Origin: an uncultured Alphaproteobacteria bacterium
GTDB taxonomy: Bacteria > Pseudomonadota > Alphaproteobacteria > Rs-D84
Assembly (NCBI GenBank): GCA_934276735.1
Contig: CAKQTG010000001.1
Location: 224,455 to 288,454, forward strand
Direction: 5' to 3'
Length of the DNA stretch: 64,000 nt
Shown here: one piece after another, positions 1 through 64,000 of the stretch
Position numbering within the stretch: the stretch's first letter is position 1
How the letters are laid out: the number at the start of each line of letters is the position of its first letter
Position numbers and translations under genes: made by a program
The notes under the pieces: generated by a model
Databases searched by the model: none
Seen by the model: the letters and a program-made list of their open reading frames with translations, nothing else
What the model was told of the DNA's origin: nothing

Positions 1-185
1 GCTGAATTTTTATGGGCGCGATTGTGTTGATGTGACTGACAACCACGGAATAATCAAAACCCGGGCAAAGATATAAATTCAGGGTGGCACCGCGCGGATT
101 CCGCGCCCCTGTGAAAATCATTTGGGTGCCGAATTCAATCAATCATTATTTTGGCACCTGGGGAATAAAACAAAAAGGGACCAAA

Positions 186-1955
186 ATGGTATCATTAAAA
201 TCTAAATACAGAACGCACACGTGTGGCGAATTAAATGCGTCCAATGTCGGGCAAACTGTTGTGCTGTCGGGCTGGGTTCATCGCAAGCGTGACCACGGGT
301 CATTGCTGTTTATTGACCTGCGCGATAATTATGGAATTACACAATGCGTGTTTGACGGTGGGGACGAGGCACTGGAACGTGTGCGTCCAGAATCTGTGAT
401 TCAAATTACTGGCACGGTTGTTGCGCGTGACGCGTCTGCGGTAAATGATAAAATTCCAACCGGCGCCATTGAAATTCAGGCCACAAAATGGGACGTGTTG
501 ACCAGTGCAAATGTTTTGCCGTTCCAGGTGTTTGGCGACGATGATACTGTGGCCGAAGATTTGCGTTTAAAATACCGCTATATTGATTTGCGTCGTGAAT
601 CATTGCACCAAAATATTTTGTTCCGCAATCGTATGATTAAATTTATGCGCGACAAAATGTGGGAAATGGGATTTTCTGAATTCCAGACGCCGATTTTGAC
701 CGTATCCAGTCCAGAAGGTGCACGTGACTTTATTGTGCCGTCACGTAATCATCACGGTATGTTCTATGCATTGCCCCAGGCACCGCAACAGTTTAAACAG
801 TTGATTCAGATTTCCGGATTTGACCGCTATTTCCAAATTGCGCCGTGTTTCCGTGACGAAGATTTGCGTGCAGACCGTTTGCTGGAATTTTACCAGTTGG
901 ATATGGAAATGTCGTTTGTTGACCTGCCGGATATCCAGGCTGTGGGTAATGAATTGATGCCGGCGATTATTCGCGAATTCGTCCCAGGTGCAAATGTATG
1001 TCCGGATATTCCGCATATCCCATTTGATGAAGCGATGTTGAAATATGGTTCGGATAAACCGGATTTACGTAACCCTATTATTATTTCAGACGTGACGGAC
1101 ATTTTCCGTGGCTCTGATTTTGGAATTTTTGCAAATGCGATTGAAGGCGGCGCAGTTGTTCGCGCGATTCCGGCACCGAATTCGGCGGATAAATCACGTA
1201 GTTGGTTTGACAAACTAGGTGATTATGCGGTCAAAGAACTGGGATTGGGCGGACTGGGTTATATCGTCTTTGCGGGCGAGGCCAAAGGCCCCGTTGCCAA
1301 GAAACTGGACGCAGATCGGATTGCAAAACTGCATGAAATCGCGGGCGACAACGCATCGTTGTTCTTTGTCTGTGACGTGGCAGATAATGCAGCCAAGGCG
1401 GCGGGCAAATTGCGCAACAAATTGGGCGAAGATTTAGGCTTGATTGACCCGAACGATTTCCGTCTGTGCTGGATAGAAGAATTCCCGTTCTTTGAAGCAG
1501 ACCCAGAATCACCGACAGGAATCGCGTTTACACATAATCCGTTCTCGTTCCCGATGGCGACATTGGACGAATTGAATACACGCGACCCATTGTCAATCAA
1601 GGCAGCTCAGTTTGACATGGTATTAAATGGTGCCGAAATTTGCAGTGGTGGTTTGCGTAACTTTAATCCAGAGATTATGGTTAAATGTTTCGACATTACG
1701 GGATACGACGAAGAAACGGTTAAAGAAAAGTTCGGTGGAATGTATACCGCGTTCCAATACGGTGCGCCACCGCACGGTGGGTGTGCGTTCGGTATTGACC
1801 GATTGGTTCAGATTATGCGTCGCGAACCGAATTTGCGCGAGGTTGTGTTGTTCCCAACCAACCAGCGTGGCCAGGATTTAATGATGGGGTCACCATCGCC
1901 GGTCACAGAACAACAACTGCGCGAAGACCATATCCAGGTTCGCAAGAAAAACTAA
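186..1955 (+). CDS. aspS: aspartate--tRNA ligase (AspRS); ATG at 186 within longer ORF 84..1955
   Basis: Translation MVSLKSKYRTHTCGELNASNVGQTVVLSGWVHRKRDHGSLLFIDLRDNYG matches the bacterial AspRS N-terminal anticodon-binding domain and class II core motifs (FRDEDLRADR, GGCAFGIDRLV). Confidence 0.93.
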   Translation: MVSLKSKYRTHTCGELNASNVGQTVVLSGWVHRKRDHGSLLFIDLRDNYGITQCVFDGGDEALERVRPESVIQITGTVVARDASAVNDKIPTGAIEIQATKWDVLTSANVLPFQVFGDDDTVAEDLRLKYRYIDLRRESLHQNILFRNRMIKFMRDKMWEMGFSEFQTPILTVSSPEGARDFIVPSRNHHGMFYALPQAPQQFKQLIQISGFDRYFQIAPCFRDEDLRADRLLEFYQLDMEMSFVDLPDIQAVGNELMPAIIREFVPGANVCPDIPHIPFDEAMLKYGSDKPDLRNPIIISDVTDIFRGSDFGIFANAIEGGAVVRAIPAPNSADKSRSWFDKLGDYAVKELGLGGLGYIVFAGEAKGPVAKKLDADRIAKLHEIAGDNASLFFVCDVADNAAKAAGKLRNKLGEDLGLIDPNDFRLCWIEEFPFFEADPESPTGIAFTHNPFSFPMATLDELNTRDPLSIKAAQFDMVLNGAEICSGGLRNFNPEIMVKCFDITGYDEETVKEKFGGMYTAFQYGAPPHGGCAFGIDRLVQIMRREPNLREVVLFPTNQRGQDLMMGSPSPVTEQQLREDHIQVRKKN

Positions 1956-1974
1956 ATAATTGTTTGTGTTTATT

Positions 1975-2002
1975 CAGTCCGCGTTTGCGGGCTGATTTTT
2001 TG
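1975..2002 (+). terminator. Rho-independent terminator after aspS
   Basis: Hairpin cagtccgc-gttt-gcgggctg followed by the T-run attttttg. Confidence 0.6.
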
Positions 2003-2003
2003 T

Positions 2004-2444
2004 ATGAAATCAAACCTATTAAAATCTGTGGTTCAGACATGTATAATCCTTTCACAGGAACGGTGGGAAAAAATGCAGGCGGATATAGATAAACTGGTCG
2101 CAACATTGAATTTAACGGAATACCAGGCGCACGTCTTGCGTACGCGACGTCATCAATATGATATGACTGGATTGGTAAAACGGGGCGGGGTTTTGTATGT
2201 GCCACGCAGCGCGTCTGATGGGCCAGGTATTGTCCATTATGTTCGCCGCATATTATTCGGGCGACGTGCTGATTTGATTGGGCGCGATAAAATCTTGTTA
2301 CAAGCGGTGCGTCGCATAAAATTTATGGCCGATGGATTGCACTGCGTTCGGGTTGGACAATATCAATACTGGGCTGATAAAAATGGACAATCGGTTTCTG
2401 CTGAATATGTTCGGCGTCATTTGACCCAGAAAAATCGACACTAA
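2004..2444 (+). CDS. hypothetical protein (146 aa), questionable
   Basis: Open frame with a basic, Arg-rich globular-looking product. It starts directly after the aspS terminator and overlaps the convergent asmA stop by 4 nt. No recognisable family. Confidence 0.3.
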   Translation: MKSNLLKSVVQTCIILSQERWEKMQADIDKLVATLNLTEYQAHVLRTRRHQYDMTGLVKRGGVLYVPRSASDGPGIVHYVRRILFGRRADLIGRDKILLQAVRRIKFMADGLHCVRVGQYQYWADKNGQSVSAEYVRRHLTQKNRH

Positions 2445-4915
2445 AATTTATCGTGTGTTTTTATAAATTGGCGCATAAAACTGGAATCGAAATTTGTCAT
2501 AATTTCAGTCAATGAATAATTACGTGTGCCGTCTGGCGATATAGTCAGGCGAACGGGTGCAGGGGTTGGCGCCGTTCCCCGCATTGTCATATTTAACATG
2601 ACAGTCATATGCGCGTTTTCAATATCAAATTCACCATACGCATCAACGTGGCGCATTTGCAACGTAAATGGTTGCGCAGTTATAAAATTACCATTGGTGT
2701 ATTTACCAACAATACGCATTTTCTTTATTGCGGTTTCGCCACCGGTCAATGCGTCGGCTAATGCATATTCGGCATTAAAGGTGTTTATCTGGTCTGCGGA
2801 CGCATAGAATTCATCAAACCCTAATCCAATAATATATCCGCCGTAAAACGACAAATCCATGTCTCCGTCCAGGTTATACCATATATCGTGTGCGATGTGA
2901 CCATTGGTCTGTAATGAAATTTCAGCTGTAATCATTGTGTCACGGATATTCAGTGGCATTATGCGTGATAACAGATATCCATTGATTACAAATTTATTTA
3001 ATTGAATATCGATGTCGTATTTTGATGCGTCCTTGCGCAATGTGGCCAACAGATTTCCACGTGCCGCGTCTGTGATAGAAAATGTCTGGGTATTAGATTT
3101 CAGGGCGTATATAAAATTCTTGTATTCATTACCGTTGTAAATCAGTGTGTCTGCGGTCAAAGAAATATCAACCGGTAATTCAAATGGCAATGTTATTGGT
3201 GCGGCTGTCAGAAATTCTAATTCATCATAATTATCAATATAATTCTGGTTCGCAAATGCGTCGGCGTTTAATAATGCAGTGCGCAGGGTAACATTGCGGC
3301 CACTGAGGCTGCCACTAAATTTTTGGGTGCCGATTGTGACGTCCATATTTGATATGTTGCGGCCGCTGTATGTGCCGGATACTGTATATGGCGCGTTGTT
3401 CAATGATTGCAGGTCAACATTCGGTATTACGTCCTTGAAATTATCGCCAGAGAGCAGAAATGTTTTATCCGTCATAGATATTTTCCATTTCGCACCACGT
3501 GGTATGAACGCCATCGCACCGTCAGACCATTTCATGTCGCCTGTGGTATTCAGCATAAAATCAGGCAAGAATTTAAAGTCTGGCACCGCCCAACGCAATG
3601 TTTGATTACGCGCAAATGAATATGAAGCATTGACAGATTTTGGTGTTATGTTAAATACGCCGGCAATGTCATTGAATTGAAATTCCAGTTTTCCGTTTTT
3701 GCCCAGACGTCGCACCGCGCGGACTAATTTGTCAGCGTTTGGCATTTTGCCTGGTGCGCGAATTGATGCGTTAAATGTCCCGTTATCTACTGACAATGTT
3801 CCGGAAATATCGCCATATGAAAACTTTGAGCATTGCCATTTTTCCGGTGTGCCAGAAAATAAGCACATTGTCTGGATTCCGTCCACAGGCATTGTTACCA
3901 GAACATTATATGCGCCACTTGCATCAATTGTGCCACCTGTGACTGCAACATCATCAGCAATAATGTTTGATATTTGAACCAGTTTTTTATCGCCAATCGC
4001 ATTTATTTTCAGATGTTGGAATTCGTGCCCGGCAAGTTTTAATTTTCCGTGTAAGTCTAAATTAAATGTTGTGCGATAAAATATATTTGATGGGTTAGTT
4101 AAAAATGTAAAATCATAATCCAGGTCATTGGCCGTCAAATTGATTTCACGTGCACCATCAGGCAAAATTTTTATATCACCAGAAAAGTGGTCTGATTTTA
4201 TATCGGTAAATTCAAAACCGTATTCGCCGTCCCATGCGAAATTCATACTCAATTTTACAGGCACGTCAATACGTGGGTATGAGAATTCAAACCACTTGTT
4301 TATGTTTGGTGTGTCTATGTCCAGATGGCCACGCGCCGTTCCGTCTGAAAATAACATACCCGTAATTTCCAGTTTGTTATTATGATTTTTTATTACAAAT
4401 TCGTCGTCTAAAAATTCAAAATCATATTTGTGATCATTTGTGCGGACAGTTCCCGTCAGACCACCATTGGTCAAACGTGCACGCACAATATCATAATCCT
4501 TGTCATGAAACGTCACGACGGAATTATATATATCAACGGCGTTGTTAAAATCGGGGGCCGCTAACGATTCTATATTCAGTTTTGCGCCATGAATCCCAAT
4601 TCGCCCCTGTAATGACGCATTGTCTAAGTTAAATATGTCTGTTATTGGCACAGAAAACATAACCGCGTCAATATGCCCCATTGGAATACTGACGTTATGT
4701 GCAACAATCGTTGCGCGCCCCAGCAGGCTGAAATGAATATTGCCGTCAATTTGGGCGGTGATGCCAGTTTGTTGGTATATTGCCTGGGCAATCTTTGGGC
4801 GCATGTTGTTTATCGTTATCATTGGCGGAACAATGACCAACGCCAATGCCCCAGCCGTTGTGATAAATACAGCTGTCCATAAAATTCTGCGTTTATATCT
4901 GGGTTTTAATGCCAT
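2441..4915 (-). CDS. AsmA-family outer-membrane assembly protein (824 aa)
   Basis: N-terminal basic segment plus TM helix (KRRILWTAVFITTAGALALVIV), then a long beta-rich periplasmic region typical of AsmA/TamB-like proteins. Confidence 0.7.
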   Translation of the reverse strand: MALKPRYKRRILWTAVFITTAGALALVIVPPMITINNMRPKIAQAIYQQTGITAQIDGNIHFSLLGRATIVAHNVSIPMGHIDAVMFSVPITDIFNLDNASLQGRIGIHGAKLNIESLAAPDFNNAVDIYNSVVTFHDKDYDIVRARLTNGGLTGTVRTNDHKYDFEFLDDEFVIKNHNNKLEITGMLFSDGTARGHLDIDTPNINKWFEFSYPRIDVPVKLSMNFAWDGEYGFEFTDIKSDHFSGDIKILPDGAREINLTANDLDYDFTFLTNPSNIFYRTTFNLDLHGKLKLAGHEFQHLKINAIGDKKLVQISNIIADDVAVTGGTIDASGAYNVLVTMPVDGIQTMCLFSGTPEKWQCSKFSYGDISGTLSVDNGTFNASIRAPGKMPNADKLVRAVRRLGKNGKLEFQFNDIAGVFNITPKSVNASYSFARNQTLRWAVPDFKFLPDFMLNTTGDMKWSDGAMAFIPRGAKWKISMTDKTFLLSGDNFKDVIPNVDLQSLNNAPYTVSGTYSGRNISNMDVTIGTQKFSGSLSGRNVTLRTALLNADAFANQNYIDNYDELEFLTAAPITLPFELPVDISLTADTLIYNGNEYKNFIYALKSNTQTFSITDAARGNLLATLRKDASKYDIDIQLNKFVINGYLLSRIMPLNIRDTMITAEISLQTNGHIAHDIWYNLDGDMDLSFYGGYIIGLGFDEFYASADQINTFNAEYALADALTGGETAIKKMRIVGKYTNGNFITAQPFTLQMRHVDAYGEFDIENAHMTVMLNMTMRGTAPTPAPVRLTISPDGTRNYSLTEIMTNFDSSFMRQFIKTHDKF

Positions 4916-4961
4916 TTCTCTCTGCCCTTGTAATTTGATTATAATGGATTAGAATAATAGT

Positions 4962-6956
4962 GTGAACAAAAAAAGTATATTTTCACTGGAAAGCAATTAT
5001 GCCCCCATGGGGGACCAGCCCGCGGCTATATCTGAATTGGTGGCCGGTGTTCGTGATGGGCGACGTTCCCAGGTATTGCTGGGGGTGACGGGTTCTGGCA
5101 AAACGTTCACGATGGCAAATGTTATCGCAGAATTGTCGCGACCGGCGTTGATTATGGCACCGAATAAAATCTTGGCGGCGCAATTGTATACAGAAATGAA
5201 ATCATTTTTTCCGCACAATCACGTTGAATACTTTGTGTCGTATTATGATTATTACCAGCCAGAGGCATATATGCCAACTACCGATACATATATTGACAAG
5301 GATGCGTCTATCAATGAACAATTGGACCGTATGCGGCACAGTGCGACGCGTGCTATGCTGGAAGAACGCGATGTTATTGTTGTATCGTCTGTATCGTCAA
5401 TTTATGGTATGGGGTCACCAGAACAGTATTCTGGTATGAAACTGGTCTTGCGCACAGGTGACAAGATAGGCCAATCGGACGTCATGCGTGCCTTGGTGGA
5501 TATTCAATATAAACGTAATGACATGGCGTTTGAACGTGGTAATTTTCGCGTCCGTGGCGATACGTTGGACGTGTTTCCGTCGCATTCTCAAGACCGTGCA
5601 TGGAAACTGTCGTTTTGGGGCGATGAAATCGAAGAGATTTGGGAATTTGATACACTGACAGGTGCAAAGTTGCATAAACTGGACAGAATTGCGATTTATC
5701 CAAATACGCATTATGCAACACCTATGCCCAGCGTGTTACAGGCAATCACTCAAATCAGGACAGATTTAGAAGAACGTCTGAAATATTTTCATGAAAATAT
5801 GAAGTATATAGAAGAACAGCGGCTGCGCGAAAGGGTGAATTTTGACATTGAAATGATGGAATCAACCGGGACGTGTCGTGGAATTGAAAACTATTCGCGT
5901 TACTTATCTGGGCGTGCGCCTGGTATGCCGCCACCAACACTGTTTGAATATCTGCCACGTGATGCCGTTTTATTTATTGACGAAAGTCACGTTACTGTGC
6001 CACAGATTTCGGCGATGTCACGTGGTGACCGCGCACGCAAAGAAACGTTGTCACAGTATGGTTTCCGGCTGCCGGCATGTATTGATAACCGGCCGTTGAC
6101 ATTTGACGAGTGGGACGTGTTGCGGCCGCAAACGATATTTGTTTCGGCGACGCCAGCCGAATGGGAATTAAACCAATCTGGTGGCATCGTGGCCGAGCAG
6201 GTTATTCGTCCAACGGGACTGCTTGATCCAGTCTGTGATGTGCGCCCGACGGCAAACCAGGTTGATGATTTATTGGACCAGATAAAGAAAACATCGGGGC
6301 GTGTGTTGGTCACAACACTGACCAAGAAAATGGCCGAACAATTGACCGATTACCTGAATGAAAATGGCGTGCGGGCCAAATATCTGCACAGCGATATTGA
6401 GACACTGGAACGTATTGAATTGTTGCGTGATTTGCGATTGGGTAAATATGATGTCTTGGTTGGTATCAATTTGTTGCGCGAAGGGTTGGACGTGCCAGAA
6501 TGTGAGTTGGTTGCGATTATGGATGCGGATAAAGAGGGTTTCTTGCGTTCAACGCGTTCACTGATTCAGACAATTGGTCGTGCGGCGCGTAATGCAAATG
6601 GTCGTGTGATTCTGTATGCTGATAAAATTACGGATTCAATGAATGCGGCGTTGACCGAAACGGCGCGTCGTCGGGAAAAGCAGATGGCATATAACACCGC
6701 ACATGGCATTACACCAACTACTGTGTCCAAGGCTATATTTGCCCAGGTTGGCGACAAGACTGACAAAACAGACAAGGCGCGTCGGTTTGTATATGATAAA
6801 TCGGGCGGCGTTATGGATGCAGACAGTATTCGCAAACAGATAAAAGATTTGAACAAGAAAATGCGCACGGCGGCAGAAAATCTGGAATTTGAAGATGCGG
6901 CTGAATTGCGTGATGCAATCCATAAACTGGAAGATGATTTGTTATTAGTGGAGTAA
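4962..6956 (+). CDS. uvrB: excinuclease ABC subunit B (UvrB); GTG start
   Basis: Walker [10 protein letters not shown], helicase motifs, C-terminal UvrB/UvrC interaction helix ([18 protein letters not shown]). Confidence 0.95.
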
Positions 6957-6958
6957 GT

Positions 6959-7459
6959 GTGAATAAAAAAATATTAAAAGAAAAGACCACCCCGGCCGTT
7001 GGCCACCCCTCCACCGGAGGGGAACTTGCTGTGTTCCCGTCGCGGACCAAGTTCTCCTCCTGTGGAGGAGTACCTGCAGGGGGAGGTGGTCTTGCTAGCA
7101 AGTCTGTTGTTTCATTTAATTTGCCGTATAACAAAAAGTTAGTTCAGCGTGCCAAGGATTTACGAAAATCTGGCAGTCTGCCCGAAGCGTTGTTATGGCG
7201 TGAAATTAAATCAAAGAAAATAAATGGTCTGGATTTTGACCGGCAAAAAGTTATCGGGAATTACATCGTTGATTTCTTTTGTGCAAAAATAAAAACAGTC
7301 ATAGAAATTGATGACAAGACGCACGAGTTAAAAGAGCGACATGATACCATACGAAATAAATATTTACAGGATTTGGGACTGAGAATAATTCATATACCTG
7401 CAAAAGATGTGTTGAAAAATCCATCATCTGTGGCAGAATTGCTGATAGGTATTTTATAG
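6959..7459 (+). CDS. DUF559 endonuclease-domain protein (Vsr-like fold); true start uncertain, possibly downstream of the palindromic element
   Basis: C-terminal 110 aa (LVQRAKDLRKSGSLPEALLWREIK...GNYIVDFFCAKIKTVIEIDDKTHE) matches the DUF559 pattern. The N-terminal 45 aa are Gly/Pro-rich low complexity encoded by a GC-rich palindromic element. Confidence 0.6.
   Translation: MNKKILKEKTTPAVGHPSTGGELAVFPSRTKFSSCGGVPAGGGGLASKSVVSFNLPYNKKLVQRAKDLRKSGSLPEALLWREIKSKKINGLDFDRQKVIGNYIVDFFCAKIKTVIEIDDKTHELKERHDTIRNKYLQDLGLRIIHIPAKDVLKNPSSVAELLIGIL
7001..7102. repeat. GC-rich nest of palindromes/hairpins (RPE/REP-like element)
   Basis: Hairpins cccctcc-acc-ggagggg (7006-7022), ggaac/gttcc (7021-7037) and ctcctcc-tgt-ggaggag (7054-7070). 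Also the 8-bp palindrome cctgcagg (7073-7080) and the 12-bp perfect palindrome cttgctagcaag (7091-7102). ggaacttg (7021-7028) is complementary to caagttcc (7048-7055). Confidence 0.55.
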
Positions 7460-7468
7460 GTAAAATAA

Positions 7469-7867
7469 ATGAAAGAATATTTGTTGAACAGTGTGGAAGA
7501 AACGCGCGACTGGGCGCGGGAATTTGCGAAAACCTTGCGTGCGCCGGTATGTGTGGCGTTGCACGGCGACCTGGGAATGGGCAAGAGTGAGATTGCCCGC
7601 ACAATAATTCAGACCCTGCGTGGGGCGGATACTGTTGTGCCCAGTCCGACATTTACCATTGTGCAAAACTATGATGGAATATCACACTTTGACCTGTATC
7701 GCATAAATGATGCGTCAGAATTGGTGGAAATTGGGTTGCCATATGCAATTGCAAATGATATTACGTTGATAGAATGGCCCGATGTCGCAACGGATGTTTT
7801 GCCAACGGATACAATTCATATTTATCTGACAGAATACGGGGCAGGGCGCAGATTGGTTATAAAATAG
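7469..7867 (+). CDS. tsaE: tRNA threonylcarbamoyladenosine biosynthesis ATPase TsaE
   Basis: P-loop ALHGDLGMGKSEIARTI and overall YjeE/TsaE pattern, 132 aa. Confidence 0.85.
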   Translation: MKEYLLNSVEETRDWAREFAKTLRAPVCVALHGDLGMGKSEIARTIIQTLRGADTVVPSPTFTIVQNYDGISHFDLYRINDASELVEIGLPYAIANDITLIEWPDVATDVLPTDTIHIYLTEYGAGRRLVIK

Positions 7868-8023
7868 GAAATGTCGCCTATGGTAATCGTAGACATGGCG
7901 CGTAATAATAAAAATGCGTATGGAAACATTCGCACAAGAGCACACGCGCGGACTTTTGCATAAAGGTCCCGAACCACATCCCTAAGAAAGTGGATTCGTC
8001 AAGAATTCATGAAACGCGGTGTT

Positions 8024-8052
8024 CAAAAAACGGGGCGTTTGCCCCGTTTTTA
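8024..8052. terminator. bidirectional Rho-independent terminator (tsaE / ftsA-rpe convergent)
   Basis: aaaaaacggggc-gttt-gccccgttttt. The stop codon of the minus-strand gene lies in the T-run. Confidence 0.7.
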
Positions 8053-9819
8053 TCGCTTTAATAAACTCTGAACTGCCAGGGGAAAATCCGGACTGCGTGC
8101 CAAATATGAGCCGCTGACCAATAAATCTGCGCCGGCGTCCCAGCACATTTGTGCTGTTTTATCATTTATTCCACCATCTACTGAAATTATAAATTTCAGT
8201 CCGTATTTTTTACGTGTTGCGGCCAAAACAGAAATCTTTTTCAGGCAATCTGTTTGGAATTCTTGGCCGGCGGCACCTGGGGCGACGGTCATAACCATAA
8301 CTTCGTCCACATCACGCAGAATTGGCTTTAATATCGCAGGTGATGATTCTGGGTTCAGGGCAACGCCTGCACGACGCCCTGCCGCGTGAACGCTGGCAAT
8401 AGCCGCACGCAGACCAGACGTATTTGTTGACATGATAACCGTGTCGGCACCGGCGGCAACACTGTCGGTGGCCCAGACGGACGGACTCTCGGTCATCAGG
8501 TGTACGTGCAGGTGTGCGTCAGTGTGGGCACGTATCATCTTTAATTCTGGAATACCACCCGCCACGCGGTCAACATAGAATCCGTCCATAATATCAACGT
8601 GTATCATTGATATTCCGCCCGCACGAAACATTGAATATGTTGATGCACGACGCATATTAAAACACAGTGTGCTGGGCATAATTGGAATAAAACGACGGCG
8701 GTGTGCTGGGCGTTTGCGGAACAGTTTTGTTATAAAAGCAATGCGACGCTGTATACGATCACGACGCGCCAGGTACGCGCCACGATGAGTCGCCTCGGCA
8801 TTCCAGACGTGCGCACATGCCGCCCGAACAATTGCGTCATTGGAAATATATTCGGTCGGAATTGAAAATGTGTTTTCAATGAACTCGGTCGCCCCCTCGG
8901 CCAGTGCGCCACCACCGGTCAATATAATCTTGGTTGGGCGATATTTGATAATCGCGTCATGAGCCGCAGTCGTTATTTCGGCGGTAATATCAACGCATGC
9001 TGGCATAAATATATCGATGACATCGCCACGTGAAAATTCGTATGCGGTATCGGCGGGGGTAAATCTATCCATTTCTTTGGGGATAAAACTGGCTACTGCA
9101 CGCTTTATCCGTTCAGCGTCATCAAAACCTATGTGCAATTTTGCAGAAATGTCGTTTGTTATTTTTGTTCCACCCAGTGGAATTTTATAGTGCCAGACTG
9201 GGCCACGGTCGGTCCAAATGGACGCTGATGAAAATTCCCCGCCCAGGTCAATGAACATGACTGTTTGTTTCTTTTGTCGCAATGTTGTATTCAGTAAAAA
9301 TTGCGGGTCATAAAATGCACAGGGTGTGATATGGGCGCGACGCAGAAAACCCAATACTTCGTTCAATCGCGATTTCGTATAAAATATTGCGCCAAACGCC
9401 GATATCAGCTGTCGGTCGGTATAGCCAATTGGACTAATCATATTGCGTGCGGTTGGCGTATCGTATCGCAGTGGCACGATATGCATTGGAAAGTATCCGT
9501 CAGGCGCGTTTATCTGGGCAATCTGGGCACGGACATCGGCAGTTGTGATTTTGTGTTCGCCGCCCCAAGCGGTGCTTTTTGCAGTCATTTCAAAAATAGA
9601 CGTGCCAAAATTCCCCGTGATATATGCGGTGTCAAAACTGGTTCCGATTTGATGTTCCAGATCGTCAATTACATACCGCAGTGCAAACACGGTATCAAAA
9701 CAATCCGATGTTGAAATTGCAGATTTTACAATCTTGGCCCCACGGACACGGTGTGCCATTCCGCGCACACCGGTCGATCCAATGTCCAGACATAAAAAAG
9801 CCGAATCAAACAGGTTCAT
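8050..9819 (-). CDS. ftsA: FtsA (actin-like cell-division ATPase) fused in frame to ribulose-phosphate 3-epimerase (Rpe); single 589-aa ORF
   Basis: N-terminal ~370 aa carry the FtsA motifs LCLDIGSTGVRG, FIDLGGEFSSASIW and ILTGGGALAEG, plus a C-terminal amphipathic segment IAFITKLFRKRPAHRRRF. Translation continues without a stop into a complete Rpe barrel (HVDIMDGFYV ... ISVDGGINDKT ... LLVSGSYL). Confidence 0.7.
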   Translation of the reverse strand: MNLFDSAFLCLDIGSTGVRGMAHRVRGAKIVKSAISTSDCFDTVFALRYVIDDLEHQIGTSFDTAYITGNFGTSIFEMTAKSTAWGGEHKITTADVRAQIAQINAPDGYFPMHIVPLRYDTPTARNMISPIGYTDRQLISAFGAIFYTKSRLNEVLGFLRRAHITPCAFYDPQFLLNTTLRQKKQTVMFIDLGGEFSSASIWTDRGPVWHYKIPLGGTKITNDISAKLHIGFDDAERIKRAVASFIPKEMDRFTPADTAYEFSRGDVIDIFMPACVDITAEITTAAHDAIIKYRPTKIILTGGGALAEGATEFIENTFSIPTEYISNDAIVRAACAHVWNAEATHRGAYLARRDRIQRRIAFITKLFRKRPAHRRRFIPIMPSTLCFNMRRASTYSMFRAGGISMIHVDIMDGFYVDRVAGGIPELKMIRAHTDAHLHVHLMTESPSVWATDSVAAGADTVIMSTNTSGLRAAIASVHAAGRRAGVALNPESSPAILKPILRDVDEVMVMTVAPGAAGQEFQTDCLKKISVLAATRKKYGLKFIISVDGGINDKTAQMCWDAGADLLVSGSYLARSPDFPLAVQSLLKR

Positions 9820-9824
9820 TTCGT

Positions 9825-10505
9825 CTATTTTACCAATATTCGCGCCGTGTCGCGCATATCAATCGTTTTTATATCACGGGATAAAATTTTGTGATTTTTA
9901 TCCAGAACAATCAATTGTGCAATTGCGTCATTGGGTGTCTTTTCAGGTAACATGACCGTAATTCCACCTGTTGTAACTAAATTCCAGCGACGATTTTCAA
10001 TCCATTCCATGTAATCCAGGTCGCCAATCAAATTATGCGCCACGTCAGTTATTTCGCCAACTTCTGATGGTAATGGGCCACGAAATAATACTGTTCCGGA
10101 TTTACGTTCGGTGTCCGGTTGGTTCACGATTGTGCCATCGGCCGACAATGGAAAGTAATTCTGACCATCAGTCCACAGGGCAACGGCCCGGTATAACTTT
10201 ACACGCACGACCAAATTGCCGTCGGCGCGGCGATTAACAGCCGATGCACGCACGCCCGGCACCGCACCAACGCGGGCGTTCAGTGCGTCCAGGTTAACGG
10301 AAAAAGTGTCTGTTCCTGGTGCAACTGCGGCGGCCGCGACCAGGGCGGATAAATCCTTGTCCCGGATATCCGCAGATATAGAAATATTGCGCACACGCGA
10401 CAATGTTGTATGTCCCATTGTCGTCATGATAATTCGCACAGAAAAGTATATCGCCAGCAAAATTGCGACAATAAAATACAGCCAAAACCAGATTGTTCGT
10501 TTCAT
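9825..10505 (-). CDS. ftsQ: cell division protein FtsQ (POTRA); ATG at 10505 within longer ORF
   Basis: N-terminal TM helix (WFWLYFIVAILLAIYFSV), POTRA-like region, position immediately upstream of ftsA. Confidence 0.75.
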   Translation of the reverse strand: MKRTIWFWLYFIVAILLAIYFSVRIIMTTMGHTTLSRVRNISISADIRDKDLSALVAAAAVAPGTDTFSVNLDALNARVGAVPGVRASAVNRRADGNLVVRVKLYRAVALWTDGQNYFPLSADGTIVNQPDTERKSGTVLFRGPLPSEVGEITDVAHNLIGDLDYMEWIENRRWNLVTTGGITVMLPEKTPNDAIAQLIVLDKNHKILSRDIKTIDMRDTARILVK

Positions 10506-10564
10506 GGCTATAATTATATCACAAAAAGCCCCGCGATAAAAGCGGGGGTAAATAAAAATTAAAA

Positions 10565-10945
10565 TCAACTGGCGCGTAGCAAATAACCGCGTCTAAACAT
10601 ACACCTGCGGTATGCGCCGACAGTTTTAGATGTTGTATTTCGTGGCACCGACATCAGGGCCCGCTGACCCGCGTCGGTATATTCATTGGATTGAAATGTC
10701 ACCCACAGACCGTCCCAGTCCGGCATTTGGCCACTCTGGTTCGGGGCCAACAGTTTGGCAATACGGCTGCGTGGCATATATGACGGCTTGGTTATCCCCA
10801 GGCATGCCTTGTGGTCACGAACAAATTGTTCCATGGTGACGGATTCATTTTCCCAATTCAAAACCGTGGCATCGTCAATGTTGCCACGATTTGGGGACGC
10901 ACATGCCGCCAGTGCCATTATTAATGCCAGATATTTTATTCTCAT
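10565..10945 (-). CDS. small lipoprotein, hypothetical (126 aa)
   Basis: Signal peptide with lipobox LAAC-A (MRIKYLALIMALAACASP). Confidence 0.55.
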   Translation of the reverse strand: MRIKYLALIMALAACASPNRGNIDDATVLNWENESVTMEQFVRDHKACLGITKPSYMPRSRIAKLLAPNQSGQMPDWDGLWVTFQSNEYTDAGQRALMSVPRNTTSKTVGAYRRCMFRRGYLLRAS

Positions 10946-11021
10946 GTTTTATATTATAATTTATTTGCCTTTGGGGGGCAATAGTTTTTATAATAGGCAT
11001 AACAAGGAGAAAGAGAATATC

Positions 11022-11348
11022 ATGGCAATAACAGTTGCTAATTTTATAAAGATGGCAAACTTCTATAACCAGATGGCAAAAATGATGTCAGCAATCTGTG
11101 TAGAAAAGGGTGGCATAGCGATGGAAAATTATGTCGGGCGTTTCTTTGCGGCCGATACGTTGGAATTCGTTGCCGAATACGGACGTCGCCTGGTGGCGCA
11201 GCGGCCCAGTGACCTGACACCGGAAATTGTTGGGGTGATTGAACGCTTTGAAGAAAGTTACAAACGGGTCAAGGATTTAACGACACCAACACAGAAACCA
11301 ATTTATGAAATGACATTGGCAGAATTTGAAAAAATTATGAACATATAA
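11022..11348 (+). CDS. hypothetical protein (108 aa)
   Basis: ATG preceded by aaggagaaagag RBS; the upstream part of ORF 10755..11348 is antisense to the lipoprotein gene. Confidence 0.45.
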   Translation: MAITVANFIKMANFYNQMAKMMSAICVEKGGIAMENYVGRFFAADTLEFVAEYGRRLVAQRPSDLTPEIVGVIERFEESYKRVKDLTTPTQKPIYEMTLAEFEKIMNI

Positions 11349-11352
11349 AAAC

Positions 11353-12723
11353 GTGGCAAAGGAGATGTGGCGGATGAAAACAATGAAAAAAATATTTGGT
11401 GGGGCCATGGCAATAACGCTGGTGGTGGCGTTGCTGGCGGCGTGCACCCAGAAAAATGCCGCGACCGATATGCCCCAGTATGATACGGTGACGGTTGTAG
11501 ATAACCTGGTCATTGATGAAAATTCGGTGCCGATTTTCCCGAAAAAGGCGGCACTGACCACAGATACAGCACGTCGCTTTTCCCTGGATTTGCCAAAGCG
11601 GTGCGAGGTAAATTGGGATAACCAGGCGGTTGTTTCCGTTGTTCCCGAAGAAAAAATTGAAATTATTCGTCTGAATACCGGTGACGCGTTGCCAGAATTA
11701 CAGGTGTCGGACTATGAATTCAAGAAATTGACGGTAAAACGTGCATTGGATAAATTGCTGGACGGAACAGATATATCGGTCATAGAAGACGAAGAAATGA
11801 TTGAAACTGTATCTGGCTCAATCAATTCTGGTAAATTGTCTGATGCGGTTGAACTGATGGCCAAGATGGGGCGTGCGTATTATTCCTATGATGCCGACGC
11901 CGGCGAAATTCATTTGACGCATCGTGCAAAATGGTTGGTAAAAATGCCACACGACCAATCTATTATTATGGCGTTGATTGACGCAATGCGTGGCGCAGAT
12001 GTGCGAAATCTGTTGGTGGACTGGAACGACAAGACGTTGGTGTTTGAAGGAAATTACCAGACCGAGCGCGAGGTTTCCAGAATCATTGCTGATGTCGCGT
12101 CCAAGAAATATATGCTGGCGTGGGACATTGATGTGTATCGCGTGTACCCACGCACAGACAATCCGATTGTTTGGATGAATATGTTGCCGGCATTTGGGGA
12201 CAAAAATATTAAAATGTCTATCCCAGGCGTGGTGGGGCGTGCGCTGGTTGTGGGACCGGAAATTAATACCAAGACGTTGCAAGAATTCTTGTCGCAACAG
12301 GCAAACGTAGTTTTGATATCCCAGGGTCAGTTTGTAATTCCAAACGGTTGGCAATCGCGTTTTGATATCGGGCAATGCAGCAAGGAAGAACGCCTGGAAA
12401 CAGATTTGATTATTGGTGCAACGGGCAAGTATGGCGATTTTGGCGGCCGTGATAAAATTGATGCGAAAATCGTTTTGCGAACCAGTAATGGCGAATTGTC
12501 ATCGTTTAACATTCCGTCAAGCATTGGTGATAACTATGTGATTATCGGTATTCCGACGCATTCGTTCGTGACAACACCTGAAACGCTGATATCACCGTTT
12601 GCAGAATTAGTTGTGTTTATGTCACCGCGTGTGATTTCCATTGTTGATGCACACGCTGCACCAAGTGGCGCGTCTGCGCCACTGGTTGGTGACGCATTAC
12701 GTAAATTTTTACGCCAAGAATAA
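11353..12723 (+). CDS. secretin-like outer-membrane lipoprotein (lipobox LLAAC; start may be 11386)
   Basis: Lipoprotein signal MKKIFGGAMAITLVVALLAACTQ. The C-terminal third resembles the secretin domain (VVLISQGQFVIPNGWQSRFDIG ... DNYVIIGIP ... AELVVFMSPRVI, cf. secretin terminus ELLIFITPRIV) but lacks the canonical GGL/PxLGxIPxLGxLF segment. Confidence 0.5.
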   Translation: MAKEMWRMKTMKKIFGGAMAITLVVALLAACTQKNAATDMPQYDTVTVVDNLVIDENSVPIFPKKAALTTDTARRFSLDLPKRCEVNWDNQAVVSVVPEEKIEIIRLNTGDALPELQVSDYEFKKLTVKRALDKLLDGTDISVIEDEEMIETVSGSINSGKLSDAVELMAKMGRAYYSYDADAGEIHLTHRAKWLVKMPHDQSIIMALIDAMRGADVRNLLVDWNDKTLVFEGNYQTEREVSRIIADVASKKYMLAWDIDVYRVYPRTDNPIVWMNMLPAFGDKNIKMSIPGVVGRALVVGPEINTKTLQEFLSQQANVVLISQGQFVIPNGWQSRFDIGQCSKEERLETDLIIGATGKYGDFGGRDKIDAKIVLRTSNGELSSFNIPSSIGDNYVIIGIPTHSFVTTPETLISPFAELVVFMSPRVISIVDAHAAPSGASAPLVGDALRKFLRQE

Positions 12724-12742
12724 AGCAAGGGATATTATTTAA

Positions 12743-13999
12743 ATGTTATTTTCAAGACTAGAAAGAAAAATCGCATTCAGATACCTGGCCGCAAAAAAGC
12801 GCGGATTCGGTTCTGTTATTTCATGGGTGTCGCTGATTGGCATTACGCTGGGGGTTGCAACACTGATTGTTGTTATGTCAGTTATGGGCGGATTTCACGA
12901 AACGTTGTTATCGCGTATTGTTGGTATGAACGGTCACGTTGTTGTTTATCATCAGGACGGCGCAATCAGTGATTTTGATTATCTGATTGATAAAATGAAA
13001 CAGAACAAGGTTGTGTCAGCAAATGCAACTGGTATCGTTCCTATTGCCGAGGGGCAGGTTATGGCCACTGCCGGTGGTAATAATACAGGGGCGATGGTGC
13101 GCGGAATTCGTATGACAGACCTGACTGCCAAGACCCAGGCAGGAACAAAAATTTATGGCAAGAAATTATCCGAAATCCGTGATGGTGAATTGATTGCGGG
13201 GGCGTCACTGGCGCGCAGTCTGCGTATCGGTATGGGGGACAAGGTATCGTTGGTATCTGCCAATGGGGCGACGCCAACACCATTTGGTTCAATGCCACGC
13301 ATAATGTCATATCCGGTTATGTCATCGTTCTTTATGGGTATGTATGAATATGATTCTGGATATATATTTATGCCACTGGAAACCGCCCAGAAATATTTAA
13401 ACATCGGTAATGCCGTAACGCATATTGATTTGTTCCTGCGCAATCCCGAAGATACGACCGCCGTGCGCGATGCGTTGGTGCGTCTGTTGCCAGATGGTTT
13501 TGTCGTGCGTGATTGGCGCGAATTAAATCGTGGCTTTGTCGGTGCGTTACAGGTTGAATCAAATGTGATGTTCTTGATTTTAATGCTGATTGTCATTGTG
13601 GCAGCATTTAATATTGTGTCGTCGTTGGTAATGCTGGTCAAGGACAAGAACAAGGATATAGCCGTCCTGCGCACGTTTGGGGTATCGCGTAAATCGATGA
13701 TGAAAATATTTATTTTGTCTGGCACCAGTATCGGTGTTATTGGCGCGTTCTTTGGCACGGTGTTGGGTGTTATTGTCGCGATTTATATCGAGCCTATACG
13801 CCAGTTTTTCCAGTGGGCAACGGGGCGCGACCTGTTTCCGGCAGAATTGTATTATCTGTCTGAACTGCCATCTAAATTGGTGCCGGGGACTGTGATTGGG
13901 ATTGCGGTGCTGGCGATTGCATTGGCGTTTCTGGCGACAATTTATCCGGCATGGAAGGCTGCATCAACCGACCCGGTCGATGTGCTGCGAAATGAATAA
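12743..13999 (+). CDS. lolC: lipoprotein-releasing ABC transporter permease LolC/LolE (single-permease type)
   Basis: MLFSRLERKIAFRYLAAKKRGFGSVISWVSLIGITLGVATLIVVMSVMGGF is the LolC/E N-terminus; FtsX-like C-terminal TM bundle. Confidence 0.85.
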   Translation: MLFSRLERKIAFRYLAAKKRGFGSVISWVSLIGITLGVATLIVVMSVMGGFHETLLSRIVGMNGHVVVYHQDGAISDFDYLIDKMKQNKVVSANATGIVPIAEGQVMATAGGNNTGAMVRGIRMTDLTAKTQAGTKIYGKKLSEIRDGELIAGASLARSLRIGMGDKVSLVSANGATPTPFGSMPRIMSYPVMSSFFMGMYEYDSGYIFMPLETAQKYLNIGNAVTHIDLFLRNPEDTTAVRDALVRLLPDGFVVRDWRELNRGFVGALQVESNVMFLILMLIVIVAAFNIVSSLVMLVKDKNKDIAVLRTFGVSRKSMMKIFILSGTSIGVIGAFFGTVLGVIVAIYIEPIRQFFQWATGRDLFPAELYYLSELPSKLVPGTVIGIAVLAIALAFLATIYPAWKAASTDPVDVLRNE

Positions 14000-14018
14000 T
14001 GGTGTGGGGGCAAATCAT

Positions 14019-14729
14019 ATGGCAAATATTTTAAATTCTTTATCGCGTGTGAAAAAAGGTGACGTTGTCCTGTCTGTGCGCGATATTAAAAAGACATTTA
14101 TCGAAGGTGGACAGCCCTTGCACATTTTGCGCGGTGGCGGTTTTGATTTGCACCGTGGTGAAATTATCGCATTGGTTGGACAATCGGGATCTGGAAAATC
14201 TACGCTGTTACAGTGCGTCGGATTGTTGGATAAACCCACCAGTGGCAGCATTTTGCTGGACGGGGCGGCAACGAACCGCATGGACGAAGACACTCGCACA
14301 ATGATGCGTCGTAACAAAATCGGATTTGTGTACCAGCGGCATAATCTGTTATCTGATTTTACGGCATTAGAAAATGTTGTTTTACCAATGTTGGCGGCGG
14401 GCACAGACGAAATCACGGCAAACGGCCGCGCGATGAAATTATTACAATTGGCCAGTGTTGCACATCGTGCATCGCACCTGCCCGGGGAAATGTCCGGGGG
14501 CGAGCAGCAGCGCACCGCGGTTGCGCGTGCGTTGGCCAATAATCCGGAAATTTTACTGGCCGACGAACCGACTGGCAGTTTGGATCCAGCACATGCAACT
14601 GCGGTGTTTGATTTGCTGTTGGAATTGGTGCGCAAGAATAAAATGGCAATGTTATTTGTGACACACGATATGAATCTGGCCGCACGTGCCGACCGAACAA
14701 TCACAATTCGTGATGGAATTGTAAAGTAA
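14019..14729 (+). CDS. lolD: lipoprotein-releasing ABC transporter ATP-binding protein LolD (alternative overlapping start at 13992)
   Basis: Walker A GQSGSGKST, ABC signature LSGGEQQRTAVARAL, Walker B LLADEPTGSLD. Confidence 0.85.
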   Translation: MANILNSLSRVKKGDVVLSVRDIKKTFIEGGQPLHILRGGGFDLHRGEIIALVGQSGSGKSTLLQCVGLLDKPTSGSILLDGAATNRMDEDTRTMMRRNKIGFVYQRHNLLSDFTALENVVLPMLAAGTDEITANGRAMKLLQLASVAHRASHLPGEMSGGEQQRTAVARALANNPEILLADEPTGSLDPAHATAVFDLLLELVRKNKMAMLFVTHDMNLAARADRTITIRDGIVK

Positions 14730-14758
14730 TAACCAGAGCAACCAAGAGGAGAGAGCCC

Positions 14759-15610
14759 ATGAAAAAAATATCAACCACAAAATATGAAACCACCGTCCCC
14801 ACATCGCGCAAGGTTTGGGGTGTGCTGGCACTGGCCGGGTTATTTACATGCGGTGTATTTATCGGAACAACATTGAATAATAATCGCACGCCTGATACAG
14901 AATTTTCCGATGACGCATGTCGCGAATTGGCGGATAAAATTGCCGGCGAAACAGACGAGGCCACATTAGAACAACTGGGTGAAACATATTCCGAACATTG
15001 CACTGTGGACGCATCAGATCAGAATACAACCAGCCTGTCACGGTGCCAGTGGTTCGAGAAAATACTTTCTGCGCGCTTGTGTCCAGACGATAATCTGATG
15101 AATGATAGCTATTGCCTTAAACAAAATATTGATATTTATAAAAAATTGGTGACATACGGTTGCCCAGAAAATCGTGATAAATATGTTGAAATGGCGAGTA
15201 ATCAAGACACCTTATTGAATGCTGTGTTTGGTGAATACAACTTTGTAACCAAGGAAGTTTCAACATGTGAACGTATTGAACAATTGTTGAAGGGAAGATT
15301 GAACCCAAAAGATGTTGATAACTTTAATTATCATTTGGAAAATGCGGAAATCTATGCACGTCTGGCAGAACGTGGATGCCCAGAAAACGCCGATAAATAT
15401 CGTGCATTGGCCGCCAGTGAAATAGAAATCACAACGGCATTACAACCGGTTGAAGCTATGTCTGATATTGACGTGGCAGAGGTTGTTGATGTCTATAAAA
15501 AGGTGAAAATGCAGGCCGCCGCGCAACAGGTAATTGATACCCTGCAAAAGGTTTCTGAACCAACCATAGATTTTATTTTGAAACTGGAAAAAATTGTAAA
15601 TGAAGAATAG
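14759..15610 (+). CDS. membrane-anchored periplasmic repeat protein, hypothetical (283 aa)
   Basis: aggaga RBS; N-terminal signal-anchor WGVLALAGLFTCGVFIGTTL; internal repeats YKKLVTYGCPENRDKYVEMA and YARLAERGCPENADKYRALA. Confidence 0.55.
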   Translation: MKKISTTKYETTVPTSRKVWGVLALAGLFTCGVFIGTTLNNNRTPDTEFSDDACRELADKIAGETDEATLEQLGETYSEHCTVDASDQNTTSLSRCQWFEKILSARLCPDDNLMNDSYCLKQNIDIYKKLVTYGCPENRDKYVEMASNQDTLLNAVFGEYNFVTKEVSTCERIEQLLKGRLNPKDVDNFNYHLENAEIYARLAERGCPENADKYRALAASEIEITTALQPVEAMSDIDVAEVVDVYKKVKMQAAAQQVIDTLQKVSEPTIDFILKLEKIVNEE

Positions 15611-15620
15611 GGGGCGCGTT

Positions 15621-16265
15621 ATGAAACGTTTGTTTGTTGCGATTTCGGCACTGGTGTGTGTTGGGTGGACGGCGGCGCATGCGGCTGATGTTGCACCGCG
15701 TATGTCGTGCGCAGATATTAAAACCCAGATGGATACATTGTTCGCGCGTGATGATTTAACCGATGATGAATCAAAACAATTGACCGATATGCGCACAAAG
15801 TATCGTCGTGATTGTGTTAAACGTGCGGCGGGTGGTCGTGGTGCGCAAACTATTGCGGCCGCACGCGCACCGGTTGCAACCGATGATGCGAAAAATTCGG
15901 ACGCCGCCGCGGCCACACCTGGCGCACCATGTGATACCCCGGACGAACATGGTTGCTGTCCGGGTGAAACGTATACCGATATGGGTGACCAGGGATTTAA
16001 TTGTTGCCCGTCTGATGGCGGCATGTGCTTTACGCCAATGGTGCTGAAATCGGTTGAAAATACCGAAGTTCAAGACGATGCACCTGTCAAGACAGACGAA
16101 GAAATCGCGGCGGAAATAAATGCGAATATTGCGGCAGGTCTGTGCGCCGATGGCACCAAGCCGAATAAGTATGGTTGTTGTGCCGATGAATTGTTCCGCG
16201 ATATGGGCGGAACGTTCGCGTGCTGTCCAAAAACGGGCGGTGACTGTTTCCCGCCGATGAATTAA
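15621..16265 (+). CDS. secreted cysteine-rich tandem-repeat protein, hypothetical
   Basis: Signal peptide MKRLFVAISALVCVGWTAAHA. Two copies of the module GCCPGETYTDMGDQGFNCCPSDGGMCFTPM / GCCADELFRDMGGTFACCPKTGGDCFPPM. Confidence 0.55.
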   Translation: MKRLFVAISALVCVGWTAAHAADVAPRMSCADIKTQMDTLFARDDLTDDESKQLTDMRTKYRRDCVKRAAGGRGAQTIAAARAPVATDDAKNSDAAAATPGAPCDTPDEHGCCPGETYTDMGDQGFNCCPSDGGMCFTPMVLKSVENTEVQDDAPVKTDEEIAAEINANIAAGLCADGTKPNKYGCCADELFRDMGGTFACCPKTGGDCFPPMN

Positions 16266-16282
16266 GATAATGGGAAGTTGAA

Positions 16283-17902
16283 ATGAAAAAAATAACATTT
16301 ATAACAAGTGCATTATTGCTTTCGGCATGTGGTGGTGGAAGTGGCACCGGCACAATTGACAATCCTGGGGCAGATGTTGTTGTCCCAGAATACGCAGATT
16401 TTTTGACAACAAGTTTGGCTGAGACCCAGGATAATTCAGTTGAGCTGAACACGTATGTTGAGTCCGTTTTGGGCTCGGATGGTGAAGTTGTGTCAGAATC
16501 AACCGGGAGACGGTCTGGCACCCGAAAAGTTAAAAATCATCATCACGATGCTCAATATAATAGCAAGCAACTTGATGACATGAAAGATTTTTTTGATAAA
16601 GATGATGAGTATAAAAAAGAATTTATATCAAGAAATCGTGATTTGGTGAAACGGTATGCCAAACTTGCATGTGGTTGTGATATGAAGGATTTTGATTTTG
16701 ATGGAAGATCAGATGATGACGTTTTTCATCATTTAAAGAGTGATGCTTTTAGACCCAATGAAGTGTGGAAAAAATATCACTATCGTCAGGAACAACTGGC
16801 AAACCAGAAATTATATTCTGGCAGTGGTAGCCGTGATTGGGGTAATGGGTATGTAAAAATCACAAAGTTGCAAAATGGAAAAATAGCGAATATAAAGTTG
16901 TATGACGATTGGTATGAGCGCGAATTTAATTTTGATAAAGGCTCAGACAATAAATTTTACGCGACACCTTATTCTTATGCTATTCTATGTGGTGCAGGCT
17001 GTATTATTCAATATAACACAGACAATACAAACGAGAGTTTTGAAAGCATTAAGGCCGGATTGCAATACACGTTGGATTCATTCGTGTATCCGCTTACAGA
17101 GGAACAAAGACAGATAGCACAGGACGCTATTGATTCATTAACATCTGAAACTGCACCAATAATATTAAGTCAAACAGAAATGGAAGGTGGTTCGTATACG
17201 TCTGGTTTCTTTAAGATACCAAATCATTTTGCGGTGGATGTTCGTGCCTATGGCAAGCAGGTTGGGTTGCAATATGCTGATTTTGGTTCTGTCGTTGGTA
17301 GTCAATGGCTTGATGGAAAACGGAGCGAAACAGATAATGGCATTGGATATGTGTTCGCGGGTGGTTATGGTATAAAAAACATAAATAAACAAAATATCCA
17401 AGGTAGTATGAATTTCAAGGGGCAGGCTGTCGGTCATGTTATGTACCATGAAGAAAATGCAAATGGGGTTGCCACTGATGATTATATGTTTGTTAAATCA
17501 AACGCAAATTTGACATTCCAGGCCGATGGTACAGAAAAATTGTTTATGAATTTTTCTGACAATGCCGATGTAAACAAAAGGTGGTACGATGTTGAATATA
17601 CGAAAAAGGGTGATGACGTTAGCGTAACACTATCAAATGGCGACAGGATTGCCGCAGAAAATGCAAAATATAAGTTCAAAGATACTGAATATAGTGGAAA
17701 ATTTACACAAGAAATTGTTGATGAAAAGTATAATCGAATGATCTCGTGTGATTTTGATTCAAAATATTATGGCGATAATGAAAAACCGTCAGAAGCAACA
17801 GGTGTTGTAAACTTACTTGATCAAACGTGGGCCAAAGATAGTGCTGAAGATAAAGAATTATTTTTTACGGCGGCGTTTGGGGCTAAAAAAGATAAACGGT
17901 AG
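16283..17902 (+). CDS. surface lipoprotein, TbpB/fHbp-like C-terminal beta-barrel family (539 aa)
   Basis: Lipobox LLLSAC followed by a GGGSGTG linker. C-terminus ...LFFTAAFGAKKDKR matches the conserved FGAK ending of TbpB_B_D/lipoprotein_5 barrels. Clearly more AT-rich codon usage than flanking genes. Confidence 0.6.
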   Translation: MKKITFITSALLLSACGGGSGTGTIDNPGADVVVPEYADFLTTSLAETQDNSVELNTYVESVLGSDGEVVSESTGRRSGTRKVKNHHHDAQYNSKQLDDMKDFFDKDDEYKKEFISRNRDLVKRYAKLACGCDMKDFDFDGRSDDDVFHHLKSDAFRPNEVWKKYHYRQEQLANQKLYSGSGSRDWGNGYVKITKLQNGKIANIKLYDDWYEREFNFDKGSDNKFYATPYSYAILCGAGCIIQYNTDNTNESFESIKAGLQYTLDSFVYPLTEEQRQIAQDAIDSLTSETAPIILSQTEMEGGSYTSGFFKIPNHFAVDVRAYGKQVGLQYADFGSVVGSQWLDGKRSETDNGIGYVFAGGYGIKNINKQNIQGSMNFKGQAVGHVMYHEENANGVATDDYMFVKSNANLTFQADGTEKLFMNFSDNADVNKRWYDVEYTKKGDDVSVTLSNGDRIAAENAKYKFKDTEYSGKFTQEIVDEKYNRMISCDFDSKYYGDNEKPSEATGVVNLLDQTWAKDSAEDKELFFTAAFGAKKDKR

Positions 17903-17919
17903 GGCGAGTAATAAAGGGC

Positions 17920-17947
17920 TTGCGTTTTAGGAAAATTGATTTATAAT
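17920..17947 (+). promoter_or_regulatory. sigma70-like promoter for the tRNA-Gly/tRNA-Tyr pair
   Basis: TTGCGT (17920-17925), 16 nt spacer, TATAAT (17942-17947), about 20 nt upstream of tRNA-Gly. Confidence 0.45.
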
Positions 17948-17967
17948 AGGCAGGCTTTCAATTTGTT

Positions 17968-18042
17968 GCGGGCATAGTACAAAGGCTAGTATGCAAGCCT
18001 TCCAAGCTTGAAATGCGGGTTCGATTCCCGCTGCCCGCACCA
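17968..18042 (+). tRNA. tRNA-Gly (anticodon TCC), CCA encoded
   Basis: Manual cloverleaf: acceptor gcgggca/tgcccgc, D-stem gtac/gtat, anticodon stem caagc/gcttg with loop cttCCAa (anticodon UCC), T-arm gcggg-ttcgatt-cccgc, discriminator A, CCA. Confidence 0.85.
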
Positions 18043-18049
18043 AGAGATT

Positions 18050-18136
18050 GGGCGTGCGCCGGAGTTGGAGAGCCGGGGCAGACTGTAAATCTGTTGGCTT
18101 AAGCCTGAGCTGGTTCGAATCCAGCCACTCCCACCA
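18050..18136 (+). tRNA. tRNA-Tyr (anticodon GTA), class II long variable arm, CCA encoded
   Basis: Manual fold: D-stem ccgg/ccgg, anticodon stem gcaga/tctgt with loop ctGTAaa, variable arm tggcttaagcctga, T-arm gctgg-ttcgaat-ccagc. Acceptor gggcgtg/cactccc has one C4:U69 mismatch. Confidence 0.78.
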
Positions 18137-18139
18137 AAA

Positions 18140-18175
18140 TAAAACCACCCACGAACGTGGGTGGTTTTGTTTTGG
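18140..18175 (+). terminator. Rho-independent terminator after tRNA-Tyr
   Basis: Perfect stem ccacccacg/cgtgggtgg followed by ttttgttttgg. Confidence 0.75.
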
Positions 18176-18359
18176 CGAAATGTGGTATTGGATTTGAATC
18201 ACGCAATCATTTGATTGCCGGTTTGACTATGAGTTGTTGTGTGACGCGGTGCGCGTGGCACACAACATACGAATGCACCGCAGTCCCACGCCACCAGCGT
18301 GGGCGAGGGAAGCAGCCACACAGCAAGTTACATGCGAGTATTCTGTTATGTATGTCAAA

Positions 18360-18394
18360 AATAAAAACACCCGCGTGCCGGGTGGTTTTATTTT
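18360..18394. terminator. bidirectional terminator at the 3' end of lpoA-like gene
   Basis: A-run, hairpin cacccg-cgtgc-cgggtg, T-run ttttatttt; contains the lpoA stop codon. Confidence 0.6.
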
Positions 18395-19979
18395 ACTCTT
18401 CGATTTCCACGCTGTCGATATAGGTGCGGTTAACGCTTTCCAGGCTGGACGGTTGAAAGTCTGGATTTTCAATTGGGTCACTGTCATCTTCGGGCAGGAC
18501 TGTTATATTTTCAACCGGTGGCGTCACGGTTGTGTTGCGTGTCATGTTCGCACCAAACGTTTTGGATTTATATTTCCCGTTCAGGCGTTCTGGAATACGG
18601 ATATAGTTCATCGGATTTATACCGTCTGTTTCCAGTGCCATTTCAGATGCCGGGATAATGTGGCGTTGTTCAATGTTATAAATTGGCGTCATAAAGTTTT
18701 GTGGTGCCGCCCGCACGGTGCGTGGGGTGCCACTGGCGTCCAGTTCCAATATGCGCAATGCGCGTTGGCTGTCCCCGTTTGGACGCAGGCGGACCAGGCC
18801 ACTGGCCCCGATATAACCGCTGGGGTCCAACAGGTATGCGGCGTCTGATTTATCAGAATAAATCATGCCTATTGCCATATTTGCAGCATCATATCCAAAT
18901 GCCGCCAGATGTGACGGTGCAGTACCAGATATCTGGGAATAAAGGTTAGCAAAATTTTCATTTATTTCAGGCAAGGCTGCATACTTTGCCCCAGACATTG
19001 TAAAATCAGATGTTATGTTTGAACCGTCCCACATTGTGGTGCCATAAAAACGTGCGTCACGCGCCGATACGTTGTAATAGCGCAAGAAAGATGCTAATGC
19101 CATTGAATCATCGCCTGTGCCCAGGAATAAAACCGCATCATACGGCGCCGCGCCCAGTGTGTCTGATTTTGATATTTTATCCAGTTGCATTGACAGTGAT
19201 GATTTTTCAATCGCGGTCAGGCGTTCCTTGGTCAAAATGTCGGACAATATTTCGCGTGCGCGTGTGTTTGCCGCGGTGCGCGCCGCGTTCATTGATGCGC
19301 GCATTGATGCGTTCTTGATTGATTCAGAATTGCCCGGTGTGTAATAGATTATGCCGACCAATTTTATGCCGTAAATTGACGCCGCATTTTTCGCTGTACC
19401 CGCCATTAGACGTCCGGATTCTGTGTCTGGTGCCAGAATTACAAATTTAGTCACGTTGTCAGATGACATTTCTTTGGTAATAGCCTCGACACTGTTGGTG
19501 GGCATCAGGTTCATTGTCATAATTCCGTCGCCAACTGCTGTTGCATCAGATGTGAACGACAGGGCAGGTGTGTCGACGGATTTTATCGCGTTTAACATAC
19601 GTGCGTCGCCTGCAAAAACGGGGCCAATTATAACATCTGGTTTTTCAGATGCGGCGTTTTCAAATGCGTCGCTGCGTGCGGTATCAAAAAATGTTACTGA
19701 CAGATTCTGTGGTGCACTTTGCAGAACGGCCATTTCAACCGATGTGCGGATTGTTTTGCCGGCACTTGCGTTTTGCCCACTGAGTGGTAATAACACTGCC
19801 ACGCGATGCATGTTGCCGTCGGTCGCGGAAAAATTCCCGTATTGCATTGATGACGGCGTACCGGCAACGTCATTGCCGTATTCAGCCCCCCAGTTGTTGG
19901 AACTGGTAATGCCACCGCCACCACACCCGGCCAGAATTGTTGCAATTGCGCAAAAACTAAAAAATCTGTTCATAAACAT
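18393..19979 (-). CDS. lpoA: LpoA-like lipoprotein (penicillin-binding protein activator; periplasmic-binding-protein type I fold)
   Basis: Lipobox ILAGC. Long type-I PBP-like domain; divergent arrangement with rsmI as for E. coli lpoA(yraM)/rsmI(yraL). Confidence 0.6.
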   Translation of the reverse strand: MFMNRFFSFCAIATILAGCGGGGITSSNNWGAEYGNDVAGTPSSMQYGNFSATDGNMHRVAVLLPLSGQNASAGKTIRTSVEMAVLQSAPQNLSVTFFDTARSDAFENAASEKPDVIIGPVFAGDARMLNAIKSVDTPALSFTSDATAVGDGIMTMNLMPTNSVEAITKEMSSDNVTKFVILAPDTESGRLMAGTAKNAASIYGIKLVGIIYYTPGNSESIKNASMRASMNAARTAANTRAREILSDILTKERLTAIEKSSLSMQLDKISKSDTLGAAPYDAVLFLGTGDDSMALASFLRYYNVSARDARFYGTTMWDGSNITSDFTMSGAKYAALPEINENFANLYSQISGTAPSHLAAFGYDAANMAIGMIYSDKSDAAYLLDPSGYIGASGLVRLRPNGDSQRALRILELDASGTPRTVRAAPQNFMTPIYNIEQRHIIPASEMALETDGINPMNYIRIPERLNGKYKSKTFGANMTRNTTVTPPVENITVLPEDDSDPIENPDFQPSSLESVNRTYIDSVEIEE

Positions 19980-20028
19980 TGAAAATCCCGTTCGTATTCT
20001 GTATCATTTTACTATAAAAGGATTACGA

Positions 20029-20829
20029 ATGCAATCAGGGCTTTATATTGTTGGAACGCCAATTGGAAATTTGTCCGATATGTCGCCACGTGCGATTGAA
20101 ACACTGAAAAATGCGGATTTAATTGCGGCCGAAGATACACGCGTTTTTGCAAAACTGGCATCGCATTTTGATATTAAAACCCCACGGGTTGCCTGTCACG
20201 ACCATAATGAACGCGATGTTGTGCCAGAATTGGTTGAAAAATTACAAAATGGTATGACGATTGCGACCGTGTCTGATGCGGGTATGCCCGCAGTATCAGA
20301 TCCAGGCTTTCGTTTGGTGCGTGCGGCGCGAACGGCCGGGGTGCCAGTGTTTGTTGTGCCGGGGCCTACGGCTGGGGTGGCGGCATTGGTGCTGTCTGGA
20401 TTCCCGACAGACCGATTTACGTTTTGCGGATTTTTTGATGAAAAGAAATTACGTGATGATAACAAAATCCGTCATACGATTATTTATTACGAGAGTCCGA
20501 ACCGTATCATGGCGACGATTGCCGCGCTGGCGCGGGTAATGCCTGATCGCCAAATTGCCATTGTGCGCGAAATAACCAAGATTCACGAAGAGGCGATAAT
20601 TGGATATCCTGCGGAACTGGTGAATATCGAGCCGCCACGCGGTGAAATTGTAATTGTGGTTGCACCTGCACAAGACCACAAAATGAGTGATGATGAAATC
20701 ACAGATATTGTAAATGACATTGTTGCTAATTCTACGAAATCGGCAGCGTCTGCATTGGCGGCGCGTGCCGGCATTTCCAAGAAAGAGGCGTATCGTCGTA
20801 TGCTGGCCAAGGGGGACGCAAATGATTAA
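20029..20829 (+). CDS. rsmI: 16S rRNA (cytidine1402-2'-O)-methyltransferase RsmI (266 aa; the 5' extension of ORF 19423.. is an artefact)
   Basis: MQSGLYIVGTPIGNLSDMSPRAIETLKNADLIAAEDTR is the RsmI/tetrapyrrole-methylase N-terminus. Confidence 0.85.
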   Translation: MQSGLYIVGTPIGNLSDMSPRAIETLKNADLIAAEDTRVFAKLASHFDIKTPRVACHDHNERDVVPELVEKLQNGMTIATVSDAGMPAVSDPGFRLVRAARTAGVPVFVVPGPTAGVAALVLSGFPTDRFTFCGFFDEKKLRDDNKIRHTIIYYESPNRIMATIAALARVMPDRQIAIVREITKIHEEAIIGYPAELVNIEPPRGEIVIVVAPAQDHKMSDDEITDIVNDIVANSTKSAASALAARAGISKKEAYRRMLAKGDAND

Positions 20830-21373
20830 ATTCGTGGGCAGTTTTGAAACCGTTGCGTCTTTGCCACGGACGCGCTTTGTCGAATATGCATTTATTGGGC
20901 GCAGTAATGTTGGCAAGTCATCACTGATAAACGCAATTGTTGGCCAGGCAGTGGCACGCACATCAAATACACCGGGACGCACGCAATCGATAAATATGTT
21001 TAATTTGGACGACCGGGTGATGATTGTTGATTTGCCGGGATATGGTTATGCGCGGGCGTCACGCACAGATACTGTGCGCTGGTTGCGCCGATTAGAGGAA
21101 TATTTGATGACGCGACATCTGGCACGGTTATATATTTTGATTGATTCGCGTATTGGTGCGCGACCGTCGGATATAGAACTGATGGAATTTTGTGATGCGC
21201 ACGGTGTCGCATATCAAATCGTTTTGACCAAAAAAGACAAGCGTGTACGCGAAGCAAATCAGTCTTCTTTGTCGCATGAAAATCACCCTGCAATGATGGC
21301 AGAGATTTTGGAAACATCGGCAGAAAAGAAAACAGGGCTGGAACCAATAAGGGCGCAAATTGGCATCAAATAA
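20822..21373 (+). CDS. engB: ribosome biogenesis GTPase EngB/YihA
   Basis: G1 motif FIGRSNVGKSS; family start MIKFVGSFETV; 8-nt overlap with rsmI stop. Confidence 0.85.
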   Translation: MIKFVGSFETVASLPRTRFVEYAFIGRSNVGKSSLINAIVGQAVARTSNTPGRTQSINMFNLDDRVMIVDLPGYGYARASRTDTVRWLRRLEEYLMTRHLARLYILIDSRIGARPSDIELMEFCDAHGVAYQIVLTKKDKRVREANQSSLSHENHPAMMAEILETSAEKKTGLEPIRAQIGIK

Positions 21374-23876
21374 AAATATATTTTATGCAACTAATCCGGC
21401 AAAAATGTCAGACGCGTTGTGGGATTTGCTGGCGTCGTCGGGCGCGGAATTGTCACGTACATTGATATTCTTGCCCAGCCGTCGCGCTGTGCGAACGGTT
21501 GAAAAAGCTCTGGCACAGAAATCTGGGGGGGCTGTAATTTTACCACATTTGGTTGCGTTGGGCGAAGGGCTTGATGACCCGGAATTTATTTCAGATACAG
21601 ATGTTGATGCGGTGCCAAATATGGCGCGTTATGTTATGCTGGCTAAATTATTGTCAGCCGACGCCAGTATCGGAAGTGTGGCCGCGGCTTTGCCAGTTGC
21701 GCACGATTTGGTGCGTATGACAGATTACCTGGAAAACGAAGGGGTGGACGCCAGTGCGATTGATTGGAATGCGTTGGTTGGTGACGCGTATGCGCGACAT
21801 TTTCAGCGCAAGGCAAATTTACTGAATATTTTAACGCGCACGTTGCCGGCATGTTTTGCCGCGCGTCCGACCCAGACTGCGGCGCGGAATGCTGATATTC
21901 GCGGGTGGGGTGACGCGCTGGATAAATATGAATTGGTTGTTGTTTGTGCTTCAACGGCCAGTGTGCCTGCAACTGCGGATTTAATGCGTGCGGTGGCAGT
22001 GCGTGAAAATGGTCGTGTGATTCTGTCTGGTAAAATTATGGGTGCGCCGGACGATTTATCGCGTGACACAAATCCATACAATGCAGAATATAAATTTTTG
22101 TTGTCGTTGGGAATGACACCTGGAGATGTGCAACCGATTGATGTTGGTCCATCACCAATTGACTTTTTAAATTACACGTTTGGAAATAATCCCGCACGCC
22201 CAGATGATGGCACGGCGGTTCGTCATTGTCATTTAATTGAATGCGCCCGCGAAAGCGAAGAGGCTGCCGTTATCGCAGAAATTGCGGCGCGCGCGGTATC
22301 AGAAAATAAATCTGTATTGGTGATAACGCCGGACGCCGCCGGAAATCAGCGTGTGGCCCAGGCACTGGCGACGCGTGGGATTGATGCGGATTTTTCCGGG
22401 GGCGTGCCCGGTTCTATGACGCCAGCGGGGCGTGCGATATTAAACGTGTTTGATGATTGGATTGAACGCGGCGATGGCGCAACGTTTGATAAAATGTATG
22501 CGGCGTCGCATGGCGATTTGATGGAAACGATTATTCGTATGGTTGATGAAAATCGTGATATGTTTGCGCCGATGTTCGATGTGTCAGATGCGGCGTCATT
22601 GCAAATTTGGTCGGCAATACAGAACATTTCGGCGTGTATGCGTGATGCAGAGATTGTGCCAACAGTTGCCGATGCGCGGGCGTTCTTGGCTGATGCGATT
22701 TCATCGGTTACGGTGCGCGGTGCGGCGAATGACACTGCACGCGTCGTCGTGTTGGGGACGATTGAGTCACGTATGCAGACCGCCGATGTTGTTATTTTGT
22801 CCGCGTTGAACGAGGGTATGTTTCCTGCGCGTGGATATGAAAACGCGTGGTTACCAACGAGAATTGCACGCCAAATTGGGTTGCCGTCGGCCGACAGAAA
22901 AGTATCGTTGCAATCTTTGGACTTTATGAATTTGTCGTGTGGATCAGATGTTTATTGGACGCGCAGCCGCGTATCCGGTGGTGTCCAAACGACAGAATCA
23001 CGTTTCTTGTCGCGTGTGGCGGTGCGTGGTGGCGCGTTTGACCGGACGGCGGCCGATGATATATTGAACGCTGTGCGTGGGCTTGATGTTGTGCCGGCGC
23101 GGCCACTGGATTATCGCGCACCGATGCCACCGGCTGATTGGTCAGATGTGTATGTGACCGAATTAGAAACATTGATACATAATCCGTATGCGTTCTATGC
23201 GCGGCATATCTTGCGTTTGCAGCCGTGTGATGATTATTGGTTGCCACCTGACGCACGCGCGTTTGGAATGTTGGTGCATGCGGCACTGGAAAATATAAAA
23301 CCTGGCAAAACCGTCGCAGCATTGGTTGCCGATATGGATGCGCGGGCACGTGCCGTGCTGGGCGGGGACAGTATAATATTTCATTTCTGGCATAAACGTT
23401 TTATGGAAATCGCGCCTGTGGCGATTGAATATTTGATGGCCTGCCCAGATGCAGAAATAGAAACAGGCGGCGTGGTAAATATCGCCGGTCGTAACGTTCG
23501 TGCGCGCGCAGACCGAATTTGGGACGGGGGCGTTCTGGATATAAAGACTGGGACGGCACCGAATAAATCACAACTGGCCCAGGGTAATATGCCACAATTA
23601 CCGCTAGAGGCATATATGCTGCAATCTGGGGAATTCAAGATTCGCACAACAGAAAAATCAAAAACACCTGTGATGGTGTTCTTGCAATTAAAAAATGGCG
23701 ATGTGCGTCCGATTGAATATGATGCAGCAACCACTGCGGAAATGATAGCGGCGGCAGTTGAAAAAACGACGGATTTGGTGAATATGTATTCAGCGGGCGG
23801 TGCGCCATATGAATATCGCGAAACAGGCGATAAAAAATACCAGGCCTGGGACGACCTGGCACGTAAAAATGATTGA
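21360..23876 (+). CDS. addB: double-strand break repair protein AddB-like (alphaproteobacterial type, PD-(D/E)XK nuclease C-terminus)
   Basis: Degenerate UvrD-like N-terminal region and C-terminal nuclease motif ADRIWDGGVLDIKTG; 838 aa. Confidence 0.7.
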   Translation: MASNKNIFYATNPAKMSDALWDLLASSGAELSRTLIFLPSRRAVRTVEKALAQKSGGAVILPHLVALGEGLDDPEFISDTDVDAVPNMARYVMLAKLLSADASIGSVAAALPVAHDLVRMTDYLENEGVDASAIDWNALVGDAYARHFQRKANLLNILTRTLPACFAARPTQTAARNADIRGWGDALDKYELVVVCASTASVPATADLMRAVAVRENGRVILSGKIMGAPDDLSRDTNPYNAEYKFLLSLGMTPGDVQPIDVGPSPIDFLNYTFGNNPARPDDGTAVRHCHLIECARESEEAAVIAEIAARAVSENKSVLVITPDAAGNQRVAQALATRGIDADFSGGVPGSMTPAGRAILNVFDDWIERGDGATFDKMYAASHGDLMETIIRMVDENRDMFAPMFDVSDAASLQIWSAIQNISACMRDAEIVPTVADARAFLADAISSVTVRGAANDTARVVVLGTIESRMQTADVVILSALNEGMFPARGYENAWLPTRIARQIGLPSADRKVSLQSLDFMNLSCGSDVYWTRSRVSGGVQTTESRFLSRVAVRGGAFDRTAADDILNAVRGLDVVPARPLDYRAPMPPADWSDVYVTELETLIHNPYAFYARHILRLQPCDDYWLPPDARAFGMLVHAALENIKPGKTVAALVADMDARARAVLGGDSIIFHFWHKRFMEIAPVAIEYLMACPDAEIETGGVVNIAGRNVRARADRIWDGGVLDIKTGTAPNKSQLAQGNMPQLPLEAYMLQSGEFKIRTTEKSKTPVMVFLQLKNGDVRPIEYDAATTAEMIAAAVEKTTDLVNMYSAGGAPYEYRETGDKKYQAWDDLARKND

Positions 23877-23885
23877 TGTCGTTTT

Positions 23886-24656
23886 TTATTTCAGCGACAA
23901 CATTAAACCACAATGATCGGTTGGCTTGGCGGCCATACGTGGTGCGATGTCTATTTCGCAATGTTTAATCAATTGCATTGCTGCGGGGTTCGCCAAAAAA
24001 TAATCTAATCGCAATCCCATATTTTTACCAACGGTGTCGCCACCGCGGTATCCGAACCATGTAAAGCCGACGGTACCAGGATGTTGCACGCGCCAAACAT
24101 CGGTCCAGCCGCTGTCAATCCATGCCTGCATCGCAGCGCGTGCGGCGGGTGCGGCAATTGCAATATCAACATAGTTTGCCGGTTTCCATACGTCAATGTC
24201 GGCCAGTGCAACGTTAAAGTCGCCGCCGATAATAACGGGTTCTGGCGAATTCAAATATTGAGAGATATATTTTGTAAATGCCGCCATCCATTCCAGTTTA
24301 TACGGAAACTTTGGCGAAGACACCGTGTCGCCATTGGGCATATACACGTTTATCAATCGCACGCGCCCATCAACCACACATTCCAAAAATCGTGCGTTCA
24401 TATCTGGATACGTGGGCAGCCCCATTGTCACATCTTCGATGGAATATTTCGAAAATGTTGCGACACCGTTCCAGCTTTTTTGACCAAAAACTTTGACGTT
24501 ATATCCGTATTCATCAAATAGGTTATGTGGAAAGCCAGCGGTTTCAACCTTTAATTCCTGGACCAGGATTGTGTCGTATTCGCCCGCACGCAGGATGTCA
24601 ATAAAACTCTCGGCGTGGGCGCGAATAGAGTTTATATTCAGTGTTAGAATTTTCAT
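23886..24656 (-). CDS. xth: exodeoxyribonuclease III (Xth); ATG at 24656
   Basis: MKILTLNINSIRAHAESF ... characteristic ExoIII/AP endonuclease motifs; C-terminal SLK. Confidence 0.9.
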   Translation of the reverse strand: MKILTLNINSIRAHAESFIDILRAGEYDTILVQELKVETAGFPHNLFDEYGYNVKVFGQKSWNGVATFSKYSIEDVTMGLPTYPDMNARFLECVVDGRVRLINVYMPNGDTVSSPKFPYKLEWMAAFTKYISQYLNSPEPVIIGGDFNVALADIDVWKPANYVDIAIAAPAARAAMQAWIDSGWTDVWRVQHPGTVGFTWFGYRGGDTVGKNMGLRLDYFLANPAAMQLIKHCEIDIAPRMAAKPTDHCGLMLSLK

Positions 24657-24658
24657 AT

Positions 24659-24686
24659 TTGCAATCTTTTCCTTTGGATATATAAT
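24659..24686 (+). promoter_or_regulatory. sigma70-like promoter for acyl-CoA synthetase gene
   Basis: TTGCAA, 16 nt spacer, TATAAT, about 40 nt upstream of ATG 24727. Confidence 0.45.
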
Positions 24687-24726
24687 ACTGTCAGTCCAAT
24701 ATAAAAAAAACAAGGAATTTTTTACG

Positions 24727-26307
24727 ATGAATATGTATCAATTGCTAGAAAGGGCGGTTGCAACATGGCCTGATTATCTGATTTTGGTGCGCGAAAACAT
24801 CACGTTTTCTGAATTTTCAGAAATGGTACGTGCGCGTGCAGCCTCATTGAACGCGACGGGAATCGGACGCGGTGATGTTGTCGGTGTTTTGGCACACAAT
24901 ATCCCCCAGTTTCCAATTACTATGTTTGCAATTTGGTATCTGGGTGGTCGCGTATTGCTGCTGGATACAAATCTGACACCGTTTGAATATGACAATATGG
25001 CGGAAATCACAAAATGCAAAATGATTTGCGCGGAAAAATCATTTTTCTATAAAACGGACAAGTTCAAGTTTTATGACATTACGAAAAAAGACGGCAAACC
25101 GAATCCAGAGCTGACCGCGGCACCGGTTGAATCAACCGAGATTGCAACGCTGTCATTTACATCGGGGTCAACTGGCACGCCCAAGGTGGTGCCATTGACA
25201 CACTTTAACCTGATTGAATGCGCAAATTCATTGCAAGATATGCACGAATGGATTGACGCGGGTGACATTATGTATGGTTTCCTGCCGATGTATCACATAT
25301 TTGGTTTCGCGGTTGAAATTCTGGCGACATTGCATTATGGGTCGGGTATGCTGTTGCAACCGACCGTCAATCCAAAGGAAATTATGGCGGATTTCAAGAA
25401 ATACAAACCACAGATTATTCCGGCCGTTCCCAGATTATTTGAGGTTATCAGAAACCGTATCATTGATGCGTTAAAGGAAAAGAAAATGTGGTGGATGGCG
25501 TCGTTCGTATTGAAATACGGCAAGACGTTGGAAAAAATTGGTCTGGGATTCCTGGTGCGCAAGGTTCAAGAACCGGTTCTGGCGATATTCGGGGGACGCG
25601 CACGACTGTTGGTTGCAGGTGGTGCCGCCACCAAGCCCGAGGTGGAAAAGTTCTATGAACGCCTGGGGCTGACATTTATCCAGGGATACGGACTTACCGA
25701 AACCGTTGGGCCAATATGTATTTCCAAACCGACCAAGCGTCGTTTCCCGTTTGCGTTTGGTGCGCCAACATCAAATAACGAATGTGAAATTCGCGATAAA
25801 AACGAAGATGGCGTTGGCGTTTTGTGGTTGCGCGGTCACCAGGTGTTTGGTGGATACCTGGATAATCCGACCGTCAACGAACAGGTGTTTGACGAGCGTG
25901 GATTCTTTAACACAGGCGATATGGTATCTATGGATAAAAATGGCGAATTGCATTTCGCCGGCCGCAAAAAACAAGTGATTGTTTTGGACAGCGGTAAAAA
26001 CGTTTATCCTGATGAACTGGAAGGATTGTTTATAAAAATCCCAGGCGTGAAAAACGTTGCCGTGTTTGAACACCGCGTCAAGGATAAAACGGTGACTTAT
26101 GGCGTATTCAGTGTGGACAAAGATATGACGCTGGAAAAATTGGCTGCGGCGGTTGCCTTGGCGAATAAAAAGGTTGCGTCATATAAATGGGTAACGCACT
26201 TTGCCATGACAACGGATGAATTGCCGATGACCAGCACACAGAAAGTGAAACATCATGTGGTGCGGCAGAATTTGATTGATGGCAAATACCCAATCCGCAA
26301 GGAGTAA
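24727..26307 (+). CDS. AMP-dependent synthetase/ligase (long-chain acyl-CoA synthetase-like)
   Basis: AMP-binding motif LSFTSGSTGTPKVV; TGD and GRKK(Q) C-terminal motifs (FNTGDMV, AGRKKQVIV). Confidence 0.8.
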   Translation: MNMYQLLERAVATWPDYLILVRENITFSEFSEMVRARAASLNATGIGRGDVVGVLAHNIPQFPITMFAIWYLGGRVLLLDTNLTPFEYDNMAEITKCKMICAEKSFFYKTDKFKFYDITKKDGKPNPELTAAPVESTEIATLSFTSGSTGTPKVVPLTHFNLIECANSLQDMHEWIDAGDIMYGFLPMYHIFGFAVEILATLHYGSGMLLQPTVNPKEIMADFKKYKPQIIPAVPRLFEVIRNRIIDALKEKKMWWMASFVLKYGKTLEKIGLGFLVRKVQEPVLAIFGGRARLLVAGGAATKPEVEKFYERLGLTFIQGYGLTETVGPICISKPTKRRFPFAFGAPTSNNECEIRDKNEDGVGVLWLRGHQVFGGYLDNPTVNEQVFDERGFFNTGDMVSMDKNGELHFAGRKKQVIVLDSGKNVYPDELEGLFIKIPGVKNVAVFEHRVKDKTVTYGVFSVDKDMTLEKLAAAVALANKKVASYKWVTHFAMTTDELPMTSTQKVKHHVVRQNLIDGKYPIRKE

Positions 26308-26317
26308 ATCGTCATCG

Positions 26318-26395
26318 GTCCGCATTGCGCGGGTTTAATGTGGCTCATGTACGTCTTGTACACTACGCCGCATTAAACCCACGCAGTCGGCACAA
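26318..26395. repeat. long imperfect inverted repeat / hairpin in mnmE-acs intergenic region
   Basis: gcgcgggtttaatgtggc pairs with gccgcattaaacccacgc, an 18-bp stem with one mismatch and one G.U. The 22-nt interior contains tgtac...gtaca. Confidence 0.4.
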
Positions 26396-26407
26396 TGAAC
26401 CGTTTGC

Positions 26408-26437
26408 TTTATATTTAGACCGCCCGCTGGGCGGTTT
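26408..26437 (+). terminator. Rho-independent terminator after acyl-CoA synthetase gene
   Basis: ccgccc-gctg-ggcgg followed by tttttattt. Confidence 0.65.
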
Positions 26438-27742
26438 TTATTTCCCCAGACACAGTTGTGAAAATGTGGCGTCCATAACATCGGCAGCACTGATTGTGCC
26501 CAAGATTTTGCCGATTGCGTCGGCGGCGCGGCGAACGTGTTCTGAAAATATATCATAATTATCACCCGCGGTGATTGCATCGTGCAATTCGTTTTGTGCG
26601 TCCATCATCAGGGTGCGCGTGCGTGCATTGACCGTGATTTGTGATTCTGAATTTCCAACCAATTCATCAATCTTTTTACGGATTGCAATCATCAGGTTAT
26701 CAATTCCGTCGCCCGTCTTGGCCGATACATAAATCGCATTGCTTTTATTTTTGCAATCGCACAGGTCAGATTTATTTACAACGATAATTTCATTATTTGA
26801 ACTTTGAACTTTGAACTCTGAACTTTGACCGTCAATTACATGCAAAACCAAATCGGCGTTTTTAATTTCGTCATTTGTGCGCTGAATCCCGATCTGTTCA
26901 ATTTCGTCGTCTGTGTCGCGCAGGCCGGCGGTATCAGAAATGTTTACCATGTATCCGTCAATATCCAGGGTACACGACACAACATCGCGTGTGGTGCCGG
27001 GCGTGTCAGATACAATCGCACGATTTTCCCCAACCAGGCGATTAAACAATGATGATTTCCCCGCGTTTGTGTTGCCTGCCAATGTGATGTTGAATCCGCT
27101 GCGGATAGCGCGTGACGCCGCATAGCGCGAAATTGCATTGTCAATTTCGTTATATAAAACCTGGGCCTTGTCACGGATTTTTTTACCGATATTTGTTGGT
27201 AATTCGTCGTCTGCGTAATCCAAAATCGCGGCAGCGTATGCGGCGATTTCAATCATCTGGGACCGCCAGGCGTCATAAATCCGACTGTCGCGACCCATCA
27301 TAGATTTCAGTGCGGCGCGACGTTGACGTTCGGTCTGGGCGTCCAGCAATGCGGCCAGACCATCAATATCTGTTAAATCCATTTTGCCATTATAAAACGC
27401 GCGACGTGAAAATTCGCCACGTGATGCCATACGCGCACCGGTTGTGGCCAGAAAATCAAATATTTTATTTATCACCGCTGGCGCACCGTGCGAGTGGATT
27501 TCAATAACATCTGTGCCGGTGAACGAATGCGGGGCTGCAAAGAAAACTAAAATTACCTGGTCAATCAGGTCGCTCGCATTATCGGCCAGATTTGCAAAAT
27601 ACGCGTGCCGCACATCAAAATTATTGCGCCCCAACAATCGCGCAAACAAATCGCGCAGATTGTCGCCTGCAATTCGCACAACGGCAACGCCACTTTTCCC
27701 GTGCCCCGACGACAGGGCAAAAATTGTATCGTTATTATTCAT
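26438..27742 (-). CDS. mnmE: tRNA modification GTPase MnmE (TrmE)
   Basis: N-terminus MNNNDTIFALSSGHGKSGVAVVRIAG, G-domain GNTNAGKSSL, C-terminal CLGK. Confidence 0.92.
   Translation of the reverse strand: MNNNDTIFALSSGHGKSGVAVVRIAGDNLRDLFARLLGRNNFDVRHAYFANLADNASDLIDQVILVFFAAPHSFTGTDVIEIHSHGAPAVINKIFDFLATTGARMASRGEFSRRAFYNGKMDLTDIDGLAALLDAQTERQRRAALKSMMGRDSRIYDAWRSQMIEIAAYAAAILDYADDELPTNIGKKIRDKAQVLYNEIDNAISRYAASRAIRSGFNITLAGNTNAGKSSLFNRLVGENRAIVSDTPGTTRDVVSCTLDIDGYMVNISDTAGLRDTDDEIEQIGIQRTNDEIKNADLVLHVIDGQSSEFKVQSSNNEIIVVNKSDLCDCKNKSNAIYVSAKTGDGIDNLMIAIRKKIDELVGNSESQITVNARTRTLMMDAQNELHDAITAGDNYDIFSEHVRRAADAIGKILGTISAADVMDATFSQLCLGK
26798..26828. repeat. heptanucleotide tandem repeat (tgaactt x3 plus tgaactc) inside mnmE coding sequence
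   Basis: tgaactt tgaactt tgaactc tgaactt tga; encodes QSSEFKVQSS in the MnmE G-domain variable loop. Confidence 0.8.
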
Positions 27743-28326
27743 TATTTATTTCCAGATATTTCTTTCAGTGCCAATGGGACCAGGCGCGCAACATCGGCAC
27801 CAGGATTCGCGGCAACCAGTTTTTGCGCCATTTCAACAATGTCCAGACGGCGATAGCCCAATGATTCCAACGCCGCCAGTAAATCTGGCAGGGCAGAGCC
27901 GCCCGCGCCACCATCGGTTGTGGTAAAATCAAATGCAGAATTAGCAACCTTGCTTTTTAGTTCAATGATGATTTTTTCGGCCACCTTTTTCCCGACGCCG
28001 GGCGCGGCGGTAATTGTTTTTGCGTCCCCCGTTGCAATGGCGGACATCAGCGCGTCGGTTGGCAATGTGTTCAGTATGGACAGCGCACCCTTGGGCCCGA
28101 CACCAGATACGCCCGTCAGTTGCACGAACAGGTTTTGCGCCGCCAGCGTTTTGAACCCGAACAGGCGAATTGAATCTTCGCGTACGACGGTTTCAATCCA
28201 TAACGCGACTGTTTCGCGTGGGGACAGCGCATCTGGGGTAAAAACCTTGTATCCGACAGGACCCGCCATCAAAATCACGAAGCCGTCGCCAATATAATCA
28301 ACAACCCCTTGCAATTTGCCAATCAT
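27742..28326 (-). CDS. ruvA: Holliday junction DNA helicase RuvA
   Basis: MIGKLQGVVDYIGDGFVILMAGPVGYKVF; HhH motifs; stop overlaps mnmE start (ATGA). Confidence 0.9.
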   Translation of the reverse strand: MIGKLQGVVDYIGDGFVILMAGPVGYKVFTPDALSPRETVALWIETVVREDSIRLFGFKTLAAQNLFVQLTGVSGVGPKGALSILNTLPTDALMSAIATGDAKTITAAPGVGKKVAEKIIIELKSKVANSAFDFTTTDGGAGGSALPDLLAALESLGYRRLDIVEMAQKLVAANPGADVARLVPLALKEISGNK

Positions 28327-28376
28327 TTGTTATCCTTTTGGGGTAATTCTAATCTAATTAAAGTAAAAGGTCAAAT

Positions 28377-29093
28377 ATGAGTGGACACAGCAAATGGCAC
28401 AATATTCAGCATAAAAAGGGTGCCGTGGACGCCGCACGCAGCGGTTTGTTCACAAAACTGGCGCGTGAAATAACGATGGCGGCCAAACTGGGCGATAAAA
28501 ATCCGGACAATAATCCGCGTTTGCGTTTGGCTATATTACAAGCACGCAAGAATTCTATGCCGAACGATAACATTAAACGCGCGATTGACAAGGCGTCGGG
28601 CAGCAATACTGAAAACTATGTTGCCGTGCGCTATGAAGGCTATGGCCCGAATGCGGTTCCCGTTATTGTAGAGGCGTTGACCGACAACCCGCGTCGCACT
28701 GTGCCGGAAATCCGCAACATATTTGCGAAAAACGGCGGCAATATGGGCGAAGAGGGTTCTGTTGTGTTTATGTTCACACGCGCAGGTCAGATTATGTATC
28801 CGGCATCCATCGGAAAAACCGAAGATGAAATGATGGAAATTATCATGGATACGGGTGCGGACAACCTGGAAACGTCGGACGAAGGATTTATTATAACAAC
28901 AAAACCTGATGATTTTATCGCCGTGCAAAAGGCGTTAAATGATGCGCTGGGCGAACCAGATAATGCAGAATTGACCTGGGTTCCGAATATGCCGGTTGAC
29001 CTGGACGACGAAGCGTATGCCAAACTGGAAAAATTGGTGGACGCGTTGGACGACAATGACGACGTTCAAAAAGTGTTCACTGCGGCGGCATAA
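28377..29093 (+). CDS. yebC: YebC/PmpR family DNA-binding transcriptional regulator
   Basis: MSGHSKWHNIQHKKGAVDAARSGLFTKLAREI. Confidence 0.9.
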   Translation: MSGHSKWHNIQHKKGAVDAARSGLFTKLAREITMAAKLGDKNPDNNPRLRLAILQARKNSMPNDNIKRAIDKASGSNTENYVAVRYEGYGPNAVPVIVEALTDNPRRTVPEIRNIFAKNGGNMGEEGSVVFMFTRAGQIMYPASIGKTEDEMMEIIMDTGADNLETSDEGFIITTKPDDFIAVQKALNDALGEPDNAELTWVPNMPVDLDDEAYAKLEKLVDALDDNDDVQKVFTAAA

Positions 29094-29112
29094 CGCAGCG
29101 CGTAAAAAATAT

Positions 29113-29144
29113 AAAAAAGACCGGCGAAAACCGGTCTTTTTTAT
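29113..29144 (+). terminator. Rho-independent terminator after yebC
   Basis: aaaaaagaccgg-cgaaaa-ccggtctttttt. Confidence 0.7.
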
Positions 29145-29151
29145 GGTATAA
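29143..29151 (+). promoter_or_regulatory. extended -10 element (TGgTATAAT) upstream of ruvC
   Basis: tggtataat 25 nt upstream of ruvC ATG, overlapping the yebC terminator T-run. Confidence 0.3.
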
Positions 29152-29175
29152 TTATTACACAAAGGGACGTTTAAT

Positions 29176-29655
29176 ATGACACGAATTTTGGGAATTGACC
29201 CAGGACTGTTGCATACCGGGTGGGCCATAATTGATACCCAGGGGCAAAACCGAAAATATATTGCCAGCGGGGTTATTCTGCCGCCGACGCGTGACGCAAT
29301 GCCGATGCGATTGGCAAATATTTTTCGTGGTGTTTCGAAATTGGTGGATACATTTACCCCAGATGTGTGCAGCATTGAAATTACATTTGTGAATAAAAAC
29401 CCACAAACAACACTTGCGCTGGGGCATGCACGTGCGGCGGCAATTGTCGCGGTGGCGTCGCGTGATATTCCGATATACGAATACGAACCGAACAAGATTA
29501 AAAAGGCACTGACATCGGCCGGGCATGCCGACAAAGACCAGGTGTATAAAATGGTGCGTATCTTGTTGCCGGCGGCGCGTCCCAAAACCCCAGACGAGAG
29601 TGACGCCATCGCTATTGCACTGGCTCATGCGAATATGATTAAATTCAGTTTTTGA
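29176..29655 (+). CDS. ruvC: crossover junction endodeoxyribonuclease RuvC
   Basis: MTRILGIDPGLLHTGWAIID ... catalytic acidic residues (DESDAIAIA). Confidence 0.9.
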   Translation: MTRILGIDPGLLHTGWAIIDTQGQNRKYIASGVILPPTRDAMPMRLANIFRGVSKLVDTFTPDVCSIEITFVNKNPQTTLALGHARAAAIVAVASRDIPIYEYEPNKIKKALTSAGHADKDQVYKMVRILLPAARPKTPDESDAIAIALAHANMIKFSF

Positions 29656-29702
29656 AATTATGCATAATATGATAGAATAAATAAACACACAAGGGGAATA
29701 AT

Positions 29703-29981
29703 ATGAAACAAGAAGTTTATGAAATCCAAGATATGAAATTATATGTGCGCCAGGCGACATTGTTTCGTTCATTTTTGATAAATGTAATTTTAGGGCTGGT
29801 GGTTGGTGCGTTGGCATTGTTTGTGCCGGGGTTCCTGTTTGCACTGGTTGTGGTGACGGGCGTTTCGCCGATGATGATGTTCTTTTCAATGATAAGCGGG
29901 ATTGCGCTGTGGCAAATGCTGGGGGTTGTATTTTTCTTGGTGCCGGCATTGGCAATCTGGTGGCAACGTTATTCAAAATAA
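29703..29981 (+). CDS. small two-TM membrane protein, hypothetical (92 aa)
   Basis: aagggga RBS; two hydrophobic helices; followed by a terminator. Confidence 0.5.
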   Translation: MKQEVYEIQDMKLYVRQATLFRSFLINVILGLVVGALALFVPGFLFALVVVTGVSPMMMFFSMISGIALWQMLGVVFFLVPALAIWWQRYSK

Positions 29982-30010
29982 AAATGCGCCGATTTGGCGC
30001 ATTTTTTTAT
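29980..30010. terminator. bidirectional terminator (small membrane protein / secB convergent)
   Basis: aaaaatgcgcc-gattt-ggcgcattttttt. Confidence 0.7.
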
Positions 30011-30023
30011 GAATCAAGGTAGA

Positions 30024-30470
30024 TTATTTCGCATTTGCTGCAGCGTTTTGTGCCTGTTTCTGGGCATACAGTTCGGCGAAATCAACCGGCTGCATCGCAA
30101 ATGTTGGGAAACCAGATTCAGATGTCAGGCGAACAATCAGACTGCGAACCGCCGGGAATAACAGGGTCGGAACATCAATCAGCAATGTGCGCTTTTTCGT
30201 TTCTTCATCATTTTCTTCGTCCATTTGAACCAGGCCAGAATATGTAGATTCAATCAAGAATATTGATTTATCGCCCGCGTCCAGTTTTGAATGAACCTTG
30301 GTCACCAGGTCGACCATAAACAGGTTGTTTTCTGCGCCTTTTATCTGAATATCAATGTTGATTTCCAATTTTGCTTGGCCGTTGTCTTGTTTAAAGAACA
30401 ATTCTGGGACGTTTGGACTCTCGAACGAGATGTCTTTTAAAAACTGGGAAATGATTTTAAATTTTGCCAT
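30024..30470 (-). CDS. secB: protein-export chaperone SecB
   Basis: MAKFKIISQFLKDISFESPNVPELFF ... typical SecB length and acidic C-terminus. Confidence 0.85.
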   Translation of the reverse strand: MAKFKIISQFLKDISFESPNVPELFFKQDNGQAKLEINIDIQIKGAENNLFMVDLVTKVHSKLDAGDKSIFLIESTYSGLVQMDEENDEETKKRTLLIDVPTLLFPAVRSLIVRLTSESGFPTFAMQPVDFAELYAQKQAQNAAANAK

Positions 30471-30583
30471 TGTGTTTTACTCCTGTGATACTGTGGGGGT
30501 AAAACCCGTTCTGGACTTGACCCCTGGTTTTATGATAATATAGCATCATAAAAATATTTTACAAGTGGGAGAGGCAACAAAAA

Positions 30584-31687
30584 ATGGCGGATGGGAAAAT
30601 TTTCAGCATAACAAAGTGGTTGGCTGTTGTGTGTGGCGTGGTTGCATTGGCGGCGTGTGATTTGTCAACGCCGACACATACCGGCGATAATTCTGTTGTG
30701 CCATCAAACCTGCGCCGGGTGTCGTATAATGATTTGCCGGGCTGGCGTGATGATGATGTTCGTTACGCTTTGCAGGCGTTCCGTAATTCGTGCAAGGCGA
30801 AGATTCAATACACGGGTCGTGTAATTCCAGACCGCGAACTGTTCGCAGAAAAGTGCAGAATGTTGCCGTCGGCATCGGCGGATACAGCAACTGTGCGTGC
30901 ATGGTTTGAATCTAATTTCCAACCGTATAAGGTTTATAATGATAATGGCACAGACCGCGGGACATACACGGGATACTATTCCCCGATTATTCCGGGTTGC
31001 CGGACCAAGACCGCTGCGTGCAATGAACCGTTGATGGGCGTGCCAACCGATGGTCGCGCCTACAAGGGCGTTGCCAAAAAAGACATTGTAGAAAAGCAAA
31101 TTGGTCGCGTTCTGTATTGGGCAAATATTGTTGATGTCCAAAATATTCAGATTCAGGGCAGCGGCATGTTGCAACTGGACGATGGAAAAATGGTGAAATT
31201 AAACTTTGCTGCGGTCAATGATATGCCGTTTAAATCTATTGGCGAAGAATTGCGCAGTCGTGGTATTCGTCCAGATAATGGGTATTCGGCTGATGCGGTT
31301 TGGTCGTATTTGAAAAAGAACCCGACGCTGGCGCGTGATGTGATTTATAAAAATCCACGCTATGTGTATTTCTATGAATCTGTACCACCAGATGTAATTG
31401 GAAAATTGGGCACACCACTGTCCAAGATTCGTTCAATCGCCATGGACGACAGTATTTATACATTAGGAATGCCGGTGTATATCAGCACGAACTTGTCTGA
31501 TGGACGACGTTTCCGTCGGTTGATGATTGCCCAGGATACAGGCAGTGCAATTCGTGGTTGGATTCGTGCTGACATATTCTTTGGCAAAGGGGACGAGGCC
31601 TATAAGTTTGCTCATGGTCAACATGCCCAAGGCGAAATGTTTATCTTGATGCCCAAAGAATATACGTATGTCAAACCAACCAGATAA
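30584..31687 (+). CDS. mltA: membrane-bound lytic murein transglycosylase A (MltA)
   Basis: Signal peptide; MltA and 3D domain features (QIQGSGMLQLDDGKMVKLNFAAVND ... DTGSAIRG). Confidence 0.85.
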   Translation: MADGKIFSITKWLAVVCGVVALAACDLSTPTHTGDNSVVPSNLRRVSYNDLPGWRDDDVRYALQAFRNSCKAKIQYTGRVIPDRELFAEKCRMLPSASADTATVRAWFESNFQPYKVYNDNGTDRGTYTGYYSPIIPGCRTKTAACNEPLMGVPTDGRAYKGVAKKDIVEKQIGRVLYWANIVDVQNIQIQGSGMLQLDDGKMVKLNFAAVNDMPFKSIGEELRSRGIRPDNGYSADAVWSYLKKNPTLARDVIYKNPRYVYFYESVPPDVIGKLGTPLSKIRSIAMDDSIYTLGMPVYISTNLSDGRRFRRLMIAQDTGSAIRGWIRADIFFGKGDEAYKFAHGQHAQGEMFILMPKEYTYVKPTR

Positions 31688-31997
31688 ATTTTCAAAACGC
31701 GTGTGTCGTCCGCAAACTATTGCGGGCGCACTTGGTGGTCTGATGCGAAATTTTGGCGTGCGTGCATCTGATGCTGATTTAGTTGCACATTGGTCGGAAA
31801 TTATGGGGCCGGAAATTTCATCTGTGGCGCAGGTTGCAGCAATAAAAAAAATGCGTGACGGACGTTATAACGTTGCAATCCGCCCAATCAGTCCGGCATT
31901 TACATTACAGTTGTCATATATGACTGCCGAAATCACAGAAAAATTGAATAATTATTTTGGTCGCGACGCTATTGGAAAAATAAGTTTCAGAAAATAA
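31668..31997 (+). CDS. DUF721 (DciA-like) protein
   Basis: 109 aa; ...LVAHWSEIMGPEISSVAQVAAIKKMRDGRYNVAI... pattern of the DUF721/DciA family; conserved position after mltA in alphaproteobacteria; 20-nt overlap with mltA. Confidence 0.6.
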   Translation: MSNQPDKFSKRVCRPQTIAGALGGLMRNFGVRASDADLVAHWSEIMGPEISSVAQVAAIKKMRDGRYNVAIRPISPAFTLQLSYMTAEITEKLNNYFGRDAIGKISFRK

Positions 31998-32046
31998 GCC
32001 TGTGGCATTTTGAATTTTTACCTTTTTATGATAAAATCTGTCCGTT

Positions 32047-33231
32047 ATGGCCAAAGATAAATATTTATCAGTTAGAAATTCTGTCAGTGGTTTTTCTTTT
32101 GCAAACCTGGGGTTGTTCACAGGGTTTGCTGATGGTATTTATAATGCGGTATATTCGCTGGTCTTGTTGGAAATATTTCGTTCATCGGCCGTTGTCGGTG
32201 TGTATGTCGCGCTGTATGCGGCATTTTGTATGGTTGTTGGGCTGTTCGCAAATGAACTGTTTCGCCAGTTTTCCAAGGTGCGTGTATTTTATTTTGCAAT
32301 GCTGATGTTGGCGGTGTGCTATGCGATGATGAGTTTTTCTATACGCCCCGGCACGTTTATTATACTAGACTATACAACCGGGATTGCGATTACGCTGACG
32401 ACGATGCTGATACCGCTGTTTATGTCGGATTTTTCGCGTGGGATTGGTATGGCGCGGTTGAATTCGCGGTATCATCTGTGGCTGAATATAGGGGCGTTTT
32501 TTGCGCCAATGGTTGCGGTCGCCATATCAAGTGCCGCAGGAAATCGGGCCGCGTTCTTTGCGTCTGCGGTAATATATCTGGCCGGATGGGCGACGTTTAA
32601 ATATTTTCGTGTTGTGCAACAAGATAAACAGATAAAACCAGTCAGTCCGCGTCGCACGGCACGCGCGTTGATGCGCAACACAATTGCATTTTTCAAAAAG
32701 ACAGGAATGACGCGCGCCTATATTGTAAATTTTGGATATTATTCATTGCGTGCGATGCGATATTTGTATGTACCTATCGTCGTTATTGAAAATGGTTTCA
32801 CGAACGAGGCACTGGGGTGGGTTTTGACCCTGGGAATTATACCGTATCTGTTATTGTCCGAGATTATGGGGCGTTTGGTGCGTCGATTTGGAAAGCAAAT
32901 TTGGTTGTTGGCCGGATTTTTATCGTTTGCGGCGTTGTCTGCGTTGGCAACATTTGTTACAGGATACCCGTTGCTGGTTATATTTATCGCATGGCAAATT
33001 TCGGGCGCATTGATGGAATCGGTGCACGATTTATTGTTCTTTGATAATACCAAGAAATCAGAACAGACGCGTTTCTATGGTGTATTTCGCACCAGTGTGA
33101 ATTTACCAAACGTTGTTGCGCCTATGCTGGGGGCGATTTGTATTACCGTGTTTGGCGGAACATCTGCAGTTTGGGTTGTGACTGCGCTGATTGGCGTGTT
33201 GTCTGCGATGATGCTGATTGCCAAAAAATAA
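32047..33231 (+). CDS. MFS transporter (12 TM)
   Basis: Hydropathy pattern and MFS loop motifs; 394 aa. Confidence 0.75.
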   Translation: MAKDKYLSVRNSVSGFSFANLGLFTGFADGIYNAVYSLVLLEIFRSSAVVGVYVALYAAFCMVVGLFANELFRQFSKVRVFYFAMLMLAVCYAMMSFSIRPGTFIILDYTTGIAITLTTMLIPLFMSDFSRGIGMARLNSRYHLWLNIGAFFAPMVAVAISSAAGNRAAFFASAVIYLAGWATFKYFRVVQQDKQIKPVSPRRTARALMRNTIAFFKKTGMTRAYIVNFGYYSLRAMRYLYVPIVVIENGFTNEALGWVLTLGIIPYLLLSEIMGRLVRRFGKQIWLLAGFLSFAALSALATFVTGYPLLVIFIAWQISGALMESVHDLLFFDNTKKSEQTRFYGVFRTSVNLPNVVAPMLGAICITVFGGTSAVWVVTALIGVLSAMMLIAKK

Positions 33232-33309
33232 TCTTTGTCACTGTTTTATTTTCATTGCGCCACATCATAATTCCGTGTATGATTTTACTATAAGAAAAGG
33301 GGATTTTGT

Positions 33310-34386
33310 ATGGCAAAGAAAGAAGCAGTAAAAGACGCGAGCGCACCGGCAAAAAATCCGGCATTGGAATCTGCGCTGGCACAAATTCAAAAACAGTTTG
33401 GCAAAGAAGCCATTATGAAAATGGGCGACGGTTCGCAACAGAATATAGAGGCGATTTCGTCTGGTTCATTGGGACTGGATATTGCATTGGGAATCGGCGG
33501 TTATCCACGTGGACGTATCGTTGAAATATATGGCCCAGAAAGTTCTGGTAAAACAACGTTGGCATTGCACGCTGTGGCAGAGGCGCAAAAGAAAGGCGGC
33601 ACGTGTGCGTATATTGATGCAGAAAATGCGCTGGACCCATCGTATGCAAAAAAGTTAGGCGTTGATGTTGCAAACCTGATTATATCTCAGCCTGATTCGG
33701 GCGAACAGGCATTGGAAATCGCAGATACACTGATTAAATCTGGGGCGGTCGATGTTGTTGTTATTGATTCGGTCGCGGCCCTGGTGCCCAAGGCAGAATT
33801 AGAGGGCAACATTGGTGATTCCTTTGTTGGCACGACGGCGCGTTTAATGTCACAGAGTTTGAAAAAACTGGCTGGTTCGGTTTCGCGCAGTAATACATTG
33901 CTGATATTCATCAACCAGATTCGTATGAAAATTGGTGTTATGTTCGGTAATCCAGAAACGACATCAGGCGGTAATGCGTTAAAGTTCTATGCGTCGGTTC
34001 GTTTGGATATTCGCCGCACGGGGCAAATCAAAGATAAAGAAAACGTTATCGGTAATGAAACCCGGGTCAAAGTCGTGAAAAACAAGGTTGCACCACCGTT
34101 CCGCACAGTTGATTTCAAAATTATGTATGGCGAAGGGATTTCGCGCATCAGTGAAATCTTGGATATGGGTGTGAAATATGACCTGATTGAAAAGGCGGGC
34201 AGTTTCTATTCATACAACAATGAACGCATGGGCCAGGGCGAGGCAAATGCCCGTCAGTGGCTGAAAGATCACCCAGATGCCCAAAAAGATTTGTTGGACA
34301 AGATTATGTCGCGAGCGTCTGGCATTGCCGAAGAAATGACAACTGGACCTGTTGATGATGATATGGACGTGCCGGCAACAGAATAA
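33310..34386 (+). CDS. recA: recombinase RecA
   Basis: GPESSGKTT Walker [24 protein letters not shown]; 358 aa. Confidence 0.97.
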
Positions 34387-34410
34387 ATTAATTAAAATCA
34401 GGGGTGTGTA

Positions 34411-35322
34411 ATGAAATTATCCAGAACGTTTGCATTGGCTGATATTGTGTTGCGTGCGCACGTGTTAAATCCGCTGTGGCGGTCGCGTGACGTGCGCCGT
34501 CAGCATCGTTGTGATGTTGCAGCGACGGCGATTCCGCGGTATATGGCACGGTATGTGCCAGCACCGGGAACGATTCCAGAAACTGCGCCAATTCACGATG
34601 ACAAAAATGAAAAAATTTGGACATTGTGGTTGCAGGGCGAAGACAAAGCGCCACCGTTGGTCAAGGCGTGTTTCCGCAGTATTCGTAAAAACTGCAAACA
34701 AGAATTGGTTGTGTTGGATGAAAACACAATTTGGGATTACATCACGTTGCCCCCAGAAATTGTTGCAAAACGCAAAGCGGGCCAGATAAAGCATGCGCAC
34801 TTTGCTGATATTTGTCGTGTGGAATTATTATATGAGCATGGTGGTATTTGGTTGGATTCAACAGCCTTTGCAACCGCCCCAATTCCAAAAAATATCATAG
34901 ACCAGGATTTCTTTGTCTATATGGCCGGGCATAACGTTGGCAGTCCATACAGTTTTATTCAGAACTGTTTTATTCGTGCGCGTCGTGGGGCATATCTGTT
35001 GGCCGCCTGGCGACAAACGATATTAAATTTCTGGCTGGCCGAACCACGCGAATTTGACTATTTTATGCACCAGTTGATGTTCAAGGCATTGGTTCAGCAT
35101 GACCCGATTGCAAAAAAATATTTTGATGCAATGCCACATATTGACCAAGACCCAACGCACGCACTGTGGTGGTCAATCGCAAACGAACCATACAGTAAAA
35201 AACTGTTTGATAAATATACATCGGGTGCGTTTTTTCAGAAAACTGCATATAACAGCCCATGGGCCAAAAATCCTATCCCGGGCAGTGTTGCCGATGAAAT
35301 GATAAATCACATGAATAAATAA
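34411..35322 (+). CDS. Caps_synth/GT32-like glycosyltransferase (DXD sugar-binding region); start possibly internal (about 34543)
   Basis: IWTLWLQGEDKAPPLVKACFRSIRKNC ... HFADICRVELLYEHGGIWLDSTAF matches the capsular polysaccharide synthesis / Gly_transf_sug pattern. Confidence 0.6.
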   Translation: MKLSRTFALADIVLRAHVLNPLWRSRDVRRQHRCDVAATAIPRYMARYVPAPGTIPETAPIHDDKNEKIWTLWLQGEDKAPPLVKACFRSIRKNCKQELVVLDENTIWDYITLPPEIVAKRKAGQIKHAHFADICRVELLYEHGGIWLDSTAFATAPIPKNIIDQDFFVYMAGHNVGSPYSFIQNCFIRARRGAYLLAAWRQTILNFWLAEPREFDYFMHQLMFKALVQHDPIAKKYFDAMPHIDQDPTHALWWSIANEPYSKKLFDKYTSGAFFQKTAYNSPWAKNPIPGSVADEMINHMNK

Positions 35323-35336
35323 AAATAAAGGAATAT

Positions 35337-36374
35337 TTGATGCCTGCAATTTCTGTAATAATACCGGTATACAATGTAGAAAAGTATTTACGCAGATGTC
35401 TGGACAGTGTTTTAAATCAGACATTTCAAGATTGGGAAGCGATTTGTGTCAATGACGGCAGTCCAGATGGTTCTGCCGTCATTTTGTCTGAATACGCTGC
35501 GCGTGATTCCAGATTTAAAATTGTGAACAAGGAAAATGGTGGCCTGTCTGATGCGCGTAATGCCGGCATGGCGGTCGCCACAGGTAAATATATTTTGTAT
35601 CTGGACAGTGATGATTTTATTCATCCCCAGACAATGGAAATTACTCACTATTTGGCAATGCGTGATGGTTCGGATATTGTGTCATTTACATATGACCGAA
35701 TTTATCGACCCCAGTTGATGGTGCGACATATGTTGCGTATGGATACAGATTCTGTGGTGCCAGAACGTATGCATAAAAAATATGATGTGGCGCGTATAAA
35801 AACACTGGTAACTGATGATGTATACAGATATGCAACTGAACGTGCGCACAACGCGTTTAACCCGAAACGCAAGTGGTTGATTAAACATTGCCAGGTATGG
35901 AAAAATCTGTATCGTCGTGAATTGATTGCAGATACGCCGTTTATCAAGGGAATATTGTTTGAAGATTTTCCGTGGTGGTCCGAAGTGATGTTGAAAAACC
36001 CGCGTGTGACTATCGCGCCATTGCCGTTATATTTCTATGTCCCGAATTTTGGCGGAATTGTTTTGTCGTCCAAACAGTTGAAGATTATGCAAAGTCTGTG
36101 CACCGGTATTCGCGCGTCGTATGAATTATACAGGGACAAGGCCACCCCATACCAGATGGATATGTGGTCGCGCAAATTCCGTTGGTATTTCATTAAATGG
36201 GCATACCGCAAAATTAAATATTTGGACAATATTTCAGACGTTGAAACGGCCCAGAAATACTTTGTTGAATTGCGTGCATGTGGCGCACTGGACAATCCGC
36301 CATTTGCATGGGCGCATAAAATAAAGTGTAAAATTGCAAAATTTATAAAATGTGGGTGTTGCAATGCAAAATAA
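35337..36374 (+). CDS. family 2 glycosyltransferase (GT-A), copy 1
   Basis: ISVIIPVYNVEKYLRRCLDSVLNQTFQDWEAICVNDGSPDGS ... YLDSDDF. Confidence 0.8.
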   Translation: MMPAISVIIPVYNVEKYLRRCLDSVLNQTFQDWEAICVNDGSPDGSAVILSEYAARDSRFKIVNKENGGLSDARNAGMAVATGKYILYLDSDDFIHPQTMEITHYLAMRDGSDIVSFTYDRIYRPQLMVRHMLRMDTDSVVPERMHKKYDVARIKTLVTDDVYRYATERAHNAFNPKRKWLIKHCQVWKNLYRRELIADTPFIKGILFEDFPWWSEVMLKNPRVTIAPLPLYFYVPNFGGIVLSSKQLKIMQSLCTGIRASYELYRDKATPYQMDMWSRKFRWYFIKWAYRKIKYLDNISDVETAQKYFVELRACGALDNPPFAWAHKIKCKIAKFIKCGCCNAK

Positions 36375-46387: not shown

Positions 46388-47256
46388 TTTATATCGTCCA
46401 TTGATTTTGCATGTCCCAGTGGGTGATGCATAACGACCGTTTCGCGTAATTGTTCAGGCATTACGTGGGTGTAAATTTGTGTTGTTGAAATATCTTCGTG
46501 GCCCAGCATTGTTTGTATCGCGCGCAGGTTTGCACCACCGGCCAACAAATGCGACGCAAACGAATGTCTTAATACGTGTGGTGATACGCGTCGCGCATCA
46601 ATGCCGGCCAAAACAGCACATTTTTTCAGTATCTTGAAAAATCCATCACGGGTTATGTGGCCGGATGCGCCACCACCAGGAAACACATATTTTGATTTTT
46701 CATCATCGCGCACGGCCAGCCATTTGTTTAATGCCGCGATTGCGCCCGCATGCATTGGGACAATGCGTTCCTTTGCCCCCTTGCCATGAATCAGTAATTT
46801 GTCACCCAGTATTCCTGTCATTGGTAATTCACATAATTCCGAGACACGCAGCCCTGACGCATAGACCAATTCAATCATCGCACGCAGGCGGGTCGCGTTT
46901 TTTATATCGCCCGCCGATGAAATCAGTAATTCTATTTCGTCCACAGATAAAAATTTCGGTAATGGGCGTGACCGTTTCGGCAGTTCCAGATTTGCGGTTG
47001 GGTTTTCGCTGATAATTTTTTCCAGCATTAAAAATTTATAAAATCCACGCAGTGCACTGGCATGACGCGCAACCGACGAGGCGCAATCAGGCAGGGACGC
47101 CAAATAGTTTTGTATGTCATCACCCGTCGCCGTCATCAGGCCACCCGGCAATGCAGCGTCGGCGGCACGCAAATCAAAGCCATAACTTTCTAGTGTTTTG
47201 GCACTGCGCCCTTTTTCTGCGGCCAGGGCTTCTAAAAAAATCTCTATATAATTCAT
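46384..47256 (-). CDS. xerD: site-specific tyrosine recombinase XerC/XerD
   Basis: Catalytic residues in ...HVLRHSFASHLL...GHEDISTTQIYTH; XerD-like N-terminal core-binding domain. Confidence 0.85.
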   Translation of the reverse strand: MNYIEIFLEALAAEKGRSAKTLESYGFDLRAADAALPGGLMTATGDDIQNYLASLPDCASSVARHASALRGFYKFLMLEKIISENPTANLELPKRSRPLPKFLSVDEIELLISSAGDIKNATRLRAMIELVYASGLRVSELCELPMTGILGDKLLIHGKGAKERIVPMHAGAIAALNKWLAVRDDEKSKYVFPGGGASGHITRDGFFKILKKCAVLAGIDARRVSPHVLRHSFASHLLAGGANLRAIQTMLGHEDISTTQIYTHVMPEQLRETVVMHHPLGHAKSMDDIK

Positions 47257-47409
47257 GGATATAATACGATTTCGGTCACATTTTGTGGGGCAGGAAACGA
47301 TATTATCATCAGCACCACCAGGACAATTATCAATGCCCAGATTATAATTTTATTACGTGTTGAATTCTTGCGTCGATTGTTCAGTGGCATGTGTAAATTC
47401 CCCCTTGGG

Positions 47410-48468
47410 TTAAATGGTATCAAAACTGGCGATAAATGTGGCCGCGGCGGCAATGATAATCAGTTGTGGCGCGACAATTGCCAGCATTGCAGGTAATGCA
47501 CCGGTTGACCCCAATGCATTAAACATATTGGTCAGAAAATACAATGCAAAGCATGTGACAATTCCCAGGGCAAATTTTGTCCCAAAACTGTAATTACGGC
47601 GTTGGCGTGTCTGGGAAAATGCGACGCCCAGTGTTGCCATCGCAATCAGCGATAACGGCAAGAATAACAGTGTCCAAAACTGGACCAAATGACCGCGCAC
47701 TGGTGCGCCAATCGCGTCCATTTTATGGATAAACGTCGGTAATTGCCAAAATGAAATCTGGTCCGGTTGCAGATATCGGTCCAATACCGTGCGCGGGGTC
47801 AGACGTGTTTCCGCCGACCAATTGCGCGTTTTCATAATGCCGTTTGCGTCCCATACGCGCGCAGATTTCGCAGACATACCGTCATCGTCCAGGGTGACTG
47901 TTTTCGCCTCTATCCGGTTGGTCAGTTTAAATGACGCGTCCTGGACATAAATCGTTGCGTTTTCAAAATCCAATGCGTCACCAGACTTGTGCATTGTTTT
48001 TGCGTTCATTGTGATGTATCCGGCCTCTGATGCCTCGCGCAGCCAGATTGCGTCATCAATCAATTTCAGGTGGTCTGATGTAATGTTTCGATTGCTCAAT
48101 TCAACCGAATATGGATTTACGACCGTCGTTGCAAACACGCCAATCAGTGCCGCACCGACCAAGAATGGGCGCGCCATCTGGTATGGGGATAGGCCCGCGC
48201 TGGCCACAATAATACTCTCGCTGGATTTGGTCAGGTTATATGACGCCAGTAATGTTCCCATAAACACCGCCAGCGGCAAGAACAGTGGCACATATTCCAG
48301 CAATCGCATCCATGATTCCGCCATTGCCGCCACCGCCGTTGGATTTGACGGCAGACGCTCCACAAATGTCACCGCGAAAATAATCCCACACACGACCAGC
48401 ATAACAAGCCCAACGCCAGAAAAAAAACGGCGCATCAGGAATCTGGTCAAAATACTTGTTCGTAACAT
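47410..48468 (-). CDS. LptF/LptG family LPS export permease (YjgP/YjgQ)
   Basis: Six-TM topology with large periplasmic loop; N-terminus MLRTSILTRFLMRRFF... Confidence 0.75.
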   Translation of the reverse strand: MLRTSILTRFLMRRFFSGVGLVMLVVCGIIFAVTFVERLPSNPTAVAAMAESWMRLLEYVPLFLPLAVFMGTLLASYNLTKSSESIIVASAGLSPYQMARPFLVGAALIGVFATTVVNPYSVELSNRNITSDHLKLIDDAIWLREASEAGYITMNAKTMHKSGDALDFENATIYVQDASFKLTNRIEAKTVTLDDDGMSAKSARVWDANGIMKTRNWSAETRLTPRTVLDRYLQPDQISFWQLPTFIHKMDAIGAPVRGHLVQFWTLLFLPLSLIAMATLGVAFSQTRQRRNYSFGTKFALGIVTCFALYFLTNMFNALGSTGALPAMLAIVAPQLIIIAAAATFIASFDTI

Positions 48469-48563
48469 AACCTAAAAATTATAACCTGTTGATTTGATAA
48501 TTGCAAAATTAAAATGAATGCGTATAATTTCGGATACTATTACAGATGTAAGGAACATGCAAA

Positions 48564-49034
48564 ATGGAAAAAAGACCAATTTCACGCGCTGGGTTTGACG
48601 CGCTGTTAAAAGAGTTAAAAGATTTAAAAGAGGTTCAACGTCCGGAAATCTTGAAAACGGTCCAGTGGGCGCGTTCGCTGGGGGATTTGTCGGAAAACGC
48701 GGATTACAGTGCAGCCAAGGAAAAACAACGCCAGATTGATAAACGTATCCAGTTTATTGAAGGGGTAATTGAAAATGCGGCGATTATTGATATTGACTCT
48801 TTGTCAGGTAATCGCGTTGTGTTTGGTGCGCGCGTTGTTGCCGAAGACGAAGATGGTAACCGTATGCAATGTCGAATTTTATCGGATATTGAATCTGATG
48901 GCCGACAGGTCATTTCGTGCACATCGCCGGTTGGACGCGCAATGATTGGGCGTTGCGTTGGCGATACGTGCATTGTTAAATTACCGTCTGGTGAAAAAGA
49001 ATACGAAATTTTGGAAGTAAAATTCAAGGACTGA
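48564..49034 (+). CDS. greA: transcription elongation factor GreA
   Basis: MEKRPISRAGFDALLKELKDLKEVQRPEI...GDLSENADYSAAKEKQ. Confidence 0.9.
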   Translation: MEKRPISRAGFDALLKELKDLKEVQRPEILKTVQWARSLGDLSENADYSAAKEKQRQIDKRIQFIEGVIENAAIIDIDSLSGNRVVFGARVVAEDEDGNRMQCRILSDIESDGRQVISCTSPVGRAMIGRCVGDTCIVKLPSGEKEYEILEVKFKD

Positions 49035-49043
49035 GGTCTGGGA

Positions 49044-50807
49044 ATGCCGGTTCGTTTGTTGCCTGATTTTTTGATAAACCAAATTGCCGCTGGCGAGGTT
49101 GTTGAACGTCCCGCCAGTGTGGTCAAAGAATTGGTTGAAAACGCGCTGGACGCGGGCGCAGACCAAATTATGGTTGACGTTGCCGATGGCGGTCGAACAA
49201 TGATTTCTGTTATAGATAATGGTTCGGGTATGTCGCGCGATGACCTGGGGCGGGCGATACAGCGGCATGCGACATCAAAATTGCCAGATGATGATTTATT
49301 AAATATCAACTTTATGGGATTCCGGGGCGAGGCATTGCCATCAATCGCATCTGTGTCTGATATGACGATTGATACATGCAATGGCGCGGACCCCAATGGT
49401 TGGCAATTAAATGCCACGACGGGTGATGTGCGACCGTCTGATTGGGAATCTGGGACGCGAATTCGGGTGTTGAATTTGTTTGCCCGGACGCCTGCGCGTC
49501 TGAAATTCTTGCGTACAGACAGGGCAGAAATGATGTCTGTGTTGGACGTTGTGCGTCGTTTGGCAATGGCAAGACCAGATGTTGGATTTGTATTAAACAA
49601 TAAATGGCGTTTCCCACGTGGACAAGATTTACGTGACCGTATTGTCGCTGTGATGGGCGATGATGTTGCCGGTCGTATGATTGCCGTTGATGCGCACAGC
49701 ACGACAACCACTGGTTTGGAATTACATGGATTTATTTCAGAGCCCACATTGCGTCGTGCATCGTCGGTTGATCAATATCTGTTTGTAAATGGTCGTCCTG
49801 TCCGGGACAAGGTTTTGGTTGGTGCGTTGCGTGCGGCATATATGGATGTTATGCATGCACGCGAATTTCCACTATGTGCACTGTATCTAACGGTCCCACC
49901 GCGCAGTGTGGACGTAAATGTATCGCCCGCCAAGACCGAAGTGCATTTTCTAGAACCGTCGCATATTCGCAGTTTTATTATAAAAACATTGCGTTCGGCA
50001 TTATCGAAAACGATGAATGTTGCGCCATCAATTGATGTGACCCATCACACACCAATGGAATTTGCGAAGGCGGTGGCGCAAAAAATAAACTTTGGATTGC
50101 CGCCCGCCGGCGCGCGCGTGTGCGAACCGTCGACACTGTCTGAATTATCAGAAATGAACGAAATATTTTCGGCGTCCGCGGCTGCCCCCGCGATGACGCC
50201 CGCATCCGCGCCCGTGGCGACGACGGGTGGCGCGGACCCTGATATGCCACTGGGGCGCGTAATTGGCCAGATTGGCAATAAATACATTTTGGCGGCATCT
50301 GGCGATAATCTGGTGGTGGTGGACCAGCATGCGGCGCATGAACGTATTACGTATGAACGCCTGCGTCGGCATGCGATAAAATCGCAGCCATTGCTGACAC
50401 CGATAGTTGTACACATGCGTGATACAGATGTCGCGGCGATTATGACGATTGCGGATGAAATGCGGGTGTCAGGCCTGCACATTGATGCGTTTGGCGATGA
50501 CGCGATTGCTATATTCGAGAAGCCTGCCGATTGGGATTTGAATTGGGCAAATCTGTTTCATGATATTGCAGACGAAGTGCGTGCGAATGGCCATTCGTGC
50601 CAATTGGACGAAAAGTTACATTTAAAATTGGCAAATTACGCATGTCACCACAGTGTGCGTGCTGGTCAACGCTTGGATATGCAATCTTGTGATGCGTTAT
50701 TGCGAGAGATAGAACGAACCGAACGTGGTGCGCAATGTAATCATGGGCGACCGGTGTATAAATTTATCCCGATTACAGATATGGACGCATGGTTTGAACG
50801 CGTCTAG
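49044..50807 (+). CDS. mutL: DNA mismatch repair protein MutL
   Basis: GHKL ATPase N-terminus INQIAAGEVVERPASVVKELVENALDAGA; C-terminal dimerisation domain. Confidence 0.9.
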   Translation: MPVRLLPDFLINQIAAGEVVERPASVVKELVENALDAGADQIMVDVADGGRTMISVIDNGSGMSRDDLGRAIQRHATSKLPDDDLLNINFMGFRGEALPSIASVSDMTIDTCNGADPNGWQLNATTGDVRPSDWESGTRIRVLNLFARTPARLKFLRTDRAEMMSVLDVVRRLAMARPDVGFVLNNKWRFPRGQDLRDRIVAVMGDDVAGRMIAVDAHSTTTTGLELHGFISEPTLRRASSVDQYLFVNGRPVRDKVLVGALRAAYMDVMHAREFPLCALYLTVPPRSVDVNVSPAKTEVHFLEPSHIRSFIIKTLRSALSKTMNVAPSIDVTHHTPMEFAKAVAQKINFGLPPAGARVCEPSTLSELSEMNEIFSASAAAPAMTPASAPVATTGGADPDMPLGRVIGQIGNKYILAASGDNLVVVDQHAAHERITYERLRRHAIKSQPLLTPIVVHMRDTDVAAIMTIADEMRVSGLHIDAFGDDAIAIFEKPADWDLNWANLFHDIADEVRANGHSCQLDEKLHLKLANYACHHSVRAGQRLDMQSCDALLREIERTERGAQCNHGRPVYKFIPITDMDAWFERV

Positions 50808-50906
50808 AATTATACCCAGAACCCATTGTTTTTTGCCTGGACACTGGGGCTTTTTTTTACTATTCTGATACCATAAAATAACAAAGTCACACTAAGGAGA
50901 AATATC

Positions 50907-51215
50907 ATGGAAGAAACCACGGTTGTTGTTCAAGAAGGTGCAAACGCGGCCCAAGCTACCACTGGTAACTGGTGGGGAATGCTGCTGTATTGCATTGTTG
51001 TGTTTGGAATCATTTATCTGTTTATGGTGCGCCCGAACAAGCGTCGTATGGCCGAATATCAGAAAATGTTGGATTCTTTAAAGGTTGGTAATCGCGTAAT
51101 GGCGGCCGGCATTTACGGGACAATCAAAAAGATTGGCGACAAAACCATTGAAATGGAAGTGGCCAAGGGCGTCGTTATAGAAGTCAACAAAAACGCCGTG
51201 GCCAGCGTTGAATAA
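50907..51215 (+). CDS. yajC: preprotein translocase subunit YajC
   Basis: Single TM then ...PNKRRMAEYQKMLDSLKVGNRVMAAGIYGTI... Confidence 0.85.
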   Translation: MEETTVVVQEGANAAQATTGNWWGMLLYCIVVFGIIYLFMVRPNKRRMAEYQKMLDSLKVGNRVMAAGIYGTIKKIGDKTIEMEVAKGVVIEVNKNAVASVE

Positions 51216-51233
51216 GCGAGAAAGGGTAATCAG

Positions 51234-52793
51234 ATGTTTAAAAAACTGGCAATAATTTTTGTTGCGGTGTTTGGTGTGTTACTGGCGGTGCCAACAATGT
51301 CGCCACGCCTGGCACCGTATTTCCCGTCGTGGGCACAACCAATCCCATTGGGCTTGGACTTAAAGGGTGGGGCCCAGTTGTTATTGGAAGTGGACACAAA
51401 CACCATGTTCCAGGAAAAGGCGGCCCAACTGTATGACGAGGTGCGCACAGCCCTGATTGATCGCGACAAGGGTGTTATTCGTTTTTCAAACCTGCGTAAC
51501 AATGATGGTGTTGTGTCGTTGGTTGTTCGCGATGATGCCGATGTATCACGTGCCAAGGGCCGGTTAAAGAGCGTTCTGGGCAATACTGTTGATATTGAAT
51601 CATCGGGTCGGACAATTACATTGTCATATTCGGAAAAACAGAAAAACGAAATGACCCAGGACGCGTTGGCGCGCAGTATTGAAATTGTGCGTCGTCGTAT
51701 TGATGCGCTGGGGACCAAAGAACCGTCTATCCAGTCCCAGGGGGGCAAGTATATCTTGATTCAGTTGCCGGGTGTTGATAACCCAGAACACATCAAGGAA
51801 TTGATTGGTCAAACGGCCAAGATGACGTTCCATTTGGTAAATGAAAATGTGTCGGCCGAACAAATTGCGTCTGGTCGTGCGCCCAGTGGCACACAATTCT
51901 TGCCAATGATGGAAGCACCAAATCAATTGGTGCCGATATATTCGCGTGTCGAGGTGTCGGGTGAATCATTAAAAGATTCCCAGGCAGATTTTGACCAGAA
52001 TAATATGCCGGTTGTAACAACTGCGTTTGATGCAACGGGTGCACGCAAATTTGCAAAATTGACCACTGAACACGTGAACGAACGTTTTGCAATTGTGCTG
52101 GACGGACGCGTGCTGTCGGCACCGACAATTCGTGAACCAATTCCAGGTGGTCGTGGCCAGATTTCTGGTGGATTTACATTACAGGGTGCAAAAGACCTGG
52201 CCGTGCTGTTGCGTTCGGGCGCATTGCCGGCACCGTTACAGGTTATCGAAGAACGCACGGTTGGTGCGGGACTGGGGGCCGATACGATTGAAGCAGGTAA
52301 AATCGGTTCCGCGGTTGGTGTGTTGTTCGTAATAATCTTTATGTTGGTTGCATATCGCGGATTTGGTTTGATTGCAGATATCGTATTGCTGGTCAATTTG
52401 GCGATGATTATCGGTATATCGGCATTTCTGGGTGCAACGCTGACGTTGCCAGGAATTGCGGGTATCGTATTGACTCTGGGTATGGCGGTGGACGCGAACA
52501 TTCTGCCGTTTGAACGTATCCGTGACGAGGTTCGTGAAGGTGTTCCGACCCTGCGTGCGGTAGAATTAGGATTTCATCGTTCGACCAAGACTGTTATGGA
52601 CGGAAATCTGACCAACTTGATTTGCAGTTTGATTCTGTTCCAGTTTGGTGCAGGCCCAATTCGTGGGTTTGCGGTAACGCTGTCCATTGGTGTTATTACA
52701 ACATTGTTCACGTGCCTGTTGTTGTCCAAGGTTTTGATTGACTGGTATATGAACGGCAAAAACAAGAAAATCAGTTACATCAGAAATAAATAA
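51234..52793 (+). CDS. secD: protein translocase subunit SecD
   Basis: LGLDLKGGAQLLLEVD and C-terminal six-TM SecD core. Confidence 0.9.
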   Translation: MFKKLAIIFVAVFGVLLAVPTMSPRLAPYFPSWAQPIPLGLDLKGGAQLLLEVDTNTMFQEKAAQLYDEVRTALIDRDKGVIRFSNLRNNDGVVSLVVRDDADVSRAKGRLKSVLGNTVDIESSGRTITLSYSEKQKNEMTQDALARSIEIVRRRIDALGTKEPSIQSQGGKYILIQLPGVDNPEHIKELIGQTAKMTFHLVNENVSAEQIASGRAPSGTQFLPMMEAPNQLVPIYSRVEVSGESLKDSQADFDQNNMPVVTTAFDATGARKFAKLTTEHVNERFAIVLDGRVLSAPTIREPIPGGRGQISGGFTLQGAKDLAVLLRSGALPAPLQVIEERTVGAGLGADTIEAGKIGSAVGVLFVIIFMLVAYRGFGLIADIVLLVNLAMIIGISAFLGATLTLPGIAGIVLTLGMAVDANILPFERIRDEVREGVPTLRAVELGFHRSTKTVMDGNLTNLICSLILFQFGAGPIRGFAVTLSIGVITTLFTCLLLSKVLIDWYMNGKNKKISYIRNK

Positions 52794-52805
52794 GGAATAA
52801 ATACT

Positions 52806-53669
52806 ATGAAACTGCATTTTATGAAATATCGGAAACTGTCATACTGGGTTTCTGGAATATTGGTTGCGTTGTCGATTGTATCACTGGCGTTTCATGGCCT
52901 GAATTATGGTATTGATTTCGCGGGTGGCATTTCGATGGAGGTTAAACCCATCGCGGCCAATTATACAATTGACAAAATGCGCAGTGACCTGGCCGAATTC
53001 AGCCCGGAATTGCAATCGGTTGATAATGACGCGATTTTGGTGCGTGTCGGTTTGCCCAAGGGCGCAACCGATGCCCAGCAAAACGCACGCGTTGCCGACA
53101 TTAAACAAATCTTGGGCGACAAGGTGCAATATTCCCAGGTGCAAATCGTCGGTCCAAAAATTGGTGGTGAATTGGTGCGCGGTGGTATATTGGCGATATT
53201 GGTATCGTTCGTGCTGATGAGTGTGTATATCTGGATTCGCTATCGTGGTGGATATGCCGTCGGTTCGTTTGTGTCATTGGTGTTGGACTTTATTTTGATG
53301 TTTGGATTCTTTTCCATCACTGGGCTGGAATTCAACCAGACATCAATTGCGGTTATCTTGATGGGAATTGGTTATTCTATCAATGACAAGGTTGTGAACT
53401 ATGACCGTATTGATGAAAATATTAAAAAGTATCACAAGATGCCGATGACTGAATTGATTGACCTGTCGGTAAACGAAATGTTCCACCGAACAATTATGAC
53501 CAGTGTTTCAACAATATTGGCAATGGTTGGATTGTATTTCTTTGGTGGCATTATGTTGCAAGATTTCGCGGTCGCGATGACATTTTCGGTCGTGATGGGA
53601 ACACTGACCAGTATTTATATCTCGAACGTAATCTTGTATCACTTTAATTTGCGTGACACCAAGTATTGA
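52806..53669 (+). CDS. secF: protein translocase subunit SecF
   Basis: LNYGIDFAGGISMEV; six TM. Confidence 0.9.
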   Translation: MKLHFMKYRKLSYWVSGILVALSIVSLAFHGLNYGIDFAGGISMEVKPIAANYTIDKMRSDLAEFSPELQSVDNDAILVRVGLPKGATDAQQNARVADIKQILGDKVQYSQVQIVGPKIGGELVRGGILAILVSFVLMSVYIWIRYRGGYAVGSFVSLVLDFILMFGFFSITGLEFNQTSIAVILMGIGYSINDKVVNYDRIDENIKKYHKMPMTELIDLSVNEMFHRTIMTSVSTILAMVGLYFFGGIMLQDFAVAMTFSVVMGTLTSIYISNVILYHFNLRDTKY

Positions 53670-53722
53670 TATTGATGCCGCACCGCCACCCATGGGGGAC
53701 ACACAGAGAGGGGAAAAATAAT

Positions 53723-55237
53723 ATGAGATTAAAAAAATTATTTTTAATGTTGTGTTTTTGTCTGGCGGTGCGGCCGGCGTATTCAGACAGCTTGTTTTTC
53801 GAAGATGAACCAATCCAGGACGGCGTGCCTGTTTTTGAAATGTCAAAAACATTTGCCGATATTTATGAAAAACTGGACGGGGTAAAGTGGGGCGGTAAAA
53901 GCATAAATGTCGCGATTGAAAGTTTGGAAAATCTGAACAAAAATGCACATATCGCCGCAACAGATGAACGTGTTGTTTTGGTGTGGGGGGATAATATTAT
54001 TGCAAATTATCCGCGCCCACGCAGTGGTGATTGGAACGGCTTTGGTGAAATAACCACCGCATTGATGTTAAAGTTGCGTGAAAAAGATTCTGATTTACAT
54101 CGCGCCAGTCCGTCTGAAATGTATCAAATGGTCGTGGACAGTTTGATGCGCGGTATTGATGAAAATGGCCGCTATATATATTCTCGTGCGGCCGAGGTTA
54201 CCGAAGACGGCCGTATCCTGACCAGTGTGGGATTGACCGGGGTGCGTGATGCGCGCGGAAATTGGCGTGTGCATGGTGTGTTCAAGGGCGCGCCCGCGGA
54301 TGCGGCGGGAATTCGTGCGGGTGATTTGATATCTGAGATAAATGGCCGCGCGGTTGCCGATATGTCGGATGATGAATTGGAATCTGTGCTGGCGGGATTT
54401 AATTCTGGCACATCCAAGATAAAATTACTGTCGCCATCGGGGACGCGTGATGTTGTGCTGCGTCGTGCAACGATTGTTTTAGCCGATGCCGATGTTGTTC
54501 ATCGGACGGCCAGTGGTGAAAATTCGGGCGACGTTTTGGAAATTGTTGTGCACCAGGCATCAAATAACGCCGTATCCATTGTGAACGAGGCACTGGCGAC
54601 GTATCCGAAACTGGGCGGAATTGTGTTGGATTTGCGCGCGGCGTCGGGTGATGACGCGGTTGCAGCGGCAAAGTTGGCGGGACTGTTTATTGGCGCGCGG
54701 CCCGTAATGCGTATCCAGGAAACTGCGGCTGAACAGGTAGAGGTTGTTCCCGGCGGTAATGCGGTGACAAATGTGCCAGTTGTGGTTTTGATATCGGATC
54801 AAACACGTGGCACGGCCGAGGCACTGGCCGCTGCATTCTATGAATATGGGCGTGGGGTTCTGGTTGGAACGCCAACGGCAGGAAATGCGCGTATTGCAAC
54901 CCGTCTGGATTTAAATGATGGTGGTGCGCTGGAACTGTTGAATAAATCAATTCAGACTGGTACCGGGCGCAGCATTGATGGGCGCGGGGTGTTTCCGATT
55001 GTGTGTCTGTCTAATATTCGCAGCACAACGCAACAAAATGCGTTTTTCTTGAATGTATTAAATAATGATTTTAATGCACGTGATTTTAATAGTGCGGAAA
55101 ATATCAATGTTGATGATGTGCGTCGTGGCTGTCCGGTTATTACCAGTGGCACCGATGAAGACGCGGTCGCGGCGGCCGTTTCGGCCAAAATATTGACCGA
55201 TAAAAGTGTTTATAACAAATTGATTGCCAAAGAATAG
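53723..55237 (+). CDS. S41-family C-terminal processing peptidase-like protein with PDZ domain; ATG at 53723
   Basis: Signal peptide MRLKKLFLMLCFCLAVRPAYS; PDZ (GVFKGAPADAAGIRAGDLISEINGRAV); peptidase block VVVLISDQTRGTAEALAAAFYEYGRGVLVGTPTAGN. Confidence 0.65.
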   Translation: MRLKKLFLMLCFCLAVRPAYSDSLFFEDEPIQDGVPVFEMSKTFADIYEKLDGVKWGGKSINVAIESLENLNKNAHIAATDERVVLVWGDNIIANYPRPRSGDWNGFGEITTALMLKLREKDSDLHRASPSEMYQMVVDSLMRGIDENGRYIYSRAAEVTEDGRILTSVGLTGVRDARGNWRVHGVFKGAPADAAGIRAGDLISEINGRAVADMSDDELESVLAGFNSGTSKIKLLSPSGTRDVVLRRATIVLADADVVHRTASGENSGDVLEIVVHQASNNAVSIVNEALATYPKLGGIVLDLRAASGDDAVAAAKLAGLFIGARPVMRIQETAAEQVEVVPGGNAVTNVPVVVLISDQTRGTAEALAAAFYEYGRGVLVGTPTAGNARIATRLDLNDGGALELLNKSIQTGTGRSIDGRGVFPIVCLSNIRSTTQQNAFFLNVLNNDFNARDFNSAENINVDDVRRGCPVITSGTDEDAVAAAVSAKILTDKSVYNKLIAKE

Positions 55238-55253
55238 GAGGCAAGGGCGGATA

Positions 55254-55949
55254 ATGTTTTTAGCAGAAAATAATAAAATTAAATGGAAATTATTAGGTAT
55301 AGCAACTGTCGTGGTTGCGGCACTGGTGGCGTTGGGAATTGCGTGGTTTGATAAACCGTTGTATCTGTTTATGCGCAATTTTGACTGTGTTGCATGGGGG
55401 TGGTTTGATAAAATTTTTGACGCGAAAATGTGGGTTGGGGCATCGTTCGTTTTGATGTGTGCTTTTTATGGAAAAAAGATTGTTGAAACAAAGCCTTGTT
55501 TTAAAAATTCGAAAAATCGGTTTAGTGTTTTCGCTTTTTTTCGTGATTTTTTTGTAAAGACAAAGAATAGTTATGCGTTTTTTATATTTTGCTCTGTCTT
55601 GTCTGCATCCGTTTTTGCCAAGGCGTTAAAGATTATGATTGGCCGTGCCCGCCCAATATTTTTCGAGGCATTGGATATGACCGGATTTTTCCCGTGGTCA
55701 AATGAGTGGGCATTTAATTCAATGCCATCGGGACATACGGTTGCGACGTTTGCAGGACTGGTTATGTTGGGAATGTTGGCACCACGGGTAAAATGGTTCA
55801 CATGGACATTGGCAATTGTCGTTGGGGCGTCACGAGTTGCGTATGGGGCGCATTGGCCAACGGATGTTCTGCTGGGGGCTTTTATTGGTATGGTAATGGC
55901 AGATTTTGCAAAGTCATTGCTGAAACGTTGGCAATCAAAATTTGAATAA
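55254..55949 (+). CDS. PAP2-family phosphatase (undecaprenyl/phosphatidate phosphatase-like)
   Basis: PAP2 motifs KALKIMIGRARP, PSGH, RVAYGAHWPTD. Confidence 0.75.
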   Translation: MFLAENNKIKWKLLGIATVVVAALVALGIAWFDKPLYLFMRNFDCVAWGWFDKIFDAKMWVGASFVLMCAFYGKKIVETKPCFKNSKNRFSVFAFFRDFFVKTKNSYAFFIFCSVLSASVFAKALKIMIGRARPIFFEALDMTGFFPWSNEWAFNSMPSGHTVATFAGLVMLGMLAPRVKWFTWTLAIVVGASRVAYGAHWPTDVLLGAFIGMVMADFAKSLLKRWQSKFE

Positions 55950-55951
55950 AT

Positions 55952-55980
55952 ATCGCGCCAAGTGGCGCGTTTTTTTTAAC
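55952..55980 (+). terminator. Rho-independent terminator after PAP2 gene
   Basis: cgcgccaagtggcgcg followed by T8. Confidence 0.7.
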
Positions 55981-56012
55981 ATTTTTGTTTAATTTGTGAT
56001 AAAATACCGAAT

Positions 56013-58271
56013 ATGGAAGGACAATCGAAATTTTTACCAGAACGCGTTACTGGCGCGTTAAAGAGTTTTGCGCGTCGCATTGTTGGTGGCGCAGTGGCAG
56101 CGTTGGGACTGTGGGCAATATTTGCATTGTTGTTTTTAAATCCATATCTGGACGGTTTTTCTACGGCCAGCACGCTGGGGACGCAAACGTTGATGGGAAA
56201 TGTGGCGGCATTTTTACTTTATGCGATTGGTGTGGTGCCAGCATTGTTTTTATTACTGTGTATCGTGCGTGCTGGTGTGGCACGTGTCGCAAACTGGAAT
56301 GAAACGGTTGCACCCGAATACAATCTGGTGCGTGTGTTTGTGACGCTATGCCTGGGGGTAGCGGCGTTTGGGTTGATTTTCCCTCGGGGTGTGTTTGGTG
56401 GACTGGCCGGGGCGATTGTGGCGACCGATGTTACTTCACTGGTTGATGGCTGGGGCATATTGGTTGGTATTTTGTGCCTGGCGGGATTTTTGTTGCTTGG
56501 TGGCATGATTTTACATGTTCGTTGGTCACACGTGCGTGCAACGTTGCGTATGGTGCGTCGCGTTGTTGGTTGGATTATGACAGCGTTCCATCTGGCGCGA
56601 CCAGCTGTGGCTGATGAAAATGTAGATGATGATGAATCAGAGTCAGATGGGGACACTGACGAAGAGGAATACGCAGACGAAGATGTCGAGCCAGATGAAA
56701 AGCCTGTGCGTACGTCGCGTACCAATCGCAACGTGGCGAAAAAGCCGTCGCGTCGCAATACGTCTGGGCACATAGATGCTGCACATCAATACGAATTACC
56801 AGACCCGGCGTTCGTAGAAAAATCAAATTTTGGTAAAAATGTTGTGACGCCTGAATTAAAACGAAATGCCGCCGCGATGGAGGTGCACTTTGCTGAATAT
56901 GGCGTCCACGGCAAGGTGGTTGGTATTCGGCCAGGGCCGATTGTTACGCTGTATGAATTTATGCCAGACAGTGGGACGCGTATGGTTGATGTCAGCAAGA
57001 CGGTCAAGGATATGACACGTGCCATGGCAACGGAAAATATCCGTATCGCGCATATCCCAGGAACACAATTGATTGGTGTTGAGATGGTGAATCTAAAACG
57101 CCAGATGGTGCGTTTCCGCGGGCTGATTGATAATGATACTTTCCGGACATCAAAGTATAAAATACCGCTGGCATTGGGTGTGGATATTGGTGGTAACCCA
57201 ATGTATTTTGATTTGGCAAAAATGCCCCATGTATTGATTGCTGGGCGCACGGGGTCTGGAAAATCTGTGTTTGTGCAATCAATTATCATGTCAATTTTAT
57301 ACCGTTATACGCCAGATAAATGCAAATTGATGATAGTTGATCCAAAGGGTGTTGACTTTACACTGTGGGATGATATTCCCCATTTGGTCACGCCTGTGAT
57401 GAAGGACGCGAACGAGGCTGTAAATGGTCTGAAATGGTCGGTGCGCGAAATGGAAGAACGTTATAAACGTTTGCAAATGTTGGGTGTCCAGAATATAGAA
57501 GGTTATAACGATGTGGTTGCGAAAAAGCGTGCGGCGGGCGAAAAACTGACGCGCCAGGTTGTTGTTGGCACTGACGAAGAAACAGGCGAAATGTTGTTTG
57601 AGACACAAGAAGTGGATTTGTCTGATATGCCGTATCTGGTTATCATCGTGGACGAGGTGGCCGACCTGATGACGGTTGCGCGCAAGGATGTAGAACTGTG
57701 TTTGCAACGTATTGCACAAAAGGCACGTGCGGCAGGTATTCATCTGGTTATGGCGACCCAGCGTCCAGACGCAACGACAATCACTGGTGTCATCAAGGCG
57801 AATTTCCCAATGCGTATTTCGTTCCAGGCGCGTAGTAACATTGACTCTATGACAACATTGGGTGAAAAGGGCGCAGAAAATCTGTTGGCGTGTGGCGATA
57901 TGTTATTCAGCGAGGCTGGACGTCCCCCAGTGCGTATCCATGGTGCATTTATTGAAAATACCGAAATCAATCGCGTGGCTGATTTCCTGCGCAGTCAGGG
58001 CGCACCAGAATATGTCGCGGGCATAACAGATTCCACAGATGACAGTGGTATGTCTGGAATTCCGGGGGCGGCCCCGTCGCGTGCGGACAAGGACTCTGAC
58101 CTGTATACCCAGGCCAAGGAATGTGTCCTGCGGGATAAAAAACCGACGATTTCATATATCCAGCGCAGATTGCAAATCGGATATAACAAGGCCGCCGGAT
58201 TTATGGAACGGATGGAGCAAGAAGGCATCGTCAGCCCACCAGACGCCAATAATAAACGGCATATTTTATAG
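56013..58271 (+). CDS. ftsK: DNA translocase FtsK
   Basis: N-terminal TM region, acidic linker, motor domain LIAGRTGSGKSVFVQSII...IVDEVADLM, C-terminal gamma domain. Confidence 0.9.
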   Translation: MEGQSKFLPERVTGALKSFARRIVGGAVAALGLWAIFALLFLNPYLDGFSTASTLGTQTLMGNVAAFLLYAIGVVPALFLLLCIVRAGVARVANWNETVAPEYNLVRVFVTLCLGVAAFGLIFPRGVFGGLAGAIVATDVTSLVDGWGILVGILCLAGFLLLGGMILHVRWSHVRATLRMVRRVVGWIMTAFHLARPAVADENVDDDESESDGDTDEEEYADEDVEPDEKPVRTSRTNRNVAKKPSRRNTSGHIDAAHQYELPDPAFVEKSNFGKNVVTPELKRNAAAMEVHFAEYGVHGKVVGIRPGPIVTLYEFMPDSGTRMVDVSKTVKDMTRAMATENIRIAHIPGTQLIGVEMVNLKRQMVRFRGLIDNDTFRTSKYKIPLALGVDIGGNPMYFDLAKMPHVLIAGRTGSGKSVFVQSIIMSILYRYTPDKCKLMIVDPKGVDFTLWDDIPHLVTPVMKDANEAVNGLKWSVREMEERYKRLQMLGVQNIEGYNDVVAKKRAAGEKLTRQVVVGTDEETGEMLFETQEVDLSDMPYLVIIVDEVADLMTVARKDVELCLQRIAQKARAAGIHLVMATQRPDATTITGVIKANFPMRISFQARSNIDSMTTLGEKGAENLLACGDMLFSEAGRPPVRIHGAFIENTEINRVADFLRSQGAPEYVAGITDSTDDSGMSGIPGAAPSRADKDSDLYTQAKECVLRDKKPTISYIQRRLQIGYNKAAGFMERMEQEGIVSPPDANNKRHIL

Positions 58272-58277
58272 TAAAAA

Positions 58278-58304
58278 ATACCGGCATTTGCCGGTGTTTT
58301 TTAT
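58278..58304 (+). terminator. Rho-independent terminator after ftsK
   Basis: accggcatttgccggt followed by gttttttat. Confidence 0.7.
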
Positions 58305-58361
58305 GCTTTTTTATAGGCGCGTTTTGTGGTATAATTTACGTAACGAAAAAGGAGTTTTTTT

Positions 58362-59591
58362 ATGAAAAAGCAAATGTCTTTGTTTATTTGGGCGGTTGCC
58401 ATGTTGGGTATGAATCCCGTGCTGGCCGCGACAAACACGGGTGCACGCGCGGCATCCAGTGTTGATTTTTCGAACCAGCCGGCGACGCGTGCACGCACAA
58501 ATGTAAATTATCAAAAGTACCAGACACGCACAACCACGAGAACATATGATGCCAAGGACGCAAAGAATACTTATTACACCCAGCCACAGAATCGCAGCGC
58601 GCTGTATAAACAGTATGACGCGGGTCGCACAACAAAAACTACAACTGTTCGCACAACACGTGCGGATACATATCGCAGTGAATTAAAACGCAAATATTTC
58701 TTGGCGCATCCGTTCTTTCAGCCGTTGGGTGGCAAGTTTGGTTCGATAACCGATTTGTCATATGGTATGAATTCGTATGATATTAAACTGACACCATTGT
58801 CTGGGTATGATATTTCTGATACCAAGGCCAAGTGGGACGGCAAACAGTTTTCAATCAAGGAAGATTTCAGTTATGGTATCACCGACCGTATCGCGGTGTT
58901 GGGTATGTTGCAGTATGATTTTGCAAAATATAAATTTGATTGGTCAACCGCACCAGATGATAAAATGGATAACAATGATTTGAATCTGTTCGGGCTGGGC
59001 GGCCAGTGGCGTTTTATCGATAACGACAAATGGATTGCAACCGCATCTGCGTATTACCAGCACCAGAAAGATATTTCCAATAACTTTATTTTGGATGTCA
59101 AGGCCGGATACAAGATTTTGTCATCGACAATCTATGGTTTGGTGCGCGGTTGGTATGTTGACTTTGACGGTAATTCATATGGTAATGGGATAGAGGGAAA
59201 AACCGCCGAAGGCAATGATTCCAGCATCTTTATCGCATACAAGACCGATGTTGACAGCGCGTTCTATGTCGAAGGCGGACTGGGTGTGTTCAGCGTCCTG
59301 GATCAGGATTGGACATTTAACCTGGAAGCGTTGTTCGGCAACTATGACTGGCACAACCAGGCATCGTTAAAAGCGGCAATTGGGTGGCAACCAAATGATT
59401 GGTTCGCATTAAACCTGTATGGCAAAACATCAATTTATGACAGTGCCGATGACAAGACATTGGGTTACTGGGCATATGGTGCGTTGAATGCGTCGGGTGT
59501 TCCTGTGTATCAATGGCAGCAGCATGGTAATGCCAAAATCAGCAGTTATTCAGAAACAACTGTGGGATTGCAGGCGATATTCCAATTCTAG
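58362..59591 (+). CDS. outer-membrane beta-barrel protein, hypothetical (409 aa) with Thr/Arg-rich N-terminal extension
   Basis: Signal peptide ...NPVLAAT; alternating amphipathic strands; C-terminal aromatic residue (QAIFQF). Confidence 0.6.
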   Translation: MKKQMSLFIWAVAMLGMNPVLAATNTGARAASSVDFSNQPATRARTNVNYQKYQTRTTTRTYDAKDAKNTYYTQPQNRSALYKQYDAGRTTKTTTVRTTRADTYRSELKRKYFLAHPFFQPLGGKFGSITDLSYGMNSYDIKLTPLSGYDISDTKAKWDGKQFSIKEDFSYGITDRIAVLGMLQYDFAKYKFDWSTAPDDKMDNNDLNLFGLGGQWRFIDNDKWIATASAYYQHQKDISNNFILDVKAGYKILSSTIYGLVRGWYVDFDGNSYGNGIEGKTAEGNDSSIFIAYKTDVDSAFYVEGGLGVFSVLDQDWTFNLEALFGNYDWHNQASLKAAIGWQPNDWFALNLYGKTSIYDSADDKTLGYWAYGALNASGVPVYQWQQHGNAKISSYSETTVGLQAIFQF

Positions 59592-59646
59592 AGAAATTGG
59601 ATAAATATGGTCGGTGCACGCGTGGCGCGCCCGACCGTGATTTTAT

Positions 59647-60384
59647 GTGGGGATGATGGTGATGCGTAAAATTTTATCGTGTATTTTTATTTTGTCGTGC
59701 ATATTTGTGGGCGCGCCGGCGGTTGCAGATGACGCGATTTCGCGCGATACGTCGGATCCGCTGTATATGCAGGGACACAAGGAAATTTTATCAAAATCAA
59801 CATTGACATTTTGGGACAATATTTTACGTGCCGGTCAGGATTTGTCATATGGTATAAATGACCGTCTGGCATTGGGTGCGAATATTCATTACCAATTGGA
59901 TTTTGATGGCGATGAAGATGGGTTTTCGGCGGCAGATTTTGGCGGTGTGTATCGTTTGGCGCGCGCCGATGACAATGATGCGCGTATGGTGACGGACGCG
60001 CTGTTTGGTTTGCGGTTGGGAGGTTCGTCACATGTGCGCACACCATATTTCGCAGATTCAACATATTACGCCGGATTGCGATTTGGTCGCCAGTGGGAAC
60101 AGTTCACATTGGCAGGCACAATAAAATCCAGTTGGATTTTTGATGATACGCGCGGGATGTCATACATTGACATGACGCCCGAGGCATATTTTCGTATTGC
60201 GCCCGATATGCGTATCGGCATGGACTTTACATGGCGCAAGGCAACAAACCCAGATTATAACCAGGAATGGTTGGGGGGTAAATTTGTTCGTCAATACGGC
60301 CGCACGCAATACGTTGGACACATTGACTATGAATTCGAAAGTGATGATTTCCAGGTTGGTGCCCAGGTAAATATTTTATTCTGA
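59647..60384 (+). CDS. outer-membrane beta-barrel protein, paralog of upstream OMP (245 aa)
   Basis: Signal peptide; shared block SYGI(T/N)DR(I/L)A(V/L)G; terminal ...VNILF. Confidence 0.55.
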   Translation: MGMMVMRKILSCIFILSCIFVGAPAVADDAISRDTSDPLYMQGHKEILSKSTLTFWDNILRAGQDLSYGINDRLALGANIHYQLDFDGDEDGFSAADFGGVYRLARADDNDARMVTDALFGLRLGGSSHVRTPYFADSTYYAGLRFGRQWEQFTLAGTIKSSWIFDDTRGMSYIDMTPEAYFRIAPDMRIGMDFTWRKATNPDYNQEWLGGKFVRQYGRTQYVGHIDYEFESDDFQVGAQVNILF

Positions 60385-60387
60385 TAT

Positions 60388-61668
60388 TTACTTTTTTGCG
60401 TTTAATTTTTCGCGCAGTGCGTCCCAGTATTCCAAACGCTTTTTAATTTCGCGTTCAAATCCGCGTTCAACCGGGGTATAGAATTTTTGTCGTGGCATTG
60501 ATTCTGGGAAACAGTTTTGTCCGGAAAATCCAGATGCGGTATCCGGCTCGTAAATATACCCGGCGCCATATCCCATGTTTTTCATCATTTTTGTTGGTGC
60601 GTTTAAAATATTCTTTGGTGGCATCAGGCTGCCCGTGGCACGGGCCGCGGCATACGCCGCATTTTGTGCACGATAATTTCCAATACTTTTTGGCGCGGTG
60701 CCCAGATAGATTACCAATTCGGTCAGGGCCAGGTCGCCTTCGGGACTGCCCATGCGTTCATATAATTGCCATGCTGTCAGCGCAATTTGCATTGCGTTCG
60801 GGTCGGCCAGACCGACATCTTCCATTGCAAAACGCGCCAGACGTCGAAACAGATACATTGGGTCTTGGCCTGATGTCATCATGCGTGCCGTCCAATACAG
60901 GGCCGCATCGGTGTCCGATGCACGTAGTGATTTATGCACAGCAGAAATCAAATTATAGTGTTCGTCGCCTGATTTGTCGGATAATGGTGCACGCTTTTGA
61001 ACGGCGGCGTCCAGACCATCTGAATCCAGAACGTGCTTGAAATTTGCGTTGATTAAATATTCAATTGTGTTCAGCAAGAATCGCGCATCGCCATCGGCAA
61101 TGTCGGACAAGTGGGCACGTGCATCTTCGTTCAGGGGGAGTTTTTTGCCCGTAAATTTTTCAGCGCGATTTATCAATTCCATTAAATCATCATGCGACAA
61201 TCCTGACAGAATCCCAACGTGACATCGTGACAATAGCGCATTGTTCAAATTAAAACTGGGGTTTTCGGTGGTTGCGCCCATGAACACAACCGTGCCATCT
61301 TCCAGATAGGGCAGCAATGTATCCTGTTGCGTTTTGTTAAAACGGTGTATTTCGTCAATAAACAATAATGTGTTACGCCCCAGGTTTCGATTTAATTTCG
61401 CGGTTTCCATTGCCTTTTTTATATCGGCGGTGCCCGAAAACACCGCAGACATTGGCACAAAATCCATATCAACCGAATTTGCCAGTGCGCGTGCAATTGT
61501 GGTTTTCCCACATCCCGGTGGCCCCCATAAAATCAGATTTGATAATTTTCGATTATCAACCATGCGACGTACCAGACCGTTTTCACCCAATAGTTGTGCC
61601 TGGCCGATGACGTCGTCAATGGTTTGGGGGCGCATTAAATCGGCAAGAGGTCTGGTATCGTTTGGCAT
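60388..61668 (-). CDS. rarA: replication-associated recombination protein A (RarA/MgsA)
   Basis: IDDVIGQAQLL...LILWGPPGCGKTTIARALA; AAA+ plus MgsA C-terminal domain. Confidence 0.9.
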   Translation of the reverse strand: MPNDTRPLADLMRPQTIDDVIGQAQLLGENGLVRRMVDNRKLSNLILWGPPGCGKTTIARALANSVDMDFVPMSAVFSGTADIKKAMETAKLNRNLGRNTLLFIDEIHRFNKTQQDTLLPYLEDGTVVFMGATTENPSFNLNNALLSRCHVGILSGLSHDDLMELINRAEKFTGKKLPLNEDARAHLSDIADGDARFLLNTIEYLINANFKHVLDSDGLDAAVQKRAPLSDKSGDEHYNLISAVHKSLRASDTDAALYWTARMMTSGQDPMYLFRRLARFAMEDVGLADPNAMQIALTAWQLYERMGSPEGDLALTELVIYLGTAPKSIGNYRAQNAAYAAARATGSLMPPKNILNAPTKMMKNMGYGAGYIYEPDTASGFSGQNCFPESMPRQKFYTPVERGFEREIKKRLEYWDALREKLNAKK

Positions 61669-61749
61669 TTTATATTTATTTTACTTTAATTTTATTTATT
61701 GTTTATTTTGTGATATAATAACTGTATTAAATATCCAAGGGATTATCAA

Positions 61750-62124
61750 TTGATAAATAACGATAAAAATTCTGACTTTACATTGGCGGTCGCCAATCTG
61801 GCGGCGGCGGCGATTGCGGCGAATCCGGGGTTGACGATGACGGCGGCGGTTGCGGCGGCGCGTGAAACATTGCGCGGGGCGTCGGCAACACCGGCCCAGA
61901 TTGCGGCATCGGTCCGACCGGATAAAATTCAATGTCTGGAAGATGGCACCTGGCACATAATGCTGCGCCGGTATATTCGTCGCAAATTTAATATGACACC
62001 GGACGCGTATCGTGAAAAGTGGGGACTGCCGGCGGACTATCCATTTGTTGCGCCGAACTATGCATTACATCGGTCCAAGATTGCCAAGAAATCAGGCCTG
62101 GGAAAAACAAAGCGGGGAAAATAA
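61750..62124 (+). CDS. MucR/Ros-family transcriptional regulator-like protein (zinc ligands partly substituted)
   Basis: C-terminal FNMTPDAYREKWGLPADYPFVAPNYALHRSKIAKKSGLG matches the Ros/MucR conserved tail; CLED in place of the CxxC. Confidence 0.6.
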   Translation: MINNDKNSDFTLAVANLAAAAIAANPGLTMTAAVAAARETLRGASATPAQIAASVRPDKIQCLEDGTWHIMLRRYIRRKFNMTPDAYREKWGLPADYPFVAPNYALHRSKIAKKSGLGKTKRGK

Positions 62125-62126
62125 AA

Positions 62127-63990
62127 ATGTCTGAAAAATTTAGAAAGGTTGTAAATGCACCGCATCGCGCGATGGGCGAACTGAACAAGAAAATTGCCCA
62201 ATCAGATGTGAATACATTTGTGCGCGCCACCGGAATGACAGTGACGGCATTGTTTCAATTCTTGTTGTGGGCGACGAAATACGCGACGCTGGACAACCAT
62301 CTGTTGCGCGCGATGGAACGCAGAAATGCGAACAAGAAAATTGCAAAAAACAAAAACGGGGAAAATAAAAAGATGTCTGAATTTTCAAAAAAATATCCAA
62401 ATTTATCGGCGCATTTATTGTATTACCTGATGTTTGCAATGACACTGGGTGGCGTCAAGACGGCGCGTGATAACATGAATAGCGTTGCCCATGTCGAGCC
62501 CCAAGAAATTCATATTGCACAGCCCGTCACGCGCGCACAACCAAATACGTATGGCGCGTATCTGGAGCGTATGCGTCCAATTACGCCTTTTTTGATTGCA
62601 GATTTGCTGGCCAAAGAAGGGGTCAAGGTTGATGAAAAAACAGGTCTGCATATCCCATACAAGGACAGCCGTGGTGTTTGGACGATTGGATTTGGGTCGA
62701 CAATGTTGTCTGATGGTACCAGGGTGACCAAGGATACCAAACCAATCACAACGCAACAGGCATATGATTTGGCAAAGTGGCACCTGGAACACGGCGAAAC
62801 ATATTTTACAATGTATTGTTATGATGTTGCGATGGGTGGTGTCAACATCAACACCACGACCGAGGCACTGGCCATGGCGTCGGTTATATATAATGCCGGG
62901 ACCAAGGTTATCGAGAATCCGCGTGACAGAAGCCATCGCGAACGTTTCGAACTGTTACGTCAAGATTTTAAAAAGTATGGAACAAATATGCCAGACAGCC
63001 TGGTGCGCCAGCGTTTTGCAGAACACCCGATAGTGGCAGAAACCAGTCTGGGGCGCGCGTGGTTGCATGGCAAAAGCCCCAAGGTTGTTGCGGGTCGTAT
63101 TGGAAATTTCCTGGCGGGTGGGGCGGGCCTGCGTTGGCGTCGCTGGTTAGAGGCGGGGGTGTTGACCGGGGACGTGACGCCCGAAATGTTGATGAATTGC
63201 CCGATGGGCGGAATGCCTGAATTCTATTATCTGGTTGGTGGTGACAAGGCAAAGTTTTTTACCGGTGACGAAGAGCATCGCACGGTAAATCGCCAGCTGT
63301 TCAAGGAATGGCATAAATGGTTAAAAAATCCTGTCAATCGCCATGGAAACTCTATGGCCAATGCGCCCAAGGTCAAGGATTTCTTGCCCCAAGATGTTCA
63401 GTTGCTGTGCCAGAACAATAAATGCGAATTGGGGACGGATATAAATATGTATGCCCAACAACAGGCCCCTCGCGAAACAAATCCTGCGCCGGTTATGCGT
63501 GATGCCGCGCCAGCACCGGTAAATTATGATGACATGCGCGCCAGTGCAGACGCCGCATACAGAAATGGTAATTACCAGGACGCATCCCAGAAATATTTGT
63601 CATTGATTGAAGCGTCACCAAATGATGCAAGTCTGCGTAACGATATTGCCGCGACATATAATAAAATGGCACAGTATGATATGGCGATATCACAATCGCG
63701 CGATGTGATAACACGTATCAAGGATAAACGGCAATTTGGTGCCGCGTATTACAACGCTGGGTTTGCCTATGAACAAAAGGGCGATTTACAGCGGGCGTTG
63801 GCTAACTATAAATTAGCGGTGGTCAATGGCAACAAACGGGTGCAACGTGATGTTACGCGTGTTACACAACTGACCCAGAGAAGAGACGCGGTAAAAAATA
63901 CGCGTGGTAAAAATTTGGCATTTAATTCTGGGGCGGAAAAAGTTAAAAAATCTGCCACCATAAAAATGCGCAATGTGCACGATTTGGCCG
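62127..63990 (+). CDS. GH24 lysozyme-domain protein with C-terminal TPR repeats; 3' end truncated by window; alternative in-frame start at 62373
   Basis: No stop from 62127 to window end. ...LAKEGVKVDEKTGLHIPYKDSRGVWTIGFGST... is the phage-type lysozyme E-D-T catalytic block. C-terminal ...YNKMAQYDMAISQSRDVITRIKDKRQFGAAYYNAGFAYEQKGDLQRALANY is TPR-like. Confidence 0.6.
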
Positions 63991-64000
63991 CACGCGACGA

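Follow-up and report, generated by a model that had tools for sequence, protein, structure and literature searches.

What is the GC-rich, hairpin-rich stretch that directly follows the uvrB stop codon in the 64-kb window (the whole stretch of DNA analysed here), and why is it read in frame as the beginning of a DUF559 gene? The original prediction placed an RPE- or REP-like element at positions 7001-7102, and the hairpins and palindromes that it reported after the uvrB stop are present as described, all five small palindromes having been located. A palindromic element is indeed found here, but its bounds are different: positions 6983-7093 form a single long imperfect palindrome, with 46-nt arms that are 74% complementary and with perfect 9-bp ends, and therefore the element starts at 6983 and not at 7001, and the last of the small palindromes (CTTGCTAGCAAG, 7091-7102) lies outside it and is unconserved in the orthologues.

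The quasi-palindrome (6983-7093, 111 bp, no strand assigned) is a doublet of two inverted 37-nt units separated by a 31-nt middle segment, each unit consisting of ACCACCCC, a variable hairpin (hairpin B) and a hairpin of the form CCCCTCC-nnn-GGAGGGG (hairpin A). It is bounded by the terminal inverted repeats AAGACCACC (6983-6991, + strand), which is invariant across all orthologues, and GGTGGTCTT (7085-7093, + strand). Unit U (6986-7022, + strand), of the downstream type, comprises ACCACCCC, hairpin B (GGCCgttGGCC, 6994-7004), a single A and hairpin A (CCCCTCCaccGGAGGGG, 7006-7022), and is followed by the middle segment (7023-7053, likewise without strand), in which AACTTG and CAAGTT enclose a 19-nt centre. 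The inverted unit (7054-7090, - strand), recognised by a regular expression and by a covariance model, is of the upstream type, the kind that directly precedes DUF559 genes, and contains hairpin A (CTCCTCCtgtGGAGGAG, 7054-7070), CCTGCAGG (7073-7080) and then GGTGGT. The extensions AACTT/AAGTT that are seen at the outer ends of alphaproteobacterial cassettes also occur in the middle segment of this doublet.

The palindrome is more than a chance feature. The GC content of the doublet is 64-68%, against 46% for the whole window, and RNA structure prediction, one of the checks originally proposed, gave a strong fold, with z-scores of -4.3 and -4.5 on the two strands and no equally good structure among 200 shuffles. 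One match to the pattern ACCACCCC-N7-30-CCCCTCC-N2-7-GGAGGGG is found in the window and none in 100 shuffles. Unit U is an exact match to the pattern conserved across phyla and is about 95% identical to the unit found 3' of DUF559 genes in loci L016, L017 and L020; its covariance-model score is 57.8 bits and that of the inverted unit 49.4 bits, both sequences being part of the model. Neither blastn-short nor a covariance-model search with filters off detected a second copy within the 64-kb window, and its GC-rich islands, inspected for further copies, proved to be ordinary coding regions.

The DUF559 ORF (6959-7459, + strand, 166 aa) was said to translate the element in frame, and the quoted peptide does match this frame. 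Since the Pfam DUF559 domain (PF04480, E=6e-27) is restricted to aa 60-162 (7136-7444, + strand), the first ~55 aa, encoded by a short leader and the doublet, are an N-terminal extension, as had been proposed. On the + strand, a GGAG (6950-6953) within the last uvrB codons, the uvrB stop TAA (6954-6956) and the GTG start (6959-6961) are arranged in a way that suggests translational coupling of DUF559 to uvrB, and the orthologues have overlapping ATGA stop and start codons at the same place. The leader ILK[E/Q]KTT and its stop/start overlap are conserved (ILKTT in L009 and L011), and the insertions in the orthologue extensions, of 57 bp and 3 bp, are in frame. The alternative that translation starts downstream, leaving an intergenic terminator, finds no support, given that no conserved in-frame start occurs between the element and the conserved LPYN motif, that all indels are multiples of 3 and that no terminator was found on the + strand. 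One candidate start, the TTG at 7121 (the Leu codon of LPYN), was rejected, because it is TTA in L001, L004 and L007 and thus not a conserved start.

It is reasonable to suppose that translation of DUF559 begins at GTG 6959, in coupling with the uvrB stop, and that ribosomes would traverse the doublet, because in this clade the canonical start within GGGGTG-GTG does not lie in the reading frame; the product would be a disordered, Gly/Pro-rich tail of about 50 aa with putative peptides such as TTPAVGHPSTGGELAVFPSR. The open frame by itself is weak evidence of translation, since the unit is intrinsically stop-free in several frames. Consistent with such a tail, aa 1-50 are predicted to be disordered (AF2 pLDDT <50), while aa 51-166 reach pLDDT values of 82-95. 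The element is better described as a translated palindromic element than as ordinary coding sequence, and this part of the original reading stands; its other part, an RPE inserted into an existing DUF559 gene, does not. The extension is not unique to this gene, since the alignment reveals that the orthologues share it, and this, together with the lack of further copies in the window, means that the narrow in-frame-insertion reading fails the test that the prediction itself had set. The host, a MAG of a gut alphaproteobacterium of the Ca. Enterousia type, and the GC-rich units speak against RPE identity, and the absence of a GTAG/CGTC tag and of a RAYT against a classical REP.

Beyond the extension, the ORF encodes a DUF559/Vsr-like PD-(D/E)XK nuclease domain. 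Pfam reported only DUF559 and MTES_1575 on this ORF, residues D105, E116, D118 and H122 occupy invariant columns, and its structural matches include 3HRL (PDB match, E=6e-14; TM 0.83 to the DUF559 model), the homing endonuclease I-Bth0305I (3R3P, Foldseek prob 1.0, TM 0.67) and Vsr (1CW0). The ω values among DUF559 orthologues (0.09-0.23) indicate that the gene is under purifying selection. A PADLOC search for defence systems returned noise only.

The limits of the insertion are given by related contigs. The whole cassette (6957-7468, + strand, 512 bp), made of leader, doublet and DUF559, exactly fills the space from the uvrB stop to the tsaE start. Three conspecific contigs (L262, L264 and L266) align with the window at 95.1-99.3% identity on the uvrB side up to 6956 (98.7-99.3% for L262 and L264) and resume at 7469, on the tsaE side, at 97.3-97.7%; between these flanks they hold an unrelated 260-bp segment with an 86-aa ORF. 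In the sister species (contigs L267-271) the slot is empty, with only TAA-GATAG-ATG, i.e. a 5-nt gap, at the junction (GGAGTAAGATAGATGAAGG). Doublet and gene together are a discrete 512-bp insertion, polymorphic within the species and absent in the sister species. No target-site duplication was found, because the end extensions (AATT/AATT or AAGTT/AACTT) are inverted and not direct, and nothing is conserved beyond these extensions. As the slot also hosts the unrelated 86-aa ORF, it could be no more than a hot spot of recombination.

Between the window and L001, dS is 0.695 for uvrB, 0.379 for tsaE and 0.079 for DUF559, and other pairs look vertical. Judged by these divergences, the cassette is shown to have been shared with another species more recently than its flanking genes, although the low DUF559 value could be due in part to constraint or gene conversion. 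The cassette has also persisted at this one locus under purifying selection, with dS up to ~1.7 and ω of ~0.1.

The doublet has been inverted repeatedly during this history. It is identical to that of L001 at 102 of 111 positions as the reverse complement, against 73 of 111 in direct orientation, and in L009 and L011 the middle segment (7023-7053) is inverted independently of the outer parts. Four configurations are found across six cassette lineages, which calls for at least three inversions of the whole doublet and one inner inversion. These nested inversions differ in their breakpoints, so that recombination from arm to arm fits better than a site-specific enzyme, and the pattern looks like the spontaneous flipping of a quasi-palindrome, a process known from plastid hairpin loops and from template switching at bacterial quasi-palindromes. 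We postulate that the two arms of the palindrome could recombine, or serve for template switching, and so produce the flips, with no dedicated invertase. All in-silico flips leave the ORF open, and because neither strand of the units contains a stop in the frames that are used, the flips are probably neutral. In an exact look-up in a collection of 15 billion proteins, the window allele was found on 3 contigs, and the three proteins obtained by flipping it in silico were absent.

The same units are found far outside this clade. We identified 273 of them in 80 genome loci, from 80 genomes of more than 10 phyla, and in 80 of the 80 loci examined this DUF559 subfamily is bracketed in a fixed order, inverted unit, gene, unit, with 93 inverted units at most 150 nt upstream of the DUF559 domain and 79 forward units at most 150 nt downstream. 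Unit ends are ACCACCCC and GGAGGGGAA(T/C). The two ends of a cassette co-vary: variant end types also exist (GACACCCC/CCCCTCT/AGAGGGG or ACTACCCC/CCCCTTC/GAAGGGG), and in all five variant cassettes both ends match each other. Hairpin B shows compensatory changes, with both sides altered at all four of its pairs, and standard pairs make up 97.4% of cells, against 90.0% in shuffles, and G·U pairs only 3 of 726; this near-absence of G·U pairs points to a constraint acting on both DNA strands. In distant homologues the DUF559 start codon lies directly after GGGGUGGU, and distant DUF559 genes carry the unit DNA also in different reading frames and on the opposite strand, so that conservation concerns the DNA rather than the peptide.

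Besides bracketing DUF559, units are found singly, as doublets and in tandem arrays that keep the frame, the tandem periods being multiples of 3 in 35 of 38 cases. In an unbiased metagenome scan, in which neighbour clustering covered 205 units, DUF559 was the sole gene family to recur beside them (14 loci, against at most 4 for others), and no other cargo gene recurred. At the same time, 81% of the evaluable units had no DUF559 within 300 nt, which suggests that a unit does not need a nuclease next to it in order to persist and perhaps to spread. The contigs without DUF559 held 20 doublets in the order unit, inverted unit and 13 in the opposite order. Solo elements in metagenomes lie within ORFs of at least 200 aa in 35% of cases, against 80% of random positions. 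Units or cassettes were found in frame within queA, hsdR, hsdM, hsdS and priA, and a cassette also in type ISP restriction genes; queA has both filled and empty alleles. The insertion in priA lies just before the P-loop and that in hsdR just before motif I. Where insertion sites in hsdR and type ISP genes are shared, one old insertion that spread with mobile R-M genes could account for this, instead of repeated homing. Phages and plasmids were considered as vehicles and rejected: among 2.9 million viral contigs there were one close DUF559 relative and 40 unit-bearing stretches, and among 72,556 plasmids no DNA or protein match. Our literature search found no description of the units or of their link to DUF559.

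Taken together, we consider it probable that the cassette is a selfish, compact element built around a DUF559 (Vsr-like PD-(D/E)XK) nuclease and that the doublet, REPIN-like in form, serves as its terminal repeat module, a judgement that applies to the two statements jointly. From linkage alone we infer that the nuclease may mobilise the units: it would recognise either the conserved sequences of the units at both ends of the cassette or the site that has no cassette, and nick or cut there, and recombinational repair would then copy the cassette in a homing-like manner, solo units being non-autonomous passengers or relics. A broader proposal is more tentative, and we would sooner doubt it than rely on it: the cassette could represent a third way for homing-type nuclease genes to invade coding sequence, with neither intron nor intein, in which the hairpin ends double as nuclease recognition sites and Gly/Pro linkers, and the same nuclease could disperse solo units and doublets as a pan-bacterial, RAYT-independent analogue of REPINs. 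Removal of the cassette in the way of an intron was judged unlikely, because an in-frame, stop-free organisation and periods in multiples of 3 would be unnecessary if it were spliced out.

The long vertical persistence under purifying selection described above, and the frequent linkage of cassettes to R-M genes, would also be expected of a domesticated system, in which DUF559 benefits the host through a repair- or defence-linked role, much as a RAYT might, and the units are its substrates or regulators, not parts of a selfish homing element. RAYTs themselves are regarded as domesticated genes, present in single copy and inherited vertically (PMC5581495; bioRxiv 10.1101/2022.05.22.493013). We nevertheless find this rather unlikely in view of the presence/absence polymorphism within the species, the loss in the sister species, the signs of transfer between species, the insertion of cassettes within essential or conserved genes and the lack of any PADLOC defence-system match above noise. 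At the opposite end, a dispersed RPE/REP-type repeat could have entered a DUF559 gene that already existed, secondarily and at its 5' end, as the palindromic, translated and in-frame character of the element and the in-frame insertions of its family in other genes might lead one to think; but doublet and gene are gained and lost together, the window holds no other copy, and the finding that the same units bracket the DUF559 subfamily at each of the 80 loci examined across phyla implies that their link predates this clade, which makes such an origin extremely improbable.

Two further readings assign a function to the palindrome itself. It could be a cis-acting structured RNA, which at the uvrB 3' end would stabilise the mRNA, attenuate or terminate, or would serve as a CCUCC/GGAGG leader for DUF559 translation, a role for which REPs offer a precedent, being known to act as RNA elements (PMC3733652). 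The strong predicted fold (z -4.3) agrees with this, as does the pairing of an anti-SD-like CCUCC with GGAGG in hairpin A, just after which (GGGGUGGU) distant homologues start. Such a role is nonetheless distinctly improbable, since at one and the same site the element works both ways round, hairpin B contains next to no G·U pairs, no terminator is present on the + strand between 6700 and 7600, and units also lie within unrelated ORFs; moreover, termination here would be harmful, as tsaE starts 5 nt after uvrB in the empty allele. Rfam, too, had no match in the window or at 11 other cassette loci: an E-value scan of 6500-7700 returned chance hits only, far below gathering scores, and a scan of the 11 loci at gathering scores returned tRNAs only, with nothing overlapping the units. 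We hold it very improbable that the doublet is an intragenic inverton, in which a recombinase flips the 111 bp between the 9-bp repeats and so alternates N-termini or tunes DUF559. Perfect terminal inverted repeats, the occurrence of both orientations at the same site with the ORF open, and the 14-fold enrichment of "DUF559 domain-containing protein" among predicted programmed-inversion targets reported by Milman et al. 2023 (PMC9881135) are all in its favour. Against it, no recombinase Pfam family lies within ±10 kb (in the syntenic L001 and L004), the orientation differences are seen between species, the flipped window proteins are absent from the collection that holds the window allele, and both peptides are of low complexity and predicted to be disordered.

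If the selfish-cassette reading is true, a large subfamily of DUF559, a very common domain of unknown function, would gain a role as the nuclease partner of a conserved two-hairpin repeat, and for REP-like repeats that have no known partner protein there would be a candidate for the mobilising enzyme that is not an HUH transposase. The cassettes lying in frame within queA, priA, hsdR and type ISP enzymes raise the matter of how essential proteins tolerate or remove a selfish insert of ~150 aa. For annotation, the units are a source of spurious extensions at either protein terminus and of "fusion proteins", and they likely inflate the number of programmed inversions predicted in DUF559 and R-M genes. 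They are also a natural set of stop-free, orientation-independent linker sequences.

By analogy, the closest known counterparts appear to be REPIN-RAYT systems, RPEs and free-standing homing endonuclease genes. As in REP/REPIN-RAYT systems (Bertels & Rainey 2011, PMC3116915; PMC3337134; Di Nocera 2013, PMC3733652), there are short imperfect palindromic units, doublets of inverted units whose spacer lets them fold into a longer hairpin, one nuclease gene flanked by units in inverted orientation, and solo or paired copies that are dispersed, some of them inside genes. The partner differs, being a DUF559/Vsr-like PD-(D/E)XK nuclease here and an IS200/IS605-type HUH tyrosine transposase there, and the present units lack the GTAG/CGTC tag that REPs carry at one end (PMC3733652). 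REPs are lineage-specific, whereas the unit sequence described here is nearly invariant across phyla. A genome typically holds tens to hundreds of REPs, mostly outside genes; in the present genome the copy number may be low, one doublet being found in the 64 kb of the window. Unlike REPIN-RAYT, moreover, the cassette varies in presence among strains and seems to have passed between species, and in-frame arrays with periods in multiples of 3 are prominent. RPEs (Ogata et al. 2000), as far as they are summarised in PMC3733652, are likewise palindromes of ~100-150 bp inserted in frame with functional products, their encoded peptides being tolerated as extra segments; in that summary, however, they have no associated nuclease gene and are secondary insertions, while the present family has such a gene, consists of GC-rich units in many phyla and, in this locus, is represented by a doublet that is part of the gene's own cassette.

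Homing activity has been proven for Vsr-like (EDxHD) enzymes, and I-Bth0305I (Taylor et al. 2011, PMC3239194) has the nuclease fold in common with the protein described here (3R3P, Foldseek prob 1.0). Genes of that type and the cassette are both small selfish units at fixed sites in conserved genes, and the cassette resembles homing genes in its presence/absence polymorphism and in being apparently younger than its flanks, cleavage of its empty site being putative. I-Bth0305I, however, has NUMOD modules and resides in a self-splicing group I intron, whereas the cassette has no intron or intein, is located between genes or as an in-frame, stop-free insert, and is bracketed by hairpin repeats. 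With gene-altering inversions (Milman et al. 2023, PMC9881135) the doublet shares a coding segment bounded by inverted repeats that occurs in both orientations with the frame kept, but here no invertase lies nearby, no sign of heterogeneity within strains appeared in the protein look-up and the breakpoints vary. Like MITEs, finally, solo units are small non-coding derivatives of an autonomous element, with which they have terminal repeats in common; they differ from MITEs in that no target-site duplication was found and there is no DDE transposase, and in the doublet of the window the outer ends face each other, which is the reverse of MITE polarity.

The 166-aa DUF559 ORF (6959-7459, GTG start) lies between uvrB, which ends at 6956, and tsaE, which starts at 7469, and its Pfam DUF559 match is confined to residues 60-162. 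The palindromic stretch flagged in this region proved to be real, given that its predicted fold is much stronger than that of shuffled sequences on both strands (z -4.3 and -4.5) and that its GC content is 64-68% vs 46% for the window. The original prediction placed it at 7001-7102, but its true extent is 6983-7093, a single imperfect palindrome whose 46-nt arms are 74% complementary and whose 9-bp ends pair perfectly; the 12-nt palindrome at 7091-7102 falls beyond these bounds and is unconserved among orthologues. The element comprises the terminal repeat AAGACCACC (6983-6991), hairpin B GGCCgttGGCC (6994-7004), hairpin A CCCCTCCaccGGAGGGG (7006-7022), AACTTG (7023-7028), a 19-nt centre (7029-7047), CAAGTT (7048-7053), hairpin A' CTCCTCCtgtGGAGGAG (7054-7070), CCTGCAGG (7073-7080) and the terminal repeat GGTGGTCTT (7085-7093). 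The suggested search for further copies found none within the 64-kb window, either by blastn-short or with a covariance model (filters off), and an Rfam scan around the element gave no match. The two stretches where the window reaches its highest GC content (50148-50280 and 61774-61927, 75-78%) were rejected as copies, being Ala/Pro-rich coding linkers; the former probably belongs to a MutL-like gene, judging from a downstream peptide motif.

Recurrent peptides at the N- and C-termini of DUF559 homologues (SPPLEGW..GVV, FPS.GGV..GRGG, NHPALTGTPP.EGN and TTP..GHPS.GGE) turned out to be one DNA sequence read in different frames or strands. In 80 genome loci from Alphaproteobacteria (including Ca. 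Enterousia), Bacteroidota, Fibrobacterota, Armatimonadota, Calditrichota, Cloacimonadota, Bacillota, Chloroflexota, Gammaproteobacteria, Spirochaetota and others, genes of this DUF559 subfamily are bracketed by two-hairpin units, upstream as AATT-CCCCTCC-nnn-GGAGGGG-T-[hairpin B]-GGGGTGGT, a few nt and the start codon, and downstream as AACCACCCC-[hairpin B]-A-CCCCTCC-nnn-GGAGGGG-AATT. Among the 273 units at these loci, 93 are inverted and lie within 150 nt upstream of DUF559, and 79 are forward and within 150 nt downstream; variant cassettes carry the matching variant at both ends in 5/5 cases. Hairpin B varies freely in sequence and length while keeping its pairing, with double changes at 4/4 pairs and 97.4% of cells standard-paired vs 90.0% in shuffles. 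G·U pairs are virtually nil in this hairpin, which points to a constraint acting on both DNA strands rather than on one RNA.

The left arm of the window element is a unit of the downstream type, sharing about 95% identity with the one found 3' of the DUF559 genes in three compared loci (L016, L017 and L020), and the right arm is an upstream-type unit. The outer cassette ends face each other head to head (GGAGGGG-AACTTG-19 nt-CAAGTT-CTCCTCC, 7023-7053; cf. cassette ends in L016-L023), a polarity opposite to that of a MITE and expected for a circle junction or a tandem-copy junction of the canonical cassette. A doublet followed in this way by the gene is also seen in other phyla (loci L027, L042, L072, L080, L081 and L087).

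The uvrB-DUF559-tsaE order is kept in related metagenome contigs, and TsaE homologues of close relatives are abundant. Three conspecific contigs (L262, L264 and L266) align with the window on both sides of the slot, at 95.1-99.3% as far as the uvrB stop and at 97.3-97.7% from the start of tsaE onwards, with an unrelated 260-bp segment in between, carrying an 86-aa ORF without a Pfam match (L262 3244-3504; MIKTTDKINRKEV...). In a sister species (88% identical) the slot holds just TAA-GATAG-ATG, an empty 5-nt gap. At least three alleles thus exist for this slot, and the unit of gain and loss is 6957-7468. Between the window and the related contig L001, dS is 0.695 for uvrB, 0.379 for tsaE and 0.079 for DUF559, indicating that the cassette was shared more recently than its flanking genes; other pairs look vertical. 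Near the locus, a 589-aa ORF (8050-9819, minus strand) fuses an FtsA-like N-terminal half to a ribulose-phosphate 3-epimerase C-terminal half, based on Pfam PF14450 and PF00834 on an orthologue, and is kept in all relatives examined.

Judged from its sequence, the DUF559 gene appears functional, with ω of 0.09-0.23 and invariant D/E/D/H residues. A sequence search links the protein to PDB 3HRL (E=6e-14), which is also a structural match of its AF2 model (TM 0.83), as are the homing endonuclease I-Bth0305I (prob 1.0) and Vsr. Most phyla have their start codon immediately after, or within, GGGGTG-GTG; in the window clade this start is shifted in frame (GGAGGTGGTCTT), and the stretch from the doublet to the conserved LPYN motif contains no in-frame start that is conserved. 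The window ORF instead begins at the uvrB stop, preceded by GGAG at a distance of five nt, and relatives have ATGA overlaps. Residues 1-50 are predicted by AF2 to be disordered, and the insertions found within the element in relatives are of 57 and 3 bp. Translation most likely runs through the doublet.

The element has also been inverted in place, as the 111 bp of L001 are identical to the window at 102/111 positions as reverse complement and at 73/111 directly. All four configurations are known at this one site among related contigs: outer part and centre are both A in the window and L004, both B in L001 and L007, A and B in L009, and B and A in L011. Among six lineages, the uvrB and DUF559 trees alike require the whole element to have inverted at least three times and its inner part once, and one whole inversion dates within a cassette divergence of just dS 0.08. 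The ORF stays open in every flip, natural and in silico. A programmed switch is disfavoured, since no recombinase gene was found within 10 kb of the element in the syntenic contigs L001 and L004, and no flipped form of the window's own protein in a 15-billion-protein collection where the window allele is present. Spontaneous arm-to-arm recombination or template switching in the quasi-palindrome would account for the inversions. The 57-bp insertion, in L004, L005 and L006, lies in frame in the loop of the left unit's hairpin A, leaves the ORF intact and has its own small hairpin (CAAAATCtaacGATTTTG; alignment columns 92-130).

Tandem unit periods are 42, 45, 48, 54 and 63 nt, multiples of 3 in 35/38, and at the DUF559 loci units fall in long stop-free frames at the same rate as random positions. 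A Chitinophagales MAG hsdR (L048 4492-8898) is a 1468-aa ORF containing four unit arrays together with a DUF559 cassette and, separately, a GIY-YIG-like insert (..YFTYVIECKGGSYYIGQASDLIRRWEQH..), and in-frame units also occur in hsdM (L048 108-1715) and in a Pseudomonadales hsdS (L070 3965-5971). In queA the entire cassette is in frame within a variable loop, with the C-terminal part of QueA conserved, and genomes empty at this site exist for comparison. Identical sites are occupied across families or phyla in hsdR (immediately before ESPESYG..GSGKS), type ISP enzymes (before APIDILDYIYAVLHSP), priA (before GSGKT) and a methylase. By analogy, the choice of sites before Walker A in priA and before GSGKS in hsdR can be regarded as intein-like. 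The priA of an Alphaproteobacteria MAG (L033, ~6001-6327) carries, directly before this motif, an in-frame cassette with variant ends (GACACCCC / CCCCTCT..AGAGGGG).

An unbiased pattern scan found 205 units in metagenome contigs; of 170 evaluable, 33 have this DUF559 subfamily, the sole recurring neighbour, within 300 nt and 137 do not. Of the elements that lack DUF559, 94 are singles, and doublets number 20 in one polarity and 13 in the other; most of these elements fall outside long ORFs. Viral contigs seldom carry the cassette, and none was found in plasmids.

The best-supported reading is that the locus would be a compact selfish cassette combining a Vsr-like nuclease gene with conserved two-hairpin terminal repeats; the palindrome would be its repeat module, present as a doublet and co-opted into the ORF. 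Linkage, matched ends and homology lead us to infer that the units are recognised and mobilised by the nuclease. Literature searches gave no description of these units, the sole related note being an enrichment of DUF559 proteins among the predicted targets of inversion (PMC9881135). The proposed likeness to Rickettsia palindromic elements is right in kind, as both form in-frame palindromes, but not in specific history, because doublet and gene are one cassette here, whereas those elements have no partner gene and differ in host and sequence. REPIN-RAYT systems share the architecture, but their enzyme belongs to a different superfamily and their terminal tag is missing from these units. Free-standing Vsr-like homing endonuclease genes have in common the fold, the polymorphism and a young cassette, although the window cassette has no intron or intein and cleavage by its nuclease is putative.

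Follow-up and report, generated by a model that had tools for sequence, protein, structure and literature searches.

The window, by which we mean the whole 64,000-nucleotide stretch of DNA analysed here, carries an open reading frame (ORF) on its minus strand that begins with ATG at the 9819 end, runs to 8050 and encodes 589 amino acids. The ORF, ftsA::rpe, reads from the cell division protein FtsA into ribulose-phosphate 3-epimerase (Rpe). It lies in the following arrangement.

8024..8051, minus strand: intrinsic terminator, a G+C-rich hairpin with a U-run (RNA fold -17.4 kcal/mol, z -2.9)
8050..9819, minus strand: the whole ftsA::rpe ORF, stop codon (8050-8052) included
8053..8685, minus strand: ribulose-phosphate 3-epimerase (beta/alpha)8 barrel, residues 379-589 (Pfam, structure match)
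8686..8793, minus strand: amphipathic polybasic helix and disordered basic linker, residues 343-378 (AlphaFold2 model, hydrophobic moment)
8794..9819, minus strand: FtsA domain, residues 1-342, an actin-like fold with the FtsA-specific 1C/SHS2 insert
9825..10568, minus strand: ftsQ, with POTRA and FtsQ/DivIB C-terminal domains (Pfam PF03799, E 1.2e-10)
10565..10945, minus strand: gene for a 126-aa predicted lipoprotein (lipobox LAAC, no Pfam family), whose stop overlaps the ftsQ start by 4 nt
10953..10981, minus strand: best sigma-70-like promoter match (TTGCCC-17-TATAAT, 10/12) upstream of the lipoprotein-ftsQ-ftsA::rpe unit; a consensus match only, the number of such sites in the region not exceeding that in shuffled sequence

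An earlier note on this DNA had described a single 589-aa ORF in which FtsA continues into Rpe. We found the same, together with every peptide that it quoted: IAFITKLFRKRPAHRRRF (at about residues 359-377), IMPSTLCFNM (380-389) and HVDIMDG (407-413). The 589-aa protein was modelled by AlphaFold2 at a pLDDT of 91.9 and, judging from the ORF, would be a single polypeptide of ~65 kDa. The earlier note made no mention of the minus strand, of the strong divergence of the FtsA part or of the lack of ftsZ in the neighbourhood.

The N-terminal half matched Pfam FtsA (PF14450) at residues 189-326 (E 1.8e-11; 44.9 bits versus a cutoff of 31.8), and matches to SHS2_FTSA (PF02491) were found in the distant orthologues P0144 and P0146. 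The NCBIfam FtsA equivalog TIGR01174 gave 62.4 bits, versus a cutoff of 175.85, and identity to the FtsAs of solved structure was only ~15-17%. The profile of the family, run against PDB sequences, retrieved FtsA (7Q6F/3WT0/1E4F) at E values of 1e-19 to 2.5e-24, PilM at 1.4e-12 and MreB at 7e-11. In a Foldseek search of the PDB with the AlphaFold2 model, the best 19 matches were all FtsA, with TM-scores (on the target) of 0.65-0.75 over 343-389 columns, compared to 0.52-0.65 for PilM. The profile E-values and TM-scores favour FtsA and rule out that the domain is PilM or MreB. All four FtsA subdomains (1A, 2A, 2B and 1C) were modelled at pLDDT >90. We conclude that residues 1-342 are a divergent yet structurally complete FtsA, as the earlier note had held with regard to completeness. 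The window protein has the FtsA motifs LDIGS (phosphate 1), HIVPLRY, DLGGEFS (phosphate 2) and LTGGGA (adenosine); the nucleotide-binding motifs are present. The ATP-binding FtsA of T. maritima has a similarly non-canonical phosphate-2 loop (NLGYNFTG).

Ordinary FtsA carries its membrane anchor at the very C-terminus. Here the model has a helix at residues 343-365 and then a basic linker that is disordered (366-378, with pLDDT <50 at 368-373). The median hydrophobic moment, muH(14), of residues 340-378 was 0.66, versus 0.57 for the membrane-targeting helix of E. coli FtsA; the helix region ranks in the top ~1% of windows within its own protein and has a net charge of about +10. The sequence identity over residues 346-377 is just 39%, and the amphipathic property is nonetheless conserved. 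The hydrophobic-moment analysis thus agrees with the helix resembling an FtsA membrane-targeting segment, as had been noticed from the sequence. As modelled, residues 343-378 are a retained FtsA-type membrane-targeting segment, predicted to bind membrane, which now serves as an internal linker: the 211 residues of the Rpe barrel follow, and the helix is not at the extreme C-terminus.

The C-terminal half, like the FtsA half, matches its family far more strongly than chance would allow. Pfam Ribul_P_3_epim (PF00834) matched residues 382-573 at E 5.3e-42 (143.9 bits versus a cutoff of 21.1) and NCBIfam NF004076 gave 170.5 bits versus 165, with the rpe equivalog TIGR01163 (148.9 bits) below its cutoff of 212.6. 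The family profile found Rpe 2FLI among PDB sequences at E 3.7e-60, and Foldseek superimposed the model on this S. pyogenes enzyme with a TM-score of 0.93, an rmsd of 1.4 A and 36% identity. The catalytic tetrad H407/D409/H440/D548, residues that we take to be H34, D36, H67 and D176 of S. pyogenes Rpe (2FLI active site; counted on the alignment), is intact in the window protein and kept in 38 of 40 aligned relatives; the metal ligands in HVDIMDG (H407, D409), noticed before, are among these residues. The Met cushion and the phosphate-binding loops PGAAGQ(EF), DGG(I) and SGS(Y) are also present. The first strand, IMPSTLCFNM, had been called divergent. Some divergence is indeed seen, but it is mild, as the canonical Pro-Ser is kept and the Asp, too, is found in most relatives (CFDM). 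Residues 379-589 are, by their sequence, an epimerase barrel that has every metal and catalytic residue and is predicted to be active. Throughout the fusion family the canonical Rpe motif FVPN reads YVDR, and the substrate may therefore differ from the canonical one.

The earlier note had left open whether this was a genuine in-frame fusion, a lost stop codon or a sequencing or assembly error. We examined 80 related species-level loci, and all 80 carry an intact ORF of 588-598 aa with no stop or frameshift between the domains and no separate-gene relative among them. They stem from many laboratories and assemblers, and one is the closed circular long-read MAG OZ007020.1 (958-kb genome). A database search for homologues returned 853 matches, the best 120 of which are 588-595 aa long at 100% coverage; canonical FtsAs of ~400 aa emerge only at E >= 7.5e-14. 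Within the window species' own 90% cluster there are 44 sequence variants. Of the 15 listed, all but one (572 aa) have a length of 589 aa, and each occurs on up to 38 contigs, with contigs of up to 930 kb. Nineteen further representatives of 50%-identity clusters are also fused, with identity in the FtsA part down to 23%. The junction, (F)IPIxPS, is homologous in all aligned members, and in the 80 loci reading frame and linker length are constant to within 1-3 residues. Purifying selection on both domains is strong: across 11 species pairs, omega ranged over 0.035-0.08 in FtsA and 0.009-0.055 in Rpe, and the linker had values of 0.02-0.33.

Until other genomes were compared, one could reasonably suppose that an artefact, or a stop codon missing from this assembly alone, had joined what are truly two separate genes. 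The comparison lent no support to this. The identical architecture in 80/80 loci, including the circular MAG, the 44 near-identical variants on dozens of contigs, the fused proteins of as little as 23% identity and the purifying selection on the linker leave the artefact with practically no probability. An error of sequencing or assembly is rejected, the loss of the stop is not private to this assembly, and the genuine fusion stands. We also looked for an evolutionary intermediate, with adjacent unfused ftsA and rpe, among the nearest relatives and found none; the nearest unfused FtsAs sit in murD-ftsW-murG-murC-(ftsQ-sized ORF)-ftsA-ftsZ clusters.

ftsQ, which ends 5 nt before the fusion ATG in the window, lies immediately upstream in 80/80 loci and in 6 of 7 distant fused loci (L082-L087). 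The lipoprotein gene directly precedes ftsQ in most of the 80 loci, and low-GC relatives have a gene of equal size in this position. Downstream, the terminator begins within the stop codon of the fusion and lies between it and the convergent tsaE. The lipoprotein, ftsQ and ftsA::rpe genes are predicted to form one three-gene unit that ends at this intrinsic terminator. The usual order is ftsQ-ftsA-ftsZ at the end of the dcw cluster. A tblastn search of the 64-kb window and of +/-8 kb around all 87 fused loci found no ftsZ, and the same query, as a positive control, placed ftsZ immediately after the unfused ftsA genes of L089-L091. Neither was a second ftsA or rpe found in the window or near the 87 fused loci. 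The ~45 further genes of the window (Pfam) are of ordinary housekeeping content, with nothing bearing on the fusion.

The absence of adjacent ftsZ from 87/87 fused loci, when it directly follows ftsA in the nearest unfused relatives, is one of several observations that would fit an N-domain that no longer works as FtsA and is instead a degenerate actin-fold remnant, or a membrane or regulatory module repurposed for the epimerase. The others are the low TIGR01174 score (62 bits versus 176), the ~15-17% identity to solved FtsAs, and the loss of the phosphate-1 Asp in sub-lineage members P0144/P0150/P0152 and of several ATP motifs in P0134/P0289. We nevertheless consider this very unlikely. Throughout the FtsA part omega stays at 0.035-0.08, the four subdomains are confidently modelled with FtsA structures as their best matches, and the window protein has retained the motifs HxxPxxY, DxG and GGG. 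Furthermore, the tight juxtaposition to ftsQ, the two genes being separated or overlapping by a few nt, recurs across lineages, and the property of the membrane helix is conserved.

It had also been proposed that Rpe is expressed from the internal Met of MPSTL. This Met, codon 381, is ATG in 32 of 81 genes and ATG or TTG in 53, and it is TTA or CTG in the remaining 28, which rules out a conserved internal Rpe start as the general mechanism; no other conserved in-frame start was found in the linker. No Shine-Dalgarno motif was seen at the junction. This is no argument against internal starts, as the genuine start also lacks one in 80/81 genes. No internal promoter site above shuffled background was found before the Rpe part.

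The ORF could still yield two proteins, Rpe and an FtsA that ends at its membrane helix, either because translation starts internally at or near codon 381 or because a protease cleaves linker 366-378. The AlphaFold2 model leaves residues 366-379 exposed and of low confidence, cleavage would give back the canonical C-terminal membrane helix of FtsA, and in the 53 genes with ATG or TTG at codon 381 initiation would be conceivable, the missing Shine-Dalgarno sequence being uninformative. Set against this are the 28 genes with TTA or CTG and a linker with no alternative conserved start, the lack of a promoter-like site above background upstream of the junction, and the lack of a known protease site. 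In addition, a frame and linker length held to 1-3 residues in 80 loci, and a junction that aligns across deep divergence, fit a selected covalent link. We therefore regard two products as improbable.

The hosts, "Ca. Enterousia" and relatives, are uncultured gut alphaproteobacteria of the GTDB order Rs-D84 with genomes of <1 Mb. The observations are best explained by a genuine, ancient and vertically inherited ftsA::rpe fusion characteristic of Rs-D84, which we consider likely. The FtsA part would do its usual job in the divisome at the membrane, and the internal helix would still bind membrane, placing the Rpe barrel at its surface. Rs-D84 genomes encode Rpi and Tkt and lack Tal, leaving a transaldolase-less non-oxidative pentose-phosphate pathway (PMC12306168), to which the Rpe part would supply Ru5P/Xu5P epimerase activity. 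The probable origin of the fusion is that rpe came to lie where ftsZ normally sits and that, as the genome shrank, the stop codon of ftsA disappeared.

In the low-GC relatives P0131 and P0134/P0289, the Rpe active site is destroyed and the full-length fusion is kept, with omega ~0.2. The retention of the Rpe domain despite its dead active site, when one nonsense mutation could remove it, hints at a non-catalytic role, and suggests that the FtsA part has come to profit from the barrel as a structure, with oligomerisation as one conceivable use; Rpe enzymes form dimers or hexamers. The barrel might go further and be an integral FtsA module that drives self-association on the membrane, or makes divisome assembly sensitive to the levels of pentose phosphates; we put this forward tentatively and think it rather unlikely. 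A more radical variant of this reading, raised because ftsZ was found near none of the 87 fused loci, is that Rs-D84 genomes might be without FtsZ altogether and the fusion might act in an FtsZ-independent divisome.

We compared the fusion with known systems. The FtsAs of T. maritima (1E4F/4A2A), S. aureus (3WQT), E. coli (7Q6D) and V. maritimus (7Q6F) share with it a common fold with 1C/SHS2, nucleotide motifs, an amphipathic basic helix after the core and a gene directly after ftsQ. The fusion differs from them in its low identity and TIGR01174 score, in having its membrane helix inside the protein, ahead of a 24-kDa enzyme domain, and in that ftsZ is not next downstream. With the Rpes of S. 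pyogenes (2FLI), potato chloroplast (1RPX) and human (3OVP) it has in common the barrel, tetrad, Met cushion and phosphate loops; unlike them, it is attached to the C-terminus of another protein, has YVDR for FVPN and falls below the TIGR01163 cutoff. The Rpe part shares 35-36% identity with the streptococcal and plant enzymes, and less, 27-28%, with those solved from gamma- and beta-proteobacteria.

Metabolic enzymes that moonlight in division include UgtP of B. subtilis, OpgH of E. coli and GdhZ/KidO of Caulobacter, all separate proteins with conditional FtsZ binding. As with these, an enzyme of central metabolism is physically tied to the FtsZ/FtsA machinery in the fusion; in contrast to them, the enzyme would be joined covalently, and its partner is FtsA. 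In engineered FtsA, replacement of the helix by that of MinD or by transmembrane segments, and sandwich fluorescent fusions, revealed that any membrane tether suffices and that changes in the helix region are tolerated. Those are laboratory constructs, whereas the fusion is a natural architecture across a bacterial order. With a 24-kDa domain behind the anchor helix of a natural FtsA in hundreds of species, it offers a ready-made way to learn how much change the anchor and the C-terminus of FtsA can bear. If the variants with a dead Rpe do mean a structural role, central carbon metabolism would be covalently linked to the divisome, and pentose-phosphate sensing, if true, would be a covalent version of the UgtP/OpgH/GdhZ links between metabolism and division. 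For evolution, the fusion marks the Rs-D84 lineage, with ftsZ displaced from the end of the dcw cluster and a metabolic gene in its place.

We found no mention of an FtsA-Rpe fusion in the literature, where it is seemingly undescribed, and division genes are not discussed in the papers on Rs-D84/Enterousia that we consulted. Public records name the protein only "ribulose-phosphate 3-epimerase", and an automated reconstruction would therefore count FtsA as missing from an entire order of gut bacteria. Someone reading the division genes alone might equally overlook Rpe.

The earlier note had described a single 589-aa open reading frame joining FtsA to ribulose-phosphate 3-epimerase (Rpe), and this frame is present on the minus strand. 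It lies among the following features.

8050-9819, minus strand: ftsA::rpe ORF, 589 aa, ATG start
9825-10568, minus strand: ftsQ (PF03799), directly upstream of the fusion, 5-nt gap
10565-10945, minus strand: predicted lipoprotein gene, 126 aa, without Pfam family, overlapping the ftsQ start by 4 nt
Starting within the fusion stop codon: strong hairpin with U-run, -17.4 kcal/mol

Since the hairpin and U-run follow the fusion, and the lipoprotein gene and ftsQ precede it, the unit is lipoprotein gene-ftsQ-ftsA::rpe; tsaE converges on it from the opposite side. In most of the best 80 related loci the lipoprotein gene precedes ftsQ, and low-GC relatives have a same-sized gene in this position; its product may be an undescribed divisome-associated lipoprotein. 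A Shine-Dalgarno-like motif precedes the fusion start codon in 1 of 81 genes (window 9820-9850 and the 80 loci), and ftsQ ends a few nucleotides from that start, with a 4-nt overlap in distant relatives, which suggests translational coupling or Shine-Dalgarno-independent initiation.

Pfam families proposed earlier for the two halves match within this one protein: PF14450 (FtsA) at residues 189-326 (E 1.8e-11, exceeding the gathering score) and PF00834 (Ribul_P_3_epim) at residues 382-573 (E 5e-42). An AlphaFold2 model built from 41 homologues (mean pLDDT 91.9, pTM 0.63) predicts two confident domains, the mutual orientation of which is not fixed. Structure comparison of residues 1-342 ranked 19 FtsA entries of the PDB first (TM 0.65-0.75 on target), ahead of PilM, and the family profile gave the same order (FtsA E 2.5e-24, PilM 1.4e-12, MreB 7e-11). 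The FtsA part is very divergent, because it scores 62 bits against the FtsA equivalog TIGR01174 (NCBIfam), the cutoff of which is 176. It keeps the motifs LDIGS, HIVPLRY, DLGGEFS and LTGGGA. Residues 379-589 superpose on Streptococcus pyogenes Rpe (rmsd 1.4 Å, 36% identity), forming the full TIM barrel claimed before, and score above the NCBIfam subfamily cutoff (NF004076, 170.5 versus 165 bits). In the alignment, H407, D409, H440 and D548 fall at the positions of the metal and catalytic tetrad, so that the metal ligands are indeed retained. The protein also has the phosphate loops PGxxGQ, DGG and SGS, with YVDR in place of the canonical FVPN. Both domains appear functional in the window organism. 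The Rpe half (8053-8685, minus strand) is also 35% identical to the potato-chloroplast enzyme, and less (27-28%) to the solved enzymes of Pseudomonas, Neisseria and Stenotrophomonas; the rpe moiety may not descend from a typical proteobacterial gene.

Between the domains, the model places a long helix (residues 343-365) and a disordered, basic stretch (366-378). Mean identity over 81 sequences is 39% in the linker (346-377), 63% in FtsA and 78% in Rpe. Although the linker sequence has diverged, its hydrophobic moment and charge are conserved: scored on one scale, the best 14-residue moment in residues 340-378 has a median of 0.66, and the membrane helix of E. coli FtsA reaches 0.57. The segment ranks among the highest ~1% of windows within its own protein, and its net charge is about +10. 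These are the features expected of a membrane-targeting helix kept from FtsA, in keeping with the segment pointed out in the earlier note.

The same note had left open a sequencing or assembly error. No stop codon or frameshift separates the domains in the best 80 of 301 stretches confirmed in a one-genome-per-species collection; when translated from the aligned start, all 80 loci, which carry the labels 'Candidatus Enterousia' or uncultured gut Alphaproteobacteria/Rickettsiales, have an uninterrupted ORF of 588-598 aa, including one closed circular long-read MAG (958,618 bp). Of the 44 sequence variants in the window species' own 90% cluster, 15 are listed, all of 589 aa except one of 572; individual variants lie on as many as 38 contigs, of lengths up to 930 kb. 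These results rule out an artefact. Among 5.8 billion protein clusters searched, 853 matched; the best 120, drawn from NCBI, ENA and Logan assemblies, are all 588-595 aa (100% query coverage, 64-100% identity). One locus with a complete Rs-D84 synteny block and a 76% identical fusion (CAVGNU010000015.1) is labelled 'Bacteroides fragilis', probably a binning or labelling error.

On 11 species pairs, Nei-Gojobori omega lies at 0.035-0.08 in FtsA, 0.009-0.055 in Rpe and 0.02-0.33 in the linker; the low values in the two domains indicate that both halves are maintained. Rpe had alternatively been proposed to start at an internal Met. This codon is ATG in 32, TTG in 21 and TTA or CTG in 28 of 81 genes, the last of which rules it out as a conserved start. 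The absence of Shine-Dalgarno motifs there is uninformative, because the true start equally lacks them; no promoter-like site above background was found upstream of the junction. It is less probable, though conceivable, that the exposed linker is cleaved.

When 1.84 billion cluster representatives were searched exhaustively by HMMER using only the FtsA part, 19 further fused-length representatives emerged (542-623 aa, identity down to 23%); ordinary ~400-aa FtsAs first appeared at E 7.5e-14. Alignment shows an Rpe barrel in every fused representative, preceded by a homologous junction, (F)IPIxPS. Distant members (26-27% identical) carry the FtsA-specific SHS2_FTSA Pfam domain and share the window's neighbourhood, in which a divergent lolCD-like operon and its two unknown genes are followed by ftsQ (which could not be recognised in one, L081) and the fusion. 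The nearest unfused FtsAs lie in ordinary murD-ftsW-murG-murC-(ftsQ-sized ORF)-ftsA-ftsZ clusters. With E. coli FtsZ as tblastn query, ftsZ was not found in the 64-kb window, the 80 loci (+/-8 kb) or seven more fused loci, whereas the same query recovered it (43-53% identity) directly after unfused ftsA genes; therefore, in this lineage rpe sits in ftsZ's usual slot.

We conclude that FtsA-Rpe is a genuine fusion, found across the order and kept by selection, in which the membrane helix has become internal; the architecture is a new variant, its two families are well known. The organisms belong to the GTDB order Rs-D84, whose uncultured members have genomes below 1 Mb, do not respire and have a non-oxidative pentose-phosphate pathway without transaldolase (PMC12306168). 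Neither that paper nor any other in our literature search mentions the fusion, which appears undescribed; it raises the possibility that division and pentose-phosphate metabolism are covalently linked. Databases name these 570-595-aa proteins only 'ribulose-phosphate 3-epimerase' (for example, MBR2412707.1 and MCL2629093.1), a name that omits the FtsA half, so that such genomes would seem to lack FtsA.

In relatives of low GC (24-25%), the gene order matches that of the window exactly, and the fusion is kept at full length with a destroyed Rpe active site. Their fusions are at these positions.

L084/L085 (related loci): 8001-9770
L087: 3001-4773
L088: 116-1888
L086: 4568-6295

Two homologues from independent samples, P0134 and P0289 (75% identical), carry H407Y, D409T and D548C, lack the phosphate loops and have degraded ATP motifs in FtsA, yet their ORFs retain a length of 589-590 aa. 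Omega between them is 0.36 (FtsA-like) and 0.20 (Rpe-like), for a single species pair and by a method (NG86) that is rough at this base composition. A third, P0131, has H407N, H440N, D548Y and one loop deleted, with FtsA motifs intact. Because one nonsense mutation could drop a useless C-terminal domain, yet the barrel persists, a non-catalytic role of the barrel in the fusion is suggested, at least in low-GC lineages. In a deep sub-lineage (P0144, at L082 8001-9716; P0150; P0152) IYPGR or IYFGR stands for LDIGT, replacing the phosphate-1 Asp of FtsA, and the Rpe tetrad is intact.

A four-gene block divergent from the ftsQ unit (window 11022-12723, plus strand, then 12743-14729) is conserved even in 24%-GC relatives, with two unknown genes (about 108 and 456 aa, without Pfam matches) directly upstream of a LolC/E-like permease and an ABC ATPase. 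Other features of the window are these.

6959-7459, plus strand: DUF559 endonuclease-like gene, between uvrB and tsaE
14759-17902 (plus), 29155-29976 (minus), 42386-42943 (plus), 58362-59591 (plus): sizeable ORFs without Pfam family (283, 221, 539, 273, 185 and 409 aa)

The DUF559 gene, present in 6 of 80 related loci (including L001, L002, L008, L009 and L036) and coinciding with a GC dip to 32% at 7200-7499, looks like a variable, possibly mobile insertion. Two long opposite-strand ORFs overlap, 18393-19979 (minus strand, LppC/periplasmic-binding-like) and 19423-20829 (plus strand).

Follow-up and report, generated by a model that had tools for sequence, protein, structure and literature searches.

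A diverged secretin-like family of predicted lipoproteins lacking both gates in gut Alphaproteobacteria

Introduction

An open reading frame in a 64-kb stretch of DNA from an uncultured gut alphaproteobacterium (hereafter the window) encodes a protein that is almost certainly a diverged homolog of the secretins. Judging from its sequence, this protein represents a family of gate-less "mini-secretins" that forms an unannotated and highly diverged secretin branch, and its ancestry lies among the lipoprotein secretins of type IVb pili.

According to the usual view, secretins are gated channels reserved for type II secretion systems (T2SS), type III secretion systems (T3SS), type IV pili, Tad pili, and filamentous phage. 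The family described here departs from three rules for secretins: its members have no gates, none of the usual machines is encoded nearby, and relatives are linked to type IV secretion system (T4SS) genes. It is invisible to both Pfam and NCBIfam, and its members are annotated only as "hypothetical." All statements that we make about the function of the protein are inferred from sequence, predicted structure, and gene context.

Results

Coding region and domain layout

Inspection of the sequence confirmed that the open reading frame at positions 11353–12723 (plus strand) is real. An AGGAG ribosome-binding site (11360–11364) is located 9 nt 5′ of an ATG at position 11374, and nearly all homologs are 441–453 aa long and start with MKTMKK. 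Because of this spacing and of the length and start of the homologs, translation most likely begins at 11374 to yield a protein of 449 aa, to which all residue numbers refer.

The N-terminal region (11374–11445, plus strand, as are all segments of the gene) reads as a signal peptide with the lipobox LLAAC, and lipidation is predicted at Cys24. The initial annotation had classed the protein as a lipoprotein on the strength of this motif, and alignment agrees in that the lipobox cysteine is kept in closer family members. The most distant members appear to carry plain signal peptides in place of the lipobox. The AF2 confidence profile places a linker and a conserved extended segment at 11446–11628, where residues 27–47 form the flexible linker (pLDDT <50) and the extended segment follows. 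C77 (nt 11602–11604), located in the segment before N0, is invariant in three family alignments (A1, A3, and A5).

Three domains come next. The first is an STN-like N0 domain (aa ∼86–183; 11629–11922). [quoted passage not shown] The third is a shortened secretin pore domain (aa ∼246–425; 12109–12648) that includes the terminal motif AELVVFMSPRVI at residues 410–421.

Secretin ancestry from profiles and predicted fold

The initial annotation had proposed a secretin HMM search as a check, and this check came out negative even though the homology is real by profile alignment. PF00263 (gathering score 27.5 bits) does not match the protein at E ≤ 1, and the best Pfam signal is STN at E = 0.11. Likewise, no NCBIfam secretin model, TIGR02520 PilN included, matches at E ≤ 1. 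Searches of PHROGs and of PDB sequences gave nothing significant, the family profile found nothing in the PDB, and 10 members of the family have no match to PF00263 at E ≤ 0.1.

When 1.8 billion cluster representatives were searched exhaustively with phmmer, 129 relatives were retrieved. The closer ones are about 380–455 aa long, share 24–42% identity over their full length, and have no Pfam Secretin match. The weakest matches (E 2e-10 to 1e-4) are longer, bona fide secretins with an STN domain. These bridging true secretins (P0205 to P0243) match PF00263 with E values of 1e-11 to 4e-21; their nearest NCBIfam models are MshL/PilN, which score below cutoffs (60–88 bits versus 288), and their best solved relative in the PDB is BfpB (E 8e-32). 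One distant true secretin, P0223, is a 616-aa lipoprotein-type protein with a C-terminal TcpQ domain (PF10671, E 1e-6), and thus joins a secretin to what is normally a separate partner protein of TcpC.

When a 28-member family profile was compared by hhalign with a profile of 18 secretins, the two aligned from N0 to the C-terminal motif, a stretch of 326 columns, at a probability of 100% (E 2.4e-39). With a BfpB fragment as master, the probability is 98.9% (E 1e-17). The AF2 monomer model of the full-length protein (pLDDT 85.6, pTM 0.75) leads to the same family, since all 20 Foldseek matches with E ≤ 1e-3 are secretins, with BfpB at the top (E 7e-10). The resemblance of the C-terminal third to a secretin domain, which was the central claim of the initial annotation, is therefore supported by both approaches, and BfpB, one of the lipidated secretins to which the protein had been likened, is its closest solved relative. 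The overlay on solved secretins covers only about 105 of the 187 residues of the pore domain, and TM-scores over the full length do not exceed 0.26. In its compactness the monomer model therefore departs from assembled secretins, whose protomers are extended. Among the features by which a secretin is recognized, the protein has pore-domain homology, N0 and N3 domains before the pore, and the pore-domain fold. It lacks a PF00263 match, the hairpins of gates 1 and 2, and a cognate machine encoded alongside.

Deletion of both gates

In BfpB, the outer barrel comprises residues 307–392 and 495–545 and the inner barrel residues 393–405, 431–460, and 480–492, whereas gate 1 spans 406–430 and gate 2 spans 461–479 (PMC12114550). 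The family profile was chained to the BfpB fragment, and the offset was checked at Arg306 and Thr309 at the N3/secretin boundary. Relative to BfpB, three deletions are common to all 28 aligned family members. The first (BfpB 408–426) removes the gate 1 hairpin, the second (467–488) removes most of gate 2 together with the adjoining inner-barrel strand, and the third (510–523) removes a loop of the outer barrel. The GspD counterpart of this loop in the alignment is the conserved segment VPxLxxIPxLGxLF, which we take to be an amphipathic helical loop. Because both gates are deleted, the protein is not a normal secretin channel.

Only QCSKEERLE is left at the gate 1 site. Its cysteine, Cys335 (nt 12376–12378), is invariant across the family, and the pair formed by C77 and C335 has no counterpart in true secretins. 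The two residues may form a disulfide that would tether the N-terminal segment to the gate stub.

Genomic neighborhood

We scanned 40 open reading frames, including nearly all of at least 250 aa, across the 64-kb window. They are housekeeping genes only (aspS, uvrB, ftsQ, recA, mutL, secD, ftsK, lptF/G, glycosyltransferases, and others), and components of a T2SS, type IV pilus, Tad system, or T4SS were not found among them, which agrees with the earlier statement that pilus and T2SS partner genes are missing nearby. The immediate flanks also are as first described: a small lipoprotein gene on the opposite strand, and a co-oriented group spaced by 19–25 nt that consists of a gene for a 108-aa protein, the secretin-like gene, and lolCD. 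The 108-aa gene (11022–11348, plus strand) ends 25 nt 5′ of the start at 11374. On the other side, a lolC/E-type lipoprotein-release permease gene (12743–13999, plus strand; TIGR02212, 417.5 bits, cutoff 362) follows after 19 nt, and a lolD-type ABC ATPase gene (14019–14729, plus strand) after another 19 nt. TIGR02211 LolD is the best NCBIfam match of this ATPase, yet at 247 bits it is below the cutoff of 308; Pfam assigns ABC_tran.

The 108-aa protein is predicted to be cytoplasmic, as neither a transmembrane segment nor a signal peptide was found, and it has no match in Pfam, NCBIfam, PHROGs, or the PDB. A promoter-like site 5′ of its gene, in the divergent intergenic region (TTGCCT-18-TATAAT, 10965–10994, plus strand; 10/12 matches in a consensus scan), is only a candidate because the number of such sites in the region is not above shuffled expectation. 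The 126-aa lipoprotein on the other side of this region (lipobox LAAC; 10565–10945, minus strand) overlaps the start of ftsQ by 4 nt, holds the usual place of ddl in dcw clusters, and has no family match.

Two co-oriented genes downstream from lolD (14759–16265, plus strand) encode lineage-specific exported or membrane proteins of 283 aa, with an N-terminal transmembrane segment, and 221 aa, which is Cys-rich; neither matches Pfam or NCBIfam. The 221-aa exported protein (15600–16265, plus strand) carries a duplicated motif, CCPxxGGxCFxPM. A 539-aa lipoprotein gene (16283–17902, plus strand) follows in a stretch of low GC content (39.6% versus about 46%) and probably encodes a strain-variable surface lipoprotein. 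Genes for tRNA-Gly(tcc) (17968–18042) and tRNA-Tyr(gta) (18050–18136) are located 3′ of it.

Other features of the window are of separate interest. One 589-aa reading frame (8050–9819, minus strand) joins FtsA in frame with ribulose-phosphate 3-epimerase; it has FtsA/PilM-type domains at the N terminus and Ribul_P_3_epim at the C terminus. In 67 of 68 related loci, one tblastn HSP extends across the fusion point, and the fusion is therefore conserved and not an assembly error. A role in cell division was considered from the adjacency to ftsQ and ftsA and was rejected, since this adjacency is divergent and limited to the Enterousia clade. Genes for an 824-aa AsmA-like protein (2441–4915, minus strand) and LptF/G (47410–48468, minus strand) are both kept. 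Together with LolCD and SecDF, they point to a complete toolkit for diderm envelope biogenesis despite a genome of <1 Mb.

Conservation in Enterousia

Homologs occur in uncultured gut Alphaproteobacteria, Candidatus Enterousia, of the GTDB order Rs-D84. More than 1,200 clusters at 90% identity were detected, and relatives are encoded in 286 species-level reference genomes, including a closed chromosome of 958,618 bp. A study of Rs-D84 describes these genomes as <1 Mb and as lacking flagella, many biosynthetic pathways, and standard uptake transporters, and the bacteria as probably dependent on partner organisms (PMC12306168).

Gene order was compared in 80 related loci from species-level genomes of close Enterousia relatives; distant contexts were taken separately from contigs that encode homologs. 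The arrangement, with the 126-aa lipoprotein gene divergent from a series encoding the 108-aa protein, the secretin-like protein, LolC, LolD, and the 283-aa and 221-aa proteins, is essentially invariant in these loci. Median identity is highest for LolC (87%; same position in 80/80 loci), LolD (84%; 79/80), and the 126-aa lipoprotein (83%; 80/80). The secretin-like protein follows at 79%, then the 108-aa protein (70%; present and co-oriented in 80/80) and FtsQ (62%). The 221-aa protein is fast-evolving (46%; 75/80), the 283-aa protein has a median identity of 37% (77/80), and the 539-aa lipoprotein is present in two loci. The initial annotation had suggested that the channel might serve the exported proteins encoded downstream. 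This proposal is not supported: the 283-aa and 221-aa proteins are poorly conserved and absent from all distant family loci, and the 539-aa protein is nearly always missing from the Enterousia loci and likewise is absent from the distant ones. We therefore reject these three proteins as cargo or partners, and membership of the 283-aa and 221-aa proteins in the same system is doubtful.

The 79% identity of the secretin-like protein over the 80 loci indicates strong purifying selection and not a relic. This bears on the idea that the protein is either a conventional secretin of a pilus or T2SS, with its partner genes at other places in the genome, or a decaying, functionless remnant. Secretin ancestry and the fact that secretion genes are commonly scattered in reduced genomes would agree with such a view, but the whole family lacks the gates and the conserved loop, type IV pili are reported only for a different lineage of the Rs-D84 study (PMC12306168), and the conservation across species-level genomes excludes decay. 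The distribution of pilus genes is a further argument against it. A ∼580-aa T2SSE or T2SSF protein is encoded in 0 of 10 distinct family contexts sampled beyond the Enterousia clade, whereas both sampled loci of the nearest true secretins are classical pilus loci in which the secretin gene, a small gene, and genes for a ∼580-aa T2SSE and T2SSF occur in order. We consider this explanation hardly credible.

Gene contexts of distant relatives

Homologies among the proteins encoded at distant loci were established by all-versus-all BLAST. The relatives fall into two branches. In the closer branch (36–47% identity; L081 and L086), the gene order is HTH_3, X, Y, mini-secretin, lolC, and lolD. In the more distant branch (25–38% identity; L082–L085 and L088–L093), it is VirB6/TrbL-like paralogs, HTH_3, X, Y, mini-secretin, and Z, and VirB6-like genes are present in all five distant loci that have enough upstream flank. 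X and Y lack transmembrane segments and signal peptides, are highly variable in length, and often are repeat-rich. Z is a bitopic protein whose gene directly follows the mini-secretin gene where the closer branch has lolC. Searches of Pfam, NCBIfam, and PHROGs with X, Y, and Z gave nothing significant, and the Y and Z domains found nothing in the PDB. These are three further uncharacterized families that are candidate parts of an envelope machine.

The 108-aa protein matches Y of L081, L088, and L092 by BLAST (E 8e-8 to 5e-5). By this similarity and the alignment, it is the C-terminal domain of Y standing alone, a remnant of the only partner that is kept across the whole family. The stand-alone character ascribed to the gene by the initial annotation thus applies only to the Enterousia clade; its counterparts in distant relatives are part of a conserved cassette beside T4SS genes.

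The T4SS loci of five distant relatives from uncultured Alphaproteobacteria (L093, positions 1–21266, and L088, L090, L091, and L092) encode unusually large components, including a VirB10/TrbI protein of 1509 aa, tandem VirB6-like paralogs of 400–920 aa, and a Peptidase_M23 protein of >1000 aa. Also encoded there are X, Y, Z, and a ∼325-aa protein that is conserved and has two HTH_3 domains.

This linkage raises the possibility that the protein is an outer-membrane accessory of a T4SS, specifically an enlarged VirB7/DotD-like lipoprotein that forms an extra ring around the VirB9/VirB10 core complex of a T4SS whose genes would lie at another place in the Enterousia genome. Xanthomonas VirB7 and DotD, N0-domain lipoproteins proposed to form extra rings, provide a precedent (PMC3093366), which makes the role plausible for the distant branch. 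However, genes for T2SS, type IV pilus, or T4SS machines were not found in the 80 Enterousia loci, and neither the window nor these loci contain a homolog of X, Z, the HTH gene, or VirB6, so that the Enterousia branch has a cassette without Z, X, and the HTH gene. Among the matches listed in a search with VirB11 of L093, identity is at least 92% and the source is a lineage other than Enterousia. The adjacency in relatives also could reflect inherited gene order and not shared function. For the Enterousia protein we regard the accessory role as unlikely, although deserving of serious consideration.

Linkage to lolCD

The initial annotation had attached meaning to the adjacency to the Lol machinery. 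The adjacency itself is real, as the gene is directly 5′ of lolC–lolD, with 19-nt gaps, in 80/80 Enterousia loci. The same linkage is found in the two deeply diverged relatives L081 and L086, and lspA is nearby in L081. One explanation is that the protein acts with LolCD in lipoprotein or outer-membrane biogenesis, for example as the outer-membrane acceptor in a lineage without LolB. However, no lol genes are near the mini-secretin gene in the distant branch, which has Z at that position, and the three lolCD-linked lineages (Enterousia, L081, and L086) form one sub-branch. A single ancestral rearrangement with operon inertia, or genome compaction, is sufficient to explain the linkage. The fold also is that of a secretin: LolA and LolB structures are not among the fold-search matches listed for the protein, and the significant matches are secretin-type domains. 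Given this restriction to one sub-branch and a fold unlike that of LolA/LolB, we regard direct participation in lipoprotein trafficking as a minor and quite improbable alternative.

Discussion

The reading that we favor, to which we assign a probability of roughly 0.5, is that the protein forms a secretin-type ring that has lost its gates. The precursor would be exported and lipidated at Cys24, and LolCD, putatively co-transcribed, would sort it to the outer membrane in a self-piloting manner like that of BfpB. There it would oligomerize through its N0, N3, and beta-domains to form a ring in or at the outer membrane. Such a ring might be a permanently open, wide portal, or it might act as a scaffold with its lumen closed off by another component, possibly the N-terminal segment of the protein itself held by the proposed C77–C335 disulfide. 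It would serve neither a pilus nor a T2SS. Rather, it would belong to an envelope cassette composed of an HTH regulator, X, Y, mini-secretin, and Z, which in relatives is located within T4SS loci and which in a genome of <1 Mb would have been reduced to the fragment of Y and the ring protein.

Another proposal is that the protein is a stand-alone, permanently open giant pore, in effect a secretin turned porin, through which a metabolically dependent bacterium takes up large nutrients or macromolecules. Deletion of both gates, strong purifying selection in genomes of <1 Mb, the absence of partner machinery nearby, and the reported lack of standard uptake transporters and many biosynthetic pathways (PMC12306168) all agree with this proposal. 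In the gut, however, an ungated hole the size of a secretin should leak bile salts and antimicrobials, and the invariant C77–C335 pair suggests an occupied lumen or gate stub. Moreover, the conserved 108-aa partner, which has no signal peptide and is predicted to be cytoplasmic, would be needless for a passive pore, and relatives with larger genomes keep the protein as well, inside T4SS loci. We therefore view a passive pore as improbable.

Returning to the gate-less ring, its history can be sketched only tentatively. Speculatively, a type IV pilus secretin was captured, stripped of its gates, and recruited as the outer-membrane part of a P-type (rvh-like) T4SS in uncultured Alphaproteobacteria, to create a T4SS-secretin hybrid with X, Y, and Z as partners. 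The Enterousia remnant would then be a near-essential, ungated portal for exchange with partner organisms.

If the ring is formed, it would represent either a naturally ungated secretin or the first component of secretin type in a T4SS. Such a ring would be relevant to transport across the outer membrane in minimal gut bacteria that depend on partners. Enterousia is a widespread gut genus with genomes of <1 Mb, in which the protein is about as conserved as LolC and LolD. The family also offers structural biologists a natural "gate-deletion" secretin.

In the literature searched on orphan, gate-less, and T4SS-linked secretins, this family is not described. Its best structural match, BfpB, and the related type IVb secretins TcpC and PilN share with it an N-terminal lipobox, the order of N0, N3, and secretin domains, and a C-terminal motif of the type ELVxxxxPRxI. 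BfpB is sorted by the Lol system without a pilotin (PMC12114550). In contrast to BfpB, the mini-secretin has lost gate 1, most of gate 2, and the outer-barrel loop and is ∼100 residues shorter. It also differs from BfpB, TcpC, and PilN in that it reaches none of the curated HMM thresholds (TIGR02520 PilN included), has no gene for a pilin, an assembly ATPase, or a platform protein in its vicinity, and carries a family-specific invariant cysteine pair.

Xanthomonas VirB7 and DotD are T4SS lipoproteins with an N0 domain for which extra rings have been proposed (PMC3093366). The mini-secretin resembles them in its lipobox, disordered N-terminal segment, and N0 domain, but no sequence similarity to either was detected. 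Whereas Xanthomonas VirB7 (XAC2622) and Legionella DotD end after N0 (about 140–160 aa), the mini-secretin adds N3 and a pore domain. Finally, pIV of filamentous phage and RcpA of Tad systems still have both gate hairpins and are recognized by PF00263, neither of which is true of the mini-secretin, and they work with dedicated partners: pIV with phage pI/pXI and RcpA with the Tad pilus machinery.

Follow-up and report, generated by a model that had tools for sequence, protein, structure and literature searches.

The 64,000-nucleotide stretch analysed here (the window), from an uncultured alphaproteobacterium of the GTDB order Rs-D84, carries the gene of a 214-aa cysteine-rich protein, Cys214, which ends in a six-cysteine module (Cys6) that is a previously undescribed, lineage-restricted domain family. 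The same module closes several other proteins, including the type IV secretion system (T4SS) core component VirB10. Cys214 is a genuine conserved gene under purifying selection, and its product is most likely a Sec-exported, periplasmic envelope protein of Candidatus Enterousia/Rs-D84. As to function, we lean, tentatively and with rather less than even confidence, towards Cys6 being a disulfide-stabilised periplasmic docking module, with Cys214 as a soluble carrier paired with TM283, the product of the preceding gene.

Candidatus Enterousia belongs to the GTDB order Rs-D84 in the Alphaproteobacteria, its genomes are mostly smaller than 1 Mb, and it was described as purely fermentative, with no TCA cycle and no aerobic or anaerobic respiratory chains reported; peptidoglycan synthesis genes were reported for Rs-D84, and the authors proposed a symbiont or parasite life style in which metabolites are taken from other cells (PMC12306168).

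The gene and its putative ribosome-binding site were delimited as follows:

15609..15614, + strand: Shine-Dalgarno-like AGGGGG, 6 nt 5′ of the ATG, overlapping the stop codon of the upstream gene (from the sequence)
15621..16265, + strand: Cys214 coding sequence, 214 aa, stop codon included (ORF list, homologues, third-codon-position bias)

The start at 15621 was preferred over an alternative ATG at 15600 because Cys214 homologues begin at the same M1-K2 in the alignment. A search of 5.8 billion proteins retrieved 227 relatives, with identities falling from 95% to about 30%, all of them unnamed or 'hypothetical' and lacking a Pfam domain. Moreover, a scan of one genome per species revealed Cys214 in 143 genomes, from which 80 loci were kept; the host genomes listed are nearly all titled uncultured Alphaproteobacteria, 'Rickettsiales' or Candidatus Enterousia MAGs, and come from human, ruminant, mouse and other guts. 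Substitutions in the + frame accumulate at the third codon position, with 5/8/46 changes at positions 1/2/3 against one related locus (L007) and 13/12/39 against another (L001), and the comparison with L007 yielded 40 synonymous versus 11 non-synonymous codons.

Long antisense ORFs, pointed out in an earlier reading made from the sequence only, do overlap Cys214 (194 and 175 aa) and remain open in relatives. These ORFs, together with a local GC content of 0.54 against about 0.45 in the neighbouring genes, are the grounds for suspecting that Cys214 is a spurious product of local GC richness and that one of the long antisense ORFs is the true gene. The probability of this is practically nil, as the homologues retain the invariant cysteines and the signal peptide down to about 30% identity, the codon changes are mostly synonymous, and unrelated proteins end in the same module, in-frame. 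What settled the coding strand was the signal peptide and the invariant cysteines, together with the recurrence of the module, in-frame, in other proteins. The lack of conservation that the sequence-only reading had named as the mark of a spurious ORF is clearly contrary to what the homologues and the third-position bias revealed, and the spurious-ORF candidate was rejected as already refuted by the conservation data.

The anatomy of Cys214 was established from alignments of 30 and of 104 family members, in which conservation is the mean frequency of the commonest residue, and from AlphaFold2 (AF2) models:

15621..15683, + strand: Sec/SPase I signal peptide, residues 1-21, cleavage after AHA (read from the sequence; homologue alignment)
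15699..15839, + strand: helical hairpin with invariant R27, C30, R62, C65 and R73 (both alignments; AF2)
15840..15929, + strand: variable low-complexity linker, residues 74-103 (pLDDT <50; conservation 0.30)
15930..16040, + strand: Cys6 module 1, residues 104-140, an optional copy (70 of 104 relatives; AF2 beta-hairpin 116-130)
16086..16142, + strand: conserved helix, residues 156-174, leading to module 2 (AF2 helix 159-171; conservation 0.60)
16143..16259, + strand: Cys6 module 2, residues 175-213, invariant, ending 1 residue before the C-terminus

By eye, the signal peptide reads MKR, then LFVAISALVCVGWTAA, then AHA, with AD following the cleavage site. Its n, h and c regions are equivalent in the 30 aligned homologues, which keep an AxA end (AFA followed by DD in most), and the Cys13 that it contains is preceded by Val and is not conserved, so no lipobox is present. 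Cys214 is thus read as a Sec/SPase I secretory protein, and the earlier assignment of a Sec signal peptide agrees with this layout. After its removal, the order is hairpin, disordered linker, module 1, second linker, helix and module 2, with 14 cysteines in the mature chain, an even count made up of 2 in the hairpin and 6 in each module; about half of the chain is disordered in the AF2 model. The hairpin, an invariant two-cysteine element (C30, C65) that had escaped the sequence-only reading, was modelled as antiparallel helices at 30-41 and 48-66 with a pLDDT of about 87, in which C30 and C65 lie at the open end, on opposite ends of the two helices, and are presumed to staple it by one disulfide.

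Module 1 reads CDTPDEHGCCPGETYTDMGDQGFNCCPSDGGMCFTPM (residues 104-140) and module 2 reads CADGTKPNKYGCCADELFRDMGGTFACCPKTGGDCFPPM (residues 175-213), each with the cysteine order C..CC..CC..C, and the two are 53% identical across 34 aa (E=5e-11). The initial description of two six-cysteine modules with CC doublets therefore stands as regards number and cysteines, but their length is about 38 aa instead of 30, and the proposed GCCP pattern does not apply to module 2, which reads GCCA. Among the 104 family members, two modules were found in 70, one in 33 and three in a single protein, and in some one-module members a second Cys-flanked helical segment replaces module 1. Module 2 is present in every member and ends 1-5 residues short of the stop; in Cys214 the C-terminus is ...GGDCFPPMN, with no hydrophobic stretch.

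The cysteines of module 2 (C175, C186, C187, C201, C202 and C209) are invariant, all six are intact in 305 of 309 distinct modules of relatives, and the module profile positions G12, E17, D21, G23 and P40 are at least 90% conserved in the same set. Conservation of non-cysteine residues reaches 0.79 in module 2, by far the most conserved region, versus 0.51 in the hairpin and 0.24-0.30 in the linkers, which indicates a probable conserved binding surface. Both modules were predicted as a beta-hairpin between the CC doublets, with pLDDT 82-86 in the full-length AF2 model and 83.7 when an isolated module was modelled alone. Paired cysteine losses that would reveal disulfide connectivity were sought in the 309 modules and none was found, the cysteines being invariant. 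A division into 'internal' and 'terminal' subtypes matching protein families was also rejected: it is clean inside the Cys214 family, but VirB10 and other carriers mix the subtypes, and no model of heterotypic pairing between modules was therefore built.

Neither Pfam (at E<=1) nor NCBIfam gave a match for Cys214, which agrees with its earlier placement outside any housekeeping family, and a Pfam scan of the 104 members yielded, among the matches listed, nothing beyond weak and scattered coiled-coil hits, never in more than 5 members. When PDB sequences were searched with profiles, nothing relevant emerged at E<=10, and no fold matches were found for the Cys6 module. The domain is thus new with respect to Pfam, NCBIfam, PDB sequences and known folds, and it is confined to widespread uncultured gut Alphaproteobacteria with genomes below 1 Mb, from humans, ruminants, birds and horses. 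In a six-frame translation of the 64-kb window, the module profile matched the Cys214 ORF only (E=1e-38), and neither further module copies nor VirB10 or other carrier types were found there.

Outside the window, a 42-position module profile run against 1.84 billion representative proteins retrieved 256 module-bearing proteins at E<=1e-3, of which 103 reached E<=1e-10. The last module lies no more than 8 residues from the C-terminus in 295 of 299 carriers, and exactly one residue before it in 193. One type of carrier comprises 500-850-aa proteins with the Pfam TrbI (VirB10) domain (P0186, P0201, P0209, P0210 and P0213), whose genes are found in VirB8-CagX(VirB9)-VirB10 operons beside housekeeping genes. 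Another comprises bitopic proteins of ~800 aa, in which a single TM helix separates a cytoplasmic coiled-coil region from a long periplasmic linker rich in Pro, Ala and Glu; their genes neighbour gcrA and a prepilin peptidase gene. Carriers of a third type, of 81-85 aa, consist of one transmembrane helix plus the module, and their genes lie directly 3′ of an LpoA/LppC-like lipoprotein gene. Cys214 itself gave no match to TrbI (PF03743) and shares only the terminal Cys6 module with the TrbI-positive proteins. One MAG locus-tag prefix, K2L95, is shared by a Cys214 homologue (K2L95_00300) and a VirB10 that bears the module (K2L95_04965), and one organism therefore uses the module on several proteins. 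That so small a genome keeps about four proteins with this invariant module at their end, a T4SS core component among them, suggests an important envelope function, which could bear on envelope building or cell contact in these presumably partner-dependent bacteria. No papers were found on a cysteine-rich VirB10 extension or on Rs-D84 with type IV secretion.

Some details of these loci were recorded in passing. Chromosomal VirB8-VirB9(CagX)-VirB10 operons were located in two related genomes (L088 348-5103 and L090 7717-12436), adjoining secE-nusG/ribosomal protein genes and yidC-lspA; their VirB10 carries, after the TrbI domain, a Cys-containing extension of ~170 aa and then the Cys6 module, and its gene is followed by two unknown genes of ~115 aa. 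In L091 (4374-6246), the gene for an 81-aa TM and Cys6 protein starts 22 nt past the LpoA/LppC-like gene, and the LppC orthologue of the window (18393-19979, − strand) is followed by no gene of the 81-aa type.

Cys214 is the last gene of a block built around lolE-lolD, whose members and downstream neighbours are:

10565-10945, − strand: 126-aa lipoprotein gene; lineage-specific, no family match
11022-11348, + strand: 108-aa protein gene, opening the block; lineage-specific, no family match
11353-12723, + strand: 456-aa lipoprotein gene; lineage-specific, no family match
12743..13999, + strand: lolC/E-type lipoprotein-release permease (TIGR02212, 417 bits, cutoff 362; FtsX and MacB_PCD domains)
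14019..14729, + strand: lolD-like ABC ATPase (best NCBIfam model TIGR02211 LolD, 247 bits, below the cutoff of 308)
14759..15610, + strand: TM283, with an N-terminal membrane anchor, repeated Cys-flanked helical units and a conserved C-terminal helical segment
16283-17902, + strand: 539-aa lipoprotein, lipobox LLLSAC
17968-18042: tRNA-Gly, just 3′ of the 539-aa lipoprotein gene
18050-18136: tRNA-Tyr, likewise just 3′ of that gene

The order, from the minus-strand 126-aa lipoprotein gene through the 108-aa protein, the 456-aa lipoprotein, lolC/E, lolD and TM283 to Cys214, is fixed in 84-86 related loci; Cys214 is single-copy and syntenic behind lolE-lolD in all of those examined, always the last of the block, and the genes beyond it vary. 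In small, slowly rearranging genomes, a fixed gene order can partly reflect ancestry instead of function. The 126-aa, 108-aa and 456-aa genes are retained directly before lolE, in fixed order and with identities of 60-97%, in 81-83 of 86 loci. Across the same loci, identity is 30-50% for TM283 and Cys214, 80-87% for lolE and lolD, and 75-85% for the two lipoproteins, which are therefore nearly as conserved as lolE and lolD and may, as this suggests, have essential envelope functions; the 456-aa one gave only a faint secretin-N (STN) match (E=0.11). The best promoter-like site was placed at 10965-10994, 5′ of the 108-aa gene, and from there to the Cys214 stop no real-looking terminator was found on the + strand: the hairpins listed there are weak, have T-poor tails and fall inside coding sequence, two of them in Cys214 itself.

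Within this block, Cys214 is coupled to TM283 in an operon-like arrangement: TM283 is directly 5′ of Cys214 in 84 of 84 loci, and in 82 the gap lies between −11 and +18 nt. The upstream neighbour had been described as a membrane-anchored repeat protein, and the anchor and repeats of TM283 correspond to that description; Pfam gave nothing convincing for it. It carries one to three helical units 'TCExIE...GCxEN' (TCExIE...GCPEN in the window), each bracketed by cysteines, and 8 putative periplasmic cysteines, and its relatives span 178-374 aa with one to three repeats. In two loci (L073 and L074), an extra insert of ~100 aa follows the anchor. Homology of the Cys214 hairpin with the Cys-flanked repeats of TM283 was considered and found unsupported (hhalign probability 16%).

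The position of the pair raises the alternative that Cys214 and TM283 assist LolDE as lipoprotein-trafficking accessories, for example as a lineage-specific receiver or regulator of release. It is in keeping with the constant last place of Cys214 in the lol block across 84-86 loci with variable downstream genes, with a lolE score above the TIGR02212 cutoff, and with the absence of an internal terminator. However, the model contains no hydrophobic cavity and no LolA/LolB-like barrel, about half of it being disordered; the module is also carried by proteins, T4SS ones among them, whose genes lie far from lol; and Cys214 and TM283 evolve far faster than lolE and lolD. A role in lipoprotein release is suggested by operon position only, does not suit the predicted structure and appears rather improbable. 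The specific candidate of a LolA/LolB analogue was ruled out, as the predicted structure has neither barrel nor cavity.

Beyond Cys214, the 539-aa lipoprotein had been called 'TbpB-like', a label that found no support, since Pfam, NCBIfam and PDB sequences returned only noise at E<=1. Of 86 related loci, a single one (L011, at 80% identity) has the gene, whose GC content in the window is 0.35-0.39 against about 0.45-0.54 around it. It looks like an accessory insertion, a presumably recently acquired surface lipoprotein outside the Cys214 unit.

The sequence-only reading had also likened the modules to a toxin or adhesin-type knot. Such a protein would be a secreted disulfide-knot toxin, an antimicrobial peptide precursor or a host/partner adhesin, released or displayed on the surface against neighbouring cells, and Cys214 does have a small size, abundant cysteines, a signal peptide, no housekeeping family and an internal module copy number of 1 to 3, in a lineage proposed to live as symbiont or parasite on other cells. 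Against this, every related genome examined keeps Cys214 as a core gene, in one copy and in conserved order, Sec is the only export system linked to it, and the identical module is found on inner-membrane-anchored proteins, including an 81-aa one unable to leave the membrane. Moreover, the loop residues of module 2 are under strong purifying selection; a toxin would be expected to show hypervariable loops, the reverse of such conserved non-cysteine residues, and the toxin reading was disfavoured for this reason. Core synteny, the non-cysteine conservation of 0.79 in module 2 and the sharing with VirB10 leave the toxin or adhesin assignment unsupported and make it highly unlikely, and Cys214 is better classed with conserved envelope proteins than with toxins.

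The state of the cysteines is the other point on which readings diverge. Disulfides were favoured because of the CC-hairpin-CC geometry, the helix-end cysteine pairs in Cys214 and TM283, and the lack of CxxC motifs; the even number of cysteines in the mature chain and their positions are likewise in keeping with oxidation in pairs. The alternative is a periplasmic metal-binding protein, in which the cysteines of the modules and nearby Asp, Glu and Met would serve as ligands of a metal or thiolate cluster (Zn, Cu(I) or Fe) instead of forming disulfides, and would buffer or deliver metal in the envelope. The six invariant cysteines per module and the conserved E, D and M are compatible with it, as is a strictly fermentative lineage in which the classical oxidative folding pathway may be absent. 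The gut habitat of Rs-D84 is taken as anoxic, and without a respiratory chain the usual DsbA/DsbB-quinone route to periplasmic disulfides may be missing; among the ORFs of the 64-kb window, the extent of this search, no DsbA-like exported CxxC protein was found, and a thioredoxin-reductase-like ORF there contains CATC. Nevertheless, the vicinal CC pairs beside a beta-hairpin face opposite ways, as is typical of disulfide ladders, CxxC or CxxH metal motifs are absent, and both the hairpin pair of Cys214 and the 8 periplasmic cysteines predicted for TM283 are placed as helix-end staples. In addition, the conserved Gly, Pro and aromatic residues suit a packed knot, no metal-binding family was matched, and a metal store makes little sense on VirB10 and other structural proteins. 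Metal or thiolate binding is kept in consideration, as an unlikely alternative, because respiratory chains are reported lacking.

For the docking module, which we continue to prefer, the mechanism would be as follows. Once the signal peptide is removed, mature Cys214 would consist of three folded elements on disordered linkers: a hairpin closed by one disulfide (C30-C65), and ~38-aa modules in which a beta-hairpin would be pinned by three disulfides formed from the C, CC, CC, C cysteines. The C-terminal module would be the functional core and would dock onto a conserved endogenous envelope partner. In VirB10, the ~800-aa bitopic proteins and the 81-aa proteins, all anchored in the inner membrane, it is fused through a long flexible linker to the C-terminal tip, and Cys214 would be the soluble, two-module version, with TM283 supplying the membrane anchor, such that TM283 and Cys214 would form a split 'membrane anchor - linker - module' design. 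A conserved endogenous interaction was preferred over a toxin or variable adhesin because of the strict C-terminal position of the module, beyond flexible linkers on proteins anchored at their N-termini, the very high non-cysteine conservation and the core, single-copy, syntenic nature of Cys214. Two main points count against the docking model: in the 81-aa mini-proteins a mere ~15 residues separate the module from the membrane, which fits poorly with an outer-membrane partner, and without respiratory chains the oxidant for 14 cysteines stays unexplained.

Comparison with known systems yielded partial resemblances. Granulin/epithelin (PF00396) is also a small domain with prominent CCP motifs, and its beta-hairpins are pinned by vicinal-CC disulfides, as that of the Cys6 module would be. 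The granulin consensus has 12 cysteines, with four CC doublets about 5-8 residues apart; in contrast, the bacterial Cys6 module has 6 cysteines, its two doublets being spaced by 13-14 residues, and granulin was matched in Pfam neither by Cys214 at E<=1 nor among the matches listed for the 104 relatives. Compared with the fungal hydrophobin pattern of eight cysteines (C-CC-C-C-CC-C), the module lacks the two middle cysteines, and no Pfam match was obtained. The bitopic and VirB10 carriers share with TonB/TolA an anchor, a long Pro/Ala/Glu-rich linker and a distal domain, a likeness of design only, and VirB10 is known to resemble the TonB/TolA architecture, which TM283 and Cys214 together could represent in split form. 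However, the C-terminal domains of TonB/TolA are not cysteine-rich and have no sequence or fold similarity to the Cys6 module, and no ExbBD/TolQR-like genes are linked to Cys214.

Similarly, the chlamydial OmcA/OmcB are structural cysteine-rich envelope proteins that act via disulfides, and Cys214 is also exported and cysteine-rich, in a host-associated Gram-negative bacterium with a reduced genome. Its cysteine pattern is different, peptidoglycan synthesis genes are reported for Rs-D84, and the chlamydial Cys-rich families of Pfam gave no match to Cys214 or among the matches listed for its relatives. The extreme C-terminal position on otherwise unrelated exported proteins also recalls C-terminal sorting domains (T9SS CTD, PEP-CTERM, GlyGly-CTERM, LPXTG). 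Unlike these, the Cys6 module has neither a hydrophobic helix with a basic tail nor a beta-sandwich CTD of ~80 aa, its carriers are already membrane-anchored at their N-termini, and no NCBIfam or Pfam sorting-signal model (PEP-CTERM, GlyGly-CTERM, LPXTG, T9SS CTD/Por_Secre_tail) matched Cys214.

A more speculative extension, to which we assign a low probability, is that Cys6 serves as a lineage-wide periplasmic 'address tag' through which its otherwise unrelated carriers would plug into one shared receptor, or into one another, perhaps by exchanging disulfides, and would so build a modular or covalently linked envelope scaffold. If true, such a scaffold would exist in a bacterium without the respiratory chain on which classical DsbB-dependent oxidation relies, and the question is raised of how a fermentative organism of this kind oxidises the 14 cysteines of one periplasmic protein. 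What these findings offer at present is a new domain family with clear limits and a hypothesis that can be tested; the modular reuse of the domain, VirB10 included, is unusual.

Variation and unusual genes were also recorded within and near the block. In several loci (L004 5965-6690, and also L017, L018, L020, L021, L027 and others), an extra gene of ~241 aa, with no Pfam match, lies between lolE and lolD, and the distance from lolE start to lolD start is about 1.9 kb versus about 1.27 kb. Finally, positions 8050-9819 of the window (− strand) encode a 589-aa protein in which an FtsA-like N-terminal part is joined to a ribulose-phosphate 3-epimerase domain. Its orthologues in L001, L004 and L005 carry precomputed Pfam FtsA and Ribul_P_3_epim assignments, and this unusual fusion is conserved across the lineage and adjoins ftsQ.

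Follow-up and report, generated by a model that had tools for sequence, protein, structure and literature searches.

A recently exchanged gene of a human-gut alphaproteobacterium encodes a TbpB-like lipoprotein, a putative cargo of the Slam/type 11 secretion pathway

An AT-rich open reading frame lies between lolC/lolD-like genes and a pair of tRNA genes in an uncultured human-gut alphaproteobacterium, a distant relative of Ca. Enterousia. What kind of protein does it specify, and how did it come to reside at this position? The original prediction had read it as a TbpB/fHbp-like surface lipoprotein gene, likely acquired horizontally. We analysed the whole 64-kb stretch of DNA that contains it (the window) together with related loci. 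The gene (SLP gene, for surface-lipoprotein type; positions 16283–17902, + strand) is complete and encodes 539 aa. An SD-like GGGAAG is located 6–11 nt 5′ of its start codon, and the gap from the stop of the preceding orf221 is 17 nt. Because homologues are conserved and the family profile matches 566 cluster representatives (clusters at 50% identity, E ≤ 1e-3), we take this frame, on sequence grounds, to be a real gene and not a chance ORF. The identical protein sequence is carried by 40 contigs, all the family-invariant residues are kept in it, and no paralogue is present within the 64-kb window.

The translated protein begins with MKKITFITSALLLSAC followed by GGGSGTG, and its C-terminal end is FTAAFGAKKDKR. 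The first 16 residues (16283–16330, + strand), read off the sequence, form a predicted signal peptide with a lipobox, LLLSAC before GGGSG, in which L-S-A-C would place the lipidated cysteine at Cys16. This appears to be the lipobox-cysteine Sec signal peptide that is typical of Slam-type lipoproteins. The lipobox, the Gly/Ser linker (disordered) and the terminal AAFGAKKDKR, on which the original prediction was built, are all present in the translation. Of 150 family members, 142 have a lipobox within their first 40 aa and 143 have the FG motif at the C-terminus; throughout the family, Cys16 and the Gly residues after it vary little or not at all.

The predicted model of the 539-aa protein is confident overall. 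In this model, the signal peptide leads into a Gly/Ser-rich tether (aa 17–91; 16331–16555, + strand), which is predicted to be disordered (pLDDT <50 for residues 1–91). The tether is followed by an N-terminal 'effector' region (aa 92–305; 16556–17197, + strand) consisting of five helices, a seven-strand beta unit and two to three helices, for which structural comparison gave no recognisable fold relative and no PDB counterpart, the hemophilin clamp included. Beta strands of a handle or 'pedestal' (aa 306–365; 17198–17377, + strand), with the motifs GLxYxDFG and FAGGY, then precede a beta-barrel domain at the C-terminus (aa 366–539; 17378–17899, + strand) ending in FGAKKDKR. Members of the TbpB-like structural superfamily have a beta-sheet handle and then a C-terminal small soluble beta-barrel that are superposable on solved members, and the predicted model has this arrangement; the identity in its structural alignments to TbpB/fHbp-type proteins is only 11–15%. 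The C-terminal half is thus predicted to fold like TbpB and fHbp, surface proteins of Neisseria, and the barrel would serve as the Slam-targeting domain.

TbpB C-lobe, LbpB, HpuA, fHbp and NHBA of Neisseria are Slam-dependent surface lipoproteins (PF01298, PF08794). Unlike this group, the 539-aa protein had no relevant match in Pfam, NCBIfam or PDB-profile searches. The Pfam search suggested along with the original prediction came out negative, as neither PF01298 (TbpB_B_D) nor PF08794 (Lipoprot_C) matched the protein even at E ≤ 1. When 97 relatives were compared with Pfam at E ≤ 0.1, 46 families matched, and the 25 of them that were listed included neither model, so that at most one of the 97 relatives could match. 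NCBIfam gave nothing relevant for the protein or the 97 relatives; matches to 'invert_tail' were discarded, their alignment covering the signal peptide only. The family profile searched against all PDB sequences produced no SLP match at E ≤ 10, and hhalign of the 97-sequence family profile with fHbp (a sequence identical to PDB 7ket_C) returned a probability of 0.4%, which is not significant. No curated protein-family model recognises the 539-aa protein. It also differs from the Neisseria group in its helical-plus-beta N-terminal region, and from the bilobed TbpB in being single-lobed. Of the original reading, which gave Neisseriaceae, Pasteurellaceae and Moraxellaceae as the characteristic hosts of the barrel family, the TbpB-type fold stands as a prediction; the host here is a gut alphaproteobacterium, outside these three families.

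Is the gene linked to a Slam (DUF560) gene? Four of the eight distinct family loci (L004/5/6, L007/8, L010 and L013) are contiguous with SlipAM+TPR_Slam genes, and the other four have no Slam in the flanks available. The homologues P0007, P0010, P0002 and P0012 adjoin a Slam gene or are one gene off, and these Slam genes match PF04575 SlipAM (8.9e-35) and PF24575 TPR_Slam. Two family paralogues per Slam gene is a frequent arrangement. Genetic linkage to DUF560/SlipAM is thus seen for the family, but not for the copy at 16283–17902, in agreement with the earlier statement that no Slam gene is adjacent. From tblastn with a bona fide Slam we obtained only chance matches in the 64-kb window, and the best E-value of a Slam HMM against all its six-frame ORFs was 0.006 (10 bits), for an ORF at the window edge. 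This marginal HMM match, at 62016–63998, is a lysozyme+TPR protein by Pfam, and a 456-aa Pfam-less ORF at 11353–12723 is another lipoprotein; neither is a Slam.

A Slam gene is probably present elsewhere in the same genome, unlinked to the SLP gene. Slam homologues fall into 578 or more clusters (90% identity). For the Slam homologue P0306 (SlipAM) and for the window's own exact SLP (P0355) and LppC (P0378) alleles, the longest contig is in each case 745,082 bp, and from this equal size alone we infer a shared genome. None of ten Slam clusters matched the 530,952- or 267,027-bp contigs of the allele P0001. In a survey of Slams, a lipoprotein gene was adjacent in only ∼52% (PMC5449769).

We consider it quite likely that the protein is a surface-lipoprotein-type cargo of the Slam/type 11 secretion (T11SS) pathway, encoded by an accessory gene of this gut organism. 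The core of the original prediction holds, by a route other than the one proposed with it. The protein is a new, unannotated addition to the known Slam/T11SS cargo class, and the mechanism class is already known. The lipobox, the predicted fold, the Slam genes beside homologues, the base composition, the presence/absence polymorphism and the near-identity of alleles are results of the analysis; that the protein is lipidated, depends on Slam, reaches the surface and binds a ligand we infer as follows. The Sec signal peptide would be cleaved at the lipobox and Cys16 acylated, and the Lol system, whose lolC/lolD-like genes sit just upstream, would carry the lipoprotein to the outer membrane. There, an unlinked Slam outer-membrane protein would recognise the C-terminal TbpB-type barrel and flip the lipoprotein to the cell surface. 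The displayed lipoprotein would hang on the ∼75-residue disordered tether, and its family-specific N-terminal effector domain might be presented to a host, partner or nutrient ligand. Alternatively, it may be a common type of outer-membrane lipoprotein that faces the periplasm and has only the small soluble beta-barrel fold in common, with no Slam translocation and no surface exposure; we regard this as improbable.

The genes upstream of the SLP gene are co-oriented and tightly spaced (12743–16265, + strand). They encode a LolC/E-like permease (12743–13999; Pfam FtsX/MacB_PCD), a LolD-like ATPase (14019–14729; Pfam ABC_tran), orf283 (14759–15610) and orf221 (15600–16265). The intergenic gaps from the LolD-like ATPase gene to the SLP gene are 29, −11 and 17 nt, a terminator scan found no convincing terminator among these genes, and they and the SLP gene are probably transcribed together. 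Downstream are tRNA-Gly(tcc) (17968–18042) and tRNA-Tyr(gta) (18050–18136), a pair at 17968–18136 on the + strand that was detected by ARAGORN and Rfam. A bidirectional terminator-like hairpin at 18134–18175 (terminator scan, inverted repeat I2 and direct repeat D3) closes the SLP–tRNA unit, and a second, similar hairpin is located at 18358–18394.

The tRNA-Gly/Tyr pair is an integration hotspot of this species. In L017, an integrase and a DUF5906 gene come right after tRNA-Tyr and the 3′ end of tRNA-Gly is duplicated; L019–L021 have a ∼5-kb island after tRNA-Tyr, and L001 has a DUF488 gene there. The tRNA genes do adjoin the SLP gene on the same strand, as had been described. The gene is 5′ of tRNA-Gly and does not reside inside a tRNA-integrated island, in which an integrase would accompany it and it would be bounded by the 3′ end of a tRNA and a copy of that end. 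No integrase and no tRNA-derived repeat flank it in the window, nor does any convincing att-like or direct repeat.

Comparison of strains revealed a variable segment of 1,644 bp (16266–17909), comprising the RBS, the ORF and 7 bp, as defined by BLAST breakpoints and the junction sequence. In the SLP-negative L019 and L021, this segment is replaced by 11 bp (ACACAGTTCGC), the flanks being 95.7% identical to the window, and in the gene tables of L019–L021 the orf221 orthologue is followed by the tRNAs with no 539-aa gene in the interval. The breakpoints of this presence/absence polymorphism coincide exactly with the gene. In two carrier strains, the gene is 99.1% (L001) and 100% (L017) identical, whereas lolC, lolD and LppC are only 91–95% identical. 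Hadza samples are prominent among the sources of this species' assemblies. Of the 14 differences in L001, 11 cluster in an 80-bp patch (16520–16600; aa 80–106) that overlaps the 3′ end of the tether. A syntenic orthologue occurs in L003, where the flanks have ∼79% DNA identity, and therefore the SLP locus is old. As this orthologue, from a MAG, is interrupted by a premature stop and the gene is missing from many strains, it is dispensable.

From these observations, we concluded that the 539-aa gene is a recently exchanged accessory gene, missing from some close strains. The best explanation is that recombination at the orf221/tRNA-Gly junction has recently carried one allele from strain to strain. 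The gene was probably acquired horizontally, as originally proposed; the proposal is now better supported because of the presence/absence polymorphism and the near-identity across strains with diverged flanks.

Base composition also bears on this question. The gene has a GC of 0.377 and a GC3 of 0.300, against means of 0.467 (sd 0.036) and 0.468 (sd 0.057) for the window ORFs (n = 60). Its GC3 is the lowest of the 60, ∼2.9 sd under the mean, its GC1 and GC2 are also low, and the lowest-GC 1-kb bin in the window is 17001–18000. The gene is compositionally foreign and, as first claimed, visibly more AT-rich in codon usage than its neighbours. The original prediction was to be given up if no HMM match was found and GC3 was normal; the match is indeed lacking but GC3 is a clear outlier, and that reading was thus not refuted. 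A rather unlikely alternative is that low GC and GC3 are intrinsic to the gene class, arising from a protein rich in Lys/Asn/Asp/Tyr, from weak selection on codons or from rapid evolution, and that the gene descended vertically and was deleted in some strains. This would fit the same GC3 of 0.31 in the syntenic L003 orthologue, the SLP genes that are AT-richer than the adjoining Slam genes in L004 and L007, the low GC1 and GC2, and the location of the gene 5′ of the tRNAs, where neither an integrase nor att repeats surround it in the window. However, homologues in lower-GC relatives have a GC3 of 0.34–0.35, within ∼1 sd of their own flanks, while this gene is 2.9 sd under the ORF mean of its own lineage. 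Vertical descent does not explain why the gene is 99–100% identical where flanking core genes are 91–95% identical, in two independent strain pairs. The exact match of the breakpoints with the gene and the resolvase genes that adjoin the related Slam–SLP cassettes also argue for exchange. The nonsense codon in L003, the many strains without the gene and the aberrant codon usage could further be taken to mean that it is a decaying, non-functional remnant leaving the genome. This we judge very improbable, since the 539-codon frame is intact with the same protein sequence on 40 contigs, identity stays at 99–100% in strains with diverged flanks, the RBS is good, all family-invariant residues are kept and the model is confident.

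As regards function, the protein could be a haem or metal scavenger, like a lipidated hemophilin or HpuA, that feeds an outer-membrane transporter. The hemophilin and HphA haemophores of Haemophilus, Acinetobacter and Vibrio carry a haem clamp and are for the most part secreted in soluble form. In contrast, the 539-aa protein is predicted to be lipidated, is ∼300 residues longer, has an unrelated N-terminal region and is encoded with no haem-uptake genes nearby. NEAT and nitrophorin matches were far under thresholds, structural comparison gave no relative for the effector region, and no conserved His/Tyr ligand pair was found. All eight family loci lack, in their vicinity, genes for a TonB-dependent receptor, for haem oxygenase or for metal uptake, and any other metal/haem gene hinting at a ligand. 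Plug and TonB_dep_Rec domains are absent from the window neighbours scanned and from the Pfam-annotated gene tables of related loci. Unlike TbpB systems, the SLP gene has no partner TonB-dependent receptor gene, and the adjacent transporter gene of a bipartite TbpA/TbpB-type receptor is lacking. A scavenger of this kind seems unlikely. PmSLP-1 (fIbp) of Pasteurella multocida has no detectable sequence similarity to the protein and belongs to a different host and niche; the SLP gene at 16283–17902 further differs from it in not being Slam-adjacent.

According to Grossman et al. (doi 10.1101/2024.09.26.615229; PMC12282271), T11SS cargo have a C-terminal barrel, a pedestal, a variable N-terminal effector and a disordered tether. 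The model of the 539-aa protein resembles their predicted cargo, having an effector, a beta-strand pedestal and a C-terminal eight-stranded barrel after a disordered region. The same study reports an association of cluster 1 T11SS with mobile genetic islands (doi 10.1101/2024.09.26.615229), comparable to the resolvase-flanked cassettes in relatives and the tRNA hotspot here. Cargo were identified there by BLASTp (E ≤ 0.05) to known cargo domains among genes co-occurring with T11SS genes (PMC12282271); the text read has no mention of the gut Rs-D84-type lineage. The SLP gene, in contrast to such cargo, has no T11SS gene beside it, and its product has no curated-model or profile similarity to known cargo, so that a BLASTp-type survey would probably have missed it.

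These results would place the Slam/T11SS export logic in gut Alphaproteobacteria with probably small genomes, where the cargo family appears to have many and highly diverse members and no annotation. Neisseria, Haemophilus, Moraxella, Pasteurella and Acinetobacter provide the best-known Slam/T11SS cargo, which are vaccine antigens and factors for nutrition or immune evasion. Surveys by Pfam or by BLASTp to known cargo probably miss cargo of the present type, which fold and gene context recover. More speculatively, this hyperdiverse family (566 clusters at 50% identity, with at least 578 Slam clusters at 90%), invisible to curated models, might be the principal means of surface interaction in gut Alphaproteobacteria with small genomes, those of the Rs-D84 / Ca. 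Enterousia type, and the present allele, whose effector fold is without a solved relative, might have swept human-gut strains by recombination because it binds a specific ligand of the host or a partner organism; we put this forward only tentatively. The presence/absence polymorphism and the near-identical allele in diverged strains mark the SLP gene as a recent target of selection within the human gut, and it offers a practical entry point to what these gut bacteria attach to or feed on.

The SLP gene, which encodes the surface-lipoprotein-type protein under study, occupies window 16283..17902 (+; 539 aa). It closes a closely packed run of same-strand genes (lolC/E-like, lolD-like, orf283, orf221, SLP) within a housekeeping stretch that includes AspRS, AsmA-like, UvrB, LolC/E-like, LolD-like, LppC/LpoA-like, RsmI, EngB, AddB-like nuclease and FtsK genes. 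The SLP start lies 17 nt beyond the stop codon of the same-strand gene before it, and GGGAAG is located 5' of this start. We found the ORF exactly as the original prediction had described it: the protein begins with MKKITFITSALLLSAC, immediately followed by GGGSGTG, that is, a classical lipobox (L-S-A-C) and then a Gly/Ser-rich stretch, and it ends in ...FFTAAFGAKKDKR. A tRNA-Gly(tcc) (17968-18042, +) lies 3' of the gene, and next come a tRNA-Tyr(gta) (18050-18136, +) and a strong bidirectional hairpin terminator (about 18134-18175). The AT-rich codon usage that had been claimed is also real: the GC content of the gene is 0.377 and its GC3 is 0.300, the lowest among the 60 window ORFs (mean GC 0.467, sd 0.036; mean GC3 0.468, sd 0.057) and about 2.9 sd under the mean.

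The two genes directly upstream, orf283 (14759-15610) and orf221 (15600-16265), are Pfam-less. In the former, a hydrophobic anchor at the N-terminus is combined with an internal repeat (YGCPENxDKY, DNA repeat D1); the latter combines a signal peptide with a pair of Cys-rich repeats (CCxxExxxDMGxxFxCCPxxGGxCFxPM, DNA repeat D2). Between strains, the two genes differ far more than the core flanks do, with DNA identities of 56% and 86-90% versus 91-96%. Directly upstream of the lolC/E-like gene, 11353-12723 encodes a 456-aa predicted lipoprotein (…LVVALLAAC, then TQKN), kept in L003, a related locus; it had no Pfam match at E<=0.05 and is neither a Slam nor an SLP-family member. Window 8050-9819 (-) holds a 589-aa ORF with an FtsA/PilM-like actin-fold (aa ~182-326) and a ribulose-phosphate 3-epimerase domain (aa 382-573), explained either by an unusual fusion or by a call that extends the ORF too far.

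The Pfam part of the original prediction, PF01298, failed: the scan of the SLP protein gave neither this nor any other meaningful match even at E<=1, and an NCBIfam scan gave none, so that the protein, unlike members of these sequence families, falls outside them. Among 5.8 billion proteins, a word-indexed search retrieved no more than 15 relatives, all of them lacking Pfam domains, and a full HMMER scan with the profile built from these 15 gave 566 cluster representatives at E<=1e-3 (217 at E<=1e-30). When 97 family members were scanned at E<=0.1, PF01298 and PF08794 were absent among the 25 listed of 46 families, with at most one member that could match; NCBIfam gave nothing relevant for the same 97. 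The family profile found no SLP among all PDB sequences, and hhalign of the family against fHbp, whose sequence we checked to be identical to PDB 7ket_C, was not significant. The family itself is coherent, with a lipobox in 142 and a terminal aromatic-Gly tail in 143 of 150 members, and conserved motifs (GLxYxDFG, FAGGY, FxGxAxG, WYDV, YYGxNxxPxEAxG, terminal FG[AGV]K) that map onto the handle ('pedestal') sheet and barrel elements of the predicted structure.

This structure was modelled by AlphaFold2 with a 15-sequence alignment (mean pLDDT 74; C-terminal half mostly 80-96; residues 1-91 predicted disordered). Its structural matches were the TbpB C-lobe 5kkx_B (score 13.1, 182 aligned residues), full TbpBs (11.7-12.8), the NHBA C-terminal barrel (12.1; 136 residues, 2.6 A), the LbpB N-lobe (11.5), fHbp (11.4), hemophilins (10.6-11.0), PmSLP-1 / fIbp (10.2-10.7) and HpuA (10.4), at sequence identities of 11-15%; Foldseek agreed weakly (fHbp, NHBA). 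As the alignments span 160-214 residues, handle sheet and barrel both match, beyond a generic barrel. The alignment with TbpB, NHBA, LbpB and fHbp upholds the TbpB/fHbp-like barrel reading; on the predicted structure, SLP belongs to the TbpB-like handle-plus-barrel class of Slam/T11SS cargo and would work like these proteins, and its modelled effector region is without a solved structural relative.

In a scan of one genome per species, only two loci carried an SLP relative: L003, from a Hadza-gut MAG ('uncultured Alphaproteobacteria bacterium'; protein 80% identical, syntenic), and L004, where the relative in a Candidatus Enterousia sp. MAG shares 44% identity. Across 7.6 kb, the window matches the metagenome scaffold ERZ28614899 scaffold_5 with 100% identity. 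The uncultured order Rs-D84, to which Ca. Enterousia is assigned, comprises gut bacteria whose genomes are mostly <1 Mb (PMC12306168). Therefore, the host lies among uncultured gut Alphaproteobacteria, as a distant relative of Ca. Enterousia, and not in the Neisseriaceae, Pasteurellaceae or Moraxellaceae, the families originally given as typical of such lipoproteins.

The link to Slam comes from the relatives. In L004, a gap of 3 nt separates the SLP homologue from the next gene, which matches PF04575 SlipAM (8.9e-35) and PF24575 TPR_Slam and is itself followed by a second SLP-family paralogue. The arrangement recurs in independent metagenome contigs, for the homologues P0007 (L005, L006), P0010 (L007, L008), P0002 (L010; two paralogues, then Slam) and P0012 (L013). 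HMM scans of all fetched SLP loci split them evenly: four distinct locus types have Slam, and the other four (window type, L011, L012, L014) gave none. This share resembles the ~52% of Slams that have a lipoprotein gene next to them according to Hooda et al. (PMC5449769). Slam homologues of this clade are plentiful, with at least 578 clusters at E<=1e-5; NCBI labels several of them 'surface lipoprotein assembly modifier [Alphaproteobacteria bacterium]'.

As had been claimed, no Slam gene adjoins SLP, and none was found in the 64-kb window. A marginal match near the right end of the window comes from a lysozyme+TPR protein, whose long ORF (62016-64000, +, past the window end) encodes a phage-lysozyme domain and then TPR repeats; the ORFs listed there on the opposite strand (62415-62936, 62968-63252) are probably spurious. 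By exact look-ups, the longest contig is 745,082 bp for the window SLP allele (P0355), for the LppC allele (P0378) and likewise for the Slam homologue P0306 (SlipAM + TPR_Slam); from these equal lengths, an unlinked Slam probably shares the 745-kb contig with SLP. A cargo unlinked to its Slam is normal; Hooda et al. are said to have found in 2016 that Neisseria fHbp, TbpB and LbpB are served by a non-adjacent Slam1.

Next, we consider how the gene came to its site. Its GC3 in its own lineage (window, L001, L003) is ~0.30 versus 0.46-0.48 for the flanks, while homologues in lower-GC relatives have 0.34-0.35, near their flanks; by this contrast, the window gene looks like one from a lower-GC relative. 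In L019 and L021, which share the common LppC allele P0380 and flanks 95.7% identical to the window, the gene is missing: 11 bp stand in place of window 16266-17909 (RBS, ORF, 7 bp), so the orf221 orthologue directly adjoins tRNA-Gly. In line with presence/absence, far more contigs carry the LolD and LppC clusters of these organisms than the SLP cluster, a comparison that is only suggestive because the clusters differ in breadth. Compared with L001, the gene is 99.1% identical versus 91-95% for lolC, lolD and LppC, and compared with L017 it has 0 differences versus flanks ~93% identical; judged from sequence, such near-identity with diverged flanks is a signature of the recent recombinational spread of one allele. 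Only 14 differences from L001 fall across 16301-18100, 11 of them in one 80-bp patch (16520-16600; aa 80-106, four amino-acid changes at the tether/effector boundary) that resembles a short tract of mosaic origin or gene conversion. In L003 (flanks ~79% identical), the gene is at the same site with 76% nucleotide identity, and therefore the locus is old, the gene having been both lost and re-spread; among non-syntenic relatives, even the nearest reach only 44-47% identity. The L003 orthologue carries one in-frame TGG-to-TAG nonsense change (10520-10540; GSRDW to GSRD*), which marks it as either a pseudogene or a variant in the population.

The tRNA-Gly/Tyr pair indeed adjoins the gene and is an integration hotspot. 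The stretch from tRNA-Tyr to LppC is hypervariable (window 18137-18392, L001 4879-5620, L017 4760-7620, L019 8790-14400): L001 has a DUF488 gene there, L017 an integrase and a DUF5906 gene directly after tRNA-Tyr, and L019-L021 a ~5-kb radical-SAM/Peptidase_S51/DUF488 island. In the window, it is a 222-bp remnant between two similar hairpins (18136-18172, 18358-18394). L017 and L019 have a ~113-120-bp insert between the two tRNAs, duplicating the tRNA-Gly 3' end, and L019 a partial tRNA-Tyr 3'-end repeat. SLP itself stands 5' of the tRNAs, and neither an integrase nor an att-like repeat was found flanking it within the window; therefore, tRNA-targeted integration is ruled out as its mechanism, and spread by homologous recombination via conserved flanks is more likely. 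Elsewhere, in Ca. Enterousia-type contigs (L004 7015-14603, L005, L006, L013), Slam-SLP cassettes adjoin serine-recombinase (resolvase) genes, with a 627-aa protein near the L004 cassette giving a weak, sub-threshold phage-integrase match, which suggests that the SLP-Slam-SLP cassettes are mobile. Composition, presence/absence, allele near-identity and mobile context together make horizontal acquisition probable, and the original prediction is supported overall, with corrections to the Pfam test, the host taxon and the tRNA role.

In the mechanism we propose, the protein would be exported by Sec, lipidated at Cys16 (the lipobox cysteine) and carried by Lol transport; an unlinked Slam would then recognise its C-terminal barrel, and a flexible tether of ~75 residues would hold it at the surface with the effector domain presented. 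A TbpA/TbpB-type bipartite receptor is unlikely, since none of the SLP loci examined has genes for a TonB-dependent receptor or for haem/metal functions nearby. A hemophilin-like or adhesin/immune-evasion role may apply instead. This class of mechanism is already known, and SLP is a putative, unannotated addition to it. What makes SLP a lead worth pursuing is that its family is large, goes unseen by curated models and occurs in uncultured gut Alphaproteobacteria, and that the population signal is clear.
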